Shown: one piece after another, positions 1 through 64,000 of the stretch | How the letters are laid out: the number at the start of each line of letters is the position of its first letter | How positions within the stretch are numbered: position 1 is the first letter of the stretch | IMG/VR virus record: IMGVR_UViG_3300037510_000134 | Reading direction: 5' to 3' (one strand) | Origin: a virus | Taxonomy: Duplodnaviria; Heunggongvirae; Uroviricota; Caudoviricetes | DNA length: 64,000 nucleotides | Translations under genes and position numbers: made by a program | The notes under the pieces: generated by a model | Told to the model about the DNA's origin: nothing | Database searches by the model: none | What the model saw: only the letters and a program-made list of their open reading frames with translations

Positions 1-92
1 TAATAACCTAAGTTCTTCAAGGAAATGGTCACCCATAGTTCCAATTTCAAATTTGTGTTTCACCCCTGATACCATGGTAAAAATCATTTTCA

Positions 93-320
93 TTACCAAC
101 CACTCACAATCCTTTTCATTACATCTTCCCGGCCATAATATACCCAGCGACCTGTAATTTCACAATCTGGCATATATTTAATTGCTTCTTCCTTAGTATC
201 ATACCCATTGAAAATGGCACCACCTTGAAAATATCGTAGACAGTACATCCATTTGGCAGGCTGACCATATCTAGATCTATATTCATAAGTGATAACTGGA
301 ACTACCCATTTGGTATTCAT
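93..320 (-). CDS. hypothetical protein (75 aa)
   Basis: ORF track; stop overlaps start of downstream deaminase gene; no recognisable motif. Confidence 0.35.
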   Translation of the reverse strand: MNTKWVVPVITYEYRSRYGQPAKWMYCLRYFQGGAIFNGYDTKEEAIKYMPDCEITGRWVYYGREDVMKRIVSGW

Positions 321-751
321 AGATACTCTTCTCCACTTACCGTATAGACTATACGCTTAATACCAGCATTCTTTAGGGCCTTAAGACAGTCAGGGCAAGG
401 TCGGGATTGACGCTTTTCTCCATCATTATTTACACGTGCAATGTAAGCAACAGCACCACGCAGATCACTACCACGCTTAATTGCATTAATCTCCGCATGG
501 ACAGAAAGTGCTTCAATCTCCTGGATAATGCCGGGTTGATTACGATAAGTGTTGGTACCCTTTGACTGCACAGCACCAGACTTAACAATAATACAACCAT
601 GACGAGTTCTCTCCATAGATTCCATTGCTACCCTACAAGCAGCATTCAACCACATTCTATCTCTTTTAGAAAGATTACTAACTCTTTCATCGATCTCCGG
701 AGTATAAGAATATCTATCCTTAAATGCCCTGGCACCCTTTGGGTAATACAC
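317..751 (-). CDS. cd: dCMP (deoxycytidylate) deaminase
   Basis: Cytidine/dCMP deaminase zinc motifs HAEINAI and PCPDC in a 144-aa protein; typical T4-like nucleotide metabolism gene. Confidence 0.8.
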   Translation of the reverse strand: MYYPKGARAFKDRYSYTPEIDERVSNLSKRDRMWLNAACRVAMESMERTRHGCIIVKSGAVQSKGTNTYRNQPGIIQEIEALSVHAEINAIKRGSDLRGAVAYIARVNNDGEKRQSRPCPDCLKALKNAGIKRIVYTVSGEEYL

Positions 752-768
752 TCGGCATAATTGCCTCC

Positions 769-1158
769 TTATTTTACTACAGGCAAATGTGCATGCAAAT
801 GCTTAACTTCTACTGGCGTATCAGTACAATTCTTCAACAGACGCGATACTTCATCAACAATCACTCTTGACCTATGTCTGCCGCCGCGACAATATACAAG
901 TAAGCTAAGTTCTTCGACACCTGGTCTAATGGACATGTTTTCAAATTCTAGCAGCAGATTCACTAGCCAAACGATTGTATTTGTTACACCTGGACTATTT
1001 AATACAAATGTCCTGATCTCTTTAGTTTCTCCAGAAAGCTCACGTAGTTCTGGCTTTAAGTCCGGATCATATGCTAGATCCTGTACATTGAATACCAGAG
1101 TGGCTTCAGGAATTACATCCATATGTAACGAACCGGCAGACTTAATTGTAAATTTCAT
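769..1158 (-). CDS. Cys-based phosphatase-like protein (CX5R P-loop signature)
   Basis: Sequence VYCRGGRHRS fits the (H/V)C(X)5R(S/T) signature of PTP/dual-specificity and RNA 5'-phosphatases; 129 aa; family assignment is inference. Confidence 0.4.
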   Translation of the reverse strand: MKFTIKSAGSLHMDVIPEATLVFNVQDLAYDPDLKPELRELSGETKEIRTFVLNSPGVTNTIVWLVNLLLEFENMSIRPGVEELSLLVYCRGGRHRSRVIVDEVSRLLKNCTDTPVEVKHLHAHLPVVK

Positions 1159-1295
1159 TATTTCTCAGTCCTTTGTCATTAACCAAAAAAGGAACGATCC
1201 GAATGCCATCATGGCAATAAGCATTACTACCTCTGGCCAACTTGTGTTCTGCTGCTGGTTTTCTGCAATATAAAGTGCTGCTTGTTGAAATAGCA

Positions 1296-1736
1296 TTATT
1301 TCTCCCTAAATACTCGTGGCTCATAACCCTTCTGGATCATGTAGCGCATGCAGTCAGTGGTCCCTGGTGTGGCGACCTTGTTCATGAATACTAACCCAAT
1401 GTCCAGCCCTGCGTCAACCATGTCATGGTTACGGATTGGTCCCGCCGCTCTGCCGTGGGTATCCCAGTCCGGATTTACCGGATCAAGATCCACATCTACA
1501 CCTCTAGATCGCATACTGGGACGAATTTTATTAATAAATTCTACGACCAAACCATCTGCACTAGGCTTGTCTTTGTAAACATTGTTCCCATGTCTAACCT
1601 TGATACGTTTATATCCCAGCTCAACCAAATCACTAATAGCAATGCTTAGCTGTCTAGCTACTTCATTATAGTTGCTATATGTTCTACTGCCAGTACAGAG
1701 AATTACGCCTTCACTCTTCTTGTTTTCTTTTTGCAT
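1296..1736 (-). CDS. Rossmann-like nucleotide-binding protein (SLOG/DprA-like?)
   Basis: Gly-rich N-terminal ILCTGSRTYS and GPIRNHDMVD motifs reminiscent of Rossmann-type SLOG/DprA families; weak. Confidence 0.3.
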   Translation of the reverse strand: MQKENKKSEGVILCTGSRTYSNYNEVARQLSIAISDLVELGYKRIKVRHGNNVYKDKPSADGLVVEFINKIRPSMRSRGVDVDLDPVNPDWDTHGRAAGPIRNHDMVDAGLDIGLVFMNKVATPGTTDCMRYMIQKGYEPRVFREK

Positions 1737-1944
1737 ATTCTTCCATCCAGTCGGGATACTTGGCGTTAAATTTCTCTAATAAATCTTCTGCCTTACAAAG
1801 AAACCATTCGCCTTCTTCCCAATTCCATTGCTCTGGTTCATCAATAATAGACTTCAATGCCGCCAGGCACATTCCCAAATCAAACTCAAATACACTTTGT
1901 GGTTCAAATTGGCCTTCTAAGAATGCTAAGTAAGAGTCATCCAT
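1711..1944 (-). CDS. hypothetical acidic protein (77 aa)
   Basis: ORF track only. Confidence 0.3.
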   Translation of the reverse strand: MDDSYLAFLEGQFEPQSVFEFDLGMCLAALKSIIDEPEQWNWEEGEWFLCKAEDLLEKFNAKYPDWMEEYAKRKQEE

Positions 1945-1964
1945 TTAGAACCTCCCAGTTTTAA

Positions 1965-2240
1965 TCATATATTGCATGCTATGCCATCACCATCACGATC
2001 TAATTTTGATGAATATCCATGTTGACCTCTATACAGAGGCGCTGCACCATGTCTTCTTACGTCATCACAATTCTGATATTCTAAAGGTAATACCGCTGTG
2101 CTAGTTGTAGTAGTTACTGTTATAGTATTATTGATCACTGTTGGGGCGTCATGGTCACTTAAATTTTTGATGATGCCAAGTACCATTAGTGTAGTCCATG
2201 AAACTAGCAATACATATATAACACCTGTCACAATCTTCAT
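1965..2240 (-). CDS. membrane-anchored Excalibur-like calcium-binding domain protein
   Basis: N-terminal hydrophobic helix; C-terminal DRDGDGIACN matches the Excalibur DxDxDGxxCE calcium-binding motif. Confidence 0.45.
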   Translation of the reverse strand: MKIVTGVIYVLLVSWTTLMVLGIIKNLSDHDAPTVINNTITVTTTTSTAVLPLEYQNCDDVRRHGAAPLYRGQHGYSSKLDRDGDGIACNI

Positions 2241-2242
2241 GA

Positions 2243-2950
2243 TTAAAATCTCTCGGTTTTAATCATATAATCATAAGCTAAAATATGCCCGGCACTAGCT
2301 ACATTAAGGCTACGTACAGATCCATACTGAGGAATGGATACAATTCTCGTAGCTAGTTCAATGTACTCGTCTGGCACGCCAACCGACTCTTCACCTAACA
2401 TTAGAATAGTCTTATCATTCCAATTAAACTCTGGCAATGACACCGACTTGTCATACTCATCAGATTCAGCCACTACAAACTCATATCCTTGAGTCTGAGT
2501 AAAATATTCAATTCCAAGCCGGAATGAATCAATATTATCATAATGAACAACATCTTCATAATGAAGGGTTCCTACCGCACCACGCGGGTCGAACTTACGA
2601 AATCCACTATACATAACACCTTGACAGCAAAATGCATTGCAGATTCTAATAATGGCTGAAAAGTTAAAATCTCTAATTGCATTTACAAATGCAAAGATCA
2701 GGTTGTTCCTACGCGGTACAAGAGCATCTCTTACTTCTTCACGAGTCATCCCTTTGAATTCGTCACGTACGTTTAGTGACCAGTTTCCTTCGCGTAGTTC
2801 AACGCGCTCCTGATGACTCAAATTCAAAAGTTGCTGGGTATACATAGCGCTCCCAATCATCGTTCCATTGATTATAATTGATAGTATCTTGCCATGGACA
2901 CCAATGCCCGCTGATATCATAGAACATAGTAATTCTATGATGACCATCAT
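2243..2950 (-). CDS. SpoU/TrmH-family RNA 2'-O-methyltransferase (SPOUT)
   Basis: SPOUT motifs: NFSAIIRICNAF (motif 1), LMLGEESVGVP (motif 2), IPQYGSVRSLNVASAGHI (motif 3). True start may be the internal ATG at 2749 (168 aa), which would remove the overlap with the upstream ParB-like ORF. Confidence 0.75.
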   Translation of the reverse strand: MMVIIELLCSMISAGIGVHGKILSIIINGTMIGSAMYTQQLLNLSHQERVELREGNWSLNVRDEFKGMTREEVRDALVPRRNNLIFAFVNAIRDFNFSAIIRICNAFCCQGVMYSGFRKFDPRGAVGTLHYEDVVHYDNIDSFRLGIEYFTQTQGYEFVVAESDEYDKSVSLPEFNWNDKTILMLGEESVGVPDEYIELATRIVSIPQYGSVRSLNVASAGHILAYDYMIKTERF

Positions 2951-3173
2951 AAACCATACCGTCTATAATTTCTGGTGCAAAGTCTGGCCAAAATCCACGT
3001 TCTTGAACGGATACTAATAAACGTTCGTATTGATAGTCTCTTTTGAATTCAAGATATCCGCCTTCAATCCAATCCTCCGGCTGGATCTCACAAGTACGTA
3101 TACTCATGATATCTTCTATCGGAATAATATGTAAATGAGGCCATTCATTTTGACATGAACTTACGTAACACAT
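2799..3173 (-). CDS. ParB/Srx-like nuclease domain protein
   Basis: DGHHRI motif characteristic of ParB N-terminal/sulfiredoxin nuclease fold; 124 aa. Confidence 0.45.
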   Translation of the reverse strand: MCYVSSCQNEWPHLHIIPIEDIMSIRTCEIQPEDWIEGGYLEFKRDYQYERLLVSVQERGFWPDFAPEIIDGMVYDGHHRITMFYDISGHWCPWQDTINYNQWNDDWERYVYPATFEFESSGAR

Positions 3174-3439
3174 TAACCCTCATTAGAATAATTAGAGCCG
3201 GACATTGGCTTATGGTTAATCTTGTTTCTCTCATCTTGCACTAGCCAGCCATCAATCCACAATGCAGGATTGTGTCTATTATAGTGATGACCACAGAAAA
3301 GCAGTTCGTGTTGCTTGTCGTCAATCATCTTTACCACTCTTACAAAAGCCTGACTACATTGATTTGGACATGCGTCACACCGATCTGCCAATACAAGCTC
3401 TCGGTAAAATTCCTTCTCTTCAACAAGTAGATCATTCAT
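3173..3439 (-). CDS. hypothetical Cys/His-rich protein (88 aa)
   Basis: CDACPNQC and FCGHHYNRH clusters suggest metal binding. Confidence 0.35.
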   Translation of the reverse strand: MNDLLVEEKEFYRELVLADRCDACPNQCSQAFVRVVKMIDDKQHELLFCGHHYNRHNPALWIDGWLVQDERNKINHKPMSGSNYSNEG

Positions 3440-3624
3440 AGCTCCACCCTATCATGTCTCAGATCGATCTGTCACTGTGACATCGATCACCGTAACGCCC
3501 AAGCCTTCCATATCATATATGGTCTCTGTGGCTATATCCGCTGCATCGTCCATAGTGAAGGCGTTAACTTCTACCTCTACTTCTAATTTGACTTTACAGG
3601 TTTTCATGACTTCATTATATCACG

Positions 3625-3879
3625 TTAACCATTCAGAAGCTTGCCGGTCGGAAACCAGGCCAACATTCCGCTTGGTAAGATCTCATAAGCCATGTAGCCT
3701 TCTACATATGCTACTTCCTCTACTGGATTTAGACTAGAACGCACCATGAACTCCAGGTAAGATGGAAATTCCTTTTCAATAATTGCAAAATTAATGTTAA
3801 AGGTTTTATCATCTTTACCTGGAGACATGGCACCTCTTTCTAGCATCGCAAAGAAGATATTACGAGGCAGGTCAGTCAA
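3625..3879 (-). CDS. hypothetical protein (84 aa)
   Basis: ORF track only. Confidence 0.3.
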   Translation of the reverse strand: MTDLPRNIFFAMLERGAMSPGKDDKTFNINFAIIEKEFPSYLEFMVRSSLNPVEEVAYVEGYMAYEILPSGMLAWFPTGKLLNG

Positions 3880-4144
3880 GTCCTAGAGCCTTCCTGACAA
3901 TCTTAATTTGTTCATCAATCATTTCATCAGTATAGCCCATTTTATGCAATGAGTCACGCTGTAAAATGTCAAGTTTTTTGGTGAACTCTTGCATAGCCTC
4001 AATTGTTTGCAGACTTAATTCTGCATCAAACCATTCTGAGTTAACAAGAATAGAATGAATTTGTAACCAAAGAATGTGAATTTGTGCAACACCAGTACTT
4101 ACAGCAGTATGTATCTGTTCGTGAGTGTATCCACTTAAATCCAT
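3872..4144 (-). CDS. hypothetical protein (90 aa)
   Basis: ORF track only. Confidence 0.3.
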   Translation of the reverse strand: MDLSGYTHEQIHTAVSTGVAQIHILWLQIHSILVNSEWFDAELSLQTIEAMQEFTKKLDILQRDSLHKMGYTDEMIDEQIKIVRKALGLD

Positions 4145-4155
4145 TTATTTACTCC

Positions 4156-4455
4156 TTAAGGATTTCTCTGCCAAACACCCGGCGCGAATTCAGCAGGCGT
4201 ACCATTAACCATACAATGATTATCTTTGCTTACGGTGCCACCCTTTGAATCGCAAATTCTAACACTTTCCTCATTGAACCTGTCTTGATTAATAGTAGCA
4301 CCACCGGCCCAAAGCAGTAGTGCAGAAAGTGCGCAACCGAGACCTACCATAGCACTTGATGGACTATCCTTACGCCATGCCAACAGCCAAAAAATAACGG
4401 CACACGCTGCCAAAACAATGGCAATAATAAAGAGAATGTTCATCATCGCTCCCAA
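4156..4455 (-). CDS. small membrane protein, paralogue A (99 aa)
   Basis: N-terminal TM helix; C-terminal VRICDSKGGTVSKDNHCMVNGTPAEFAPGVWQR closely matches the adjacent ORF. Confidence 0.45.
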   Translation of the reverse strand: MGAMMNILFIIAIVLAACAVIFWLLAWRKDSPSSAMVGLGCALSALLLWAGGATINQDRFNEESVRICDSKGGTVSKDNHCMVNGTPAEFAPGVWQRNP

Positions 4456-4775
4456 ACGCCGGGGATAAATTCAACGGGCTTACCATCAACAAAACAGTGA
4501 TTATCCTTTGACACCACTCCATGTTTTGCACTACAAATTCTTACTGTTTCCTGATCATATTCATTGGCCTTGTTAATACCGCCAGCCGTACCCGCGATTA
4601 GAAGTCCAAGACCTATCACCATAGCAACGATACTGCCAAATACTTCTGGGCCATCAAATGCATCTGCAAGAGCCAATAGGCCACAAATAAGAACTATTCC
4701 ACCAAGAATAACCATAATAATAAAAACAGCGACCATTTGCACTCCTAAAATTCTCCAGGCGCTACTTGATAGCAC
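4443..4775 (-). CDS. small membrane protein, paralogue B (110 aa)
   Basis: Two TM helices; C-terminal VRICSAKHGVVSKDNHCFVDGKPVEFIPGVWER; tandem duplicate of 4156..4455. Confidence 0.45.
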   Translation of the reverse strand: MLSSSAWRILGVQMVAVFIIMVILGGIVLICGLLALADAFDGPEVFGSIVAMVIGLGLLIAGTAGGINKANEYDQETVRICSAKHGVVSKDNHCFVDGKPVEFIPGVWER

Positions 4776-5677
4776 CTGACATTAATGGATCTCCACATAT
4801 CTACTACTTGATTACGATCATCATAAACATTAATCACGTTATAGTTTTGTGCGATCTGTTCCATAAAGATTTCATATTTGATGATGAAATCTGCACGAGT
4901 ATCACCGGTTTTACGCATAAAGACTGGTATTTCATATCCTACAGGCAATTGAGTATGTAGACGTAATGATTCTTCCGTAGCTTGCCTACATGAATCTTCT
5001 CTACCTGATAGAACAATGAGATCATACCCTAGAACGTAATCGTCACGCATCTGCTGCACTACATCTTCGTATGGTTCATCAAGGTGAACCTTTGTGTAAT
5101 CATATGGACTACGTCTATCACCGTGGTTCATTAACGTACCATCTACGTCGTAAATCTTTGCTTTTGGTTTGCTAGGATCTCTGACGTATGGGACTAGTTT
5201 AACAGGTGCCGGGCGGTTGATCAAGGGATTTGCAGGGAACTTCCCTTGTGCAAAGTAACGCTTGTGCATCGCTCGGATCACATCTGACCCTACCTCATGC
5301 CCTCCGTCTTCGCCACGGATACCATCACGTAGAATACAAACTTCTAGTGGAGTATCCATATCTACGACTTCAATTTCTGCCGCAAAGAAGTCAGCAATCT
5401 TTACCAAACCTTTAACGTATTTGGCATTGAGATTTGTATCTGAACTGATAACATGCCTACCGGCTTTCAGTCCTGCTCGAATGAGCGCATGTTGTTGGAG
5501 CGTAATAGTGTCTTCGTATGGCCCTGGCTTGGTATCCAGGCCCGCCATAAATCGCAAATGATCACGATTCACAATCATGGCTGGCTTGTCGTTAGTCATG
5601 CTCTCAGCCACTATAGCGCGGGCAAAGGTGTCTTTGCCCGACGCTGGTAGGCCACGAATAATCGTGAGTTTAGTCAT
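4745..5677 (-). CDS. pseT: polynucleotide 5'-kinase/3'-phosphatase (T4 Pnkp-like)
   Basis: N-terminal P-loop GLPASGKDT kinase domain; C-terminal HAD phosphatase with DVDGT motif and ending CYQVAPGEF, collinear with T4 Pnkp (DVDGT ... CWQVASGDF). Confidence 0.9.
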   Translation of the reverse strand: MTKLTIIRGLPASGKDTFARAIVAESMTNDKPAMIVNRDHLRFMAGLDTKPGPYEDTITLQQHALIRAGLKAGRHVISSDTNLNAKYVKGLVKIADFFAAEIEVVDMDTPLEVCILRDGIRGEDGGHEVGSDVIRAMHKRYFAQGKFPANPLINRPAPVKLVPYVRDPSKPKAKIYDVDGTLMNHGDRRSPYDYTKVHLDEPYEDVVQQMRDDYVLGYDLIVLSGREDSCRQATEESLRLHTQLPVGYEIPVFMRKTGDTRADFIIKYEIFMEQIAQNYNVINVYDDRNQVVDMWRSINVRCYQVAPGEF

Positions 5678-5806
5678 CTTTTAATACCATATTCGTCTTG
5701 TTGTGAATTTGACACTTAGGAACCTTGGTAGCCGTTATTGTAAATTTACAATTTGGCTCCGGACACTTATATTTATTCCACGTATATTTACTCATATATC
5801 CTTCTG

Positions 5807-6250
5807 CTATAGATACTTTTCAATAAGATTTGCGATGTCTTCGAAACTGACGCCTGAATCATTCAATGCTGAACCGTTAACACTTGTTGAAATATACCTA
5901 TCGCTGACTTCTAGCGTTCTAAATTCATCAGTCTCATACTTTTCAACAAGATAATTGAAATCTTCAAGTGTTAGATCCATACAAATATCTCTGTCGTTAC
6001 CCGTCCCTGCCCAATTCATAACTGAAGAAGGCAATACTGATTCGCAATCATCCCATAAAGTGGCAGTAGTAGAGCAGCAATCACATGTAGTAACTACTCT
6101 TGATTCAATAGGTGAAATTTCACAAAGCACGCCTAGACAACAATATTTACCGCTGTCTGTCTTTAGACTAAACTTACCTTGTGGATAGTTACCACTGCGT
6201 AGCGCGTCTACCCACTGTTGCTTTACTTCTGGATTTAGAGTTGTATTCAT
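5807..6250 (-). CDS. hypothetical Cys-rich protein between Pnkp and RNA ligase (147 aa)
   Basis: ORF track; CCLGVLC and TTCDCCS clusters; no family recognised. Confidence 0.35.
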   Translation of the reverse strand: MNTTLNPEVKQQWVDALRSGNYPQGKFSLKTDSGKYCCLGVLCEISPIESRVVTTCDCCSTTATLWDDCESVLPSSVMNWAGTGNDRDICMDLTLEDFNYLVEKYETDEFRTLEVSDRYISTSVNGSALNDSGVSFEDIANLIEKYL

Positions 6251-7539
6251 CCCAATTCCTCCGTGTCAGTTACTTCCCCGGTTTTTTCAGCTTCTGTCAG
6301 AAGCTTTGATTCATGTTCAAAGAACTTTGGTGACTTTGCCTTTAGAATATATGGAGCTAGCCCATCTACTCTTACGCAAACTCCTTCATCTACAAGACCA
6401 GCTTCTAGCGGAGGACATTCTTTGAAACCATGATCATTGAATCTAACGTCCAAATAGTCTTCCACATAAGACTTAAAGTGTTCTGCCTTCATTCTAACTA
6501 GCTCTGGTACATGCTTGACACCAATATCCTTACAGAATTCCTTAACCTGATCCCAAGTTAGGTCAACAATTCGACCTTGCGGATTCACATAGGCTACTCT
6601 ATATACATAAAGATCACTTACGCCCTGTGGAATGTTATAAGTATAGCTCGGCTGAATTGGCTTATTAGAGTCTGACCATCCAATTAGTTCACCGTAGACA
6701 ATAAACCCCTCTGGGAGCAGACCTTTGAGACGTGCGCCTTCTCTTGTCCAAATATCTTCTTGGTAGAAATGATTTTGGTCTGGATCATTTGGATCTTTGA
6801 TCACCCGGCGAGAACCATAAACATAGTCGTATTCAGTTTCCTGAACTTTTACACCGAAACGCTTTGCAATACGCTCACGCCAACCTAGCTTACGCTTTAC
6901 TAGTGTGTTCGCAATACGAATACTTGTTCCATGTAGCTTAGCTGTAACGATTAATTCAGTGTCATCTGACAGCCCTCCTGCGTTACGGAAATAATTGTCC
7001 GTGTCAAAGTGCTGCGGAAGGTACTTTTCATCTACACGACGTTCCTTTGGTGCCTTGTTCTTTTCTACCCTAGACTGCTGAACCTTTACGACGTACTTAC
7101 GGCAAATCTCCTGATCACCGATCTTGTCAAAGACGTCTCCCGGCTTTAGTCTTTCAATATCAATACCTGTAAATGATAGAGAGTTCAGAGGCATAAATAG
7201 TGCATCAGAGCGATGTCCTCTAAACTTCATTGCCTTTACCCGGCGATTATCTTCTAGATAACCTCTAATGCCACCAATACGATTTAGATCATCATGACGA
7301 TAAAGGTTGTTATAAGATGTATATTCATGAGAAAGCTGAGTTTCGGCAGGGAACACAATTCCAATATCCCCAACCTTAGTATCCTTACCAACAATAGCTT
7401 GAAAACCTAGCAAAGGTGTTCCAACTACATTATCACAGTTATCTAGCTCATTAATTGCTACGATCTCTACAACTACTGCCGCGTAATTCTTATTTACTGG
7501 CTCTTCAAGCTTCATTCTATCTCCTTTTTGCCCGGCCAA
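6247..7539 (-). CDS. ATP-dependent RNA ligase (Rnl2/Rnl5-like nucleotidyltransferase)
   Basis: Motif I TAKLHGTS fits the KxHGxN/S adenylyl-lysine motif of Rnl2-type RNA ligases; about 200-aa N-terminal extension as in DraRnl/NgrRnl; adjacent to Pnkp as in T4. Confidence 0.65.
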   Translation of the reverse strand: MAGQKGDRMKLEEPVNKNYAAVVVEIVAINELDNCDNVVGTPLLGFQAIVGKDTKVGDIGIVFPAETQLSHEYTSYNNLYRHDDLNRIGGIRGYLEDNRRVKAMKFRGHRSDALFMPLNSLSFTGIDIERLKPGDVFDKIGDQEICRKYVVKVQQSRVEKNKAPKERRVDEKYLPQHFDTDNYFRNAGGLSDDTELIVTAKLHGTSIRIANTLVKRKLGWRERIAKRFGVKVQETEYDYVYGSRRVIKDPNDPDQNHFYQEDIWTREGARLKGLLPEGFIVYGELIGWSDSNKPIQPSYTYNIPQGVSDLYVYRVAYVNPQGRIVDLTWDQVKEFCKDIGVKHVPELVRMKAEHFKSYVEDYLDVRFNDHGFKECPPLEAGLVDEGVCVRVDGLAPYILKAKSPKFFEHESKLLTEAEKTGEVTDTEELG

Positions 7540-7886
7540 GTTCTAAGATTCTTAGCGGGTGTCCAAATTCTTTCCCCATTTTCATAATAACCAGAGGTTA
7601 TTCCTACCAGCGCAATGTCATCTTCTATCCATTTGATTACTGCGGTAACCCCTCCGGCGCACAATATTCTAAAAGCGTAGTAGTACTTTAGCTTAATTTT
7701 TGCGCGGGTTAAGCGAATAAGTACTGAATCTAGAGTATTGTATTCTGCTAATACCATTTTATTACGGTAAAAGCAGACATAAATGTAGTTGCGACCATAG
7801 TCAATCCAGGCTATCGTTTCACCTTCTGGTGACAGCAACCTGCCGCTATCGATCCTTAATTTAAGTAGTTCTTCTCCTGTTAACAT
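7512..7886 (-). CDS. hypothetical protein (124 aa)
   Basis: ORF track only. Confidence 0.3.
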   Translation of the reverse strand: MLTGEELLKLRIDSGRLLSPEGETIAWIDYGRNYIYVCFYRNKMVLAEYNTLDSVLIRLTRAKIKLKYYYAFRILCAGGVTAVIKWIEDDIALVGITSGYYENGERIWTPAKNLRTWPGKKEIE

Positions 7887-7897
7887 TGGCTTTCTGC

Positions 7898-8449
7898 CTA
7901 AAAGATTTCGTACACCATATCCTTAAATTTCTCCTCTGAGTTGTAACAACTACTTGATACCCTTATAAATTCAACTTGTTCTTTGTCAAGTCTAGGATGC
8001 ATTTCCCCCGACGTCTTCAGCTCTCTGGCATTAAGCAAAAGCCTAAATGCATGTTTTCTTTTCTTTTCTTGGTCTTTATTAGACCAAAAGAAATTTAAGG
8101 CTGTACGCCTGTAGGTTTCGAGAATGGCTGGAATGTAATTTACTAGTTCATTTTTAATATGTGCTGAAATGTTCATCCAGCCATTCTCTTCCACCCATGC
8201 TTCTTTTGGAGAAAATAGTACTTCGACTGCCTGTGGAACTCCCTTGAAACAAAGATCTGTAAATCTATCAAGGGTGACTTCTACTTCGTCCAAATCTCCT
8301 TGAATTCGCTGCTGCGCCTTCTTCTTTGGCCTGTAACGTTGATTGTAAAAATCATATATAGTATAGTAATCGTAATCAGAATTGGCGTGAGCTGTTCCGT
8401 AAAGATGAGAGCCGTGTTGACATTTCAATACCACGAACTTTTTTGCCAT
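7898..8449 (-). CDS. Pol-beta-superfamily nucleotidyltransferase (minimal NTase)
   Basis: N-terminal GSHLYGTAHANSDYDYY fits the hG[GS]x9-13Dh[DE]h nucleotidyltransferase fold signature. Confidence 0.5.
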   Translation of the reverse strand: MAKKFVVLKCQHGSHLYGTAHANSDYDYYTIYDFYNQRYRPKKKAQQRIQGDLDEVEVTLDRFTDLCFKGVPQAVEVLFSPKEAWVEENGWMNISAHIKNELVNYIPAILETYRRTALNFFWSNKDQEKKRKHAFRLLLNARELKTSGEMHPRLDKEQVEFIRVSSSCYNSEEKFKDMVYEIF

Positions 8450-8816
8450 TCTTTACACCATTTCTGACTATGACCCCCAATTCTTCGTTGGTTATATCTG
8501 ATATATCTCCCTTAAGACTATTACATCTAGAGCACATTGGTTGCATATTCTCTAGAGTATTTCTACCACCTAAAGCTTTCGGAATGATGTGATCTACTGT
8601 CATTAGTTTCATTTTGTCAGTGTATACATCAACCGGGTGAAACTCTGGAATAGTCTTATGTTGAAGCTTTACTAACTTTGTACCCTGTATACCGCAAGCA
8701 ACGCATGTAGTACCAAAGAAGTAGAAAACCCTCAACCTATGATGGCTTTTATAGTTTTCTAGCTCGGACAACGGATATTCGCTCAGTATCTCCATATCTG
8801 ATAACCGATATCCCAC
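8376..8816 (-). CDS. HNH homing endonuclease
   Basis: HIIPKALGGRNTLENMQPMCSRCNSLKG HNH motif; 3' end overlaps the NTase start by 74 nt. Confidence 0.7.
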   Translation of the reverse strand: MGYRLSDMEILSEYPLSELENYKSHHRLRVFYFFGTTCVACGIQGTKLVKLQHKTIPEFHPVDVYTDKMKLMTVDHIIPKALGGRNTLENMQPMCSRCNSLKGDISDITNEELGVIVRNGVKNGKKVRGIEMSTRLSSLRNSSRQF

Positions 8817-8825
8817 TTTACTCTC

Positions 8826-9080
8826 CTAACTATAGGCAACCTCATGATATACCTTATGAATTGCCTCTACTTCTGACATCTGTGCTGAATTAATGTGGTA
8901 TCCTACCTTTGATTCTGCTAGATCAAACGGATATTGCTTTACAAGGCATATATTAGCTAGCATATGCCATGCATCAGCTATGTTTCGTGCAGCTACTTCT
9001 GCATTCTTCCAAATATCGTCAGGGAGAATGAATCCGCTCATAGCAGCATCACCAGTAACCCAATGATTATACCAACCCAA
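8826..9080 (-). CDS. hypothetical protein (84 aa)
   Basis: ORF track only. Confidence 0.3.
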   Translation of the reverse strand: MGWYNHWVTGDAAMSGFILPDDIWKNAEVAARNIADAWHMLANICLVKQYPFDLAESKVGYHINSAQMSEVEAIHKVYHEVAYS

Positions 9081-9344
9081 ATCAGTGCTTGAAAGGCTGC
9101 CATCCCGATTGTAATGACTCTAGTTTTATTCACTTCTGTCGGAAGAATTGCTAGGTTTAATACATAATAAATTACTAGAACCCAAAGGAACCAAGTCATT
9201 ACTTTACCACCTTAGCTAGTCTTTCCTTCTCCACTTCTGAAGGCTCTACTACTACCATTTTAGCTTTTCCTGTACGGCCATCTACTACCCGGCACATCTT
9301 TGGTTGTGTGCGCTGGATACGCTTACGCTCTTCAACTGTTGCTT

Positions 9345-9923
9345 TCATTTTAGATCCTCTTCTACTTTTGCAGCTACATCTAGTGCTGCTTGAATTGCTC
9401 CCCTGCCAGATACATTTTCATAAACCGAGCGATATTTAGCTTCATCGCATTTCACAATCAACTTGCGTAGTAGATCATTAAATTCTTTCAATTCATCATC
9501 ACTTACGTGACCTAGATCATGTAGCTTTAGAGTATTGAATACCTCTTCCGCAACCATGTTTGGATCATTGAATACTTTAAGCTCTTCATATTTAAGTAGA
9601 CTATCTAGCAGACTAACAGTTATTAGTCCGATACCACTACTTGGCTTTACATGGTCAGTGTAGAATCCTTGAGTATGCGGAAAAGGGTTCCATTTTCCGC
9701 CATTTAGTTGTGCAGCGATGAGGCCGATGAATCCCATAACAAACAAAAATGGAATAAAGGCCATAAAAAATGAACCCGCAACGGTCGAGCCCATAAAAAC
9801 AATCGCACTTGCGGCGGACACACCAAATAATGTATAACCGATGCCTCCCTTGGTCCAAATGAACTTCTCATAATAATCTTTCTTGATCTGATATTTGAGA
9901 TATGGTCCAACTACCTTGTACAT
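9345..9923 (-). CDS. membrane protein (192 aa)
   Basis: Two or three hydrophobic helices in the N-terminal half. Confidence 0.4.
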   Translation of the reverse strand: MYKVVGPYLKYQIKKDYYEKFIWTKGGIGYTLFGVSAASAIVFMGSTVAGSFFMAFIPFLFVMGFIGLIAAQLNGGKWNPFPHTQGFYTDHVKPSSGIGLITVSLLDSLLKYEELKVFNDPNMVAEEVFNTLKLHDLGHVSDDELKEFNDLLRKLIVKCDEAKYRSVYENVSGRGAIQAALDVAAKVEEDLK

Positions 9924-10057
9924 CGCGTCTCCTCTCTGGTGTGCCTGTAGTCTAACATGGGTGACCCCGAGAGGTCAAGACCTTCTCGGGGGTTTCTACT
10001 GTCGGGCCACGAAGAGTTGAACTTCGTCCGCTCCTGTCCAAGAGGACCATGCTACCG

Positions 10058-10507
10058 TCACACCCTAGCCCGATCAACTTTCCAGAAATTAAAATAGTTT
10101 GCCGTTCTAATCAAATGACAATTAGCACATCTAACATCGCATTTAGCAATTTCTTTCTCTATTAGAGCAATACTATAATCATACATTTCCGAAATGTTGT
10201 ATAGCTTTTCAACATTATCTCTGTGATCGAATTGGAGAACTATTGGATTATTGTTACCGCAGTCTATACAGGAATTCTTCTCTAGTACAGACCAAATAAA
10301 TTCTCTTACTTTCTCTCTTCGTTCGCGAACAAGCTCATATTTCCTATTTATATAAGTCTTGCCAGCTTGCCTATCATGATCATAGACTTTATAACAAGCC
10401 TTGCACCACGATGCACGTGTCCCTTTTGCTTTATTTCTCCACGAAAAGTTGGATTCTTCTTTCCATGCATCACATTTATTACATAGTTTCATGTATTGAG
10501 TATACAT
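10058..10507 (-). CDS. HNH endonuclease
   Basis: CxxC zinc knuckles plus DHRDN and CANCH motifs typical of HNH nucleases. Confidence 0.65.
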   Translation of the reverse strand: MYTQYMKLCNKCDAWKEESNFSWRNKAKGTRASWCKACYKVYDHDRQAGKTYINRKYELVRERREKVREFIWSVLEKNSCIDCGNNNPIVLQFDHRDNVEKLYNISEMYDYSIALIEKEIAKCDVRCANCHLIRTANYFNFWKVDRARV

Positions 10508-10833
10508 GGTTTGAACTCATAAAGCAAAGGTTCAAGTTACTTACTCTTGCTCTTAGCTTTACGCCTTTGAGGTAGCGCGAAGATAATTAACTTGCCAATT
10601 TCAAGTTTGGTCTGTCGGCCCAGCATTTCATATTCTTCGCGTAAACGTTCTAGTTCAGATTGATCCTTTAGAGTAATAACATGATTCTTTTGCTTGGCCA
10701 TTAGTTTTTGCCTTTCTCGGCTTTTTCTTCTCGCTTTTTCATTTCTTCAATTACTTTTTGAACCTGCATTGCGGTGCGCAATTTGTCTTCTTCTGTTGGT
10801 TCGTCTGCCATTGTGACTCCATCTTACATGTAG

Positions 10834-10857
10834 GGAGGGGGTTTGTCAACCCCCTCC
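10834..10857. terminator. GC-rich hairpin (8-bp stem GGAGGGGG/CCCCCTCC, 8-nt loop)
   Basis: Perfect inverted repeat 7 nt downstream of the stop of ORF 10864..11106; T-rich tract only on the plus-strand side. Confidence 0.4.
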
Positions 10858-10863
10858 TGCTAC

Positions 10864-11106
10864 TTACTTATTTGGTGTTCCGTCGCTTGTAATAACCCCA
10901 TCATTAAGGTTATCTACCTTTTTGACCTCAAATGAATCCTCTGGAATTCTTTGGGTTGAAACAATAAGTGCCTTAGCCTTTTCTTCGTGATTAGTTTCAC
11001 CACGATTCATAGGTGCAGTACCTGCATGCTCAACTTCAACAGACTTTCCATCCTTGGAAACTGAGTATCTATAAATACGCTTTGCTGCGTCAGTCATATT
11101 TGTCAC
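10864..11106 (-). CDS. hypothetical protein (80 aa)
   Basis: ORF track. Confidence 0.3.
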   Translation of the reverse strand: MTNMTDAAKRIYRYSVSKDGKSVEVEHAGTAPMNRGETNHEEKAKALIVSTQRIPEDSFEVKKVDNLNDGVITSDGTPNK

Positions 11107-11378
11107 CTCCGACGTTTCTGACTTCCTATATATAGTATACCCAATATTAATGGTATTTAATCACATATATCCACGTGATTTTGCGCTTACCACCGCCGCA
11201 GTTAAGGCGCAAGCAGTTGCTCCGTCTCCCCAACTATATTCTTGTGTAGTGACCGTGCTACCTTCACGAATTGCATCAGCTAGGGTGAAGTTAGTTGTTA
11301 CTTCTAGTTCAATTGTACCAAGTTCAGCTTCAAGTTCACGTTGACGACGTAGTTCCGCTGCCTTTTCTTCTACTCTAC

Positions 11379-12185
11379 TCATACATTTCCTCCAAATGTT
11401 TGTACTGCCATAACAACCTTTTCCCAAGTTATATTCTCATGCTTGCCTTCAATATCATTTCTATAAAATAGAATATTGTAAGTGTCTGTTAACATATTAT
11501 ATCTCATAATAAACAATCTTTTGTCTTCGTATTTAACTACTGTTTGATCAAAGCTATCTTTCTCACCTAAGATTAAAGGGCTATTTAGTTCTAATGCATT
11601 TACAAGTATATCTAAGAATAGAAATAGAGCCTCTGATTGTATAGCTGTTGTAATTGCCTTAGCTTTTAGATCCTTTTTATTAGACTTTAACTGGTCTTTT
11701 AAACCTTGAATCTTAGGGAACAAAGGGAAGAAATTTGGCTTACTGTCCTTTGGCTTTTGCTCAAGGGTCTTTGCTTCAGTAAGACCAGCATCATCATATT
11801 GATCATATTTCTTAACACCAGGTGGACGAAACGTGAGGAATCCAGAAGTATCTAATTGCTTCTTAATACCTTCTTGAACCACTCCATGCTTGGCTAATAC
11901 ACCGATAATTTCTTTTAATGCATCTGTACTTAAATCTGTGTTTATATAAATATGAGAATGTCCTTCAGTTGTCGATGGCGCAATAAAATGTTCTTGATCT
12001 AAATCAAGAAACAATGTATGTTTGCCATTAACTTTTTGGGAGCTGATCAAATTTGCATCAAGGGGGTGCACTTCTACGTGGGCTCTTTCAAAGCCTGGAC
12101 CGCTCGAATCATGACTTAAGCTAGCGCGAAAGAATACGTTTGATTTTAACCACCTTGGCAAATTTAGAAAGTTTTCCAGCTTCAT
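11379..12185 (-). CDS. hypothetical protein (268 aa)
   Basis: ORF track; no motif recognised. Confidence 0.4.
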   Translation of the reverse strand: MKLENFLNLPRWLKSNVFFRASLSHDSSGPGFERAHVEVHPLDANLISSQKVNGKHTLFLDLDQEHFIAPSTTEGHSHIYINTDLSTDALKEIIGVLAKHGVVQEGIKKQLDTSGFLTFRPPGVKKYDQYDDAGLTEAKTLEQKPKDSKPNFFPLFPKIQGLKDQLKSNKKDLKAKAITTAIQSEALFLFLDILVNALELNSPLILGEKDSFDQTVVKYEDKRLFIMRYNMLTDTYNILFYRNDIEGKHENITWEKVVMAVQTFGGNV

Positions 12186-12627
12186 TGTTCACCCCCTGCG
12201 GTACTGGGAATGCAATATCCTTTATGTCCGCAACGTTTTCAATCCAGTCTGCAATATCCTCGCGCTTCCACTTGTACATATCATTGAGATCAATAACTGT
12301 ACTCCATAGCTTTCCATTTTCACCCGTTACAGGATGCTTAACTATTAAATTAACACCTGGCAATTGTTGAGATAAGTCTGCGTGATGTGTGCTACTGGAA
12401 TGCTCTTTAAACCCTATAGATTTGAGTATAGCCTTTTTAATAACTACATTAACGCCTTCTTTATCCATAAGATCTTCTAGGGCCTGTTTACTGTCTTCTG
12501 TAGTGAAATATAGTTTGACCATTTCAAGATCAGTGTACGCTATAATAACCCGGCGAGACTCCAGTAAAAGATCAGAATCTAATTGTACAGGATCTGTTAT
12601 ATCAATTAGTCCCATAATTCGCCCCAA
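12121..12627 (-). CDS. hypothetical protein (168 aa)
   Basis: ORF track. Confidence 0.4.
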   Translation of the reverse strand: MGRIMGLIDITDPVQLDSDLLLESRRVIIAYTDLEMVKLYFTTEDSKQALEDLMDKEGVNVVIKKAILKSIGFKEHSSSTHHADLSQQLPGVNLIVKHPVTGENGKLWSTVIDLNDMYKWKREDIADWIENVADIKDIAFPVPQGVNNEAGKLSKFAKVVKIKRILSR

Positions 12628-13103
12628 TGTTCAGATAGCCACTGTAGTGCTTCTGTCATATACACACGCTGCCAGTATTCAATCTGCTCTGATTTTATGC
12701 AATATTCATCAAACCCCGGCTGGCCAGCCGGACTAATCCAATAACCATTTTCATCTACCTGAATAAAATCTTCATCGTCATTAGACCAATCGATATTATC
12801 ATAAAGTACTGAATTGCAATCAGTAGCGTAGAATTCAAGCTTACTTGCGATAAGCTCATACTGTTCTTCATCCCGATAAAGATGACCATAGGCAACTAGC
12901 ATTCGCAATCCATTAGCCATAACAGCAGCCATATGAGAAGACATATTCCATGTATCACGTTCATTAAGACCGTATGGTCTAGGCTCATTATCTAAATAAA
13001 TAAGTCTATTGGGCACCTTACGCTCTCTATTAAGATTCACCTGCTGTGCAATTACTTCATCAAACATGCTGTTCTCTCCAACCGCTCCTGATATCGGCTT
13101 CAT
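12606..13103 (-). CDS. hypothetical protein (165 aa)
   Basis: ORF track. Confidence 0.4.
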   Translation of the reverse strand: MKPISGAVGENSMFDEVIAQQVNLNRERKVPNRLIYLDNEPRPYGLNERDTWNMSSHMAAVMANGLRMLVAYGHLYRDEEQYELIASKLEFYATDCNSVLYDNIDWSNDDEDFIQVDENGYWISPAGQPGFDEYCIKSEQIEYWQRVYMTEALQWLSEHWGELWD

Positions 13104-13233
13104 GTTGAATTTGCCTAGATTGTCTTTCTAGCTCTGCATCCCAATATGGATCATTATAATCATAATCTGCATAAAATTCCATTGCCAAATCATCTGGATG
13201 CATACCCATTAAATCCATTTTATCTCCTCTAAT

Positions 13234-13311
13234 TTGGGGTGACCGGAGGGAATCGAACCCTCAGCCGCTGGATTCACAGTCCAGCCATCTGCCAATTGAA
13301 AGTACGGCCAC
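13234..13311 (-). tRNA. tRNA-His (anticodon GTG), CCA encoded
   Basis: T-arm GAGGG-TTCGATT-CCCTC; acceptor GTGGCCG/CGGTCAC; anticodon stem CTGGA/TCCAG with loop CTGTGAA; D-arm poorly resolved. Confidence 0.6.
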
Positions 13312-13313
13312 AG

Positions 13314-13384
13314 CTCTCCCACCGGGATTCGAACCGAGACTAACAGATTCAAAGTCTGTTGTGCTACCATTACACCATGGGAGA
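13314..13384 (-). tRNA. tRNA-Gln (anticodon TTG)
   Basis: Acceptor TCTCCCA/TGGGAGA; D-arm GTGT-AATGGTA-GCAC; anticodon stem ACAGA/TCTGT with loop CTTTGAA; T-loop TTCGAAT. Confidence 0.7.
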
Positions 13385-13733
13385 CCGGTAACACCACAAT
13401 ACATGGGTTACCTACCTTTGTCAAGGTCTATATTTTTTACCGCAATAGCATTCATGCCATCCAGAATGGCCTTTATCCTTTGAGCATTTATGCCAGTGCT
13501 TATGTGTAGCACTACAATAGCCTGTAATCACTCCACTAGGTATTTCACATGTTTTCATAATTAACACCTACCACTTTGCTTTACAGATACAGTTATGCTT
13601 GCCCGGATGATCCTTTTTCATAAAACATGTATGCCAGCCTTGATGAGTAACAACACATTGTCCGTTATTCAAATGTAATTTTGAATTACAATACTCAGTC
13701 TTGCTCATTTAATACTCCCATACAATTTTCATT

Positions 13734-14198
13734 TCACTCCAAGTCATATACCGTTACAGATAGATTTGGAAGTGTTCTATTGATGATTGGTTCGATCTCA
13801 TCCCAAGATCCCCCGGCAAGACCCGTACCAATTCTTGGCATATGCACACTAGCATTTAGATAAGATGCTCCTGAGTTTAACTGATTTAAACATGCTTCTA
13901 ATGCATAGTATGATAATGGTTGTGGATTGTCAGCACTAACAATACCATCTTGTGCAACCATATTAGCTACATAAATGTCTTGTTCTACTTGAACGTATTG
14001 ATTGCGACCAAGATAGTATTTACCTACATGACCACGCGATGCCCACCACCTAAAATTAGTTTCAGGATCTTCCCACCGGGCATTAATAGCCCCAGTAAAT
14101 CCAGCGCCCCAAGCACCAATATTATTACATACATGGGCAACGATCTTCATGCCATCACCTTGTGGATATGTAGCGTCACCAATTACATAATTAATCAA
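13734..14198 (-). CDS. macro domain protein (ADP-ribose binding/hydrolase fold)
   Basis: KIVAHVCNNIGAWGAGFTGAI and RIGTGLAGGSWDEIEPII resemble the two conserved Gly-rich macro-domain motifs. Confidence 0.5.
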   Translation of the reverse strand: MINYVIGDATYPQGDGMKIVAHVCNNIGAWGAGFTGAINARWEDPETNFRWWASRGHVGKYYLGRNQYVQVEQDIYVANMVAQDGIVSADNPQPLSYYALEACLNQLNSGASYLNASVHMPRIGTGLAGGSWDEIEPIINRTLPNLSVTVYDLE

Positions 14199-14216
14199 TT
14201 CTTAAATCTCTTTTCT

Positions 14217-14447
14217 TTATTGCCATTCATTGCTTAATCGCTCCAAGAACGCTGGAACTTTGTTGTCATCATAAAAAGGATCAAGGTCTGTAGCACGAAT
14301 TGAATCAGCTAGATCTGGATCTAGTTCATATAGAACATTAAAACAAGTTTGGCCAAATCGCAAGTGTCCTGAATTAACAAATGAGTGCGAAACATTCATC
14401 AAGTAGTGACTAAAGGTTTCAGCCATGTACATTACGCCTCCGAGCAA
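14217..14447 (-). CDS. hypothetical protein (76 aa)
   Basis: ORF track. Confidence 0.3.
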   Translation of the reverse strand: MLGGVMYMAETFSHYLMNVSHSFVNSGHLRFGQTCFNVLYELDPDLADSIRATDLDPFYDDNKVPAFLERLSNEWQ

Positions 14448-14622
14448 TCTTCTTACTAAGTCCTATTCTAGCTTTTCGTTCCGAATCAGAAGTATCTTCT
14501 CCGGTTTCACACACTGACATATCAATACCGTCGTAGTAAGTACGCATTGTACATTCTACTCCATTAGTTACCGCTCTAAAGTTAATTCCTACAGAAGGCC
14601 ATACAGGATTAGTCATTTTCAT
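14419..14622 (-). CDS. hypothetical protein (67 aa)
   Basis: ORF track. Confidence 0.3.
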   Translation of the reverse strand: MKMTNPVWPSVGINFRAVTNGVECTMRTYYDGIDMSVCETGEDTSDSERKARIGLSKKIARRRNVHG

Positions 14623-14745
14623 CCTCTAGTTCTGGATAGAGTTCTTCATCCGTGTAATCTTTACGCCACTCACGCTTCTCCAATTGCTTTACCTTCTTTT
14701 TTCTAGGAAAAACAAAACGCTTAATGGCCTTTTTACCAATCAGCT

Positions 14746-14973
14746 TCATTTCTTTTTATACCTGTCAGGTCGCTCTTTGTTATAGGGTGATTTCTGTCCT
14801 TCAAAACCTTTAGAACGTTTTGGGCTTTTTCTACTTCCTTTACAGTCTGAAACAGATAAGATATCGTTTTTCGGTTTGTGACCGGGAACTCTATCATATA
14901 AATTGCTGTCTACCCACAAATCACATACAGAACATTGAACTGCTTTCTTATCATTCCACTTACTAGATCCCAT
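14746..14973 (-). CDS. small basic protein with CxxC motif (75 aa)
   Basis: CSVCDLWVD; Lys/Arg-rich. Confidence 0.3.
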   Translation of the reverse strand: MGSSKWNDKKAVQCSVCDLWVDSNLYDRVPGHKPKNDILSVSDCKGSRKSPKRSKGFEGQKSPYNKERPDRYKKK

Positions 14974-15006
14974 ATCTCTCCCAAATCAATCTTTTATATA
15001 TTCGTG

Positions 15007-15077
15007 AGACGAATATGGGAATCGAACCCATTTGCAATCTTTTGCAGAGATCTGGCTATCCAACTGCCTCATTCGCC
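15007..15077 (-). tRNA. tRNA-Cys (anticodon GCA)
   Basis: Acceptor GGCGAAT/ATTCGTC; anticodon stem GATCT/AGATT with loop CTGCAAA; T-arm ATGGG-TTCGATT-CCCAT. Confidence 0.7.
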
Positions 15078-15081
15078 AAAG

Positions 15082-15165
15082 TGTGCCGGGAGGGATTTGA
15101 ACCCCCAACGTATCTTCGTAACGCATTTACAGTGCGCCTGCTTCAGCCAATTTGCATACCGACAC
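15082..15165 (-). tRNA. tRNA-Tyr (anticodon GTA), type II with long variable arm
   Basis: 84 nt; acceptor GTGTCGG/CCGGCAC; anticodon stem GCGCA/TGCGT with loop CTGTAAA; about 14-nt variable arm; T-arm GGGGG-TTCAAAT-CCCTC. Confidence 0.7.
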
Positions 15166-15284
15166 GTATTAATTATCTTCCAGGATGCTTTTCAGCAATA
15201 TGAGCCAACAGTTCATTTGGATCAGTATAAACTGTAGGATCATTACACCATGGACATTTTTTAGCAAACCCCATTATTTACTCC

Positions 15285-15491
15285 CTAATACCATTTTTTG
15301 TTTGTACAGTAAGCCCACTTAGAAGTTTTCTGCATAACGCCCTTTACTTCTTTATGTTCATAAATTTTATGTGGACTAATTGTGCCGTCAGGATAGTGAT
15401 CTGTTGAAATTCCGCATACATCACATGGTTTCTTTTGTGTAGTTCTCATGTGGGGATTTTTACCTCCCCGGCTAAATTTCTTGTCACCCAT
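15285..15491 (-). CDS. zinc-ribbon mini-protein (68 aa)
   Basis: CDVCG...CTNKKWY Cys pairs; basic. Confidence 0.35.
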   Translation of the reverse strand: MGDKKFSRGGKNPHMRTTQKKPCDVCGISTDHYPDGTISPHKIYEHKEVKGVMQKTSKWAYCTNKKWY

Positions 15492-15494
15492 ACT

Positions 15495-15596
15495 TCACCC
15501 ATTCGGATGTTGATCACGTATATGGTCTTCTAGTTTTTTAATTGTCTTATAAGGTTGTTTACATATTGGACACTTTAGAACTTTTTCCACTCCCAT
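15495..15596 (-). CDS. C2H2 zinc-finger mini-protein (33 aa, MGVEKVLKCPICKQPYKTIKKLEDHIRDQHPNG)
   Basis: Hand translation; exact C-x2-C-x12-H-x4-H spacing of a classical C2H2 finger; below the ORF-track size cutoff. Confidence 0.4.
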   Translation of the reverse strand: MGVEKVLKCPICKQPYKTIKKLEDHIRDQHPNG

Positions 15597-15611
15597 ATCT
15601 ACCTCCTAGCG

Positions 15612-15685
15612 TGGACCCTAGGAGAATCGAACTCGCTCGTCAGGAATCTTGCAAGGATTCCCCGGACCAACCAGTCACAGAGCCC
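15612..15685 (-). tRNA. tRNA-Ala (anticodon TGC)
   Basis: Acceptor GGGCTCT/AGGGTCC with G3:U70 wobble pair (Ala identity element); anticodon stem GAATC/GATTC with loop CTTGCAA; T-loop TTCGATT. Confidence 0.65.
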
Positions 15686-15707
15686 AGTGAATTAAATTGA
15701 ACTTGCA

Positions 15708-16232
15708 ATGCAAGTCTGTTATAATTCACATATGAATAGAAATTGTAACTATTGTACATCACCTTACCATGCTGAGACAAGATATGTCAATAGAGGGCAA
15801 GGATTATATTGCTCTAGATCTTGCTCTAGCAAGGGCAATGCATTACTACGTAAACCAAAACCTAATGTAGTCTGCGCTTACTGTGGAATTGACTTTTATA
15901 AAAATAAAAGTAAGCAAAATACTAGCAAGAGCGGCCTTTACTTCTGCACGCGTAAACATAAAGATTTAGCACAAAAACTTGGAGGTATACCTGAAATAAT
16001 GCCTCCACATTATGGCACTGGTATTGCTGAAGATTATAGAACTAAAGCTTTTCTAGCATACCCGCCTGAATGTAGGCAGTGTGGATGGAAAGAATATCCA
16101 CAAGTCCTTGAAGTAAATCACATAGATTGTGATAGAACTAATAATGATCTATCTAATCTAGAGATATTGTGTCCAACTTGTCATCGTGTATTTCATTTTA
16201 CTACTAAAACCGGACCTTGGGGTCGGTTGTAG
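15708..16232 (+). CDS. HNH homing endonuclease (plus strand, inside tRNA array)
   Basis: Four CxxC pairs plus VNHIDCDRTNNDLSNLEILCPTCH HNH motif; only convincing plus-strand gene in the window. Confidence 0.7.
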   Translation: MQVCYNSHMNRNCNYCTSPYHAETRYVNRGQGLYCSRSCSSKGNALLRKPKPNVVCAYCGIDFYKNKSKQNTSKSGLYFCTRKHKDLAQKLGGIPEIMPPHYGTGIAEDYRTKAFLAYPPECRQCGWKEYPQVLEVNHIDCDRTNNDLSNLEILCPTCHRVFHFTTKTGPWGRL

Positions 16233-16302
16233 TCCGACTGGGATTCGAACCCAGACTGTTACGCTTTTGAGGCGTATTCCTCTGCCGTTGGGATACCGGA
16301 CC
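16230..16302 (-). tRNA. tRNA with anticodon CAA (Leu codon UUG), class-I length
   Basis: Acceptor GGTCCGG/TCGGACT, discriminator A; anticodon stem TACGC/GCGTA with loop CTCAAAA; T-arm CTGGG-TTCGAAT-CCCAG; only 5-nt variable loop. Confidence 0.6.
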
Positions 16303-16996
16303 ATAACCCTTACGGGTTAATTTTTACTTGACTAGGTAATTGACCTGAACCAGCACATTTTCTTAAAACCGGATTTGAAGGATGTCCATGCGCAGGTACA
16401 GAGCTTCTACCCATATCAGCATCTATCCATTGTTTACAGACGCTACATTTCATTGACTTACTGCTCATTATTTCTTCTTACATGTCTGATTTACATGCTT
16501 CTTATTAAAGGGTGAAATTGGAGTATACCATGTTCCACATCTTTTGCATTCTACAGCAGGAGGATGTGTGCCATCCTTATTATTCATTTACTAAATCCCC
16601 AGTTAGATACTTTTACCCGTTACACTTTTTACCTCGTGTTTTACCCAATGCCTTCGTGTCCTTTTTAAAATGCTCGACTCCGGGCGTTCTCCATGTACCA
16701 CATAAAGGGCACTGTGCAGCGGGTCCTTTTATTTCCTTAGACATCTTTCTCCTAATATATTATTTAGTACACTGCCCTGTACGATGTGGTTCGCTATCTG
16801 GAGGCAGGGGCACATAAAATTCATGACAGTGTCTACATTCAATAGCCCTTGGTCTAGGGGTGTTCTTAGCCAACTTACGCATTTTCTTTACTTTATTCTT
16901 ACACATAATCATCATCCTTAATAGAAGGGCTGGTGCCGTACGTTTAAGCGATTGCACACCATTTAAGTCCCCGCGTGGAAACACCTATCAACTCAG

Positions 16997-17320
16997 CTAC
17001 ATTAGTTCAAGCCATGGCTTGCTTCTATCACTAGCTTTTTCAAGGTCAACCTCTGACAGAGTACCCCGTCGAACCGCAGCTTTGTAAAGTGCCGCAACAG
17101 GCTTGCGTTCAGTAATACTGGTCCATAGTGACGTACTGACTGCCAATCGTAGTTTCTCGGGCTTGAGAACACCACGGTCACACTTACGAACCTTGCCCGT
17201 AGTGCCCGCCAGGACATCCCCTACAGCCATCGTAGGCAAAATCTGAGCTGCTACAGTTTCCAGGCGTTCCTTGGCCCGCTCGTAATCTCTGTAGGCTGCG
17301 ATCCAGTCGTCTGCAAGCAT
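16997..17320 (-). CDS. hypothetical protein (107 aa)
   Basis: ORF track. Confidence 0.35.
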   Translation of the reverse strand: MLADDWIAAYRDYERAKERLETVAAQILPTMAVGDVLAGTTGKVRKCDRGVLKPEKLRLAVSTSLWTSITERKPVAALYKAAVRRGTLSEVDLEKASDRSKPWLELM

Positions 17321-17345
17321 GTTTGACCTCCTGTTGTCTTCGTTG

Positions 17346-17373
17346 GGCTTAGCCTACCATAGGTAGGCTAGCC
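17346..17373. terminator. strong hairpin (about 13-bp stem GGCTTAGCCTACC/GGTAGGCTAGCC)
   Basis: Near-perfect inverted repeat in the intergenic gap between minus-strand ORFs; no obvious U-tract. Confidence 0.35.
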
Positions 17374-17503
17374 AGTCAAGACTTAGATGCCTCGGCGTGC
17401 GATGAACACGATGCCTGCAATAATAGCGATCACGATCAATACTGTCAATAGTAGTTCCATTTGGATACACCTCCTACATTTAGGATACCCCAAATGACAC
17501 AAA

Positions 17504-18106
17504 TTATGTCTTCTGAGCAGAAACTCTTTGATGTCTTGGTAAAGGTAATGTTACTAGCCAGAACAACAATAGATTAAGTTGAATCAGTAAACTTGGTAAT
17601 CCAATAAAAGGTATCAATATTATCACTATACCTAATACCTTAGGTAATGTTTTTAGAGATCCTTTTCTACGTATCTTGTTACCTATTGCCCCTAATCTAA
17701 CTCCTGCCCACATAATCCATTGACGAATCTTCGGGATGCCGCCAGTATCATTCATGGCTTCTCTAAAGATCTCATCTACCCTATTACTCTCGATCTCAAA
17801 TTCTTTCTTTCCAAGGCCATTAGTAATAAGATAATCATGAACTATAGCAGCTTTTCTATATGGACCATCTTTTGGATATATCCAACTTAATGCTCTTGGG
17901 ATTGAAGCATAGTCTGTTTCATAGTCTTTTGGCACTGTATATACAATACCATTTTTATCCTGGTAGACTACTTTCTCCAAGAGACGTTTCATGTTAGTAT
18001 CTGAGTCTTCTTCTACTTTTACATTTCCAGTTAAGAATCCCATATAATTTATTGTACATAATTTAATGTAAAATGTAAAAGGGGCTTTTACGCCCCCTTT
18101 ACTCAA
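17504..18106 (-). CDS. hypothetical protein with C-terminal TM segment (200 aa)
   Basis: ORF track; hydrophobic C-terminus. Confidence 0.4.
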   Translation of the reverse strand: MSKGGVKAPFTFYIKLCTINYMGFLTGNVKVEEDSDTNMKRLLEKVVYQDKNGIVYTVPKDYETDYASIPRALSWIYPKDGPYRKAAIVHDYLITNGLGKKEFEIESNRVDEIFREAMNDTGGIPKIRQWIMWAGVRLGAIGNKIRRKGSLKTLPKVLGIVIILIPFIGLPSLLIQLNLLLFWLVTLPLPRHQRVSAQKT

Positions 18107-18336
18107 AATACTTCAGGTGCCACTGAGTCTTCACCAGCGAAGTCTCTAAGCTCCTTTTCTGCATTCTTAACCTTAACTACCACTACAGTACCAAGGAAGT
18201 TTGCTACAGCTAGAGCTAGAGCTGTTACCCAAGTTTGTGCATCAGCTAGGCCGTCTAGAATACCAACAAGTCCAACGTTAACACCACCTGTTACAGCAGC
18301 AGCGATACCCTTAGCATATTCTCTTAAATTTGCCAA
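18103..18336 (-). CDS. small membrane protein (77 aa)
   Basis: Gly/Ala/Val-rich TM helices. Confidence 0.35.
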   Translation of the reverse strand: MANLREYAKGIAAAVTGGVNVGLVGILDGLADAQTWVTALALAVANFLGTVVVVKVKNAEKELRDFAGEDSVAPEVF

Positions 18337-18388
18337 AATTTACACCTCCTTTTAACAAGCCTGTGTAATTCAATTATATATGTATTTA

Positions 18389-19387
18389 CTAGAAGGTACA
18401 AGGCCCTTCACAAGTCGTACAATGTTGTGGCCATTGAAGATTTACAATTTCTGACTTAGTTACATCTATAATAGTTAGTTGATTTTCATCAACCGGCGTT
18501 TCTTCCTCATCACACATACACCCGCCACAGCCACATGTACAATAACCACATTCATCACATTCGTCTGAGTCATAGTAATCTTCTTCATCGTCAAAAGTGT
18601 CATCTACATCTAATGCATCAGTAATCTCATTCTCAATGATTTCTAATACTGTATATCTACAGGCTCGTAGCTTTTGCCCCCCGGCGTCTGATGGAACGCT
18701 TACTACATCCCGAGGATCTACTAGTACCTTTAGAATAGCACCATTACGACCCCACCATTGAGCGTATTCCCATGTACCAATATGTAGACCATAAGAACAA
18801 GTTTGATCTGGATCGAATGTTACATCTGCACGGGGCATTTCGATAACAAAACCAACGTTATTAGGCACCTTGCCATTAACTAGTTCACCATTAACGATTG
18901 CCTTACCGCTATGTACAGAGTGAAATCCACCATTACCATCAGACTCTACGCCCTTATAACCGATGATCTTACCATCTTCAGTAATTGTAAAGTCGTGACT
19001 GTTCAACCAACTGTAAAGCTGTGTAACTGATTCTTGATTCGGATTTGTTGCTAGCCGTTCATAGAACTTTACCAGTGGAACAAAATCTCTATCTTCTTCT
19101 AAGAATCTGACAATTTGTCTTGTTAGGACAGTATCTACTTCGTCACCATCAAAGTATACTCTACTCCCGGCCACGCGGACTCGCTCCGATAGTGATTCAA
19201 ACTTTCTAGCAACTACCCTAGACATATCAAATAGATCTACTACTGATTCATCATCATCCTCTAGACCTGTGACAATCGCCTGCCAATTTGGATGGTCACT
19301 TGTTGCAGTATACATTACATTGTTGTGAAATAGGGTAACGTTTCCGGTACCATCTTCACGGTCAAATCTTGAGTATTGTAAACTCAT
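18389..19387 (-). CDS. rIIB: rIIB-like protein
   Basis: Central/C-terminal region (FTITEDGKIIGYKGV ... DPDQTCSYGLHIGT ... LKVLVDPRDVVSVPSD ... KLRACRYTVLE) matches T4 rIIB motifs (IEITEDGYFYAWKVV ... DDTQTCSRGLHVCS ... VKVKVHPRDVVSIPID ... KMRTCQYEVVE); extra Cys/acid-rich C-terminal tail. Confidence 0.75.
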   Translation of the reverse strand: MSLQYSRFDREDGTGNVTLFHNNVMYTATSDHPNWQAIVTGLEDDDESVVDLFDMSRVVARKFESLSERVRVAGSRVYFDGDEVDTVLTRQIVRFLEEDRDFVPLVKFYERLATNPNQESVTQLYSWLNSHDFTITEDGKIIGYKGVESDGNGGFHSVHSGKAIVNGELVNGKVPNNVGFVIEMPRADVTFDPDQTCSYGLHIGTWEYAQWWGRNGAILKVLVDPRDVVSVPSDAGGQKLRACRYTVLEIIENEITDALDVDDTFDDEEDYYDSDECDECGYCTCGCGGCMCDEEETPVDENQLTIIDVTKSEIVNLQWPQHCTTCEGPCTF

Positions 19388-21342
19388 TTTACTCCTTCAT
19401 TTTCAACTTTCCAAGCCTGATATGATGCATTGAGATACAGGTAGACATGATCCCAATATCTTTCATTTACATTGTAAGGTGCGTTCATGATCAAGTTGCT
19501 ACACAATGGATATCTTTCATAAACCCACTTAGTTTTTGCCTTCCGCTCCAACTTCTCATTTAGATTAGAAGTCACCCTCCAAGACAACCTTAGCATATCT
19601 TCCCATTTCGCCTGCAAAACAACGATTTCATCGTTTTTACTGCTTGATTCTATCAGAGCGCTGAACTCTGGGTCAACAACTCGACCACTGTCTAATTGTG
19701 CAAATTTAGATCGCTCATAAGTATCAGATGAAATGAGTATTTTGTCTTCATCAGTTAGGTTTGCGACATAGTTATCAATATAGTCTGCAAAGGCTTTTCT
19801 TAAGGGAATTGCAGCTGGGTAGAGCCTATTGAATTTCTTGATTCTATTCCCGCCGACAAAAGCAAATTGTACGTCTCCAAACCACTTATTTAAATTGCTT
19901 AGAACTTCGGTGATCTCACGCCACTCTGCTTTTGTTGAATACCAGATAGGCTTTGTCTTATCTAGTTTTTCTACTTTAGAAAACTTATTGTTGTAGTAGA
20001 TTTCATAAGTTGGTTTGTCTGACTTTTGCGTTACTCCAGTCCTAGGAAGTTTGATAGCAAGGATGTCAGACCATGACACTTGAGTAGCCCCATCTAACCA
20101 ACCGTCTCCGGGCACTTCGTCACAGAAATAAAAAGTCTCGTACTTTCCATTTTGATCAGCCCAGTGACTTAATTTCTGCTTCTGATAAGAGGTTATCTTT
20201 TCTGCTTGGAAATCTTTGACTAGAGTATATTTTTCAAATGTTTCAATATTTACTTGCTTGATGCCCCAGTTACCATGACTTTTATGAAAGAAACTTTGTC
20301 CATGAGTCCATTTACCATCCAGATCTACATATATATTTAGAGCATTCCCTCTATATGTAAAGTCGATGGGAATAATTGTTAAATTATGACTACTTAGAGT
20401 TTTCTTCCACTTTTCAAAAATTTTAGCAACTTGGAACTTATTGTCTTCAGCATCTATTTCTGCTTGAACGCACTTAAGAATGTTTTCCTTATATTCATCA
20501 CGTAGTTTGCTTAAAGCATTCTTGGTTTTTTGTGTATAGTGAAGATATTCTCTAGAAGGAGTAAAGCTTACTTCACCGATGTCAACATATGCAATGAACC
20601 CTGGCGGTAATTCAACTTGACCGCTGTCAATTTCATATGGTACGCCACCCATTACAACATATGATTTATCGTAATAGCTGAGATTCTGTTTCAAGTAAAT
20701 CTTATCGGTTACCTTTTGCATTTCTGGACGACGTGGTGGCTTACCATCAACAAGTACTTCTTCTTCTGACCAAAACTGGAAGAACTCTCTACACTTTCTC
20801 GCAAAGTCATTGTTCTTACTAACAGGTACAATGATTTCTACACCATTTGGTTCATCTGTCTTGGTTTCAGATAGAATAGACATTTGGCCGCCGCCGTTTT
20901 CAGAACGCTCCACTACTACATTAATCTTAATTCCATCTTTAACTGAGACAATATTGAACCCATCACAATATGTAAGACCAGCCTTACAACCTACACCAAG
21001 CATACCAACTTGTTCGTTAGTTTCTCTTTTGGTACTCGCACCGTACTTACTATAGATATTGTATATATCATCCTTTGAAAGTCCAATACCATAATCCTTA
21101 ACCTTAAAGGTGTAAGATAGATAGTTTGGAGTAGAAATTTCAATAGGTCTATTCTGTCCTGCTTGAATATGTGAATCTCTTGCATTTGTAGAGTATTCAC
21201 GAATAACAGCTAACTCTTTATCTGAATAAAGGTTAATTAACACATCCGCTAGGAAGTCAAGGGAATTCTCGTCGAAAGTCATCTTGACTTCTTCACCAGT
21301 AAGGCTTCCTGATCTTTTAAATTCTGTTTCGTTAGGTAACAT
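19384..21342 (-). CDS. rIIA: rIIA-like protein with N-terminal GHKL (Bergerat-fold) ATPase
   Basis: N-box REYSTNARDSH, G1 box KDYGIGLS and G2 box GMLGVGCKAG in the positions where T4 rIIA has RELITNMIDAH / RDFGPGMS / GGFGLGSKS; translationally coupled to the rIIB-like gene. Confidence 0.8.
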   Translation of the reverse strand: MLPNETEFKRSGSLTGEEVKMTFDENSLDFLADVLINLYSDKELAVIREYSTNARDSHIQAGQNRPIEISTPNYLSYTFKVKDYGIGLSKDDIYNIYSKYGASTKRETNEQVGMLGVGCKAGLTYCDGFNIVSVKDGIKINVVVERSENGGGQMSILSETKTDEPNGVEIIVPVSKNNDFARKCREFFQFWSEEEVLVDGKPPRRPEMQKVTDKIYLKQNLSYYDKSYVVMGGVPYEIDSGQVELPPGFIAYVDIGEVSFTPSREYLHYTQKTKNALSKLRDEYKENILKCVQAEIDAEDNKFQVAKIFEKWKKTLSSHNLTIIPIDFTYRGNALNIYVDLDGKWTHGQSFFHKSHGNWGIKQVNIETFEKYTLVKDFQAEKITSYQKQKLSHWADQNGKYETFYFCDEVPGDGWLDGATQVSWSDILAIKLPRTGVTQKSDKPTYEIYYNNKFSKVEKLDKTKPIWYSTKAEWREITEVLSNLNKWFGDVQFAFVGGNRIKKFNRLYPAAIPLRKAFADYIDNYVANLTDEDKILISSDTYERSKFAQLDSGRVVDPEFSALIESSSKNDEIVVLQAKWEDMLRLSWRVTSNLNEKLERKAKTKWVYERYPLCSNLIMNAPYNVNERYWDHVYLYLNASYQAWKVENEGVK

Positions 21343-21357
21343 GCGTCTCTTTCGTAT

Positions 21358-21567
21358 TTATAATACTTGCCCCTTACGAGCCACCAAAAGTTCTGTGTCG
21401 GGATGGCATAGGAGTCCATACTGACTATCAAAGGAGATAGTGATCACATCATCCATCAGCCAGTATGTTTCTTTTACCTTTCCGCCTTGTTCATTAGGCG
21501 AAAAGACTACGTCATCGGGCATTACATCTTTAGCTTTCATCTTTATCTCCAACAGCAGCCACAGCAA
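21358..21567 (-). CDS. hypothetical protein (69 aa)
   Basis: ORF track. Confidence 0.3.
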   Translation of the reverse strand: MLWLLLEIKMKAKDVMPDDVVFSPNEQGGKVKETYWLMDDVITISFDSQYGLLCHPDTELLVARKGQVL

Positions 21568-21797
21568 CCATGTATTCCATCATCATTATTTCTTAATGAA
21601 TCCGGGCATGGGTGGCCTACATTATGTACACAAATATGTTCAAATATGCCCCGATCATTACGCCAGAGCAATGGTTTGTCGGCTAGGCTGTGTGCAGAAT
21701 GAGCATGAATAGTGCATGGCATATTACAATCTTCTCTACTGTGTACATTATAGAGATTATGTCCAAAATCGTCAGTAAATTCTTCTTTATCTGTCAT
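21543..21797 (-). CDS. His/Cys-rich putative metal-binding protein (84 aa)
   Basis: 11 His and 8 Cys in 84 aa, including CCGCCW terminus. Confidence 0.35.
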   Translation of the reverse strand: MTDKEEFTDDFGHNLYNVHSREDCNMPCTIHAHSAHSLADKPLLWRNDRGIFEHICVHNVGHPCPDSLRNNDDGIHGCCGCCWR

Positions 21798-22007
21798 TGA
21801 ATTACCTTACATGCATTTGCCTGAATGATTTTTAAGTCTTACACATAAACTACCAACTTTACTGCCCGGTACTGGCTTATTACATAATTCGCGGGGCTTA
21901 GGTGGTTCCTTAGACATCAGTCTAACAGCTCCATTATCTCTTCAATAGCTCCATCCCTGATTTTCTTTTGAATTTCAGGGTCGAACAATTCATGTAATTC
22001 GTACTTG

Positions 22008-22244
22008 TTATCTTCCATAATGTTTACTACACTTCTCGCAGCTTCTAATATGCTTATTTCCCATACTATTTACAGCATTACTTAATCTGTCCTTTGTATT
22101 GAATTCTTTATTAGTTGGAGCTTCTGTATGCTGCTCGATTTCTGTTCCACAGAACATTTGCGTTTTAACAGTTATAAACAATATATTGCTATCTCGCAAT
22201 ACTGGATGTTTCAATTTACTTAAATTTGGCCATTGTTTAGCCAC
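22008..22244 (-). CDS. hypothetical protein (78 aa)
   Basis: ORF track. Confidence 0.3.
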   Translation of the reverse strand: MAKQWPNLSKLKHPVLRDSNILFITVKTQMFCGTEIEQHTEAPTNKEFNTKDRLSNAVNSMGNKHIRSCEKCSKHYGR

Positions 22245-22273
22245 ACTTCTTCACACCTATCTTTAATTTTTTG

Positions 22274-22347
22274 TACGCCGTGTAGGATTTGAACCTACGA
22301 CCCGCAACTTAAGAGGATGCTGCTCTGCCAAACTGAGCTAACGGCGC
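22274..22347 (-). tRNA. tRNA-Lys (anticodon CTT)
   Basis: Acceptor GCGCCGT/ACGGCGT; D-arm GCTC-AGTTTGGCA-GAGC; anticodon loop CTCTTAA (one U-U mismatch in stem); T-arm GTAGG-TTCAAAT-CCTAC. Confidence 0.65.
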
Positions 22348-22355
22348 ATCTTACT

Positions 22356-22547
22356 CTAATCTAAGTTTTTGGTCCCGTAATTCTTACAATTTCTATCATG
22401 TCCAAGATATGTCTCTCCAATAGCATGAACATCAGAGTTACAGCTTCTACACTTGCCAATTCTTTTTCTCATTTTATACCCTTTTTCCGCTTCCCGGACA
22501 TGGTTGTCCTTTGTCAAAATCAAAGTGATCGTAAAGATAAAAATCAT
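22356..22547 (-). CDS. small zinc-ribbon protein
   Basis: CRSCNSD...CKNYG Cys pairs; a second 45-aa zinc-ribbon mini-ORF (MGKTHKCKYCGKP...) lies immediately upstream at about 22485-22620. Confidence 0.3.
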   Translation of the reverse strand: MIFIFTITLILTKDNHVREAEKGYKMRKRIGKCRSCNSDVHAIGETYLGHDRNCKNYGTKNLD

Positions 22548-22637
22548 CTTCCTTTTGATCTACAGGTATTGGCTTTCCACAGTATTTGCATTTATGAGTT
22601 TTACCCATCGCACCTCCTCTTGTCTTCTGTCATATAG

Positions 22638-22709
22638 TGCGTCGGACAGGATTCGAACCTGCGTCTGGGGATTAAAAGTCCCTAGCTAAACCATCTCAGC
22701 TACCGACAC
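22638..22709 (-). tRNA. tRNA-Lys (anticodon TTT)
   Basis: Acceptor GTGTCGG/CCGACGC; D-arm GCTG-AGATGGTT-TAGC; anticodon loop CTTTTAA; T-arm GCAGG-TTCGAAT-CCTGT. Confidence 0.7.
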
Positions 22710-22811
22710 TGGGCTGATGCCTCATATCCGGAGACATCAGCAAAAGACTATAAATTAGTCACTTGGTTTACTATATACTAACACGTTTAAGAAAAGAAGT
22801 CATTCTAAGGT

Positions 22812-22876
22812 TGAAATGTTTTGCCGCTAAACTACGAGGACATGTATTGGAGTCCTCGGGCAGATTCGAACTGCCG
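22812..22876 (-). ncRNA. tRNA-like half element E1: T-arm, acceptor 3' strand, CCA-containing linker, acceptor 5' strand, D-arm
   Basis: Minus-sense reads GGCAG-TTCGAAT-CTGCC CGAGGAC T CCAATACAT GTCCTCG TA GTTT-AGCGGCAA-AAC; canonical T-arm but the acceptor strands are joined by a 10-nt loop and no canonical anticodon arm follows. Confidence 0.4.
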
Positions 22877-22954
22877 TATTTCAATAATTGCTTCTAATCA
22901 GTTGATTTAGCACATAGCGTATGTATTACTAAGTCTAGAGCGATAATCTAAATC

Positions 22955-23026
22955 TAATATGCGCTGCCTCTGCCAATTGGGCTAGGTGGTCATGTAGTGA
23001 CCACCGCAAGATTCGAACTTGCACTT
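22955..23026 (-). ncRNA. tRNA-like half element E0 (same architecture as E1)
   Basis: Minus-sense reads GCAAG-TTCGAAT-CTTGC GGTGGTC A CTACAT GACCACC TA GCCC-AATTGGCA-GAGGC; D-arm nearly identical to that of the tRNA at 24841..24915. Confidence 0.4.
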
Positions 23027-23187
23027 TAACGACTTTTTAGACTGAATATCAATCTAAACTTTGCTCTACAGTACAGTCGTAGAGCCACCGGCGCTCAAAC
23101 CGGAAACTTATGTGGCGGATCACAGTTCTTAACACTCTTTTTGCGCCTCCCAGACGTGATCTCTTACCTAGTGTTAGACCATTACAC

Positions 23188-23919
23188 TTAACTAAACAGG
23201 TATCTGAAGATTGGTCCTGCTGCATCTTCGTCAGTTACTTCATATTGATTTGCTTCTTCGCGGGCAAACTTAACAGCTTGAATTAGCTTGTCAACGCGCT
23301 CTAGCAATTCATTTCTACGTGTAACTGGAATAGCGCCAGAAGTATCAACCTTTGTCCACGTACCTACAATTACATCCTCATGGAAGATTTCAACTTGCGC
23401 CGGGTGCTTATCAGTTGCTTCTGCCTTTACCCAGTTGCGAGGAACCTTCTTAGTACGAACCGTCTGTACTGGAGTTGTCTTGTAGATATCATTGTTCCCA
23501 TCATACACCCACTCAGACGCTTGGTCAAGGGTTGGAAGCTTGGTAATGAAAGTACGTAGATCTACTAGTTGCTTCTCAAGAAATAGTAGATAGGGAACAG
23601 GGACATCAGTAAGTAATGTTTGACCATCTACCTTCAGGTCCGCGCTTGCATGCGCATTTGAATATTCCTTAATAGCTGTAACGTTAAATAGCTTTGTAAG
23701 GGCATCTTCTGCTTCGTTTAGCAGATCCGGCACAGTTACCTGCACCTTTGTACTTTCTGATGGTAACTGGTCCCCTTCTTCATCCTTTGGCTTGTAGGTA
23801 CGATTAATACCACTAAAAAGAGCTGATTTTTGCGCCTTGTGATAAAGTGCTGTAATTGCATCGCGGGCCTTTGACTTTACGCCCTGTTCTACAGCTACAA
23901 TTTGATTAAGCTTTGTCAT
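23188..23919 (-). CDS. hypothetical protein (243 aa)
   Basis: ORF track; no motif recognised. Confidence 0.4.
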   Translation of the reverse strand: MTKLNQIVAVEQGVKSKARDAITALYHKAQKSALFSGINRTYKPKDEEGDQLPSESTKVQVTVPDLLNEAEDALTKLFNVTAIKEYSNAHASADLKVDGQTLLTDVPVPYLLFLEKQLVDLRTFITKLPTLDQASEWVYDGNNDIYKTTPVQTVRTKKVPRNWVKAEATDKHPAQVEIFHEDVIVGTWTKVDTSGAIPVTRRNELLERVDKLIQAVKFAREEANQYEVTDEDAAGPIFRYLFS

Positions 23920-24112
23920 TTTTACTCCTACTGATTAAATACGCCTTTTACAAATGAAACTAATGAAACAAGACCATCTTCAATCTTGAACCACAAAAAG
24001 TGAACAAAATCTGCTGCTCCACCTGGATCAATTACGGCCCAGATTAAAATAGCAATACCTAATCCAACGGCCAGTTTCTTTATTCTATCCATCATAGTAC
24101 TTTAGCACACCC

Positions 24113-24346
24113 TTAAAGTACGAACAATTCTGCCATTGTTCCGTAGAAATTGTATACTTTTGCATTATCCTTTGAGTCTACATAAAAGATATCAACCTCT
24201 GTTGATTCATACCAACAGGTTTCACAGTATCCGCCGGATACTACCTTTTCATTCACACCTGTTACTAGTTTAACATCACGATTGCATTCTCTTCGTAGAT
24301 ACTCTGCAAGAAATTCTTTAAATCTTTTTTCTACTTCTGCATCCAT
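24113..24346 (-). CDS. hypothetical protein (77 aa)
   Basis: ORF track. Confidence 0.3.
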   Translation of the reverse strand: MDAEVEKRFKEFLAEYLRRECNRDVKLVTGVNEKVVSGGYCETCWYESTEVDIFYVDSKDNAKVYNFYGTMAELFVL

Positions 24347-24521
24347 TAATTTAACTTCCTAGTTCCATAGTTAGTGCAATTTTGGTCATGCCCAATATAT
24401 TTCTCCCTGGTAACTACATAAATTTTATTACCACAAGTGTTACATTTACCTATACAGCTCCTGTATTTACTTACCATAATAGCACCTTAATATTGTTTGT
24501 ACCGCTGAGAGGAATTGAACC

Positions 24522-24839
24522 TTAGTCCTTCAGATATTTAGGGCATTCATTAACGGCTCCATGACTAACATGACTTACTGCAAAGTCATAAATATCTTCT
24601 ACGCCGATAATGTTCATTGGTAATGAAGGGTCTATGTGGTCAATCCTGACCTTTCGTCTAAGGCTATAATCCACTACAACACTTCTTGTCCCTAAACTAC
24701 TTCCAGTTCCAATTCTAACATCGTGAAACGTATATTGTGGTTCTGCGAGTTCACTTCTACCATTGATAATGTCCAAAAGCAATTTTTCTCTGTGCTTAAA
24801 CTCTTCTATTTGAGCTTTTAATTCTTCAATATTTTCCAT
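24522..24839 (-). CDS. hypothetical protein (about 105 aa, start reassigned to ATG at 24839)
   Basis: The ORF-track start at 24851 is a GTG that overlaps the tRNA at 24841..24915; the first ATG is at 24837-24839. Confidence 0.35.
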   Translation of the reverse strand: MENIEELKAQIEEFKHREKLLLDIINGRSELAEPQYTFHDVRIGTGSSLGTRSVVVDYSLRRKVRIDHIDPSLPMNIIGVEDIYDFAVSHVSHGAVNECPKYLKD

Positions 24840-24840
24840 G

Positions 24841-24915
24841 TACTTCCGCACAGATTCGAACTGTGAACCTCTTCCTTCTAAGGGAAGCGCCTCTTGCCAA
24901 TTGGGCTACGGAAGC
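24841..24915 (-). tRNA. tRNA with anticodon TAG (Leu codon CUA), class-I length
   Basis: Acceptor GCTTCCG/CGGAAGT, discriminator A; anticodon stem CTTCC/GGAAG with loop CTTAGAA; T-arm CACAG-TTCGAAT-CTGTG; 5-nt variable loop; 5' end overlaps the stop of the HNH ORF by about 10 nt. Confidence 0.55.
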
Positions 24916-25403
24916 TTATTTTTCCAACTTCTATTTGTTGGCTCTTGTGAATGACAGTTAGGGCACATAAATCTGAGATTATCTATTAGATTGTTTAGCC
25001 ATTCTCCATCTATATGGTCTACTTCTAGTGTTATTTCTTTGCCATTCCATTCACTGCCAAGTCCGCACCGTTCACATTTGTATTCCCTATCTGACTCTAT
25101 CAGAGCCCTGCGAAGTCGGAATGCTTGAATACGCCTTGATCCTTCCGGCAAAAATACTAGTATATCTTCCGCATTAAGCTTATTTCTAGATGGTTTATCT
25201 TTCTGCCAACTTTGTCCCGTGAAATGAGAGAAGTCTATTTCATATTTAATCAATCGACTCTTGACATGACTTTGTGTTCCCCCGGCCTGTTTCAGTCCCA
25301 AGTATCTGAGCACACCTGATATTGAATAACTATTATCTACTGCTTCTTGCAGTAGTTCTTTTGTATATTTTATACTGGTAGACATGCAGTAAGTATACCA
25401 CAT
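24906..25403 (-). CDS. HNH homing endonuclease
   Basis: CERCG ... VDHIDGEWLNNLIDNLRFMCPNCH HNH motif. Confidence 0.65.
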   Translation of the reverse strand: MWYTYCMSTSIKYTKELLQEAVDNSYSISGVLRYLGLKQAGGTQSHVKSRLIKYEIDFSHFTGQSWQKDKPSRNKLNAEDILVFLPEGSRRIQAFRLRRALIESDREYKCERCGLGSEWNGKEITLEVDHIDGEWLNNLIDNLRFMCPNCHSQEPTNRSWKNKLP

Positions 25404-25553
25404 GCCTTTACCAGACGCAAGTATAAATAACCGCAGACCTTCACATGTCGCGCTCTTGGTCTGGACAAGCCGCTAAGCAAGCCCTTCACGTACCCTCATA
25501 CGGATCTTACCCGACATGTGGCTCCGAATTACTAATACGCTTCACGGTTATTG

Positions 25554-25627
25554 TACCCCCACTAGGATTCGAACCTAGGCATATCCGACGTTCGTAGCGT
25601 CGTGCTCTTCCGCTGAGCTATGAGGGC
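25554..25627 (-). tRNA. tRNA-Arg (anticodon ACG)
   Basis: Acceptor GCCCTCA/TGGGGGT; D-arm GCTC-AGCGGAA-GAGC; anticodon stem CGACG/CGTCG with loop CTACGAA; T-arm CTAGG-TTCGAAT-CCTAG. Confidence 0.7.
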
Positions 25628-26055
25628 ATTACTTTATGCCTCTAGGTGTTCCGCTGTTTGGACAAGTATATTTACCACTCTTAGTTTCCCAAGAATGCTT
25701 TTTCCAAACTAACTCACCATTTTTAGATACTATGTCTACTCTCGTTAAACATCCCGGACATACTTTACTTTTTACGATTTCTGACAATGTCTAATCTCTC
25801 CGTTCCATAATTCTCACACAATTTACTATGACCAAGATATTTACCTGTAGATGTACCTCTGTATATAATGTTAGCACACCCTAAACATCTACCTAGTCTA
25901 TCTGCTGCCATTATTTATCCTTCCCCTTGGATTTCTTCTGTTTCTTTACTTCACAGCTACGTTCATGAGCATCTCTAACAGCCTCACTATCAAACTTTTT
26001 GCCACAGCCAGGATTTAAGCAATAATAAACACCCATTATCTCTCCCTTTTGATAG

Positions 26056-26127
26056 AGCCTCCACCAGGACTCGAACCCGGCACTCACGATTACAAGTCGT
26101 GTGCTTTACCTGATAAGCTATGAAGGC
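26056..26127 (-). tRNA. tRNA-Thr (anticodon TGT)
   Basis: Acceptor GCCTTCA/TGGAGGC; D-arm GCTT-ATCAGGTA-AAGC; anticodon stem CACGA/TCGTG with loop CTTGTAA; T-arm CCGGG-TTCGAGT-CCTGG. Confidence 0.75.
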
Positions 26128-26270
26128 AAATAGGAAGAGAATAAGTTCTTATAGCTGTCGTGGTACAACCCTCTATAAGCTTTTATTCTTCCGGGAGAAC
26201 CTTGACCACGCCCTTATTTCTCCCGTTGCGTAACTTCCATCCGCGATGTGCTACCAGTCTAGCACACAGA

Positions 26271-26489
26271 TCAATCTAGGTCAACCCGTCGCCAGGCTGG
26301 TAAGTCGCCTTCTTCTACCCAGACCTCAAATTCTTGATAATTTTTTGATAACCAATTATTTGCTTCTGTGATGGTTTTGATCGCCGCTTGAACAGTTTCA
26401 GCATTATCATAAATCCACGGGTCGGACTTTGTATAGCCTTGACCATTAACTGTATATACTACTCTGTATTGCTTCATCTTTCCGCCCAA
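26271..26489 (-). CDS. hypothetical protein (72 aa)
   Basis: ORF track. Confidence 0.3.
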   Translation of the reverse strand: MGGKMKQYRVVYTVNGQGYTKSDPWIYDNAETVQAAIKTITEANNWLSKNYQEFEVWVEEGDLPAWRRVDLD

Positions 26490-26869
26490 TATACAAATCT
26501 CTGTTCAAATTGATAATTGTTAAAGAAATCTCTACCTTGGATATTAGAAGGCCAAACAACAATATTAGGGAAGAGCTGCTTAACTTCCTTTGCTATTTGG
26601 TTTCCATATCCTTTGCGCCTAGCGCTATGTCTAGTATAGAAATATGCACCATATAAATCTTTACTAAGATCGTATGGAAATACTAGTGCCCATGACAATA
26701 ATACACCGTCATCTTCTACTAGCATTACTGCTGTGCCATTAATATGACTACGACACGTGACAAGCTTTTTACGCATCAGCCCTTGATTACCAAGATTTAA
26801 ATTATAGCAAGATTTATATTCAGTCTGAGATAGCTCGTTTATCGTCCTTGTGATTAATTTCAAATCCAC
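26474..26869 (-). CDS. GNAT-family N-acetyltransferase
   Basis: ARRKGYGNQIA matches the GNAT motif A (R/Q-x-x-G-x-G/A) acetyl-CoA binding loop. Confidence 0.5.
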   Translation of the reverse strand: MDLKLITRTINELSQTEYKSCYNLNLGNQGLMRKKLVTCRSHINGTAVMLVEDDGVLLSWALVFPYDLSKDLYGAYFYTRHSARRKGYGNQIAKEVKQLFPNIVVWPSNIQGRDFFNNYQFEQRFVYWAER

Positions 26870-27192
26870 TCCGGTTCGTCACAATGCACCGCCCTGTCAT
26901 CTACATAAGCTTTATATAAAGGCTTACCGCATTGAATTTCTTTAAATGGAATATCCCAATAATTCAACCAGTATTCAATTGCTTCATAATCAGTCCAGGG
27001 TCTTGAGGTATGTATGACCACCTTATATCCTTTTTCTACGGAAGACTTTAACTTTTCTACATTCTCCCAAATTGGATCACCTATTTCAGAAGTAGGATTA
27101 TCCGCTCTCCAAATAGGTTTGGCGATACAGCCATCAAGGTCTACACCAATCCAAATTAGATCATCTCTTGGTTTTGGAGGGTTGTAACTCAT
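26860..27192 (-). CDS. small HAD-like phosphatase-fold protein
   Basis: GVDLDGCI (DxDG motif I), HTSR and KAYVDDR resemble HAD motifs I-III; 110 aa. Confidence 0.4.
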   Translation of the reverse strand: MSYNPPKPRDDLIWIGVDLDGCIAKPIWRADNPTSEIGDPIWENVEKLKSSVEKGYKVVIHTSRPWTDYEAIEYWLNYWDIPFKEIQCGKPLYKAYVDDRAVHCDEPEWI

Positions 27193-27722
27193 ATGTCATC
27201 CTCTTCATGTATTGCTATCATAATCTCATCTAATTGTTGATATAGATGATCTAATGTATCGTTGGTCACTGTAAATGACACAGGGATATTTAAATGCTGT
27301 GTTTCTGTTACATGATTATTTACTAGCTCCAGCCCCGGCCGAATGATACGGATAGTCCAGCCTTCATACCAATTTACCCTATCAAATTCATTTTGATAGC
27401 GCATATCGGTGATCACGATAGATTGATCTATCAAATCATCAGCCATCTTTTTATTAAGTACCTGATCTACCCAGAAATCCGTTCCGAATGTCGCTCTAGC
27501 ATTATGGCCTACATCTTGTAGAAACCTTCTGAAAACAGGAATTCTTTTTGCCGCTTCCCAACCAACTGAGTCAACTGCTTCATTCAATTCTGGATTGATT
27601 AGATAGCAGAATTCTTTTAGCTTGTCCGCAAAAGCTTTTCTTGTAAATCCATAATTCTTAATCAAGTAATTTGCAGCAGTATCTTTTCCGCTTTGAGCTA
27701 GACCAGTTATACCGATTATCAT
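27189..27722 (-). CDS. deoxynucleoside monophosphate kinase (T4 gp1-like P-loop kinase)
   Basis: IGITGLAQSGKDTAANYL P-loop matching the GxxGxxxSGKDT start of T4 dNMP kinase; 177 aa. Confidence 0.55.
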   Translation of the reverse strand: MIIGITGLAQSGKDTAANYLIKNYGFTRKAFADKLKEFCYLINPELNEAVDSVGWEAAKRIPVFRRFLQDVGHNARATFGTDFWVDQVLNKKMADDLIDQSIVITDMRYQNEFDRVNWYEGWTIRIIRPGLELVNNHVTETQHLNIPVSFTVTNDTLDHLYQQLDEIMIAIHEEDDI

Positions 27723-28162
27723 GCCCTAACAACTTCTGTTTCTACAACCACATCTTCTAGAGTTTCAAAGTATCCTGTCCACGAACCAGCGTAATATTCC
27801 TTACCTTCATATTCAAAGCTATATTTGTAATTTTCATACGTAGCTTTGCGGATAGCTTCTTTAAGACCTCGCGCCTTCTCAGCATCGTCAAATACATCTA
27901 CTAGTTGAACGTTACCTGAACTATGACCAAAACTATCACCAGTACCGTAAATGACAAAGACTGGAAATACAATCATTCCTGGAGATACTTCAAAATCAAC
28001 TTCTGTTGACTGGCGGTAACTAGCAGAATCTTTTGAAAAGTCTGCAACATAGACCTTACAGCCTTCAAAACTATTACGTTCTTCCCAGCTACCCCACTCT
28101 ACATCTTCTCTATTATAATATCTAGTTGGGTTACTTACTTCCACATATAAACTATTTGACAT
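27719..28162 (-). CDS. hypothetical protein (147 aa)
   Basis: ORF track. Confidence 0.35.
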   Translation of the reverse strand: MSNSLYVEVSNPTRYYNREDVEWGSWEERNSFEGCKVYVADFSKDSASYRQSTEVDFEVSPGMIVFPVFVIYGTGDSFGHSSGNVQLVDVFDDAEKARGLKEAIRKATYENYKYSFEYEGKEYYAGSWTGYFETLEDVVVETEVVRA

Positions 28163-28356
28163 ACTTAGCTCTCACTCAATTTTCTTTTCCATATCTATTC
28201 TTGATGATAGAAGATCTTCCTAGATCATCAATGCCTATAACTAATTCTGCTTTATATAGCGGTCGGGAGTGTTTAAAGGTCGTGGGAAATCTCTCCCACG
28301 ACCCATCCGCCCAACATACTACCAACCAATCAAAATAGCGACCAGGGTCGGCTAAT

Positions 28357-28665
28357 CTAGACATAGTCGTATACGACTTTTTCTACTGGCTTAACCTGAC
28401 GGAATTCTCCACTATTCCAATCAACGCCATCATAAGAATCGTAATATGCAGATTTACGGAAATACAATGTTTCATTGTTGTGCAAAACACTAAATACAAG
28501 ATATGCCGGGATTCCACTTTCTTCAAGTGGAACATACTTCTCAATACATACCACGTAGCCGATCCCAGGAATGGAAAGGCAGCGATCTACCTCCCAATGA
28601 TTCCAGCCGTTGACATTGAAACCAGCAAGTACCGCGCGGAGAATATTAACTTCTGTTTCATTCAT
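28357..28665 (-). CDS. YYxSYDGxDW-motif protein, paralogue 1 (102 aa)
   Basis: C-terminus ETLYFRKSAYYDSYDGVDWNSGEFRQVKPVEKVVYDYV closely matches the two upstream ORFs. Confidence 0.4.
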   Translation of the reverse strand: MNETEVNILRAVLAGFNVNGWNHWEVDRCLSIPGIGYVVCIEKYVPLEESGIPAYLVFSVLHNNETLYFRKSAYYDSYDGVDWNSGEFRQVKPVEKVVYDYV

Positions 28666-29062
28666 AAACCGTCACCTGTTTCGTTCTTGGAGTTACTTTA
28701 TATAGGTCGCCACAGCACCAATCAGACCCACTATATGAAGCGTAATAACCATTCCTTTTCCAGTATTCTACATTACCTTGTGGATCAGTAATGGTAAACA
28801 CCCAATGGATGTGATCACCTTGACCTTCCCCACCGAAATGCTCAACCGTTTTTAGCTCATAGCCATTAAGGGTTTGATCATTGATTTCTGCAATAATTTC
28901 ACTCCAGTTAATCTCTTCATCTGGTTGAAATTCCTCAGAAAACCAAGGATATTTACGATATTCTTCTAGGCGATCTCCATCTGCTAAAATCTCTTCGTGC
29001 CATTTACGACCTTGTTCATTCCACATATCTAGTAGTAGCTGTTCTACTTCGTCTTTATTCAT
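28658..29062 (-). CDS. YYxSYDGxDW-motif protein, paralogue 2 (134 aa)
   Basis: C-terminus NVEYWKRNGYYASYSGSDWCCGDLYKVTPRTKQVTVYE. Confidence 0.4.
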   Translation of the reverse strand: MNKDEVEQLLLDMWNEQGRKWHEEILADGDRLEEYRKYPWFSEEFQPDEEINWSEIIAEINDQTLNGYELKTVEHFGGEGQGDHIHWVFTITDPQGNVEYWKRNGYYASYSGSDWCCGDLYKVTPRTKQVTVYE

Positions 29063-29468
29063 AGAATGTAACTACTCTTTCTACTGGTCGAACCTCGCGG
29101 AAATCACCATCCCAATCGCTACCATCATATGATGCATAGTAACCTTCTTTACGCCAATATTGGATATCTCCGTTTACATCGGTAGTCTTGAATACCATAT
29201 AAATATCTTCTCCATGACCTTCACCACCAGTGTCTGCCTCTACTAGCTCAACTAGACGGCCGTGAAGCTCAATTGGTTTATTGTAATCACCAAAGCTGGA
29301 TTCTAGACTATCCAGATCAGCCCAATCTAGCTCTGTTTCTGGCTGAAAATCACGACTGGTATACCACGGTTCATTAGCATATCGCACTTCGCGATTCTCG
29401 TGACTGCGCTTCTGAAGAAAATTGACTGTCTGTAGTAGAAGCTCTTCTACTTGATCCTTTGTTAGCAC
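29055..29468 (-). CDS. YYxSYDGxDW-motif protein, paralogue 3 (137 aa)
   Basis: C-terminus DIQYWRKEGYYASYDGSDWDGDFREVRPVERVVTFYE; N-terminus MLTKDQVEELLLQ resembles paralogue 2. Confidence 0.4.
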   Translation of the reverse strand: MLTKDQVEELLLQTVNFLQKRSHENREVRYANEPWYTSRDFQPETELDWADLDSLESSFGDYNKPIELHGRLVELVEADTGGEGHGEDIYMVFKTTDVNGDIQYWRKEGYYASYDGSDWDGDFREVRPVERVVTFYE

Positions 29469-30265
29469 TATCCCTCCAATGGAATTAGCTTATGTGACTT
29501 TGATTTATGTACTGCAACGTAATCTACATCCGGTGTACGCATTACGTCATAATTTTCAATTAGGAATCTACTCGACCAACCTTTAGTCAAGGAAGTAATA
29601 GTCCTCTTCAGAGCCCATGCATATGCTTTGCGTGGGCTCACTGTGTAATTAGAAGGAATTACCTGCCGTTCCAGTGCTGTTGCGTAAACTTCCTCGCGAT
29701 ACAACCTGATCTGCTGGTCCCATGATAGCGCACGGATTTTAGCCATGTCAACATCAATCTCGCTGCCATCTTTTAGGACATCAATATACATAGCATGGTC
29801 GCCATATGCTACTGATTCATGTAATGAGTCGTGGTCATATTTGCGTACTACAGCATCACCAAAGAATTCATCTTTAGTAAGAGCAAGCTTTAGTTGTTTC
29901 TTACCATGGACATCTTCCCATACTTTATATAGACGTTTGTATTGGTCATCTATGATCTTAGCACCGGCCTGCTTTAGCATGACAATGTCAGACATGTGCT
30001 TATCCCAAGAGCCATTACGAAGCTCCCACCCTACATGGCTACATTTAACTGTGTAAAGTTCATCAAGATCTGGCCACACTGCGGATGACGGTCTAGCCTC
30101 AAAAAATTCTACTAGACCGTCATGCCAAAAAGGCTCTACACGAAGACCGTCATATGTACTGGGAAAATCTGTATCATTTGTCCATATATCAAAATCTTTA
30201 GGACTTCTCTTAGATCCAATTAGTTGATTCATAACCCATGAGCCTACAGGCATAGTGTAAATCAT
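29468..30265 (-). CDS. hypothetical protein, possible nucleotidyltransferase fold (265 aa)
   Basis: N-terminal IGSKRSPKDFDIWT weakly resembles the G[GS]...DxD NTase signature; otherwise unassigned. Confidence 0.3.
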   Translation of the reverse strand: MIYTMPVGSWVMNQLIGSKRSPKDFDIWTNDTDFPSTYDGLRVEPFWHDGLVEFFEARPSSAVWPDLDELYTVKCSHVGWELRNGSWDKHMSDIVMLKQAGAKIIDDQYKRLYKVWEDVHGKKQLKLALTKDEFFGDAVVRKYDHDSLHESVAYGDHAMYIDVLKDGSEIDVDMAKIRALSWDQQIRLYREEVYATALERQVIPSNYTVSPRKAYAWALKRTITSLTKGWSSRFLIENYDVMRTPDVDYVAVHKSKSHKLIPLEG

Positions 30266-30468
30266 TAATACAGCCCTTCAAATAGTAGATCCCAACAGGT
30301 ATCATGTGTGCCAGTTACAATGAGCTCTCGTTCGGCAGGTGTTAGTTCTGGAAATACATCTTGAACATGTTCGCCATAATGCCAACGAATAAGCTTCTCT
30401 TCATCTAGTTCTAGAGATTCACTAGTACCACATACTTGACATAGTGGCGTTGTATAAATCACTAGCAT
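30265..30468 (-). CDS. hypothetical CxxC protein (67 aa)
   Basis: CQVCG near the N-terminus. Confidence 0.3.
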   Translation of the reverse strand: MLVIYTTPLCQVCGTSESLELDEEKLIRWHYGEHVQDVFPELTPAERELIVTGTHDTCWDLLFEGLY

Positions 30469-30469
30469 A

Positions 30470-30709
30470 TTAACCTCTCTTCACGACGTCATGCAAAATT
30501 GCTGGATCGTGCTTGAACTTTACTACTGCTTCGTCAAATAGTAAAACTCTTGCTTCGTCAAGAGTATATGTTGGTTCTCCACGCTTACGCTTATTTCTTC
30601 TATGATGCGACCAATGCTGAACTAGCTCCATTACAAATAGCCCGGCGATCATTAAGTGAATTACAATGTCTGTCGCTGGATTTGTCAATAAATCAATAAA
30701 CCATTGCAT
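30470..30709 (-). CDS. small membrane protein (79 aa)
   Basis: One TM helix then a basic region. Confidence 0.3.
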   Translation of the reverse strand: MQWFIDLLTNPATDIVIHLMIAGLFVMELVQHWSHHRRNKRKRGEPTYTLDEARVLLFDEAVVKFKHDPAILHDVVKRG

Positions 30710-30949
30710 CAGTTCTCCTCTAATTATTTAATAGCGGATGCGGAGAGTAAAGGAACTCAACCCTTCAGCCATACTTCCAAATATTAATCTGGGTTACTAA
30801 AGCCAGATTTACGACTAAACCCAGATTTAGAACATCTTACGCCAGCTTTATTGTCATGAACGACGAAAAGGCCATTTACTACTTCAATCATTTGACGACA
30901 AAAAGGACACTTCTTTTTCATTACACCTCCAAATAAATTTTTCTACTTG

Positions 30950-31025
30950 TCCCGAGTACGGGGATCGAACCCGCCTGAACTCTTCCGTGACAGGGAAGCG
31001 ACCACAACCAGCAGTCCCACTCGGG
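30950..31025 (-). tRNA. tRNA-Asp (anticodon GTC)
   Basis: Acceptor CCCGAGT/ACTCGGG perfect 7 bp; D-arm GACT...GGTC; anticodon stem CTTCC/GGAAG with loop CTGTCAC; T-arm GCGGG-TTCGATC-CCCGT. Confidence 0.7.
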
Positions 31026-31097
31026 AAAGTAATTGCTCTCAGGATTTACGGTCCTTACTAAGCAATTACTATAACACAGATGATCAACCGTGTAAGT

Positions 31098-31235
31098 TTA
31101 TTTGCAATTATTGCATCTGATGCCTGATGTAATTGTCACATCGCAACGTCCGCGATTTCTGCAACCCTTACAATTACAACCACATTCTCTTCCAGCCTTT
31201 TTACCCTTACAATTACATTCATATTTATCAGACAT
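31098..31235 (-). CDS. metallothionein-like Cys-rich mini-protein (45 aa, MSDKYECNCKGKKAGRECGCNCKGCRNRGRCDVTITSGIRCNNCK)
   Basis: Hand translation; 12 Cys in 45 aa; GAGGA RBS 7 nt upstream; below the ORF-track cutoff. Confidence 0.4.
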   Translation of the reverse strand: MSDKYECNCKGKKAGRECGCNCKGCRNRGRCDVTITSGIRCNNCK

Positions 31236-31302
31236 ATAGTCCTCAAACCTATTTTGGGCGGACAGTTAGCTTCTAAGACTCTTAAGCAAATCTCCACCCA
31301 TT

Positions 31303-31449
31303 TTACTTACAAGCATCACATTTTCTTCCAGACGAAATGGTTACCAAGCAGCCTCTATTTTCTTTACAGCCTGCGCATCTACACCCACATGATATAGTGG
31401 AGTTTCCATTTTGTCTTTGTCCAGAGCAATAACACTCATATTTTCCCAT
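31303..31449 (-). CDS. metallothionein-like Cys-rich mini-protein (48 aa, MGKYECYCSGQRQNGNSTISCGCRCAGCKENRGCLVTISSGRKCDACK)
   Basis: Hand translation; paralogue of 31098..31235 with the same upstream motif and GGAGG RBS. Confidence 0.4.
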   Translation of the reverse strand: MGKYECYCSGQRQNGNSTISCGCRCAGCKENRGCLVTISSGRKCDACK

Positions 31450-31543
31450 TTAAATCCTCCAGAACCTATTTTGGGCGATCCTGACAAAAGGAACTCTTAA
31501 ATTACAGGATTCTTATCTAGTCCTAGACCCATTTCTTTAGCTA

Positions 31544-32455
31544 TTACTTAACGCCTACCGTCAGTGGTAGACTTGCACCACTAAAGCAAGTAAATCCTGC
31601 TGGCAGTGGACCATTCTTCCTTACATCCCACTTGTTAACCATGTCTAGACACTTAGCGACAAGTGCTTCCGGTGTTAGAGAAGCCTGTGTTTGCTGCCTA
31701 GTCTGGTTATCGATAATTGCTCTCTGCTGTTCAGTCTTTGACTTTTCTACATCTGATCTTGCTTGTGCCTGCTGATTGATACGGGCCTGTGTATCTGGGT
31801 CTACGTCAATACCTGTAATATTCACGTCAACAATTTCAATACCCTGACCATTTAGCTCTTCGTTAAGACCCGCCTTAACATCCCGTGCGATCTTATCAGC
31901 ATTTTGAGACTTTACAGCATCTTCAGGTAGATATCTGCCGGCAACTTCGTAAGCATGAGCTTGGACTCGCTTAGTAACAACCTGATCCTTTACCTTGTCA
32001 AAATCCTTCCAGGCATTCCAAAGCTTAATAGCTTCATCATTACCCTTGACCTTCCAGTTAACATTGACATTGACATAACCAGTTCCACCACCATCGAACT
32101 TAATCTTAATTGCATGCCCTTCTTGATCACCATCTTGACCGTCAAGATCCAGATTTTGATTGGAAGTTGGGAACTCTGTTACATCTGCCCATGGTGCTAG
32201 AAAATTAAAGCCCGGATTGACAGTGCCTGTAGCTCTGCCGAACTCAGTAACAATACCTACAGTACGAGCCTCTACACTGAAGATTGAATTAGAAAGCCAT
32301 ACAACAAGAGTCAATACCAGGAAGAAGGCTGCGAAACCTCCCGCAACTACTTTGGGACTGACATCGTAACGATCTTTGTTCTTTGCAACAACAGTAACCA
32401 CGATCGCTACAAGTGAAAGTAGCGCAAAAAGGCCGATAAAAATAATTGCAACCAT
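31544..32455 (-). CDS. SPFH/band-7 (prohibitin/stomatin-like) membrane protein
   Basis: N-terminal TM helix; band-7 core followed by a long coiled-coil/Gln-rich segment (RINQQAQARSDVEKSKTEQQRAIIDNQTRQQTQ), typical HflK/C-like architecture. Confidence 0.65.
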   Translation of the reverse strand: MVAIIFIGLFALLSLVAIVVTVVAKNKDRYDVSPKVVAGGFAAFFLVLTLVVWLSNSIFSVEARTVGIVTEFGRATGTVNPGFNFLAPWADVTEFPTSNQNLDLDGQDGDQEGHAIKIKFDGGGTGYVNVNVNWKVKGNDEAIKLWNAWKDFDKVKDQVVTKRVQAHAYEVAGRYLPEDAVKSQNADKIARDVKAGLNEELNGQGIEIVDVNITGIDVDPDTQARINQQAQARSDVEKSKTEQQRAIIDNQTRQQTQASLTPEALVAKCLDMVNKWDVRKNGPLPAGFTCFSGASLPLTVGVK

Positions 32456-32499
32456 TTATTTTCCTTAGTTTGTGTGTACATTACTTGGTATTTCTACCG

Positions 32500-32570
32500 C
32501 AGCCCTAGTGGGAATCGGACCCACTTCTGATGACTGAGAATCATCTATCCTACCAATGGACGATAGGGCC
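32500..32570 (-). tRNA. tRNA-Glu (anticodon CTC)
   Basis: Acceptor GGCCCTA/TAGGGCT; D-arm GTCC-ATTGGTA-GGAT; anticodon stem GATGA/TCATC with loop TTCTCAG; T-arm GTGGG-TCCGATT-CCCAC. Confidence 0.65.
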
Positions 32571-32745
32571 AAGTGCAGTTCCTTTTGCTCTACCAGGATG
32601 TCACTGCAAACCAACCGGCATGGACATTTGACATTAGCCGTCGCTAACATCTTTTATTTAGAATGGGTAGTTAACATCCTAAAAAGGCTAGAAGATATAG
32701 CGGAAGAACTACCAACCCCATATCTTTTTCCATAACTAACCTTTG

Positions 32746-32820
32746 TAGTCCATGTGGGGCTTGAACCCACGTTCTCCGGAGTGAAAATCCGGTGAGCTTT
32801 GCCAACAGCTCCAATGGACC
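32746..32820 (-). tRNA. tRNA-Glu (anticodon TTC)
   Basis: Acceptor GGTCCAT/ATGGACT; D-arm GAGC-TGTTGGCAAA-GCTC; anticodon stem CCGGA/TCCGG with loop TTTTCAC; T-arm GTGGG-TTCAAGC-CCCAC. Confidence 0.7.
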
Positions 32821-33124
32821 ATTGTTATCTTGTTGAGTTTAATATGAGTCTCAACTTACCCCGACCGTACACTTGTGGTCTTAATTGGATGGATAACGCA
32901 CCCTATTTCTTGCTGTTGTGACTACAGTCTAGCGCATGGCACGTGCCCTGTCAAGACTTTTTCGGTGGTTCTGGAGGTGGCATCGGTGTGCGCGATCCAG
33001 GTATGATCGTAACCAAATTACCACATTTACAGTAAAAAGCTTTTACTCTTACTGTATCTTTACCACTTTCTACAATCTCGCTTTTTGCTATCGTACCCTT
33101 GCAGACATGCCTACCCATCTTTCT

Positions 33125-33301
33125 TTAACCTAGACAACGATCAATGTGTAGTAGGCGATTCTTTTCATTGAGATCCTTTACGGACATGCCGCAAATAGGG
33201 CAAAACTTTGTTGGATCTCCACCCTTACCACCACGCGCGGTTTCACGTGCTTTCGCCCGCGCCTTTTCCATTGCCTTCATCTTTTCGCGGTTACTTACCA
33301 T
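33125..33301 (-). CDS. zinc-ribbon mini-protein (58 aa, ...FCPICGMSVKDLNEKNRLLHIDRCLG)
   Basis: Hand translation; CPIC...H..C motif; basic N-terminus. Confidence 0.35.
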   Translation of the reverse strand: MVSNREKMKAMEKARAKARETARGGKGGDPTKFCPICGMSVKDLNEKNRLLHIDRCLG

Positions 33302-33355
33302 TATTTCCTCCTAGTTACTATAATTACATGGAGTGACTACCTCGGACCCCCACAG

Positions 33356-33429
33356 TGTAGACGAGAGGACTTGAACCTCTGGCCACTAGTGTATCAGACT
33401 AGCGCTCTAACCGACTGAGCTACGTCTAC
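33356..33429 (-). tRNA. tRNA-Ile (anticodon GAT)
   Basis: Acceptor GTAGACG/CGTCTAC; D-arm GCTC-AGTCGGTTA-GAGC; anticodon stem CTAGT/ACTAG with loop CTGATAC; T-arm AGAGG-TTCAAGT-CCTCT. Confidence 0.8.
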
Positions 33430-33438
33430 ATATATTGA

Positions 33439-33671
33439 TTAAGCATCAGGACTATTCTCTTCTGCCCTGGCGGCTTGCCATGCTCCCCAATGTGCACCTA
33501 CTAAAGCCCATAAACTAATAAAGACTAGGAAAGGTACACTATCTTGAAGAGGTGTAAATACAGCTACAGGTATCATCATTAACCATATTACTGTCATTAC
33601 AGCATGGAAGTGTCTTAAAAATTTAACATCTTGCAAAAATTTTAACATGTTTATATTATAACATGGTATTG
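33439..33671 (-). CDS. small membrane protein (ORF-track start overlaps tRNA-Val; true start probably at an internal Met such as MLKFLQ...)
   Basis: Two TM helices; upstream part of the 96-aa ORF overlaps the tRNA at 33672..33743. Confidence 0.3.
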
Positions 33672-33743
33672 TAGAGATAGAGAGATTTGAACTCCCGACC
33701 TGCTGTTTGTAAAACAGCTGCTCTCCCACTGAGCTATATCTCT
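33672..33743 (-). tRNA. tRNA-Val (anticodon TAC)
   Basis: Acceptor AGAGATA/TATCTCT; D-arm GCTC-AGTGGGA-GAGC; anticodon stem GCTGT/ACAGC with loop TTTACAA; T-arm GGGAG-TTCAAAT-CTCTC. Confidence 0.75.
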
Positions 33744-34224
33744 TAGCACATTTTATATTGTGCTACCAATGTACCATTTCCCTTATGGTAAGCTACTGCA
33801 CTTCGTTCAGCTAAAGGAGCATCTACCTGTGATAATGAAAAATCACAAGCGCTACAACTAACCTCATACTTTCCCGTACTACCAATTTTCTTAAGCTTTA
33901 CGATGTGCTTTTTAGACATTAACCCTCTTTAGGCGTTGTATGATCTCTTCCAGTATCACAAATACAGGTTTTTCTCACATATCTATTAAGTGCTTTATCC
34001 CAATATTTGTGGGTATGTCTAGGACTTTTATTTGGCAAATTGGGATCTGGCTCTGGATGCTTCATTGACACCTCTTACATAGTCTTCCATTAGGAGTCTG
34101 AACCTCACATCTTGCAGTATTACCTCTTCCGGCAAATTTGCAAATTGTACAACCACAATTACAGCTATTATTTTTAACTTTTCCTCTACAGGAACAATCT
34201 TTATATAATATTTCTTTACTCATG

Positions 34225-34296
34225 TGGGGGCCAGTGGATTCGAACCACTATGGCAAGAGCTTATGAGACTCCGCTGGATCGCCGGTCCGGACCCCC
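34225..34296 (-). tRNA. tRNA with anticodon CAT (Met or Ile-lysidine type), atypical D-arm
   Basis: Acceptor GGGGGTC/GGCCCCC; anticodon stem GGAGT/GCTCT (two G-U) with loop CTCATAA; perfect T-arm AGTGG-TTCGAAT-CCACT; D-arm short and poorly paired. Confidence 0.5.
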
Positions 34297-34476
34297 TTAA
34301 TGATCTGGACAAATATCTGGATCTCTTTGCCACTTTCTTTTTTGCGCCTGACTAAAAAGACGCTCTATTGCATCACTTACTTTAGTCATTCCGCGTCTAG
34401 ATATTTGTACCTCTATACTTGATGAACATTTTGAACACTTTAATGTAACATGGTCGAAATCAACCTTCAATGGCAT
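34297..34476 (-). CDS. zinc-ribbon mini-protein (about 59 aa from internal Met MPLKVDFDHVTLKCSKCSSS...)
   Basis: The 110-aa ORF-track model overlaps tRNA-Gln(CTG); the internal ATG at 34476 gives a non-overlapping CxxC...C..H protein. Confidence 0.35.
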   Translation of the reverse strand: MPLKVDFDHVTLKCSKCSSSIEVQISRRGMTKVSDAIERLFSQAQKRKWQRDPDICPDH

Positions 34477-34491
34477 ATTATTCCCTCCTGC

Positions 34492-34563
34492 TGTCCATCC
34501 AGGACTCGAACCTAGAATGACAGATTCAGAGTCTGTCGTGTTGCCAATTACACTAATGGACAA
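34492..34563 (-). tRNA. tRNA-Gln (anticodon CTG)
   Basis: Acceptor TGTCCAT/ATGGACA perfect; D-arm GTGT-AATTGGCA-ACAC; anticodon stem ACAGA/TCTGT with loop CTCTGAA; T-arm CTAGG-TTCGAGT-CCTGG. Confidence 0.75.
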
Positions 34564-34955
34564 ATTCCAATTGATCTTTATCTGCAATCTTTGCAAAGAC
34601 CGCCATATTTTCCCACCATTTTTGTGCAACGCCCTAATCCATTTTCACAGTTATTGCAATTACATCTACAGACTCTTCTCTTTCCAGGGAGCTTTTTAGG
34701 TGGATTACATGAACATGTCATTATTTACTATCACTCTTTACTTATTAAATTATTTACAATCTGAGCAAGCATAACCCTTTAATGCATCCTTTACGCACAA
34801 GTTTCCATTTCTACACCTCTTGCAACTACAATTGCAAAGTATAGATGCACCATACAACATCTTACTACCTTTGCATACGCAATGTCTAATTGTTTCTTTT
34901 ACCATATCTCGCTCACACATAGTTATTAACTTGGTCTAAATGCTTGCAGCCCGCG

Positions 34956-35026
34956 CTCCCCCACCAGGAATCGAACCGAGATCATTGGATTAACAGTCCA
35001 AGGTTTTGCCGTTAAACTATAGGGGA
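34956..35026 (-). tRNA. tRNA-Asn (anticodon GTT)
   Basis: Acceptor TCCCCTA/TGGGGGA; D-arm GTTT-AACGGC-AAAC; anticodon stem TTGGA/TCCAA with loop CTGTTAA; T-loop TTCGATT. Confidence 0.7.
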
Positions 35027-35176
35027 ATAATTATTTAACACTGTTTACATTTATTTTTATTTGAATCACTTGGGAACATTACTGTGCACCAGTGCCAGTT
35101 TTTACATCCTTGGCATCTACAACCACAAGGTTTATCATTTTTATTTCCAAAACAGGAGCATCTTTTCTTTGTCACG

Positions 35177-35250
35177 AGCGGGTGACCAGATTCGAACTGG
35201 CACTTACAGTTTGGAAGACTGTTGTGCTAACCTTTAAACACTACACCAGC
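35177..35250 (-). tRNA. tRNA-Gly (anticodon TCC)
   Basis: D-arm GTGT-TTAAAGGTTA-GCAC; anticodon stem ACAGT/ACTGT with loop CTTCCAA; T-arm GCCAG-TTCGAAT-CTGGT; one U-C mismatch at acceptor pair 3-70. Confidence 0.6.
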
Positions 35251-35464
35251 AATGTGATATGGAAGAGGAGACAACCATATCACAAGTTATTACTTAACCT
35301 TACCACTATTTTGACACAATCCGCCATCCGCCGGTCTTAGATGCATGGACCATTTTTGTCGTCCATCTGCTGATTCAAAATGCATGGTCCTTGCCCCGCA
35401 TTTTGGACAGGTGGCAGGAGTTTCATCACCATATGCCATATTTTCTCCAGTTCATACTACTGAG

Positions 35465-35536
35465 CATGGACGTAGGGAGTCGAACCCCATTTCGACCGGT
35501 TTTGGAGACCAGTTGCCTATCCGTTGGCTCATCCAT
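35465..35536 (-). tRNA. tRNA-Trp (anticodon CCA)
   Basis: Acceptor ATGGATG/CGTCCAT; anticodon stem CTGGT/ACCGG with loop CTCCAAA; T-arm TGGGG-TTCGACT-CCCTA. Confidence 0.6.
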
Positions 35537-35577
35537 TCAACAGGTAAGTACTAGCTTACACCATCCTAAGCTGCATG

Positions 35578-36162
35578 TCAAGCAAGAACTCCATCTAGCA
35601 TGGCTCGTGCAGCATGATTCATATTAGCCGTGCAACTACTTACATAGTTAGTCCATGTTGCACCAAGCATTTTAGCACCACAGTCAGCAACAGGTTCTAA
35701 TCCTCCAAAAGGAGCTAATGCTGAACGTGCTGTATCAATGTCACCATAAATACGTCCCTGGCGAACATGTATAGATTCATGTAACATAACGTCATCAAGA
35801 TATTTGAGAGGAGTTCTGGGGGCGATATAAACAATACCATTACTAAGGTCAGTTGCTCCCCAAGAACCTTTATCAGATATTATATATGTACCAGGTAAGC
35901 GAGACTTCATACTGTTAAATACTTCCTGCCAGCTTGTTTCCGGATGAGATTGAGATATATCTTTTGTCTTAGGTAGATCCGGCTTTTTGGTCGTTATAAT
36001 AGAAGCAGAAATATATTTAGTAGTTGGCAATGTAAAATCCGGTACATATACATAATACTTTTCCGAATTTGTTTTATGTGCTTGTATATTAATAGTGTTA
36101 ATTGAGGATGCAGAAAGCATAAATATGGCTAAGATAATTATAATGATCTTAAGAGACTTCAT
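35578..36162 (-). CDS. secreted zinc metallopeptidase (HExxH)
   Basis: N-terminal signal peptide MKSLKIIIIILAIFMLSASS; HESIH zincin motif near residue 130; 194 aa. Confidence 0.55.
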   Translation of the reverse strand: MKSLKIIIIILAIFMLSASSINTINIQAHKTNSEKYYVYVPDFTLPTTKYISASIITTKKPDLPKTKDISQSHPETSWQEVFNSMKSRLPGTYIISDKGSWGATDLSNGIVYIAPRTPLKYLDDVMLHESIHVRQGRIYGDIDTARSALAPFGGLEPVADCGAKMLGATWTNYVSSCTANMNHAARAMLDGVLA

Positions 36163-36226
36163 TGCCTTCTCCGGTCGGTAGCTGGTGGAGGCACCAGTCT
36201 ATCGCATCAGACTACCACTGTCAAGA

Positions 36227-36910
36227 CTAAGACCACTGTGCGCCGGACCACACCTTGACTGGCCCAGATTGAACCCATCCATCACCACTCCATATTAAAA
36301 CTCCCGAACCACTACTCGCCACAGGTGTATCCATTAAAGTTGCTATTTGTGATTCTGTAAGCGCTTCATCGTATATACGTAAATCATCTACTACTGTGGT
36401 GTTTGTTGTCCATTCCATTATATCTAATGAGTCTGCATCTGTTCTTAGTGGACCGGCGAAAACTGTCTGTGATCTGAATACCCCATCTACATATAGCTTT
36501 ACAGCTGAACCATCATAAGTAGCGGCATAGTGATGCCACAATCCATCACCAGGTATAGGGTATGTTGGTCTAGTAGCCAAGTCAGAATTCGATCTAGCCT
36601 GTACGGCAACGTTTCCACCGATATGCATTAATCCCCATGCACCTGAACCTATTGAACTAACATTCCATCTTACAATCCATGTAGCACCGGTGCCCTTTAT
36701 CCAGCACATAACAGTCCTGTTTGAAGTTTGGCCTAAAACAGGTAATTGTGGCATGGAACCGCCATTTTTAGTTAGACCAAATAACGTATGCCCATTAATA
36801 TCTCTAAGGGCGCTAGATCCAGCAATGCTAAAGTTATTATTGTTTCCACTATAATCAATAACTGTATTACCTGACGGCTCATCAAAAGCATATGCAGCAA
36901 GTAAGCTCAT
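36227..36910 (-). CDS. concanavalin-A-like/LamG lectin-domain protein
   Basis: GLWHHYAATYDGSAVKLYVDGV is a classic LamG/pentraxin-type jelly-roll motif; start reassigned to the ATG overlapping the upstream stop (ATGA coupling). Confidence 0.5.
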   Translation of the reverse strand: MSLLAAYAFDEPSGNTVIDYSGNNNNFSIAGSSALRDINGHTLFGLTKNGGSMPQLPVLGQTSNRTVMCWIKGTGATWIVRWNVSSIGSGAWGLMHIGGNVAVQARSNSDLATRPTYPIPGDGLWHHYAATYDGSAVKLYVDGVFRSQTVFAGPLRTDADSLDIMEWTTNTTVVDDLRIYDEALTESQIATLMDTPVASSGSGVLIWSGDGWVQSGPVKVWSGAQWS

Positions 36911-37287
36911 ATAATCTCGCCACCAAAAGGTATCCAAAGATCTCCTGCTGACAAATTAATATCGCTAGGGGCATCTGTAGATGGGTCGCCTCCAATAAAA
37001 AAGGTAGCGCGTGTGCTATTACCCCTTGAAGGCCAACCAGCATTAAATAATAGAAATCTAGGAGTATCTGATAAATTAACTTCAGACCCCTCTAAATCTG
37101 TTACTCTATTTTCTAATGCAGATACAACTAAGTTATCAGCCTTGTCATCTAGAAGATCATCAGTATCTGTTTTAGTATAGTAGTTCTCTAAACCATCTCC
37201 ACTTCCACCTGCGGCTATCTCCGCTTGAAGGTCAATGCCTGTATCTCTATAAAAACGACTATACTTATCTTCTAATTCATCGGCCAC
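36907..37287 (-). CDS. Gly/Asp-rich fibre-like protein (126 aa)
   Basis: Acidic N-terminus, Gly-rich C-terminus; stop overlaps the start of the LamG gene (ATGA). Confidence 0.4.
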   Translation of the reverse strand: MADELEDKYSRFYRDTGIDLQAEIAAGGSGDGLENYYTKTDTDDLLDDKADNLVVSALENRVTDLEGSEVNLSDTPRFLLFNAGWPSRGNSTRATFFIGGDPSTDAPSDINLSAGDLWIPFGGEII

Positions 37288-37502
37288 GCTTTAATTATAC
37301 CTAAATTAGGTTAGTACCGCAACACTATGGCTTAGGCGTATCATACACTACACTACGTAATATATGGCCACAGTTTTTACATATGCTTGCAACTGCGACT
37401 ATCAGTTGCGTATCAGGATCACGCTCTACTACTTTTCTAACCTTTTTGAAACTGCATTCCGGACACTTTTCCATATAAGTAGAATACCCAGATATTTAAA
37501 CA

Positions 37503-37694
37503 TTATACCTGTTCATTAAAATCTATACCGTTCCAATTATGGGATTTTTTACCGTGAGACTGCATTCCTCTTTTTACCTTAGCTATTGTCCTATCAAGGA
37601 TAGAGACACCACAGTCTGGACATTCTGCACCGAACCAAGTGTCTATTGGTCTCCATCTAATAGTAATACTTGGAGTATATGCTTTCTTTTCCAT
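37503..37694 (-). CDS. zinc-ribbon mini-protein (63 aa)
   Basis: ECPDCG motif; a further MEKCPECSFKK... mini-ORF lies at about 37330-37480. Confidence 0.3.
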   Translation of the reverse strand: MEKKAYTPSITIRWRPIDTWFGAECPDCGVSILDRTIAKVKRGMQSHGKKSHNWNGIDFNEQV

Positions 37695-37841
37695 TTAATC
37701 TATTTCGCCGCATTTCTATTCATCATATTTGCATGCTTTTCGGCCTTCTTGCGACCTTCTTCCCCTGGGCCGAATCCTGTTCTGGTACCGTCTGCATTCT
37801 TTACAGTCCACTGCGTACCATAATATTGTACTTCATATCTA

Positions 37842-38024
37842 TCAGACATCATATCCCCCTTGACTATTTAAAACTCTATTTAATCTTGCTGCTTTCTTTT
37901 CTGCATTGGATTTATCTTTATCCGTCTTTCCACAATGTTCTACAGTTCTACCATCTGGTGCGACTACTCCCCATCCGTAGAAATCACCCGTCCATTTAAC
38001 TTCATATTCTTTTCTAGCCATCAT
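37842..38024 (-). CDS. hypothetical protein (60 aa)
   Basis: ORF track. Confidence 0.3.
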   Translation of the reverse strand: MMARKEYEVKWTGDFYGWGVVAPDGRTVEHCGKTDKDKSNAEKKAARLNRVLNSQGGYDV

Positions 38025-38039
38025 ACCTCCTTAAATAAG

Positions 38040-38114
38040 TCCGGGCGGGGGGATTTGAACCCAACCTATTCCCATGTTATAAGCATGGTTCCTATACCAA
38101 TTGGAGTCACCCGG
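38040..38114 (-). tRNA. tRNA with anticodon TAT (Ile codon AUA), weak T-stem
   Basis: Acceptor CCGGGTG/CGCCCGG; anticodon stem CCATG/CATGG perfect with loop CTTATAA; T-loop TTCAAAT but only 3 T-stem pairs. Confidence 0.5.
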
Positions 38115-38126
38115 TTACGGAAGTTG

Positions 38127-38163
38127 TCCCGCCAACCTACATTAGTAGGGTGGCTTAGGCGGG
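38127..38163. terminator. compound GC hairpin CCCGCC...GGCGGG with inner CCTAC/GTAGG stem
   Basis: Inverted repeats between tRNA 38040..38114 and the cupin gene; followed on the plus strand by CTTTCTTCC. Confidence 0.3.
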
Positions 38164-38514
38164 CTTTCTTCCAAGTTTATTAATCAGGAAGCCCCACTAT
38201 TTCCCCCCTGCCATTGCAATGGGGACAAATCTTAGGAACATTTGGATTTTCCTTGTCTTTTATGAATTTTTTGCCCAGGCATTTGGGACATGGTGCTTTT
38301 CCCATACACTACTCACAATCTCTAAAAGGAGAAGGCTTTTTAAAAAGCTTTTCTAACTTTGGTGTCTCTCTAACTTCCTCTAACGATTCAACAAAATCGT
38401 CATAGAGTTCTGGAGGAAGCTTATACACTAAGGTCTTTTCTGGCAGTGGTTCCATCCTGATCTCCTCTCGTGTGCCACCAGTCTACCACCGGTGCGATGG
38501 GGTGTCAACCATGC

Positions 38515-39012
38515 TTACCCCGTGGCTTCTCGTAATAGTTTCTCTCTAGTACTTAGTACAATATCCTGTAGCTCAGGCATAAGTATGTTATCTGCCATTA
38601 AATCTCCACTAGATCTATATTCACATGCTCTAATGTGGTCATTATTACTAGGGTTAATAGCAACATGTGGGATACCTGCTGGCATATATAGCTGTTCGCC
38701 GGCATGTTGCACAATCATATTTTCTAGATTATCTCCCCATAAAGTTACTGCTCCTTTAGGACCGGCCTCTATAACGTAAACTATTATATCAGTATCCTTA
38801 TGCATATGGGCATTAGCTACTCCTCCAGGTGGCATATAAACAACACCACAACTGATTTTAGCCTGCTCTATTTGAGAAAACCCTGGTGTCATTGCTTGCC
38901 CCTGTGGACTCATTACGTTATTAATCTTGTTGGTATCAAATACTGCTGGTATCATTTCTATTCTCCTTGAAAGTTTTAAGTGCTTGGAATATTTCGTCTG
39001 CATTTTTTGCAA
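38515..39012 (-). CDS. cupin-domain protein
   Basis: GGVANAHMHKDTD ... PAGIPHVAINP conserved His/Glu pattern of the cupin beta-barrel. Confidence 0.5.
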   Translation of the reverse strand: MQKMQTKYSKHLKLSRRIEMIPAVFDTNKINNVMSPQGQAMTPGFSQIEQAKISCGVVYMPPGGVANAHMHKDTDIIVYVIEAGPKGAVTLWGDNLENMIVQHAGEQLYMPAGIPHVAINPSNNDHIRACEYRSSGDLMADNILMPELQDIVLSTREKLLREATG

Positions 39013-39184
39013 GCCATTCCATTTCTTTAATAGCTAACTCTTTGTTAGGTCTCCATTTACTATTATCAAAAGTTTTCCAGGTTAATCCATCTTCACCTAA
39101 GGCTGATATGGTTTTACCTAAGTTAACTAAGTCTATATGTAATATCGTATCTTTGAGTATCTGGCGCGCATCATCTATTGTCAT
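38936..39184 (-). CDS. hypothetical protein (82 aa)
   Basis: ORF track. Confidence 0.3.
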   Translation of the reverse strand: MTIDDARQILKDTILHIDLVNLGKTISALGEDGLTWKTFDNSKWRPNKELAIKEMEWLAKNADEIFQALKTFKENRNDTSSI

Positions 39185-39372
39185 CTGTATATTCTTTCTT
39201 CCGGTTCACAATCCAGTTCTGCTCGTAATGATTTGCAAATAAAAGATGGAATGTTATCAGTAACATTCCATGCCTTAAGTTGTATTTTATGCCAGTATCC
39301 ATCTAGCTTGTACTCTATTCTGTAAAAATCATAATCTTCCACATAATGCCACATTAAATAGTTAATCTTCAT
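39181..39372 (-). CDS. hypothetical protein (63 aa)
   Basis: ORF track. Confidence 0.3.
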   Translation of the reverse strand: MKINYLMWHYVEDYDFYRIEYKLDGYWHKIQLKAWNVTDNIPSFICKSLRAELDCEPEERIYR

Positions 39373-39730
39373 TAACTTGTTTCTTTCCCTCTTCCGTCAG
39401 CTCGTAAACAATATTTCCTTGTTCGTCTGCTGTCATATATACTACTCCGGCGTCAATTAATTCATCCATTTCGGAATATACTGTTGACATAATAATAGCA
39501 TCTAGGAACTTCAACAAGCTAGGACTAAACTCTTTTATCTTTTCACGGTCTTTTATACGCCATAGATCCTTTCCCTTGGTTTCAACGAAACCTTTTTCTA
39601 CTAGGAAGCTCAACAGCGCTTCATCTTGAGTCTGTCCATCCTTAAGCTCTATCGGAATCTTTATTGTTTCAAAATCCTCATCTAACCTCAAGGCTTCTGC
39701 GTACAATCTTTGATATTCTTCATATTTCAT
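39362..39730 (-). CDS. hypothetical protein (122 aa)
   Basis: ORF track. Confidence 0.35.
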   Translation of the reverse strand: MKYEEYQRLYAEALRLDEDFETIKIPIELKDGQTQDEALLSFLVEKGFVETKGKDLWRIKDREKIKEFSPSLLKFLDAIIMSTVYSEMDELIDAGVVYMTADEQGNIVYELTEEGKKQVNED

Positions 39731-39738
39731 ATTTACTC

Positions 39739-41529
39739 CTAAAATATTCTGACGCCATCAAGAAAATCAGCTATTTCCGTAGGCATTGTTCTTGATACCT
39801 TTGGCTGGTGCCGTTCTGCCTTGAGTGCTTCAGCTTCTCTATTACGTCTAATTATATCCTCATACGTAATAACTTCCAAATCAGCGTCATCTCTAGGAGT
39901 ATAGGTAGATGCATTGTAGACCGCTCCGCACACCGCGTCGGATAAGTCCTTAGATGATTTATTAGTGTGATCTACCTTTCCATTTGGTAATACGACTAGC
40001 CTCTTGAGTTCATCCTTCAATAGATCTACATCTGGACCTTTGATCATGTATTGACCCATAAGTAAGGCCAGCTCTGAGTAATGATCTCTATCTACTGATA
40101 ACTTTTCAGCCTTTATACCAATACTGTTTAATTGCTCAATTATTTGATCGGAATTCCAGCGGTCAAATGTTACTAACTCAATGTTAAAGCCAGCTCTGTT
40201 TAGGCTAATAATGAAATCTCTTACGTCTGCAAAGTCCACCGGGCGAGTTCGATCAGGTTTCCAATATCTTACTATATCTACTACAACTTCCGGTGAAACT
40301 TCATTCTCAGCGTCAAATATAGCTTTCTTAAATCTGTCCACATGCGCCATAGAAACTGCACAATTATCCTGTACACGAGCAAGGTCGACATGTACATAGT
40401 ATTGCTTACCAGGAACCGGCTTTAGGATGATCTCAGTGGGGCCAGTGATCTCTGATATTCCATTGGCTTGAGTAAATGCTGCATCAATTTTATCCTTTGC
40501 CGGGAACCAGGAACCTTCTACGTTATCAGTTGGTGTAGCGGCAAATCTAGAAAGTGCGTCATCTATGTCATCATAAAACTCCATCTTGAACGTACTTGGA
40601 GTTTTGGTTGTGTTAACTACCCAAGTTGGAGCACGTAAAGCCCATACGTGATCGAATTTGTAATGAATGATTTCATCCTCAGTCCATTCAATATTAAGCT
40701 CATTTCCCCTGACACCATCCGGCAAACTCTCGTCCAGCTTTAATGTAGCAGATTTAGTGTATGTGACTTTTTCCGCAATAGAATCATTATAGTGACGAAG
40801 GATAAAACCATCTTTACGTCTAGGAAAGCTTAGTAGGAGAACTTTGCCATTCTTTTCAAAACGAGACGCTACAGTTCCACGCAAAGTCTTATACATCTTA
40901 TTTGCGCTTGGAGTTTCTGGATCATTGTCATCGAATCCATCAATCTCGTCAAGGACCGCAACTAAAATATTAAGACCTTCAGTACCTTCACCTTCTGAAT
41001 TCAAAGAGTGGACTGTGATGTTGTGGTCAAACTCTATATCTGTCGCTCGTGGATTATATTTCCCGGCGAACCATGGACATAGCTTTACACGAGTTTTGAA
41101 ACCCTTAAAGAATACTGTGGAAGCCTGTTTGGCGTTAATAGCTACGTTTACAATGTCTATGTTGTCGTCTTTAGGCTTGCCAAAATATCCGGCAGGGTTT
41201 CTTAAACATAAAAGCTGATAAACAATATAGCAACAAATTATTTGAGACATCATGTCCTTACCTGACGACTTACCTATCGCCAAGATAATTTCACGACTGT
41301 ATGGCTTAATTACGTCTTCATATGAAGGCTCATCTTTGTAAATATCTTCTAGTGTTTCTCTATTTAAAATTTGTGAGCCTCTTCTAACTATCTCTACTTG
41401 TAATGGAGATAGTGTAATATCTAATCCAAGATACTTCTTGTCATACAGAAATGTCTCTAACTTTACAGGTTTCTCTATAAAGATATCATCCTGCATAGCA
41501 TCTAAAAAGTCGCTAAAATCTAAACTCAT
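39739..41529 (-). CDS. terminase large subunit
   Basis: Walker A AIGKSSGKD, Walker B LVAVLDEIDGF; C-terminal nuclease-like region; 596 aa. Confidence 0.8.
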   Translation of the reverse strand: MSLDFSDFLDAMQDDIFIEKPVKLETFLYDKKYLGLDITLSPLQVEIVRRGSQILNRETLEDIYKDEPSYEDVIKPYSREIILAIGKSSGKDMMSQIICCYIVYQLLCLRNPAGYFGKPKDDNIDIVNVAINAKQASTVFFKGFKTRVKLCPWFAGKYNPRATDIEFDHNITVHSLNSEGEGTEGLNILVAVLDEIDGFDDNDPETPSANKMYKTLRGTVASRFEKNGKVLLLSFPRRKDGFILRHYNDSIAEKVTYTKSATLKLDESLPDGVRGNELNIEWTEDEIIHYKFDHVWALRAPTWVVNTTKTPSTFKMEFYDDIDDALSRFAATPTDNVEGSWFPAKDKIDAAFTQANGISEITGPTEIILKPVPGKQYYVHVDLARVQDNCAVSMAHVDRFKKAIFDAENEVSPEVVVDIVRYWKPDRTRPVDFADVRDFIISLNRAGFNIELVTFDRWNSDQIIEQLNSIGIKAEKLSVDRDHYSELALLMGQYMIKGPDVDLLKDELKRLVVLPNGKVDHTNKSSKDLSDAVCGAVYNASTYTPRDDADLEVITYEDIIRRNREAEALKAERHQPKVSRTMPTEIADFLDGVRIF

Positions 41530-42062
41530 CTGTCTGCTCGTTCAGAAGGCACGCCTTCTAAAACGCCTGTCACTTCCTTTAGTCTAGTCTGAATTTCCAG
41601 ACCGATTTTTGGATATTCTTTTGAGATATCTCTAAGAATATCAATAATTACCTGCTGCTTTCGTTCTGACTCTATTAATTGATCACCAATTTCATTGTCT
41701 GCTAGCATACCAGCTTTTTGCATAAAGTCTACTCGCTGTTTTTCAATGTCGGCTACCATCTTAAGACCCGTCATTTCTGCCTTATAGTCCCCTGAATCAT
41801 TTGCTACCGACACGGCATCGTATAGTTTATTGATAATGTCGTCATAATGCTGCCTTGTTCTTAAAACGGTTTCCCGCGACATCTCTCTCAGTATCTTATC
41901 TTGCATGGCGTACTGCTTGTATACAGCAAGTACATCTTCAACTTGACGCTTTTTTAATCCAGTAGTATTAACAATCTCAGGTATTGTTTTTCCACTAGCC
42001 CACATTGAGACAACCTTTTGCTCACGCTCGGCTTCTCTAATAATCTCTAGTTCACTCGACAT
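41526..42062 (-). CDS. putative terminase small subunit (178 aa)
   Basis: Position immediately upstream of and translationally coupled to the large terminase; HTH-like N-terminus; inference from synteny. Confidence 0.35.
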   Translation of the reverse strand: MSSELEIIREAEREQKVVSMWASGKTIPEIVNTTGLKKRQVEDVLAVYKQYAMQDKILREMSRETVLRTRQHYDDIINKLYDAVSVANDSGDYKAEMTGLKMVADIEKQRVDFMQKAGMLADNEIGDQLIESERKQQVIIDILRDISKEYPKIGLEIQTRLKEVTGVLEGVPSERADR

Positions 42063-42375
42063 TTTTCTTTGCTCTACTCTTCTTAGTTGTGAAGTACACT
42101 TTGCTCACTCTATCTATCCTGACACTTTTAAATCCTTCCGGAGAGATAAGCTCTAACCAAGTTGAATCTAGTCTAATGTCATGAACATAGCAAATGAACT
42201 TGTATTTAGTCCTATCATATTTTAATGTCAGTGTCATCCCTGGGGTAACTTTTCTATTCTTGTATTCAAATTCATAGTACACCACTTTGTTTTCATCATG
42301 TGCCCAGCGTTCTGATTTTTTTCCAGTAGTTCTTTTTGTTAGGCTCATTTCATGCCACCGGCATTTGGTGCCCAA
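42052..42375 (-). CDS. hypothetical protein (107 aa)
   Basis: ORF track. Confidence 0.3.
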   Translation of the reverse strand: MGTKCRWHEMSLTKRTTGKKSERWAHDENKVVYYEFEYKNRKVTPGMTLTLKYDRTKYKFICYVHDIRLDSTWLELISPEGFKSVRIDRVSKVYFTTKKSRAKKNVE

Positions 42376-42532
42376 ACCAATCCTTTGAATTCAAAAAGCT
42401 TCTTAAGCGGATGACCTTCTGGACAGAATTGGTCATTCCTTTGATCTATCGGTACATTTCTGTCTTCTTGTTTGCCACATTCTAGACAGACATATGAAAA
42501 GATTGGCATAAATTCCTCCTGATGAAATTATA

Positions 42533-43423
42533 TCACAAATTTAAGGCTCTTCGTATTCCTTCTTCTAATGTTATTCTAGCTGGCCTTATGAGATTCATCT
42601 TTGTAGGATCTCCTACTCTATACTGTACTCCGACCGGAGCATCAATTAAATGCTTAAGATCTGGCCTATAGCCTACAATATCTGTCAGAATTTTAGCAAA
42701 CTCGTTGAATGCTGTAGGTCTTCCAGTACATATATTAAATACATCTGGTTGCGACACTTCTATAGCCTTCAGCGTAAATTCTACAATATCGTCTATATGT
42801 ATCCAATCTCTTACTTGTTCGCCATCTCCCCATATTTCAAATGGGTTATCTCTTCTAGCAGCACGGGCAATAAATGATGGAAATGGATAGTCTAAAGATT
42901 GTCTTTCGCTGTACCCGCTGAACGGCCTGAAAATCCAAACATCTAGTTCATCCCTTACATATCTAAGCATCTGTTCTCCACTAAGTTTAGACCAACCATA
43001 AATGCTAGGATCAGGTACGCGAGTGTCATCCAAGTTAATGTCATCTTCAATTAATTTATAGGTATTCATGGCATGTGCTGGATGTGGATCGTAGCTATAT
43101 CTTGTCTGCAATCCGGCTGGATATGCAGCACTAGAACTATAGTAAACTACCTTACCTGGTTTGGTCTTTAAAGCCCATTGTATCATTTCTGCGTCTAACA
43201 CAAAGTTATTGAACAGCTTATGTGGAGATAAATCAATTACTTTTCTTCCGCCCACGGTTGCTGCTAAATGTATAACTAGGTCAAAATACTCATTATTATT
43301 TCTAAAGAATTTACCGGCTTCATTTCCTTCTACAATATCTACAAGTGTTAAGTCATGGTCTATTAAGCGTTTGTGGAAATAAGATCCGACAAAACCTCTG
43401 TGCCCAGTTATTAATATTTTCAT
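42533..43423 (-). CDS. NAD-dependent sugar epimerase/dehydratase (SDR family)
   Basis: N-terminal ILITGHRGFVGS Rossmann motif and YxxxK active-site region (YGWSK). Confidence 0.7.
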   Translation of the reverse strand: MKILITGHRGFVGSYFHKRLIDHDLTLVDIVEGNEAGKFFRNNNEYFDLVIHLAATVGGRKVIDLSPHKLFNNFVLDAEMIQWALKTKPGKVVYYSSSAAYPAGLQTRYSYDPHPAHAMNTYKLIEDDINLDDTRVPDPSIYGWSKLSGEQMLRYVRDELDVWIFRPFSGYSERQSLDYPFPSFIARAARRDNPFEIWGDGEQVRDWIHIDDIVEFTLKAIEVSQPDVFNICTGRPTAFNEFAKILTDIVGYRPDLKHLIDAPVGVQYRVGDPTKMNLIRPARITLEEGIRRALNL

Positions 43424-43972
43424 TTATTTTGCACCCCAAATTTGGTAATCATATAAGTAGTTTACCAGCTGGAGTTTATTTAACACAAATGGTTTAAATC
43501 CAGTACGTTTTAATAATTTGCGTATATCATCAGTGTCCCATGACCAGTAGTGTTCAGGATTGGGATCATCACCCGCGTTATCCGGTGTCGATAATACTAA
43601 ATTAGTTGTCTTAGTTCTTATATCTTTTAAAACTCTTTCTGGATCATCTAGATGTTCTAGGGTTTCAGACAATATAAACAAATCTACGTGGGGAATTTGA
43701 TGAATGGTTTCTTCTATTGCGCCACAGTATTTATAGCCCGGTGCGTAGTCGCCTAAATATAGTTTAACATTAGATATACATTTAGCTATAGCTGCATTAC
43801 CACAGGATAAGTCAGCTATAGATTTCACATCTTCGTCTAATGCTATCCATTTAACTAGAGCTTGTGTAGTAGATACTCGAATTAAATGATCGTGCCAATT
43901 ATTTGCATTATGAGGTTTTGCATAAATCTCTTTTAATTCTTCTTCTGAATATTTATCTCTCAGTCTTTTCAT
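43424..43972 (-). CDS. class I SAM-dependent methyltransferase
   Basis: DLSCGNAAIA motif I-like glycine loop; 182 aa. Confidence 0.5.
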   Translation of the reverse strand: MKRLRDKYSEEELKEIYAKPHNANNWHDHLIRVSTTQALVKWIALDEDVKSIADLSCGNAAIAKCISNVKLYLGDYAPGYKYCGAIEETIHQIPHVDLFILSETLEHLDDPERVLKDIRTKTTNLVLSTPDNAGDDPNPEHYWSWDTDDIRKLLKRTGFKPFVLNKLQLVNYLYDYQIWGAK

Positions 43973-44684
43973 CTATAACAAACCTCAGCTTTTCGACGTC
44001 TGTTGGTAACTCTTCTACTAGATATTTCTCTAATCTTATTCTGTCATTTGTCCAGTTCTCTGGTGAATTTGCCTCAATATATGTTTGGTCTTCTTTAGCA
44101 TTTCCGGCTACAGGATGCATATGTTGCACAATAACATCAGGCAAATAGATCAAGCTATCAATTGCCCTGGCAAGATCCATAAAGTAATTATCAATGTAGA
44201 GGTGAACGAATCCATTCGGTACTGCATATCCTAAAGTTGTAACAATGTTACTAGTCATAGCTAATTCTGTAGCAATAGCTTCTCCCATGACTAGATCGTT
44301 TCCATAAACAATTCCTACTGTAACTGTGTCTAATGCCTCTCTATATCGCTCGTCCCATTTATGAGTTTTAGGTAAGTGATCATCGCCCATCCATGCAATA
44401 TACTTGTATTTTTTGGCAACGCTTTTTGCAATTCTATTTAATGTCGGACCAAATTTCTCACGTCTTTTAGCTATCACTAGATTAAATCCATATTTTTCAG
44501 CAGCATCTTTATACCCTTCTAACTTTTCATCATCAGGGTCCACTCCAACATATAAATCTACTTGAGATTCGGTGTCTTGTAATGCTCTGTTTAATCTTTC
44601 AATATTTTGTGGCCTGCCTCTCGATGGGACAATTAATGCCATTTTGTTCATAATTCCTCCATAAGTTGATCTATCATACCCCAA
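43953..44684 (-). CDS. glycosyltransferase (GT-A fold, family 2-like)
   Basis: MALIVPSRGRP N-terminus and DxD-type acidic motifs (GVDPDDE, GDDH). Confidence 0.5.
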   Translation of the reverse strand: MGYDRSTYGGIMNKMALIVPSRGRPQNIERLNRALQDTESQVDLYVGVDPDDEKLEGYKDAAEKYGFNLVIAKRREKFGPTLNRIAKSVAKKYKYIAWMGDDHLPKTHKWDERYREALDTVTVGIVYGNDLVMGEAIATELAMTSNIVTTLGYAVPNGFVHLYIDNYFMDLARAIDSLIYLPDVIVQHMHPVAGNAKEDQTYIEANSPENWTNDRIRLEKYLVEELPTDVEKLRFVIDEKTER

Positions 44685-45367
44685 CGCGATTTATGTATGG
44701 TTGTTGGTCTATCCCAATCATAATTAACAAGGTTTGGCGTGTGTGGTTTTAAAGCGTATCCGCTCAATACGTTCCTGTGAGTTGCTATACATATCAAACA
44801 ATCTATAGGAGAATAAAAACCTTCTTGTCTTATGTGATCTAACAGCTTGACGGAGCCCTTTTTACTAAATGCAAAGGCAACATTACCATACCCTTGCCAT
44901 AACCTAACTATGTCCCCATTATCGCAATCGAATATGTTTTTAGATTTCTGTCCATACACGGGGACACCTGTACTATCATAACTTGCAACGGAAGTATAAT
45001 CTCCGTATTGGTTAGTAGGAGACCATATAGCAAAGCAATCCCAGTCTTCTGGTAATGAATTTATATAGTTAGTAACCCTATCACACATGCCAACCGTAGG
45101 AATGGCATCATCCTCAAAATAGATGATGCCATTATTTTCCGCCCCATATTCCAAGCATGTCAATACTGAAAAGAATATACCAAACTCTCCAGCCTTGAAC
45201 GGTCCTGGAGTGGGTACATTAAAATGTTCTTTGGCCTTTCTCAGAGATACAGGATCTTTACCATTACAGAAGTCAAGCTGTACTTCTGTATGATCAAGGA
45301 AGAATAGACGTAACTGATTCTTATTGTCTTGTCTACTGTCATCAATGCTGATAATGGTATAGTCCAT
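44648..45367 (-). CDS. putative glycosyltransferase (239 aa)
   Basis: YFEDDAIP DxD-like motif; operonic with the preceding glycosyltransferase. Confidence 0.4.
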   Translation of the reverse strand: MDYTIISIDDSRQDNKNQLRLFFLDHTEVQLDFCNGKDPVSLRKAKEHFNVPTPGPFKAGEFGIFFSVLTCLEYGAENNGIIYFEDDAIPTVGMCDRVTNYINSLPEDWDCFAIWSPTNQYGDYTSVASYDSTGVPVYGQKSKNIFDCDNGDIVRLWQGYGNVAFAFSKKGSVKLLDHIRQEGFYSPIDCLICIATHRNVLSGYALKPHTPNLVNYDWDRPTTIHKSRWGMIDQLMEEL

Positions 45368-45504
45368 TACTTTATATCTTCTTTCTCCAGTGCCCGGCGA
45401 ATTGTCATTACGGACACCCTTGCTTCTTTAGCCATTTCCTCAATAGTTTTTCTGTCGTGTAGATATCGCTGTATCAACCATGCTCTGCTTGTATGTAACT
45501 TCAT
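45367..45504 (-). CDS. small HTH DNA-binding protein (45 aa, MKLHTSRAWLIQRYLHDRKTIEEMAKEARVSVMTIRRALEKEDIK)
   Basis: Hand translation; helix-turn-helix EEMAKEARVSVMTIRRAL; below the ORF-track cutoff. Confidence 0.35.
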   Translation of the reverse strand: MKLHTSRAWLIQRYLHDRKTIEEMAKEARVSVMTIRRALEKEDIK

Positions 45505-46052
45505 TTAGTCTCCGATGCCCAAACTGCTAATCCAAATGCATCACAAATATTATCACTTGGTTCTTCTATACCAAATTTCTTATTTATATAATCTATTGTT
45601 CTTTGTTTTCTAGTTTTTCTATACTGCTCTTTTAACCAATTCGCAGACTTATTTGGATTAGCTTTCTTAATAACAGCTTTTTCTGCGGCAGTTAAGGGAG
45701 GGTTTCCTATATGTCTCTGCCACACTAAAGGACTTACCCTATGAATACGCATTTGTGGATGGGAAATAGATGCTATGGCTGCGCCTTCTGCTAATCCAAG
45801 CAATATAACAGTCTTTTGTGATTGTACGAATGTAGTCTGCTCTATATACAAGTCTGTGATCTTTTCACATTCTTTGCGTAATTCATCCAGTGAATCTCGT
45901 ACTTTTACAATACGCTCGTATGTATCTTTACCTTCGAACTTTATCTCACCATATTTTTCCAGCTTCTTGCCATTAAATATGACATAGGCCGTACTGTTAG
46001 TCGAGTTGTCTATGCAGATTATACGTCTATTGAATACATCTATTAATCCCAC
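45501..46052 (-). CDS. RuvC-like Holliday junction resolvase
   Basis: Catalytic acidic residues in IICIDNSTNS ... E ... DAFGLAVWA arrangement of the RuvC/RNase H fold. Confidence 0.6.
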   Translation of the reverse strand: MGLIDVFNRRIICIDNSTNSTAYVIFNGKKLEKYGEIKFEGKDTYERIVKVRDSLDELRKECEKITDLYIEQTTFVQSQKTVILLGLAEGAAIASISHPQMRIHRVSPLVWQRHIGNPPLTAAEKAVIKKANPNKSANWLKEQYRKTRKQRTIDYINKKFGIEEPSDNICDAFGLAVWASETK

Positions 46053-46087
46053 AACCTAATTATACCCAGTTGTTATAAACTGAGCAA

Positions 46088-46393
46088 CTACTCATCTATA
46101 TACTCAAATCCTAGCTTCCTTAAAAGATAGATGCGTTCAAGCTCTTTCTTGCCTTTTTCACACGGACTACATATTGAATCGCTGTTGTATCTAGATAATT
46201 TTGCATCACATTGGGTACATCGTCTACCCATATTATCTTTTACTGCCTTAGATGCATGATAACGCTCTATTATCTTTTTGTTACTGGCGATTCTTGTACA
46301 TTCTGCTCTACAGTATATCTGATTTGATTTGGATGCGGTGAAAGCCCCACCGCACTCCAAACAAATTCTATCTCCATAAGTTTTAATTGACAT
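46088..46393 (-). CDS. zinc-finger protein (101 aa)
   Basis: Multiple CxxC pairs (CLECGG, CRAEC, CTQCD, CSPCE). Confidence 0.4.
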   Translation of the reverse strand: MSIKTYGDRICLECGGAFTASKSNQIYCRAECTRIASNKKIIERYHASKAVKDNMGRRCTQCDAKLSRYNSDSICSPCEKGKKELERIYLLRKLGFEYIDE

Positions 46394-47156
46394 TAAATTC
46401 CAACGGCTCCAGTTTTATATCTCCTACTGGCTGCTTACTACACCATTCCAGTAGAGGACAAGATTTGCATTCTTTTGAATTCTTCCTATATGGTCTTTCC
46501 GGTAGCAAACCATCTTGATAAGTCTTATGTACCTCTCGCATCCATTCTACAACTTTTTCAATCTTCTGTCTATTCTCTGGAGTCATTTCAACTGGTATTA
46601 AAAGCTTATCGTGATCATTCTTATCTTCATATAGTAACAATCCATATTTTAGATCAAGAAAGTACATGTAGAGCAGTAGCTGTAATACTTGATAATCCGG
46701 GCCGGCGTTCTTCATCTTTCTAGATGAAAAAGCTTCCGTTCTAGTTGTCTTAATTTCTATTACTATGTCATATCCATGGTAGTCACGAATAATCATATCA
46801 ACGTAGCCGTGAATTGGTGGATCATCTACCCATAGATCCCATTCTATATCTAATATAAATTCATTAGAATGATGAAAGTTATTTTGAATTCTCTCATGTG
46901 CCGCTGTACCTGCTGCCATATTGTCTACCGATTTAGATTCGTGAACTTCATTGAATTCTGCACCTTGAAATGCCATAACCCAACGCCTAGGACACTTACC
47001 AGAGCCATATCCTAATGTAGAAGGTGAAAATGTTTTCTTCTGTATAAATTCCTTTTTATTTACACCATTTGAGTATGCTTCATCTACAATCTTCGCTAGC
47101 GTTCTCAGATCATATGGAGTCCTCTTGAAGAATAAATTAGCAAATTGATTTCCCAT
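46383..47156 (-). CDS. Cas4/RecB-like PD-(D/E)XK exonuclease with Fe-S Cys cluster
   Basis: D...VDMII...EIK nuclease motifs, QVLQLLLY (QhxxY) motif, N-terminal CPRRW plus C-terminal CKSCPLLEWC four-Cys arrangement. Confidence 0.6.
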   Translation of the reverse strand: MGNQFANLFFKRTPYDLRTLAKIVDEAYSNGVNKKEFIQKKTFSPSTLGYGSGKCPRRWVMAFQGAEFNEVHESKSVDNMAAGTAAHERIQNNFHHSNEFILDIEWDLWVDDPPIHGYVDMIIRDYHGYDIVIEIKTTRTEAFSSRKMKNAGPDYQVLQLLLYMYFLDLKYGLLLYEDKNDHDKLLIPVEMTPENRQKIEKVVEWMREVHKTYQDGLLPERPYRKNSKECKSCPLLEWCSKQPVGDIKLEPLEFNVN

Positions 47157-47485
47157 TATCTCACCGCATATTTTAACGCAGCTACTAGGTTATCTAATGC
47201 AGTAGCCATTGCATAAAACATGTTTTTCTTTTGATATTCTTCTGAACCTGGTTTAGGCTTACTAACATTTTTCATGTAACTAGCCTGAATATAGAACTTA
47301 CTTGAAAGCCCTTGTAGATGAATGATTGCAGTTGTGGCAGACGCGGGGTTAATATCTGGATTAGATATAATTCTAACAATCTTTGACAAGGCTAGATCAA
47401 AATCTCTGTCGTCAAATATTTCATGCATTTCTAAAAATTCATCTACCTGAGATATAAGCTCTAATATAGTTTGTTCAGTCGCCAT
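47156..47485 (-). CDS. hypothetical protein (109 aa)
   Basis: ORF track. Confidence 0.3.
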   Translation of the reverse strand: MATEQTILELISQVDEFLEMHEIFDDRDFDLALSKIVRIISNPDINPASATTAIIHLQGLSSKFYIQASYMKNVSKPKPGSEEYQKKNMFYAMATALDNLVAALKYAVR

Positions 47486-47792
47486 ACTTTTCCTCCCAAG
47501 CTTCTAACATTTGGTGAAACATTTCATCACCAATCACCCACATTCTTACAGATGCCTGTCCATTACCTAGACAGATCATAAGTGCAGGCTCTTTTCTCCC
47601 TTTTGCCGCATCAGAGCAGATCTTCCCCCAGACATTTTTACTTAATCCGAATGACTGAGAGTACTCTTTCACATCTACGATAAATGGGCCAAGAGTTGCA
47701 TCGCCTTTTTGATACAACCCCCGGCCACTATTCTTTTGTGCCTTGCCGCCCATCTTCTTGATCTCAGCAAGTTCTGACTTGGCGTCAGCCAT
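47475..47792 (-). CDS. hypothetical protein (105 aa)
   Basis: ORF track. Confidence 0.3.
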   Translation of the reverse strand: MADAKSELAEIKKMGGKAQKNSGRGLYQKGDATLGPFIVDVKEYSQSFGLSKNVWGKICSDAAKGRKEPALMICLGNGQASVRMWVIGDEMFHQMLEAWEEKYGD

Positions 47793-48039
47793 TTATTTCC
47801 CAATCTATTTCAGTCTTATGTCCCATAGAACATTCTAATGTAAGCTTTTTACGTTTAGGATAGTAAGTACCGTGTACATATGGATAGAAACAGAAATTGC
47901 CTTTATCGTCTAAGAATCCACACATGCCATCTACTTCAACTACTTCATATTCATCAGATTTGTGGACTTTTCTACCTAAGATATCATCTAGATTAGCCAT
48001 TAAGCACCCGAGATTCAATAGCTTCTCTAATAGAAACAT
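47785..48039 (-). CDS. hypothetical protein (84 aa)
   Basis: ORF track. Confidence 0.3.
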   Translation of the reverse strand: MFLLEKLLNLGCLMANLDDILGRKVHKSDEYEVVEVDGMCGFLDDKGNFCFYPYVHGTYYPKRKKLTLECSMGHKTEIDWEING

Positions 48040-48988
48040 TGTCCTTTAGATATTGTACTATCTTTGCTCTTCCTTGGAATTTTTCATCACCGTAGTAATA
48101 CCAAGCTCCACTTTTCTTGATGATACCTTCCTCTTCCGCCATATCTACAATCTCTCCTACTTGATCAATACCAATAAGGTCACCAGCATAGTAGAAATCA
48201 TATGATCCAGTTAGATTAGGTTGTCCTAACTTGTTGTAGGTGATTGTATAATTCACAGGTCGACCGATAGGCTTTTTAATTACCTTGTCCCCTCTAGTTA
48301 CCTCACCCGTAAGTTGTTCTTTTTCGCTAGCACTAGACCATAGCTTAACAATGGTGGTTGAGAAGAACTTCATGGCTTCTCCTCCGGCCATGTCAGCCAT
48401 AGCACCATAAGAACCTATCTTATTACGTAGTTGACTAATGAGTACTAACGCAGTCTTCTTGTTAACATAATTGAATTTGTTAACTGCTACCGCTAGTTCC
48501 TTTGATACTGTGCCTATTTGTCTTGTGCCGTCAAGCCCTTCCTTAAGCTCGTCATCTTTTTCGAAATAAGTGGATGGTAAGATAGCACTGATTGAATCTA
48601 ATATAACTAGGTCAATTTCTGCTTCTAGGAAATCTACTATATCAGCAGTCACTGAATCAATAGATTTGGAATCTGAAATAAGTAATTTAGAGTTATCTAC
48701 TCCAAGACGCGTGGCCCATTCTGGATCATATGAACCTTCTGCATCAACCCACGCGCATACTTCTCCACGTTTTTGAGCTTCTGCAATTGTCTGCAACAGC
48801 ATTGAAGTTTTGCCAGCAGATTTATTTCCCCAGACTACTGTCTGACGACCCTTACCAAATCCTCCGCCCAAATCCTTATTTAACTTTACAGAGGCCGTAG
48901 GGAGGATTTCCTTACTCACTTCGGATGCTAGCTTTAATCTGTCTTTTGTTCTCTTACTTAGTTTTGCATATACCTCGTCGAATGACAT
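47993..48988 (-). CDS. RecA-family recombinase (UvsX/Sak4-like)
   Basis: Walker A VWGNKSAGKTSMLLQ, Walker B LVILDSISA; 331 aa. Confidence 0.65.
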   Translation of the reverse strand: MSFDEVYAKLSKRTKDRLKLASEVSKEILPTASVKLNKDLGGGFGKGRQTVVWGNKSAGKTSMLLQTIAEAQKRGEVCAWVDAEGSYDPEWATRLGVDNSKLLISDSKSIDSVTADIVDFLEAEIDLVILDSISAILPSTYFEKDDELKEGLDGTRQIGTVSKELAVAVNKFNYVNKKTALVLISQLRNKIGSYGAMADMAGGEAMKFFSTTIVKLWSSASEKEQLTGEVTRGDKVIKKPIGRPVNYTITYNKLGQPNLTGSYDFYYAGDLIGIDQVGEIVDMAEEEGIIKKSGAWYYYGDEKFQGRAKIVQYLKDNVSIREAIESRVLNG

Positions 48989-49006
48989 TATTCCTCCATG
49001 ACTAAA

Positions 49007-49444
49007 TTATACCACGCCAGTAGAGCCGTGACCTCGGCTATTACGATCTGAATTGTTTAATTCTTCTACTTCCATAAATTCAGCAGATTCTACCTTTTGA
49101 ATTAATAACTGGGCGATTCTTGTTTGTGCCTCTAGCTTCACTAGTTGATCACCTAAATTAATAAGGTTGACCATAATCTCACCGCGATAACCTGAGTCAA
49201 TGGTACCTGGTGTATTTACCACAGAAAGGCCATACTTATTTGCCAGGCCCGATCTGGGGTGAATCAACCCCACGTAGCCATAGGGAATTTCTAAACCCAA
49301 TCCTGTACCTACTAACTGGCGCTCTCCTGGGTACAGCAGGACTGTAGTATCGGAATAAATGTCTGCGCCAGCGTCAGTGACATGTGCATAAATAGGCATA
49401 ATAGCTGTTGAGGTAAATCTCTTTACGTTAATCTTCATCTTCAA
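49007..49444 (-). CDS. dut: dUTPase
   Basis: Conserved dUTPase motifs GLIHPRSGL and PGTIDSGYRGEI; 145 aa. Confidence 0.85.
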   Translation of the reverse strand: MKMKINVKRFTSTAIMPIYAHVTDAGADIYSDTTVLLYPGERQLVGTGLGLEIPYGYVGLIHPRSGLANKYGLSVVNTPGTIDSGYRGEIMVNLINLGDQLVKLEAQTRIAQLLIQKVESAEFMEVEELNNSDRNSRGHGSTGVV

Positions 49445-49610
49445 ATATCCTTACTATTGCTTCGTTACCATCTACATGGAAACCAATTTGCTTAAACTTT
49501 CCTTGTTTCATATTGTCTAGAATCTTTGTGGCGTCGAGCTTGGCAGTTCCACCAAGCTCGTCAACCAATTCCGCCAACAATATTCTGATCAATGCGTTGT
49601 CGTCATCCAT
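49428..49610 (-). CDS. hypothetical protein (60 aa)
   Basis: ORF track. Confidence 0.25.
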   Translation of the reverse strand: MDDDNALIRILLAELVDELGGTAKLDATKILDNMKQGKFKQIGFHVDGNEAIVRIFEDED

Positions 49611-52600
49611 TAATAAATGTCCCTTAGGAATAATGCTCCATCCTTAGTCTCTGCTAGTGTTACTACCCGCGTTACACCTATTCGGGCCATAAGCTTTGCC
49701 TTATGAAACATACCATCGAATACTAAGAAGGTTTTTAGTTCTTTGTTATGGTCACATACCGTAATAGTTGCCATATTCTTCCCGGCCTTTGTTTTTCGAC
49801 CTTGAGCAGCAAGAATTTTGACTTGACCTTCAGGTATTTCACTTAGTTTTGGACGGCGTAGATAATCTATCAAAACGTCTTCCGATGAAGTTGATAAGTC
49901 GTCCATGTCGATAGCCTTCATGATACTATTGTTTCCAATTAGCATCAAATACATCTTACCTTTGATAATTTCTACATCAGGATTGATGAAGATGCCTGCG
50001 GTACCAGATGAGTCTACTAGATCGATACGTTTCCAGTTATCCTTTTGCTTAACGCCTTTAACCATTGCCATGATTACAAAAGATTCATCATCTGTGTAAT
50101 CTTCCAGCGGCCTAATCATACTACGCATCTGATACGTAAGAGCGTTAGTTTCAAATGAAGGTATTCCAAGGTATTCGTATAAGTTGTTCCTGTAATCTTC
50201 AGACCTTGGATTATCATCGAATGCAGCGCCTCCAAAAGAATTCAAGGCTGACAAGACTCTGGTATTTAGACCACTACCTTTAGTCAGTACAAAGTTCTTG
50301 AACTCTGCATATGACTCATATGGTCTATTACCAATGATACGCTCGGCTAATTTATCTGACAAATACTTGACTCCAGATAATCCCATTCTTAATGAATCAC
50401 CTTCTACAGAGAATCTTGCTTGGCTGTAATTGATATGAGGTAATTTAATATTGATTCCCATTGACTTACACTCAAGCAGATAATCTGTAATTACGTCTTG
50501 AGACTTCTCGTTGCGAAGCAGAGCACACATAAATTCTAGCGGGTAGTGATATTTCAACCATGCCGTTTGATAACTTAAAGTGGAATATGCTACAGCGTGT
50601 GACTTATTGAATGCATATGCCCCGGCCTCTTCAAATGAGCGCCATAACCTTTCTGCTACTGATTCTTTGATCTTCTTCTTCGCACCATTAACAAATTGAA
50701 TCTTATATGAATCTACAATTTCACGCTTCTTCTTACCAATACCACGACGGAGACCATTTGATTCTACCACCGAAAAGCCGGCAAGGTCCACGGACAATTT
50801 CATCATTTGTTCCTGATAGATGGGGTAACCGAACGTTTCATCCATAAAATAGCTAACATCTTCATGAATATTTACGCCTTTACCTTTACGCTTGGCACGA
50901 ATGTAATCTTCACCAATTGCATTCCATGCACCTGGTCGAACAAGTGCATTAGATACTACCAGATCGTTAAAATCAGAGCAGCCCATCTTAATTAGCAGCT
51001 TGGTATATGGGGCAGCTTCACACTGAAAAACCCCAAGTGTTTTACCTTCTGCAAGCATATCAAATACAGCTTGATCAGTTGGATTCTTAGAAACAGTGTC
51101 GATATCTACTCTAATACCTTTGTTTTCTCTAATGAGGTTAATACAGTCTTCAATTACGGTTAGGGTCTTCAACCCCAAAAGGTCAATCTTGATTAAGCCA
51201 ATTTTTTCACATTCTCTATAATCGACACCAATAGTTTCAATTCTTTCGTCAGATCCCGCTGGTTTTCTCGTCTCCATTGGAGCATATTCGGCAATAGGTC
51301 TATTAGCAATAACAATTCCCGCTGCGTGCATACCGTACCCACGTACCCGACCATGTAGCTTTGAGGCAACTTTTACAACATCTGGATACTTCTTGTTAAA
51401 CTCTATTGCTTTATTATCTTTACGCGTATTGAATTCTTCAATGACATCGTGTCCAGTTACTTCATCGATGCCTTCTAAAACTTTCATGGCCTTATTTACT
51501 TCACCAAAAGGAATTCCCAGCGCTCTTGCCGCATCCTTTAAAGACTGCTTACCCTTATATGTATTAATGGTACTGATATTGGCTACATGACCAAATTTGT
51601 CTGTCAGATAATGCTTTACCTCATCCCGGCGAGAGTCCATAATGTCAAGGTCCGCATCTGGCCAGTCAGGACGCGATTCATCCAGAAAACGCTCAAATAG
51701 TAGATTGTGTTCTAGTGGATCTATATTTGTAATATACAGAGAATAACAAACCAAAGATCCAGCAGCGGAACCACGGCCAGGACCCACTCTAATTCCTTCA
51801 CGCCTACAAAATGCAAGTAGACCTTCTAGAGTAATGAAGTATGGAGCAAAGCCTTTACCTTCAATAACGGCTAGTTCATATAATGCGCGCTCTTTATACT
51901 CTGACTTATCCCACAACCCCCGCTTGATTAAGCCTTCCCTAACCATACGCTTTAGTTCTGAATTCGGGTCGTTGACAGTAATTGGTAGCGTTTCCAGATT
52001 TTCTGCATATGAATAGGCTTCTACTTTATCTGCCACTTCTAGTGTGTTTTCGTAAATATCCTGTCTAACTATGCCAACCTTCTTCATAGCCTCTAACTTC
52101 TCATCATAAGATTGAAGATAAAGCTCAAACTCCTTGAATGTCATCTTGCGATCAGGATAGATGTAGTCAAATCTTTCCATGAGATCCATCTTTTGAGCTT
52201 TTGTTAGGTCAACATCCTTAGCCATTTTTGGATGTGTAGAAAGAATCAAAAAGATCTCTTGCATAATCCTGTCTTCTGGAGAAGCATGGTGGCAGTCACA
52301 GGTAACCACTGGTTTAATAGAGTAAGTATCCGCTATCTCTAGCAATCCCGCGTTCACAACATGGGGATTATGTGATTGAATTTCAATATAAAAGTTCTCT
52401 CCAAATACCTCCTTGAATTCTTGTGCCCACCTATGAGCGGCTTCGTAATCTGGAACTTCTCTATTCAATGCTTGAGAAATTGGCCCATTCAAACAGCCAG
52501 ACGTAACAATAAGATCTTCTGAGTATTGCTTAAGAAGATCCATGTCCCATCTTGGCTTTAAATAAAAGCCTTCATTCCAAGCCACACGATTGCCAGACTG

Positions 52601-52918
52601 TAAGTTTGTTAGACCCTTATCATTCTTAGCAATGATGATAAGATGATTATAAATAGAATCGGCCTCTTCACGATTTTTCTTGGCTCTTCGGTCAAATCTA
52701 TCTGTAGGTGAGAAATATGCTTCAACACCTAGCAGAGGCTTTATTCCTGCCTCTTTGGTTTGTCGCTGGAATTCTCTATGCCCGGCTGTTGTTCCGTGGT
52801 CAGTAATCGCCAAGGCAGGCATACCAATCTCTTTGGCACGTACCATATATTCTTCAATTGTTGAGTATCCATCCATGGGTGAATGTTCATTATGCATATG
52901 CAGGTTAATATATTTCAC
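49610..52918 (-). CDS. dnaE: DNA polymerase III alpha subunit (DnaE-type, PHP domain)
   Basis: N-terminal PHP motif LHMHNEHSPMDGYSTIEE; 1102 aa; palm-region GRGSAAGSLVCYSLYITNIDP typical of DnaE. Confidence 0.9.
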   Translation of the reverse strand: MKYINLHMHNEHSPMDGYSTIEEYMVRAKEIGMPALAITDHGTTAGHREFQRQTKEAGIKPLLGVEAYFSPTDRFDRRAKKNREEADSIYNHLIIIAKNDKGLTNLQSGNRVAWNEGFYLKPRWDMDLLKQYSEDLIVTSGCLNGPISQALNREVPDYEAAHRWAQEFKEVFGENFYIEIQSHNPHVVNAGLLEIADTYSIKPVVTCDCHHASPEDRIMQEIFLILSTHPKMAKDVDLTKAQKMDLMERFDYIYPDRKMTFKEFELYLQSYDEKLEAMKKVGIVRQDIYENTLEVADKVEAYSYAENLETLPITVNDPNSELKRMVREGLIKRGLWDKSEYKERALYELAVIEGKGFAPYFITLEGLLAFCRREGIRVGPGRGSAAGSLVCYSLYITNIDPLEHNLLFERFLDESRPDWPDADLDIMDSRRDEVKHYLTDKFGHVANISTINTYKGKQSLKDAARALGIPFGEVNKAMKVLEGIDEVTGHDVIEEFNTRKDNKAIEFNKKYPDVVKVASKLHGRVRGYGMHAAGIVIANRPIAEYAPMETRKPAGSDERIETIGVDYRECEKIGLIKIDLLGLKTLTVIEDCINLIRENKGIRVDIDTVSKNPTDQAVFDMLAEGKTLGVFQCEAAPYTKLLIKMGCSDFNDLVVSNALVRPGAWNAIGEDYIRAKRKGKGVNIHEDVSYFMDETFGYPIYQEQMMKLSVDLAGFSVVESNGLRRGIGKKKREIVDSYKIQFVNGAKKKIKESVAERLWRSFEEAGAYAFNKSHAVAYSTLSYQTAWLKYHYPLEFMCALLRNEKSQDVITDYLLECKSMGINIKLPHINYSQARFSVEGDSLRMGLSGVKYLSDKLAERIIGNRPYESYAEFKNFVLTKGSGLNTRVLSALNSFGGAAFDDNPRSEDYRNNLYEYLGIPSFETNALTYQMRSMIRPLEDYTDDESFVIMAMVKGVKQKDNWKRIDLVDSSGTAGIFINPDVEIIKGKMYLMLIGNNSIMKAIDMDDLSTSSEDVLIDYLRRPKLSEIPEGQVKILAAQGRKTKAGKNMATITVCDHNKELKTFLVFDGMFHKAKLMARIGVTRVVTLAETKDGALFLRDIY

Positions 52919-52997
52919 TTCGCTCCTTTGTTTATAGTCGGCCGTGGACTCTATAATGAGGAACTCCCCGCCGAAACGGGGAGTGTCAAATTAACAT

Positions 52998-53204
52998 TTA
53001 GTTTCTTGCAATTGCTGCATTGCTCCAAAACTTTGCTTCTTCAAGCTTAGTTAGGGCTAATGCTTTTTCTCTACCATCTGGCAAAAGCTCATCAAAATCT
53101 TCTGCTACAGCCAATAGAGTTTGGTTAACTTGCTGGTGCTTTGGCTTATTTTCTTCACTGGGATTGTGATAAACAAACCGATTCTCTAAATCTGCACTCA
53201 CCAA
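52998..53204 (-). CDS. hypothetical protein (68 aa)
   Basis: ORF track. Confidence 0.25.
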   Translation of the reverse strand: MVSADLENRFVYHNPSEENKPKHQQVNQTLLAVAEDFDELLPDGREKALALTKLEEAKFWSNAAIARN

Positions 53205-53947
53205 TCTTCACCTACTTTCTGAGCCGCTGAACTATTGCTGACTGTTACTGCCTCAGACTTAGGTGCCCCCTTACTATCTGGAAGGTAAAAACCCTTTTGT
53301 TCAGCATATGCGACCTTTAGACCTACAGCCGACTCTAGATCAACTAGCTCTGGAATCTCTGGTAGCTCAAAATGTTCTTTTGTTGTTTTACGGATTTCCC
53401 ACGAGTCTGACTTATTGGGACCCTTTGAGATCTTGAAAGTGATATCGGTCAAAGAGTTATCATTTTCGTCTACTTCTTCACATAGCGCATCAAAGAGCTT
53501 GTTGTTTGTAGGACGAGATAGAACTCTTACTTCACCTTTATTGTCTACAACGTAGATGTAGAAATTTGATCTCTGCTTCCATGGGTGCCATACATCTTTG
53601 TTATCTACTACAATCATTGGCTGCTCTTTGTCCATCTCACAAGCAAAACATCTACCTTCATCTTCCATTGTACAAATGGCCTTACGGGCAAATGACTCAG
53701 GTGAAACGTGTTCTGTTAGATAGACTGCCGTTCCAAATTTTGAATCGTAGTTTCTGTGATCTGTATCTAGTTCTTGTAGAAATCTGATGAACTTTGTCTC
53801 ATTGTTCTTTAGAGAGAACCACTCAACCTTTGGACGAGACTCCCGTTCAGCTCTTTCTTTCTTTGCCTTAATTACGTCTTTAAATGAATTTCCCATTTTT
53901 ATTTCTCCGTTTCTTGACTTAGCCTCATTCGCTGTGTCATATACCAT
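53198..53947 (-). CDS. possible gp32-like ssDNA-binding protein
   Basis: H-x11-C-x7-C-x2-C metal site (TEH...AIC...GRCFAC) with spacing like the T4 gp32 His64/Cys77/Cys87/Cys90 zinc site; acidic C-terminus; located between primase and polymerase genes; inference. Confidence 0.4.
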   Translation of the reverse strand: MVYDTANEAKSRNGEIKMGNSFKDVIKAKKERAERESRPKVEWFSLKNNETKFIRFLQELDTDHRNYDSKFGTAVYLTEHVSPESFARKAICTMEDEGRCFACEMDKEQPMIVVDNKDVWHPWKQRSNFYIYVVDNKGEVRVLSRPTNNKLFDALCEEVDENDNSLTDITFKISKGPNKSDSWEIRKTTKEHFELPEIPELVDLESAVGLKVAYAEQKGFYLPDSKGAPKSEAVTVSNSSAAQKVGEDW

Positions 53948-53956
53948 TGTATCACG

Positions 53957-55021
53957 TCAGAGTATGTTCAGCAACGGGAACTCTTGCTGCCAAAATATGT
54001 ACTCGATATCTGTTATGGCATTTTCTATACATTTAGATATTTCTTCTAATGTCATGTCTCCAGCATCTTTCGCCCTGTGTGGATAAATAACTCCATAGTC
54101 GTATGCTGCCCAACGAACACGCTTTCCCGGCAAAGACTTCATCATCTTTTCGCCCAAAGCTCTGCCAGGATTATGTCCTAGACAAGTATTCTGACATTTT
54201 TTACAATTCAATGACCTGTGATCATCTGGATCATCGAAATCAGTCATAATTATAATCTCATTCCAATATCTATTGATGAGTTGTATATGATCAGCGCTGA
54301 ATATAGATCCATTAGTAGCAACGACACAAGGGAATCCCGCCTGATGAACTCGCATAGCATCCATGGAAGACTCTACAATTATGACTGCATTATCATACTT
54401 CTTTGCCCTATGAGCATTAAATAAGACCTTTTTAGTAGGCAAATTATTGCTATTCTTGAATCTCTTATCCGCGATGCTTCTGCCAACTATGCCGACCGGA
54501 TTTCCGTCCCAGTCGTGTACTGGAATAGTAACCATATTTCTATTTGCAGAAAACCCTATTTCAAAATATGACAGCGTTTTATCTTGAAAACCTCTACCTT
54601 TCATATATTCATGACCTGGAGAATCCCAGAAAGAATCATACAGCCTATTCAAGGTATCTTGATCAAACTTAGGTAGTTCATCTTTTTTGTTAAATATATC
54701 TTCTATATATTGAGAGACTGATATTTCTGCGCCCCTGTGCTTTTCAATAGTTCGCTTAGCTACAAAGGGGTTACATCTCTGCTTATCCTGAACAAGTTTC
54801 ATCAGAGTGCCAGTCTCACCACAGTGGGGAGCAAAACACATCCAAAGGCCAGAACTCTTGTCGATAGACATTGCTGGACTATCTGTGTTTTTGTGATACG
54901 GACACAAACAAAGTACATTTGTGTCCGTATCTGAAACTGTCTCTACCCCAATTTCATTTAACACAGATTCTACTTGATTATCCGTGTATCCCTCGCTCAT
55001 ACTAAACGACCATTTTGCCAA
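53957..55021 (-). CDS. dnaG: DnaG-type DNA primase
   Basis: CHC2 zinc finger CLCPYHKNTDSPAMS; TOPRIM region IIVESSMDAMRV and MTDFDDPD. Confidence 0.8.
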   Translation of the reverse strand: MAKWSFSMSEGYTDNQVESVLNEIGVETVSDTDTNVLCLCPYHKNTDSPAMSIDKSSGLWMCFAPHCGETGTLMKLVQDKQRCNPFVAKRTIEKHRGAEISVSQYIEDIFNKKDELPKFDQDTLNRLYDSFWDSPGHEYMKGRGFQDKTLSYFEIGFSANRNMVTIPVHDWDGNPVGIVGRSIADKRFKNSNNLPTKKVLFNAHRAKKYDNAVIIVESSMDAMRVHQAGFPCVVATNGSIFSADHIQLINRYWNEIIIMTDFDDPDDHRSLNCKKCQNTCLGHNPGRALGEKMMKSLPGKRVRWAAYDYGVIYPHRAKDAGDMTLEEISKCIENAITDIEYIFWQQEFPLLNIL

Positions 55022-55269
55022 TAGTTAAATTGTAAAGCCTTTACTCTGCCCGCGTAAGACGCGTACATGGTTAACTTGAAACTGTATCTTTTGTCATCGG
55101 GCTGATATGATGTAGACCAAAAACTATTCAATTCATAAACTGGTATATAACCTTCGTCTTTCATCTGTTGAACAGTAAGCCTTTCTAATTCATTCCTTAG
55201 TCTTGGGAAATCTGCATCATCCCTGATGAATCCCTCATGCGTATATTTCTTTATAGGCTTGTGCATCAT
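54997..55269 (-). CDS. hypothetical protein (90 aa)
   Basis: ORF track. Confidence 0.3.
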   Translation of the reverse strand: MMHKPIKKYTHEGFIRDDADFPRLRNELERLTVQQMKDEGYIPVYELNSFWSTSYQPDDKRYSFKLTMYASYAGRVKALQFNYWQNGRLV

Positions 55270-56510
55270 TCCAACAAACTGACATCGAATGTCTCTTCCA
55301 TAATACCATTGGCAATGTCTAGAGTTACTAGGAAATTGAAGTCTGGTCCATGCCTATTCTTTCTACAACACATTTCTAATAATAATGTACCATCATTCTG
55401 CTCATGCTTAATAAGTGCCAAACACAAGTCGACGTCGAATACCGCTTGTTTTGATTCGGCATTTTCATAAATCTGCGGTGGAGAGTTGTATTCTTTTGCT
55501 TCATTCATACTGGCTGCCGCAACCATTACAATTGGAACTGTATTAGTCATAGCTAGCGACTTAACTTCTTTTGAAGTATTACGAACTCTCTCTGTTGAAC
55601 CACTAGAATTACGTCTATCGGCCATTAGTTGTAGATAATCGACAATTACAATGTCAGGTGCATATTGATCAATCTTTGCTTGTAAATGGGCAGGACTAAA
55701 ATCACCCATTCCGTCAGAGGCCGTGACAATAAACGATCCGTCTGAATTGAATTCTTCCTTCGTCCAGAGCTTTACAGCTTCAAGATCTACCATCGCCCGC
55801 GATAAAGCTGACATGCCGAACATTCCTTTTGACATAAAAGTATATGCTCTATCTCTGACTGTTTCTGGTGGAATCTCCAGAGATACATATAGAACCTTCT
55901 TACCCTGCCTCCAAGCATTAATAGCCAACTGTAGTGCGAACCATGATTTACCCTGACCAGTTCTAGATAAAATGGCGATGTATTGTCCTGGTGCTAATCC
56001 AGTAGGATAGTTTGCATCAATAGAATCAAAGCCTGTTCTAATACCAAGAACCCCGCCATTTTCTTCCATAAGCCTACGACGTTCTACATAATGTTCGCTA
56101 GCCTTATCAGCATCGGTGATATCTAAGTCTCTGATACTATTACTAATAGCAGCAAGGTCCGATAACCTAGAGCTTGCAGCAGTTACTAACTCTTCCGCAG
56201 ATACTTTGCCTAGATCTTTGGCTAGACCAACAGCGATACGTCTAAGTGTAGACTCAATGTATTCTGCTCTCAACTGCTCAAGATAATGCTTAACGTTACC
56301 TGTAGTATCTACTAATCCAATGTCTGGAAAGTTTTCTAGGATGATGTCCGCTGGGATTACTGAACGGTATTTGTAATAATAGTCTTTCATGAATTGCCAC
56401 ACATCGGGATGATCCATGAAAAGCCTATCTACTTCATGTTCATTTAGAGCGGGGGCAATATCTTGATTCTTAATAATCGCCGAGATAACTCTAATCTCGT
56501 TGAGCATCAT
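55266..56510 (-). CDS. dnaB: DnaB-family replicative helicase
   Basis: Walker A ILSRTGQGKSWFALQLA, Walker B IVIVDYLQLM, RecA-fold C-terminal domain; 414 aa. Confidence 0.85.
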   Translation of the reverse strand: MMLNEIRVISAIIKNQDIAPALNEHEVDRLFMDHPDVWQFMKDYYYKYRSVIPADIILENFPDIGLVDTTGNVKHYLEQLRAEYIESTLRRIAVGLAKDLGKVSAEELVTAASSRLSDLAAISNSIRDLDITDADKASEHYVERRRLMEENGGVLGIRTGFDSIDANYPTGLAPGQYIAILSRTGQGKSWFALQLAINAWRQGKKVLYVSLEIPPETVRDRAYTFMSKGMFGMSALSRAMVDLEAVKLWTKEEFNSDGSFIVTASDGMGDFSPAHLQAKIDQYAPDIVIVDYLQLMADRRNSSGSTERVRNTSKEVKSLAMTNTVPIVMVAAASMNEAKEYNSPPQIYENAESKQAVFDVDLCLALIKHEQNDGTLLLEMCCRKNRHGPDFNFLVTLDIANGIMEETFDVSLLE

Positions 56511-56841
56511 TTCCGTATTGTCTCCTAAATTCCATTACATTCTTTTGTGTTTGTTGAAGAAGAGCTTTTCTCTTTTCCAGATCCTTAACTTCTTCATTCA
56601 TTTTATCTAAAACTTCATCGTACTCATAACAGAAATGTAACAATGACGGACTTCTATCTGTTCTTATATAAAAGTCAATTAGCTCTTTAAGCTCTTTCAT
56701 TGAAAGATCGCGTAAGGCATTTAAGATAAGATACTGAAGTTTGTTTCGATTCACTACTGGCTTACGATTAAACTTTTCTTTGTATTTGGTCTGATAATAT
56801 GAAATTATTGCGTGAGCCTGTTTACTTTGTTCCTGGGTCAT
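56491..56841 (-). CDS. hypothetical protein (116 aa)
   Basis: ORF track. Confidence 0.3.
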   Translation of the reverse strand: MTQEQSKQAHAIISYYQTKYKEKFNRKPVVNRNKLQYLILNALRDLSMKELKELIDFYIRTDRSPSLLHFCYEYDEVLDKMNEEVKDLEKRKALLQQTQKNVMEFRRQYGNDAQRD

Positions 56842-57049
56842 CCTGGAATCCCTTTGCCCAATTTTCCAACTTTACTTCTAGTAAGCCTGTCAGTCTATCA
56901 ATTGCTTTTGACGCCTTCCCCTCATCTAGATCTCTTACTCTATCTTCAACCCAGAGAGTCAGTTCAGCATGATTGTAGTCACCCAAATTGATTTTTGCCT
57001 CTAGTCTAGCGCCTACTTTAGTTACCGGCTCTTGTTCACTCATCCGCAT
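56822..57049 (-). CDS. hypothetical protein (75 aa)
   Basis: ORF track. Confidence 0.3.
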   Translation of the reverse strand: MRMSEQEPVTKVGARLEAKINLGDYNHAELTLWVEDRVRDLDEGKASKAIDRLTGLLEVKLENWAKGFQDDPGTK

Positions 57050-57329
57050 TCACCTCATTTTCCTTTTCATATATAAACCCATATTGTCTTGATTGAGAAT
57101 CAGTATCTAGATGTTCATCCGCTGACTCTTCTGTATCAAACATTTTAGCAATCTCAATCCACTTCTCAGCAACATCAATTAATAGATATGCATTGTCTTC
57201 TTTAATTGCCTTTTCGGCTGCTTGATCCAATAAGGCCGATGCTTGGCTCAGCGCTACAGAGATGTCAAGGACCTCATTTTGTCTTACTGGCCTGTACTTT
57301 AACTTCTTCTTACTCATATCGCCCGCCAT
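57036..57329 (-). CDS. hypothetical acidic protein (97 aa)
   Basis: ORF track. Confidence 0.3.
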   Translation of the reverse strand: MAGDMSKKKLKYRPVRQNEVLDISVALSQASALLDQAAEKAIKEDNAYLLIDVAEKWIEIAKMFDTEESADEHLDTDSQSRQYGFIYEKENEVNADE

Positions 57330-57796
57330 ACCTTGACGAACTCTCCATCTTGATTTCTAACATAATAAGAGGCATCCTCTCGCATCCTGCTAAGCAACTC
57401 TGCTTTACTCACCAATTTAAAGTTTACAAATGGTTCACCATATTTGTTTTTAGGCGCCATATCGAATATTGCTTCCCGCAAATCTAGTACATCTTTTTCT
57501 GACCACATCCATTTACCAGGCTTTTTGTTTTTAATACTATATAGCCTACCAGAGGGCGGATCAACTAGATTACGCTGTATATATGACAATATATGTGATT
57601 TACGTTTTCCAATAAGTTTCGATACTTCATCCAGATTGAAAGCCTTGCTGGCTTCTTTTCTCACCGACGAATAATTGAATCTCATTCTACGTTCATCTTC
57701 GTACGACCAGGCTACTACATAGTTTTCACTTTTCACAACTCTGATCTTTTTGTATAGCTTTTTATCTAGATAGAAGTAATTAGGAACTAAGTCCAT
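57314..57796 (-). CDS. hypothetical protein (160 aa)
   Basis: ORF track. Confidence 0.35.
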   Translation of the reverse strand: MDLVPNYFYLDKKLYKKIRVVKSENYVVAWSYEDERRMRFNYSSVRKEASKAFNLDEVSKLIGKRKSHILSYIQRNLVDPPSGRLYSIKNKKPGKWMWSEKDVLDLREAIFDMAPKNKYGEPFVNFKLVSKAELLSRMREDASYYVRNQDGEFVKVWRAI

Positions 57797-57974
57797 TTAG
57801 ACCGCGCTCCCTTCTCCTTTCCATCCTATTTATGGCAATAGCTGTTGGATGGGTTCTATGGTATTCCCAATGATTTCCACAGATAAGACATGATAACTCA
57901 ATATGGCCAAAGTTCGAATATATCCTATCTACTACTACAAATCCTCCACATCTATTGCATGGTTTTAATTTCAT
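57780..57974 (-). CDS. zinc-ribbon protein (64 aa)
   Basis: CNRCGG...CLICGNH pairs. Confidence 0.3.
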   Translation of the reverse strand: MKLKPCNRCGGFVVVDRIYSNFGHIELSCLICGNHWEYHRTHPTAIAINRMERRRERGLNGLSS

Positions 57975-58786
57975 TTCTCTCCCTTATTGCATGCAACTAA
58001 GAATGTACCGTTACTAGATCTAGCCAAGACGTTACCATTACGTGTTGTTACATTAAATACAGATTCATTTATTTCTTGCTTATACCATCCAGCCGCTGGA
58101 GTAGGATTAACTAATCCGTCAGTGGTGATTGAGACCACCCTGCCGGCGTATCGCGTATAGTTTTTTACTCCAACTCCGGCACGGGGACCGATGTCGAATA
58201 TCATATCTCTTATTTCTAGATTGCTCAAGTGGACGGTTTTCATCCAATTCTTAGCCGGGAGTAACTTATTCCAGTGAAAAAATGTGTCCAACCAAACTTG
58301 AGCTTCGTAGCCACCTAAATCAGACACTATATGTTTTATATCCGCCCGTGCCCAACGATAAGAAGCCATTGTCGCCGCCAGTCTGGCAGACCATTTTAAA
58401 TCATCTATCTCCACAGTTGTTTTATAAGGTTCAAATAAAGCATGAGCTAACACTGCTTTATTTTTACCGGCCTCTAGAGAAAACATAAACTTATCTTTTA
58501 TAGGTACACGATCTAGTACTTTATGTCTTACATTCCAAATTAAAATTGGATGATCTGGTGTAAGCAACTGACGCATTGATTTCGAGTTTATACCAAATCC
58601 CATACAACGCCTATGTTCTATCTCTATGCTTTGAATTGAATCGTATTCACAAACTCCCCTGTCAGGGTTGAATGAAATAACTTTCTCACCTAAGTAAAGA
58701 TCATCTACGAATAAATATCCGAACTCAGTCCAAATGCGCGTTGCTTTGGTTGATATCATGCAGCAAAGCGCTTTCCATCTACCCAA
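57971..58786 (-). CDS. hypothetical protein (271 aa)
   Basis: ORF track; no motif recognised. Confidence 0.35.
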   Translation of the reverse strand: MGRWKALCCMISTKATRIWTEFGYLFVDDLYLGEKVISFNPDRGVCEYDSIQSIEIEHRRCMGFGINSKSMRQLLTPDHPILIWNVRHKVLDRVPIKDKFMFSLEAGKNKAVLAHALFEPYKTTVEIDDLKWSARLAATMASYRWARADIKHIVSDLGGYEAQVWLDTFFHWNKLLPAKNWMKTVHLSNLEIRDMIFDIGPRAGVGVKNYTRYAGRVVSITTDGLVNPTPAAGWYKQEINESVFNVTTRNGNVLARSSNGTFLVACNKGEK

Positions 58787-59508
58787 GCCACATGATCTTT
58801 AATTCTAATAAGATTCACATGTGGCACATTATTGTCAATGTGTACAACAGCAAATGCCTGTTGCCAATCAAACGTCGTTTGATATGTATGTTGTTTGGTA
58901 TCGGTCATATGACCAATTTCGTACCCTTCAATCTCCATTTTAGCTAATGGATAGCTCTTGTAAAAGGACCCCGCTCTATGCGAGTGACCCCGGATTAATG
59001 GTACCATATAATTTGAAATATCAGCTCTAACAGACTCTACTGAGTGTTTGCTAATAGATTCTCCATGGTGTACAAATATACCACCTAAACGCTCTACTGG
59101 TGGCAATTCATAATCATGCCATTGAAATCCAGCATTAGATAACCCGTAGAGAGTTTCTGGAGTGATATATTCTAGGGTATTCGGAGCCTTCTTTTCTAGG
59201 TAATTTCTGTGTCTATAGAAATCGTGATTTCCGCCATGGAAATGTTTATCTTCTGCTTTTTTGGCAAGGGTTGATACTTCAAACAGAAACTCCTTTACTA
59301 ACCCCGCCCCCTCTTGAATACTAGCGGACTCAGCAGGAGTTCCATCTACCCATCTGCCTGAGCATTCGGCATCATCTAAATCACCGGCAAAGTCAATAGT
59401 ATCTGGCTGAAACCATTTTACTACTTTCAAAAATAATTCTACTGTTCGTGGATCGTGCTTAGGAAAGTGAATATCCGATGCTAAGATCCACTTGTTATAA
59501 TCTGCCAT
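58756..59508 (-). CDS. calcineurin-like metallophosphoesterase (Mre11/SbcD-type fold)
   Basis: Motifs DIHFP, FAGDLDD, GGNHDF, GHSHRAG in canonical order. Confidence 0.65.
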   Translation of the reverse strand: MADYNKWILASDIHFPKHDPRTVELFLKVVKWFQPDTIDFAGDLDDAECSGRWVDGTPAESASIQEGAGLVKEFLFEVSTLAKKAEDKHFHGGNHDFYRHRNYLEKKAPNTLEYITPETLYGLSNAGFQWHDYELPPVERLGGIFVHHGESISKHSVESVRADISNYMVPLIRGHSHRAGSFYKSYPLAKMEIEGYEIGHMTDTKQHTYQTTFDWQQAFAVVHIDNNVPHVNLIRIKDHVAWVDGKRFAA

Positions 59509-59574
59509 CTCTACCTTTCTGTAGAACCCGGTCTGACCAGGTGTTAAACAGTCTACAGGCGCAATACGCGCCTG

Positions 59575-60012
59575 TCAACTCTTAGGGGCAATAGCAATAA
59601 AACCACACCATTGATCTCCACCTGCAAATTTAGTAGGCCCACCTGGATCTCTAAACTGCGTAAAATGACATAGGAATCCTCTATGATCGGGCACTGCTCT
59701 ATTATCTAAACCTCTGAATGTACATATGTAATTCATAGCATTACCTGAAGTAGGACTTCCTGCTATAACAGGTCTAGCACCAGGTAGAAAAGGTCTACCA
59801 TAATAGAAGCTTGAGAAAAAGGAAACCTCTTCCGTATTAATCGCTCTTACATATCCAGAACGTAATTCCAAACCTGAGTCACGAACTACTCCATAAACAT
59901 CATAATATGCAGTTACCATATTCTGAAACAGCCAGTCATCATTACCAACCATATCATTCAATTTATTTGTATCAACTGGTTCGTATCCCCAGTTCAATCT
60001 TTTATATACCAC
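59575..60012 (-). CDS. hypothetical protein (145 aa)
   Basis: ORF track. Confidence 0.35.
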   Translation of the reverse strand: MVYKRLNWGYEPVDTNKLNDMVGNDDWLFQNMVTAYYDVYGVVRDSGLELRSGYVRAINTEEVSFFSSFYYGRPFLPGARPVIAGSPTSGNAMNYICTFRGLDNRAVPDHRGFLCHFTQFRDPGGPTKFAGGDQWCGFIAIAPKS

Positions 60013-60463
60013 TTATTGGCACTCCTTCCCTATGAAATAATAATTCATCTTGTGATACAAGTATAGCAGTATTGGAATCGAATCCCAATACACCAAAGAA
60101 ATCTGGAGTGGCAATCAACCGTCTTTCCGTTTCCAAGGGTTGAGATCCAGTAATAAACCAAAATTGCCCATCCATTGATCTAAGCAATGTTCCTGGAGCA
60201 AAACCAACTTTCTTCCATATTTTGTAGTTAGACAAAGATTTATCTGTAGCCCGGATATATGGTTTTCCCCAAGACCAGAATGCTCTTTCAGATATAAATT
60301 GCATTTTAGTTTTCTCTAAAATAAGCCAATAATTGTCTGTCTTAGCAAATGTCCATTTAGGATATGCAACTGATTTAGTTGGGGGTGACCAACCCACCGT
60401 GGAGGTTTGAACTTTCTGCTTGTGACGAAACACGATATTCTTCCAATTCTTTTTGCAATTCAT
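60002..60463 (-). CDS. hypothetical protein (153 aa)
   Basis: ORF track. Confidence 0.35.
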   Translation of the reverse strand: MNCKKNWKNIVFRHKQKVQTSTVGWSPPTKSVAYPKWTFAKTDNYWLILEKTKMQFISERAFWSWGKPYIRATDKSLSNYKIWKKVGFAPGTLLRSMDGQFWFITGSQPLETERRLIATPDFFGVLGFDSNTAILVSQDELLFHREGVPISGI

Positions 60464-60620
60464 CTATGATTAGATCTCTTTGTTCTATTATCCTGTTAAG
60501 CTTTTTTATAGTACTATCATTATCTGCTAATCTTAATTGTTCTTCAGATAATCTCGTCCTATAGAATTCTACCATATCTACTAGTTTTTGTTCACTAACA
60601 CTTAACTGATTTTCGTTCAT
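60375..60620 (-). CDS. coiled-coil protein (81 aa)
   Basis: Heptad-like charged/Leu-rich sequence; possible fibre assembly or chaperone partner upstream of the tail fibre gene. Confidence 0.3.
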   Translation of the reverse strand: MNENQLSVSEQKLVDMVEFYRTRLSEEQLRLADNDSTIKKLNRIIEQRDLIIDELQKELEEYRVSSQAESSNLHGGLVTPN

Positions 60621-60628
60621 ATCCGTCC

Positions 60629-63600
60629 TTATATTAATTCAAATGATATGCTATCAAACCCTACGGCTCCTGCCGTACCAGCTCTATAAATTTGTACCTG
60701 ACCTGCATTTGCACCATCAGAAATACCCAAAATTTGAACTACCGGAGTTTGTCCTGCGGTATCCGCTGAAACAGCTATGTGCTTTCTTCTAGCGGGTCTA
60801 TATCCTGTTGGTAATGTAAATATTGCAGTCCCATCTGTTTTTGTTCCGGCAACTGTTACACCTCTTAATCTTACGGTTCCATCAGGTTGCTTTTTATATC
60901 CTGGCGGGTCAAACGCCCCGACGCCGGTTACGTTCCAACTGTTCTGTAGTGTTGCCGTATGCCATGTTTCTTCAGTCCATGGAGAAAACGATCCCGCCTT
61001 AATATAACCAGTTCCATCATCAAACAAGACAGACGGAGCGCCAATTTGTGTTGATCTAAGTACGATTCCTTCTCCGTCCACAATGTGAAATGAAGATCTG
61101 CCTGATAATCCAGTATAGCCTATGTCCAAACTTGTGTTATCACAGATAATGCGATACTGATCTCCTCCAGGAGCCGTAAATTTTACTTCTGGTTCCCCTA
61201 ATACGTCAACGTTAATATCTAACGTTCCACCTGATCCTGAAACCTCAAACTGGCCGCGAACCGCTACATCATTGAACTCAGCAGATCCATCAGCTTCAAT
61301 AGTCCATCCAGTTGTACCCGCTACATAACTTGCTGATCTGACATATGAATTTTCTAATGTATTATTACCTACAATCAGCGTACCGCGAACCAATGCATCT
61401 CCAATTTGCATATTGCCCGCCGTATTAATGGACCATGCTGGTTGACCAGATACTGTTGGCGAAGACGCACTAGATCTAATTGATCCGGTGACAATTTGAC
61501 CGCCATCAATTGTAGTTTTTGAAGGTGGACGCCATACTCCCGCTGTTGTAGCTCCTGTTATTTTACGCTCTAACTGTAAGCCATCGATAAGGAAGTCATA
61601 CCCGGTATTTGCTACATCTGGACCAAACTCTAAGTAAGTTTTTACCTTTGTAACTCCAGAAGGAACGACAAGCTGCGCTTCAAATCTAGTCCAACTTGTA
61701 CTATTAACAGTTACAGCAGAACTTATGATAGCAGACCCGGTATCTGGATACAACCCAAACTTTACCAAGGCATTTACAGATCCATTTTTCTTAAAATAAC
61801 CGGACATGATATATGTTCCAGGACTTACATCTGTATTTACTCCCGTTGCTGAAAGACCAGATGGTGCAAATATAAGATCATGTACAGTTGGATTAGTAAT
61901 AACTGAGTTTAGTACTCTTAAAGATTTGCTGCTAAATTTAGCCGTACTAGACAAACTAAGAGTCATTGTGCCAACTGTTGACATTACAGTAGTATTTGCA
62001 GTTCCACTAGTATGGTAATAGTCGTCATTAGATTCAAAATCCGCAAAAGGAGGAGGCATTATATTTGCTGAATCTTGTAATAGAAGAGCCGCAGCAGATA
62101 TTGTGCCACCATATATAACTAGACCAGTTTCATCAAGTGACCAGCCCGTATCTGTACCATTCCAGTTACTTGATCTAACATGACCTCCCGTGCCCATTGT
62201 CAATGTACTCTTGACACTTAGGTTGTTTATGATACCTGTGCCCGCCGTTATTTTATTCGCCTCAAGGTCATTAATTTTTGCTGACGTAATTGTCGCATTT
62301 CCTATATTCGCATTTAGAATAAGACCAGGCAAGGCTGTAGCCTGATTAGATGCAGTAGACTTATTTTTAGATCTATCAACGGCTATAACCTTCCAGTACA
62401 AGTTAGAAATAGAATCTGTTGTTGGAAAGTAAAATACTCCTGAAACAGCTATTCCTTGAGCAGCTACATCTATCGTTCCGCGCAAAGTTGAGCTACTAGG
62501 AGTAAATCCCGTAGATGTGCTTGCATGAACCTCTAGATATATAACGTCTGCTTCTAGATTTCCTCCACCCTGCTTTGTCATATCATGAGATACTTGAGCG
62601 GCTAGTGTTGCTGTAGAAACTGTTGGAGCAGAGGGTTGACTTGGAGCAGTTGTGTCGGCTGCGGTAGAGATTGGATATGTCCCAGCATTTGTATATGTTG
62701 ACTTAACATTAGCATAAGACATCGACGCTACCTGTACATAATAATTTGTACTTGGCAATAAGTTCCTAATAGTTGCACTAGTTTGGCCAGTAGGAACAGT
62801 TAGATAAATCCAAGCAACTTGATCAGTGCTATAGCGTACTACATAGTCACTTAAATTTGAGCTACCTACAGACGACCAAGAAACTGCTATATTTGAACTC
62901 CCATCGCTATCTGCGGTAGTGCTTACAGTAACTGTTGATGGCGCAGAGGGCGCTGTCAAATCTATACTTGCAGAGTTTAAAGGTGCAGCATTTGCTGACG
63001 CAAAGTTGCTAGAGACTTGATCAAATACGTCCACTGCCTGTATCTTAAAGTAGTGCGTGACGAAGTTTGATGATGTGAATATAAATGATGTTGCAGATCC
63101 AGTATAAATTAAATTAGATGGTCCTGGAGTAAATCCAGAACCAGATGTTGACATATATACTTTGTAATATTTAAGATCATCATCTGAATTTGCATTCCAT
63201 TTTAAAGATACGGCGTTGTAAGCTGAACTGGCTACAAAGCCGGTAACGTCTGCTGGTACTGCATTGCTGGCTGAATCGGTAGCTGCTACAGATAAATTAC
63301 CTGATAAGTCTCTAGCCTGAACTGAGATATCTACAGCAGGTTGCGGAGTCCCAAATGAATTTCTATTTACTTCTATTGGAAAATCAAACTTTTCTTGAGT
63401 TACATAATATACTACTGTTTGAATGCCAGCTGTTAATGTAACCTTGAAGTCTTTAAAATCCTTTAAGTCTAAACCATTTGAATCTAATAATGGCTTAGTC
63501 CATGTTGCTACAAATGACGTTCCTACTACATCCCAGGCTAAACTTGTTACTGGATCTGGAGCAATTGTATCACTGGTCGTTGTATGTTCAAATGCCGTAG

Positions 63601-63691
63601 ACCAGGCAGAAGTTTTGCCAGTAGCTGATTTCGCTCTGGCCTGAAAAATGTATTTTTGTCCCGGATCAAGCTCCTTAAGTAAAATTTCCAT
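60629..63691 (-). CDS. tail fibre / receptor-binding protein with Ig/FN3-like repeats
   Basis: 1020 aa; very Ser/Thr/Gly-rich with repeated beta-rich modules in the N-terminal half; globular C-terminal domain; typical distal fibre architecture. Confidence 0.55.
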   Translation of the reverse strand: MEILLKELDPGQKYIFQARAKSATGKTSAWSTAFEHTTTSDTIAPDPVTSLAWDVVGTSFVATWTKPLLDSNGLDLKDFKDFKVTLTAGIQTVVYYVTQEKFDFPIEVNRNSFGTPQPAVDISVQARDLSGNLSVAATDSASNAVPADVTGFVASSAYNAVSLKWNANSDDDLKYYKVYMSTSGSGFTPGPSNLIYTGSATSFIFTSSNFVTHYFKIQAVDVFDQVSSNFASANAAPLNSASIDLTAPSAPSTVTVSTTADSDGSSNIAVSWSSVGSSNLSDYVVRYSTDQVAWIYLTVPTGQTSATIRNLLPSTNYYVQVASMSYANVKSTYTNAGTYPISTAADTTAPSQPSAPTVSTATLAAQVSHDMTKQGGGNLEADVIYLEVHASTSTGFTPSSSTLRGTIDVAAQGIAVSGVFYFPTTDSISNLYWKVIAVDRSKNKSTASNQATALPGLILNANIGNATITSAKINDLEANKITAGTGIINNLSVKSTLTMGTGGHVRSSNWNGTDTGWSLDETGLVIYGGTISAAALLLQDSANIMPPPFADFESNDDYYHTSGTANTTVMSTVGTMTLSLSSTAKFSSKSLRVLNSVITNPTVHDLIFAPSGLSATGVNTDVSPGTYIMSGYFKKNGSVNALVKFGLYPDTGSAIISSAVTVNSTSWTRFEAQLVVPSGVTKVKTYLEFGPDVANTGYDFLIDGLQLERKITGATTAGVWRPPSKTTIDGGQIVTGSIRSSASSPTVSGQPAWSINTAGNMQIGDALVRGTLIVGNNTLENSYVRSASYVAGTTGWTIEADGSAEFNDVAVRGQFEVSGSGGTLDINVDVLGEPEVKFTAPGGDQYRIICDNTSLDIGYTGLSGRSSFHIVDGEGIVLRSTQIGAPSVLFDDGTGYIKAGSFSPWTEETWHTATLQNSWNVTGVGAFDPPGYKKQPDGTVRLRGVTVAGTKTDGTAIFTLPTGYRPARRKHIAVSADTAGQTPVVQILGISDGANAGQVQIYRAGTAGAVGFDSISFELI

Positions 63692-64000
63692 TAAAGCTCC
63701 AAAAGATATTCTATGTCAAGTGGTACGCCTGGTAACTTTTCCTGTGGCGTTGTTAGTACAACTCTAGATAGCAAATGGCTTTCGTCTGACAGAGGTAGTT
63801 CGTATCTAAGACCGTCAAGAGATGCAGTACCTCCAGAACCCCCGGCGACCATAGAGACTTCTATCTGTTGAATATTGTCCCATGATGGACTTCCGGTTGC
63901 TACGAAATCTGATTTCTGTGCAGAGCCTATATGATAACCATTAGTAACAGACCATCCATTATACTCATAATAGTTACTATCATCTACTTTAAATCTAGTC

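What the first reader, a model, noticed from the sequence alone, without database searches (positions are those of the whole stretch)
22720..23187. Two tandem tRNA-like half elements with a permuted layout
In the 470-nt non-coding gap after tRNA-Lys(TTT), two units on the minus strand each show a canonical T-arm (GCAAG-TTCGAAT-CTTGC and GGCAG-TTCGAAT-CTGCC). Each T-arm is followed directly by a 7-nt acceptor 3' strand, a 7-10 nt loop (ACTACAT / TCCAATACAT, the latter containing CCA), the complementary acceptor 5' strand, the 8-9 spacer TA and a normal D-arm (GCCC-AATTGGCA-GAGG / GTTT-AGCGGCAA-AAC). No normal anticodon arm links D-arm to T-arm. That order is the signature of circularly permuted or split tRNA genes, otherwise known only from a few algae and archaea. 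Alternatives are tRNA top-half minihelix decoys, decayed tRNA genes, or structured processing/terminator elements. The D-arms copy those of bona fide tRNAs in the window, which argues for gene conversion from them.
Basis: seen in the sequence. Interest (0 to 1): 0.75.

Follow-up and report, generated by a model that had tools for sequence, protein, structure and literature searches.

The report
Two-headed tRNA-mimic RNA beside DUF7873
The two "permuted tRNA halves" are real, but they are the two tRNA-shaped heads of one conserved ~400-nt non-coding RNA that always sits just after a gene of unknown function (DUF7873) in many phages and hundreds of actinobacterial genomes, and that resembles bacterial Y RNAs without their usual Ro60 partner.

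Summary
At 23022-22966(-) and 22875-22818(-) there are two modules, each made of a T-arm, a closed 7-bp acceptor-like hairpin, UA and a D-arm.

They are not tRNA genes, and I found nothing that would make them permuted or split tRNA genes. Neither has an anticodon loop. Each head sits on a closing stem that runs on into a rod of further helices.

The whole gap is one structured RNA. It directly follows a DUF7873 gene (23188-23919(-)). The same gene-plus-RNA pair occurs in all 105 DUF7873 loci I fetched, from phages of actinobacteria, cyanobacteria and proteobacteria and from Streptomyces and related chromosomes.

Covariation is strong. T and acceptor stems pair in 100% of cells, with many compensatory changes. 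U8 and A14 are invariant, and the 15:48 pair covaries (154 A:U, 8 G:C, no mismatch).

The nearest known class is YrlA (Y RNA-like), whose heads have the same permuted order. Ro60-linked phage Y RNA arrays that I found score the same on Rfam's YrlA model. Here no Ro60 was found in the window, and at least 73 of 75 DUF7873 phage records carry none.

No Rfam family and no paper that I could find covers this RNA or DUF7873. Its function is inferred only.

The parts
23188..23919 (-). DUF7873 protein gene (243 aa). Its stop codon is directly followed by the RNA.
   Evidence: ORF list. Pfam PF25283 DUF7873, E = 3.3e-106, full length. 5505 homologues.
22710..23187 (-). The whole non-coding RNA region, from the DUF7873 stop to tRNA-Lys(UUU). 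The part shared with relatives is about 22707-23114.
   Evidence: nhmmer profile match 23114-22707, E = 6.6e-79; this match is expected, since the window is in the seed alignment. The independent support is that the same RNA follows DUF7873 in 102 of 105 other loci. Fold z = -4.46.
23118..23161 (-). Extra 5' hairpin (GATCAC...GTGATC). It is absent from most relatives in the alignment, while NiceHouse and Phendrix carry other extra sequence there.
23088..23103 (-). P1 hairpin CCGG-UUUGAGCG-CCGG. Its loop GAGCG is complementary to CGCUC in the P4 loop, a candidate long-range pairing.
   Evidence: Conserved TTGAGCR loop. RNAalifold pairs GAGCR with YGCUC, with R/Y covariation (GC 5, AU 3, AC 2). 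Not settled.
23063..23085 (-). P2, a hairpin of variable sequence (GCUCUAC...GUAGAGC).
23037..23059 (-). 5' flank of unit 1 (GUUUAGAUUGAUAUUCAGUCUAA). It forms either a local hairpin (P3) or the 5' strand of an outer helix that pairs with 22928-22951.
   Evidence: Two models counted on 70 sequences: local hairpins 81-83% paired; long-range helix 94.6% paired but with few compensatory changes.
23028..23031 (-). 5' strand (CGUU) of the short stem that closes unit 1. It is followed by a 5-nt variable-loop analogue, AAAGU (23027-23023).
   Evidence: The cmscan YrlA alignment pairs CGUU with AGCG. Orthologues have 3-8 bp here with different sequences.
23006..23022 (-). T-arm of unit 1 (GCAAG-UUCGAAU-CUUGC).
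   Evidence: 100% of cells paired, and 4 of 5 pairs show compensatory changes.
22985..23005 (-). Closed acceptor-like hairpin of unit 1: 7 bp, loop A-CUA-CAU.
   Evidence: 7 of 7 pairs compensatory, 100% paired, 20 distinct stem sequences.
22966..22984 (-). U8-A9 linker and D-arm of unit 1 (UA GCCCAAUUGGCAGAGGC).
   Evidence: D stem 99.6% paired. U8 and A14 are invariant, and 15:48 is always A:U or G:C.
22962..22965 (-). 3' strand (AGCG) of the stem that closes unit 1.
22928..22951 (-). Highly conserved P4 segment (UUAGAUUAUCGCUCUAGACUUAGU), with the near-invariant core RAYUMUYGCUCYAR.
   Evidence: Invariant columns in A1 and A3. Its pairing partner is unresolved.
22879..22921 (-). 5' strand of the rod that carries unit 2 (segments S2a-S2d). 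It includes the conserved AAUCAAC (AUCGAC in relatives).
   Evidence: 22 of the 24 rod pairs show compensatory changes; helices 90.6-97.1% paired. The single-sequence fold reproduces the rod.
22859..22875 (-). T-arm of unit 2 (GGCAG-UUCGAAU-CUGCC).
   Evidence: 5 of 5 pairs compensatory, 100% paired.
22835..22858 (-). Closed acceptor-like hairpin of unit 2: 7 bp, loop U-CCA-AUACAU.
   Evidence: 7 of 7 pairs compensatory, 100% paired, 31 distinct stems.
22818..22834 (-). U8-A9 linker and D-arm of unit 2 (UA GUUUAGCGGCAAAAC). G15 pairs with C48 (22876).
   Evidence: D stem 98.6% paired. The window is one of the 8 G15:C48 cases among 162 modules.
22759..22816 (-). 3' strand of the unit-2 rod (UUUCAA..., CUUCUUUUC, the conserved CUUAAACGUG, UUAGUA...).
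22713..22741 (-). Terminal hairpin with the conserved loop CCGGAUAUG. No U-tract follows it.
   Evidence: 12-bp stem with compensatory changes and a conserved loop. No terminator-like site.
22637..22709 (-). tRNA-Lys(UUU). It starts 4 nt after the terminal hairpin, so its RNase P site probably sets the 3' end of the RNA (inferred).
   Evidence: ARAGORN. Rfam tRNA 59.1 bits. NiceHouse has the same arrangement.

Best explanation
The 478-nt gap encodes one structured non-coding RNA. It is probably co-transcribed with the upstream DUF7873 gene. Two tRNA-shaped heads, each a T-arm, a closed 7-bp acceptor-like hairpin and a D-arm folded as a tRNA elbow, sit on stems that stand in for the anticodon arm.

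It belongs to an undescribed RNA family that always follows DUF7873. In build it is a Y-RNA-like (YrlA-type) tRNA mimic that is not linked to Ro60.

Proposed working (inferred):
- The rod, with its invariant internal-loop sequences, or the terminal loop, binds a protein. DUF7873 is the obvious candidate, by analogy with rsr-yrlA.
- The two heads engage proteins that recognise the tRNA elbow and acceptor-T minihelix: RNase P, the CCA-adding enzyme, modification enzymes, or tRNA-directed nucleases. The RNA would then act as a tether or as a decoy within the phage's tRNA and RNA-repair island.
- In phage versions such as this one (7-bp stems, loops starting A-CUA and U-CCA), RNase P cleavage and CCA repair of the loops is plausible, as shown for M. 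smegmatis YrlA.

Shown here: the RNA, its structure, its conservation and its linkage to DUF7873.
Not shown: transcription, processing, protein binding and function.
For: - Synteny with compensatory change. Rhodococcus phage NiceHouse has DUF7873, an unannotated gap of about 530 nt, then tRNA-Lys(UUU). Both modules are present, with wholly different acceptor stems.
- Linkage. An unannotated gap of about 340-1160 nt follows DUF7873 in eight further annotated phages of six host genera. nhmmer finds the RNA right after the gene in 102 of 105 loci, and the module scan finds at least one head in all 102 distinct loci and two heads in 78.
- Structure. On 70 sequences, 91.2% of cells are paired, against 78.1% in shuffles and 34-44% when partners are slid. 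64 of 76 pairs have compensatory changes, and 0 of 500 shuffles reach the observed values.
- tRNA tertiary signature. U8 and A14 are present in 162 of 162 modules. 15:48 is A:U in 154 and G:C in 8, with no mismatch.
- Closing stems. 84% of modules have at least 5 contiguous bp, against 28% in a partner-swap control.
- Class. Rfam YrlA is the only non-tRNA family that aligns across a whole head. It scores 24.6 bits here and 31.7-37.6 bits in relatives. That is the same range as heads in tandem arrays directly upstream of Ro60 genes, at 32-38 bits.
- No independent transcription signals. There is no convincing promoter or terminator within the gap.
- Loops. Unit-1 loops start ACCA in 22 of 72 and AC in 59 of 72.
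- Published YrlA properties: PMC4201824 and 10.1101/312249.
Against: - There are no expression, processing or binding data.
- All heads score below Rfam's YrlA threshold of 69 bits.
- Acceptor loops of 4-7 nt in many Streptomyces copies argue against RNase P/CCA processing as a general feature.
- About 22 of 80 Streptomyces loci, and the Rhizobium and Vibrio phage versions, have only one head. The two-headed form is therefore not essential.
- The pairing around unit 1 (P3/P4 hairpins, or a long-range helix, or a GAGCR:YGCUC contact) is unresolved.
Confidence: 0.6

Rival explanations
1. These are genuine Ro60-binding Y RNAs, members of the YrlA family. They would work with a Ro60 encoded elsewhere in the phage or by the host, and DUF7873 would be a bystander or an accessory factor.
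For: The heads have the same architecture and the same Rfam YrlA score range as Ro60-adjacent phage Y RNAs. In one contig (L011) a Ro60 gene lies 1 kb upstream of DUF7873. Only half of this phage genome is in the window.
Against: There is no Ro60 in the 64-kb window, in 104 of 105 DUF7873 loci (flanks of 1.5-8 kb), or in NiceHouse 77.5-133 kb. In the phage collection, the 11 Gordonia records with Ro60 and the 12 with DUF7873 are disjoint. Rhizobium, Klebsiella, Serratia, Arthrobacter, Pseudanabaena, Ralstonia and Microcoleus phages have DUF7873 but no Ro60, and only 1 Vibrio record has Ro60 against 29 with DUF7873. The linkage to DUF7873 is invariant. The motif GNCGAAN0-1G is absent from the window RNA. 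That test is weak, because the Ro60-linked arrays lack the motif as well.
Confidence: 0.15
2. It is a cis-acting 3'-UTR element. The tRNA-like heads would simply be RNase P entry sites or stabilisers that process and protect the DUF7873 mRNA and the downstream tRNA transcript, as mascRNA does at the MALAT1 3' end. There would be no trans-acting RNP.
For: The RNA starts about 10 nt after the stop codon in the compact relatives. There is no promoter or terminator in the gap. In many phages it is flanked by tRNAs that RNase P processes anyway. The stems are 7 bp, and many loops carry ACCA.
Against: A stabiliser does not need about 400 nt with invariant single-stranded motifs (AUCGAC, CUUAAACGUG, YGCUC, the CGGAUAUG loop) kept from Streptomyces to cyanophages. 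Many copies have 4-7-nt acceptor loops without CCA. Unit 2 is conserved together with its 22-24-bp rod.
Confidence: 0.15
3. They are circularly permuted or split tRNA genes. The transcript would be circularised or ligated, for example by the phage's RNA ligase and PNKP, and then opened in the acceptor loop to give functional tRNAs.
For: The order is permuted. The stems are 7 bp, followed by a discriminator-like base and C(C/U)A. The phage encodes PNKP and an RNA ligase.
Against: There is no anticodon loop or bulge-helix-bulge motif. The D-side and T-side flanks pair with each other and continue into conserved rods. ARAGORN and the tRNA model find nothing. Chromosomal Streptomyces copies show no RNA ligase among the called neighbours in the two contexts examined. 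Some acceptor loops are only 4 nt long.
Confidence: 0.03
4. They are decayed or duplicated tRNA genes, or a junction between two tandem tRNAs that mimics a YrlA hit. Chen et al. 2014 warned about this artefact.
For: The region lies in a tRNA array. D1-type D-arms are common in ordinary phage tRNAs: 119 of 127 pattern matches were not in modules.
Against: The strands flanking each loop are perfectly complementary in every orthologue and covary, which a tRNA-tRNA junction would not show. No tRNA bodies flank the heads. The element is conserved across phyla and occurs in chromosomes away from tRNA genes.
Confidence: 0.01

Closest known systems
YrlA / bacterial and phage Y RNAs (Rfam RF02553; Chen et al. 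2014, PMC4201824; structure 10.1101/312249)
   Same: The head has the same order: T stem-loop, closed acceptor-like stem-loop, UA, D stem-loop. An anticodon-stem analogue closes it and extends into a longer stem. The tRNA tertiary nucleotides are conserved (U8, A14, G18G19, the T-loop, and a covarying 15:48 pair). The RNA is encoded next to a protein gene, and often next to tRNAs in phages. The stem is 7 bp, as in M. smegmatis YrlA, which RNase P cleaves and which then receives CCA.
   Different: The neighbouring gene is DUF7873, lying upstream, and not Ro60. No Ro60 is present in the window or in at least 73 of 75 DUF7873 phage records. Two different heads sit in one RNA of about 400 nt, alongside extra conserved elements (P1, P4, the terminal CGGAUAUG hairpin). 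Scores are below the Rfam threshold. The published survey searched only Ro60-encoding genomes and kept only hits within 4 kb of Ro60, so it could not have reported this family.
Ro60-linked tandem Y RNA arrays in actinophage contigs (found here: L126, L133, L162, L191)
   Same: Several T/closed-acceptor/D heads lie in tandem on one strand, about 100-150 nt apart. Their Rfam YrlA scores are similar (32-38 bits).
   Different: Those arrays lie directly upstream of a TROVE/Ro60 gene. They consist of 3-4 repeats of one unit with a repeated spacer, and they lack the P4, rod and terminal-hairpin sequences of the DUF7873 RNA.
Circularly permuted tRNA genes (Cyanidioschyzon merolae and other algae) and split tRNAs of archaea (from my own knowledge)
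   Same: The 3' half (T-arm and 3' acceptor strand) lies upstream of the 5' half (5' acceptor strand and D-arm), joined by a short linker.
   Different: Those genes carry both halves of an anticodon arm at the transcript ends, with a bulge-helix-bulge motif for circularisation, and they yield real tRNAs. Here there is no anticodon loop, and the ends form a conserved rod.
Two-piece (permuted) tmRNA genes of alpha-proteobacteria and cyanobacteria (from my own knowledge)
   Same: A permuted tRNA-like domain with CCA encoded in the loop that is removed. Weak cmscan matches to tmRNA models overlap unit 2.
   Different: There is no G3:U70 alanine identity pair in any stem examined. ARAGORN detects no tag reading frame. 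Scores are far below threshold.
mascRNA-type and viral 3' tRNA-like structures (as cited in 10.1101/312249)
   Same: A tRNA-like fold downstream of another gene product, and a potential RNase P / CCA-adding substrate.
   Different: Those have an open acceptor end and the normal strand order. This RNA has closed, permuted heads embedded in a larger conserved RNA.

Membership tests
tRNA (RF00005) | Cloverleaf with an anticodon arm and an open acceptor stem, detectable by ARAGORN or the Rfam model at 29 bits or more | tested here: not met
   ARAGORN finds nothing in 22710-23187. The best tRNA-model hit is 15.2 bits, E = 8.9.
Circularly permuted tRNA gene | 3' half encoded upstream of the 5' half, with complementary acceptor strands | tested here: met
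   Both units.
Circularly permuted tRNA gene | Anticodon stem-loop reconstituted from the two transcript ends (with a bulge-helix-bulge), giving a mature tRNA | tested here: not met
   The flanks pair into a 4-8-bp stem that continues into a rod (22-24 bp for unit 2). There is no 7-nt anticodon loop. A mature product cannot be tested with these tools.
YrlA / Y RNA-like (RF02553) | tRNA-like domain in the order T, closed acceptor-like stem, D, with tRNA tertiary nucleotides including the 15:48 pair | tested here: met
   cmscan alignment. U8 and A14 in 162 of 162 modules, and 15:48 always complementary. Stems covary.
YrlA / Y RNA-like (RF02553) | Score at or above Rfam's gathering threshold (69 bits) | tested here: not met
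   24.6 bits in the window, 19.0 in NiceHouse, 31.7-37.6 in other relatives. Ro60-adjacent phage heads also reach only 32-38 bits, so this threshold does not separate the two groups.
YrlA / Y RNA-like (RF02553) | Encoded within about 4 kb of a Ro60 (TROVE) gene, the criterion of Chen et al. 2014 | tested here: not met
   None of the six window ORFs of 400 aa or more matches TROVE, and tblastn with two Ro60 proteins finds nothing in the window. 104 of 105 DUF7873 loci also lack it. The Gordonia Ro60 and DUF7873 phage sets are disjoint.
YrlA / Y RNA-like (RF02553) | Putative Ro60-binding motif GNCGAAN0-1G near the 5' end | tested here: inconclusive
   Absent from the window RNA and present in 33 of 98 relatives. 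It is also absent from the Ro60-linked arrays L126 and L133, so it does not discriminate.
YrlA / Y RNA-like (RF02553) | Bound by Ro60 in vivo | not testable with these tools
   Needs immunoprecipitation or in vitro binding.
Two-piece tmRNA | G3:U70 alanine identity pair, a tag reading frame, and detection by ARAGORN or the tmRNA models | tested here: not met
   Position 3:70 is C:G in both window stems. ARAGORN finds no tmRNA. The cyano_tmRNA model gives 14.1 bits against a threshold of 70.
DUF7873 (PF25283) protein family | Full-length match above the Pfam gathering score | tested here: met
   354.9 bits against a cut-off of 27; residues 1-242 of 243.
DUF7873-associated RNA (family proposed here) | Lies directly 3' of DUF7873 on the same strand and holds at least the unit-2 head on its rod, with the YGCUC and CUUAAACG motifs | tested here: met
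   Window match over 23114-22707, with all named elements located. The same holds in 102 of 105 loci by nhmmer and in all distinct loci by the module scan.

The most novel reading that the evidence does not exclude
DUF7873 and this RNA form a previously unrecognised, Ro60-independent ribonucleoprotein. It would be present in hundreds of actinobacterial species and spread among unrelated phage lineages. Its one or two tRNA-mimic heads would recruit or titrate tRNA-handling or tRNA-attacking enzymes. In phage versions, RNase P and the CCA-adding enzyme would open the heads, giving a multi-piece RNA with true acceptor ends.
Probability: 0.4. Interest if true: 0.8.

Novelty: new variant of a known kind. 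Interest (0 to 1): 0.7.

Why it matters
Y RNAs with tRNA-like heads have so far been defined by their partner Ro60, and what those heads bind is still unknown. This is a second, independent and much wider setting for the same RNA device.

- The partner gene is different and entirely uncharacterised.
- At least 5,505 DUF7873 homologues were found, and at least 555 hits among species-representative genomes.
- The carriers include phages of actinobacteria, cyanobacteria and proteobacteria.

This gives DUF7873 its first functional lead, an RNA partner. It explains a recurrent unannotated gap of 340-1160 nt in many deposited phage genomes. It also offers tractable systems for asking what closed, permuted tRNA mimics do: Gordonia, Arthrobacter and Rhodococcus phages from teaching collections, and Streptomyces.

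For annotation, it shows that 'half tRNAs' in phage tRNA arrays can be parts of larger RNAs and not gene debris.

Tried and rejected
- Nucleotide BLAST of the region against phages gave only tRNA hits, apart from one 123-nt match to NiceHouse. That match opened the synteny.
- PHROGs, PADLOC and NCBIfam gave nothing for DUF7873. A PDB sequence search gave nothing significant.
- Literature searches for DUF7873, and for tRNA-like or Y-like RNAs in phages and Streptomyces, found no description.
- The D1-arm pattern proved unspecific: 119 of 127 hits were not in modules.
- The Ro60-binding motif test did not discriminate.
- MAFFT misaligns the short closing stems (S1, S2d; 56.9% paired). I replaced that count with an anchor-based one.
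- I could not decide between local P3/P4 hairpins plus a loop-loop contact and a long-range helix around unit 1.
- I did not build covariance models. The full RNA exceeds the size limit, and nhmmer plus the module scan already recovered all loci.
- I rejected tmRNA, dimeric-tRNA artefact, decayed tRNA and gene conversion from window tRNAs, for the reasons given under the rival explanations and the observation check.
Full report
**1.
On the minus strand the gap between the 243-aa ORF (23188-23919) and tRNA-Lys(UUU) (22637-22709) contains two units, exactly as described.
- Unit 1: T-arm 23022-23006, closed 7-bp hairpin 23005-22985, UA, D-arm 22982-22966.
- Unit 2: T-arm 22875-22859, hairpin 22858-22835, UA, D-arm 22832-22818.

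ARAGORN finds 22 ordinary tRNAs in the window, all on the minus strand, but nothing in the gap. A strict scan for 'T-arm + adjacent perfect 7-bp hairpin + D-arm' finds these two and one long-looped, probably spurious, site in 64 kb on both strands. Shuffled windows give 0.14 on average. The gap folds far better than shuffles, at z = -4.46.

**2. Relatives carry the same thing at the same place.**
The only non-tRNA nucleotide match in the phage collection was to Rhodococcus phage NiceHouse. There a 243-aa homologue (53% identity) is followed by an unannotated gap of about 530 nt and then tRNA-Lys(UUU). That gap holds both units with completely different, still complementary, acceptor hairpins.

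The ORF is a full-length member of Pfam DUF7873, E = 3e-106. Homologues occur in 75 phage records, from Gordonia, Arthrobacter, Rhodococcus, Pseudanabaena, Microcoleus, Rhizobium, Vibrio, Ralstonia, Klebsiella and Serratia phages. They also occur in 5,505 database proteins, many from Streptomyces, Kibdelosporangium, Actinomadura and other actinobacterial chromosomes (Nocardia appears). A scan of one genome per species returned at least 555 hits.

In every annotated phage I opened, the gene is followed by an unannotated stretch of about 340-1160 nt. A profile of ten RNAs finds the element directly after DUF7873 in 102 of 105 loci. A module scan finds at least one head in all 102 distinct loci and two heads in 78.

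**3. It is one structured RNA.**
RNAalifold on ten sequences predicts 71 pairs, 53 of them with compensatory changes.

On a 70-sequence alignment, a structure made of the six head stems, the stem and rod under unit 2 and the flanking helices gives:
- 91.2% of cells paired, against 78.1% in column shuffles and 34-44% when partners are slid;
- 64 of 76 pairs with changes on both sides;
- 0 of 500 shuffles reaching the observed values.

The T stems and acceptor-like stems are paired in 100% of cells, with 20 and 31 distinct acceptor sequences.

Across 162 unique heads, U8 and A14 are invariant. The base at position 15 and the base just before the T stem (48) are always complementary: 154 A:U and 8 G:C, including window unit 2. 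That is the Levitt-pair signature used to argue for a tRNA fold in YrlA (PMC4201824; 10.1101/312249).

Each head is closed by an anticodon-stem analogue. 84% of heads have at least 5 contiguous bp there, against 28% in a partner-swap control. Under unit 2 this continues into a rod of three further segments. The rod has invariant internal-loop sequences, AUCGAC opposite CUUAAACGUG, and the window sequence reproduces it on its own.

Other conserved parts are:
- a 5' hairpin whose loop (UUGAGCR) can pair with YGCUC in the very conserved P4 segment;
- a terminal hairpin with the loop YCGGAUAUG.

The pairing around unit 1 is not settled. Local hairpins are 81-83% paired. A long-range helix is 94.6% paired but shows little covariation.

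There is no promoter- or terminator-like signal above background in the gap. The RNA starts about 10 nt after the stop codon in the compact relatives. Co-transcription with DUF7873 is therefore likely, but it is inferred.

**4. What it is not.**
- Not tRNA genes, permuted or otherwise. There is no anticodon loop, and the flanks pair and run into a conserved rod.
- Not generally opened in the acceptor loop. Loops range from 4 nt (ACGG) to about 90 nt or more in orthologues.
- Not a tmRNA. There is no G3:U70 pair, ARAGORN makes no call, and the model scores are tiny.
- Not a tRNA-tRNA junction artefact. The strands covary as a hairpin, and chromosomal copies are not among tRNAs.
- Not made by gene conversion from window tRNAs. 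Neither D-arm recurs in the window.

**5. Closest known class.**
Rfam's YrlA (Y RNA-like) model is the only family that aligns across a whole head. It scores 24.6 bits here and 31.7-37.6 bits in relatives, against a threshold of 69.

YrlA heads have this same order, and the authors of the YrlA crystal structure describe them as resembling circularly permuted tRNAs with closed acceptor stems. The M. smegmatis RNA, which has a 7-bp stem, is cut by RNase P and receives CCA (PMC4201824; 10.1101/312249).

A reverse search with the D1-arm pattern found eight heads in viral contigs. Four lie after DUF7873. Four lie in tandem arrays of 3-4 heads. For the two arrays whose downstream ORF I scanned (L133, L126), that ORF is Ro60 (TROVE). 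These Ro60-linked heads also score only 32-38 bits. By sequence and structure, then, the DUF7873 heads are as YrlA-like as true phage Y RNAs.

**6. It is not Ro60-linked.**
- None of the six window ORFs of 400 aa or more matches TROVE.
- tblastn with two Ro60 proteins finds nothing in the window, in NiceHouse 77.5-133 kb, or in 104 of 105 loci.
- The exception is L011, where Ro60 lies 1 kb upstream of DUF7873.
- In the phage collection, 355 records carry Ro60 and 75 carry DUF7873. The 11 Gordonia Ro60 records and the 12 Gordonia DUF7873 records are disjoint, and most DUF7873 host genera have no Ro60 phage at all.
- The published YrlA survey searched only Ro60-encoding genomes and kept only hits within 4 kb of Ro60 (PMC4201824). 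It could not have reported this family.
- Rfam 15 has no family for it, and no paper in the library mentions DUF7873.

**7. The protein.**

**8. How it probably works (inferred).**
By analogy with rsr-yrlA, I propose that the RNA forms a particle with DUF7873, bound through the conserved rod or terminal loop. The tRNA-shaped heads would then engage elbow- and acceptor-recognising proteins.

In this phage the RNA lies in a tRNA array, and the window also encodes PNKP, an RNA ligase and a SpoU methylase. NiceHouse encodes two RNA ligases, a polynucleotide kinase and a CCA-adding enzyme. This suggests a role in tRNA surveillance or repair, or as a decoy for tRNA-directed host nucleases.

The 7-bp stems and loops beginning A-CUA and U-CCA make RNase P cleavage and CCA repair plausible in the phage versions. 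Unit-1 loops begin ACCA in 22 of 72 orthologues. The short loops in many Streptomyces copies show this is not universal.

The RNase P site of the adjacent tRNA-Lys probably defines the 3' end.

**9. Verdict.**
The element is a new, DUF7873-linked variant of the Y-RNA-like tRNA mimics, not a tRNA gene. Its existence, structure and linkage are well supported. Its partner and function remain to be shown.

Noticed in passing
L133:4900-5640, L126:3450-3960, L162, L191 (IMG/VR contigs): Tandem arrays of 3-4 T-arm/closed-acceptor/D-arm heads, separated by repeated spacers of about 100 nt. In L133 and L126 the array lies directly upstream of a Ro60 (TROVE) gene. These are phage Y RNA arrays that score only 32-38 bits on Rfam YrlA, so that model's threshold misses them.
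   Followed up: partly
L011:2-1522 and 2501-3232: In one viral contig a Ro60 gene lies 1 kb upstream of DUF7873 and its RNA, with two small ORFs between them. This is the only Ro60/DUF7873 linkage among the 105 loci.
   Followed up: partly
L024:8733-10283 and L025 (Kibdelosporangium philippinense): A serine-recombinase integrative element (ArdA, methylase, relaxase, T4SS) begins about 250 nt after the DUF7873 stop. That is inside the RNA gene, as if the tRNA-like RNA served as an integration target. The unit-1 acceptor loop there carries a 91-nt insertion.
   Followed up: no
L022:8733-9115 and about 22 of the loci L026-L105: A subgroup of Streptomyces loci lacks head 1, which is replaced by a plain hairpin. 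They keep P4, head 2, its rod and the terminal hairpin. The Rhizobium and Vibrio phage versions also show a single head.
   Followed up: partly
A3 columns 448-460 (e.g. L039, L068): Streptomyces versions carry UGAUGA followed by CUGA (like C and D boxes) in the 3' strand between the D2 side and the rod. Phage versions keep RAAUGA. This may be a kink-turn or a protein-binding motif.
   Followed up: no
L002:3560-3660 and similar relatives: The 3' strand of the outer rod (AUGUGGAC) could instead pair with GUCCCACAU just 3' of the terminal hairpin. This suggests two exclusive conformations.
   Followed up: no
window 2243-2950, 4745-5677, 6247-7539 (all minus strand): A SpoU-type RNA methyltransferase, a polynucleotide kinase-phosphatase and an RNA ligase. 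Together these form a tRNA repair and modification set in the same genome arm as the tRNA array.
   Followed up: partly
window 22356-22547 and 24346-24477 (minus strand): Two paralogous small Cys-rich ORFs, 63 aa and 43 aa, sharing ...C..C...GHD.NC.NYGT..L.. They lie between tRNA genes on either side of the DUF7873 locus.
   Followed up: no
window 24906-25403 (minus strand): An HNH endonuclease ORF whose 3' end overlaps tRNA-Leu(UAG) (24840-24915) by 10 nt. It is probably a homing endonuclease within the tRNA array.
   Followed up: no
window 39739-41529 (minus strand): A 596-aa ORF with no Pfam match at E <= 1e-3.
   Followed up: no
L015:1665-1695 (Arthrobacter phage Mimi): A near-threshold match to the abiF RNA motif (33 bits against a threshold of 37), between tRNA genes upstream of DUF7873.
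   Followed up: no
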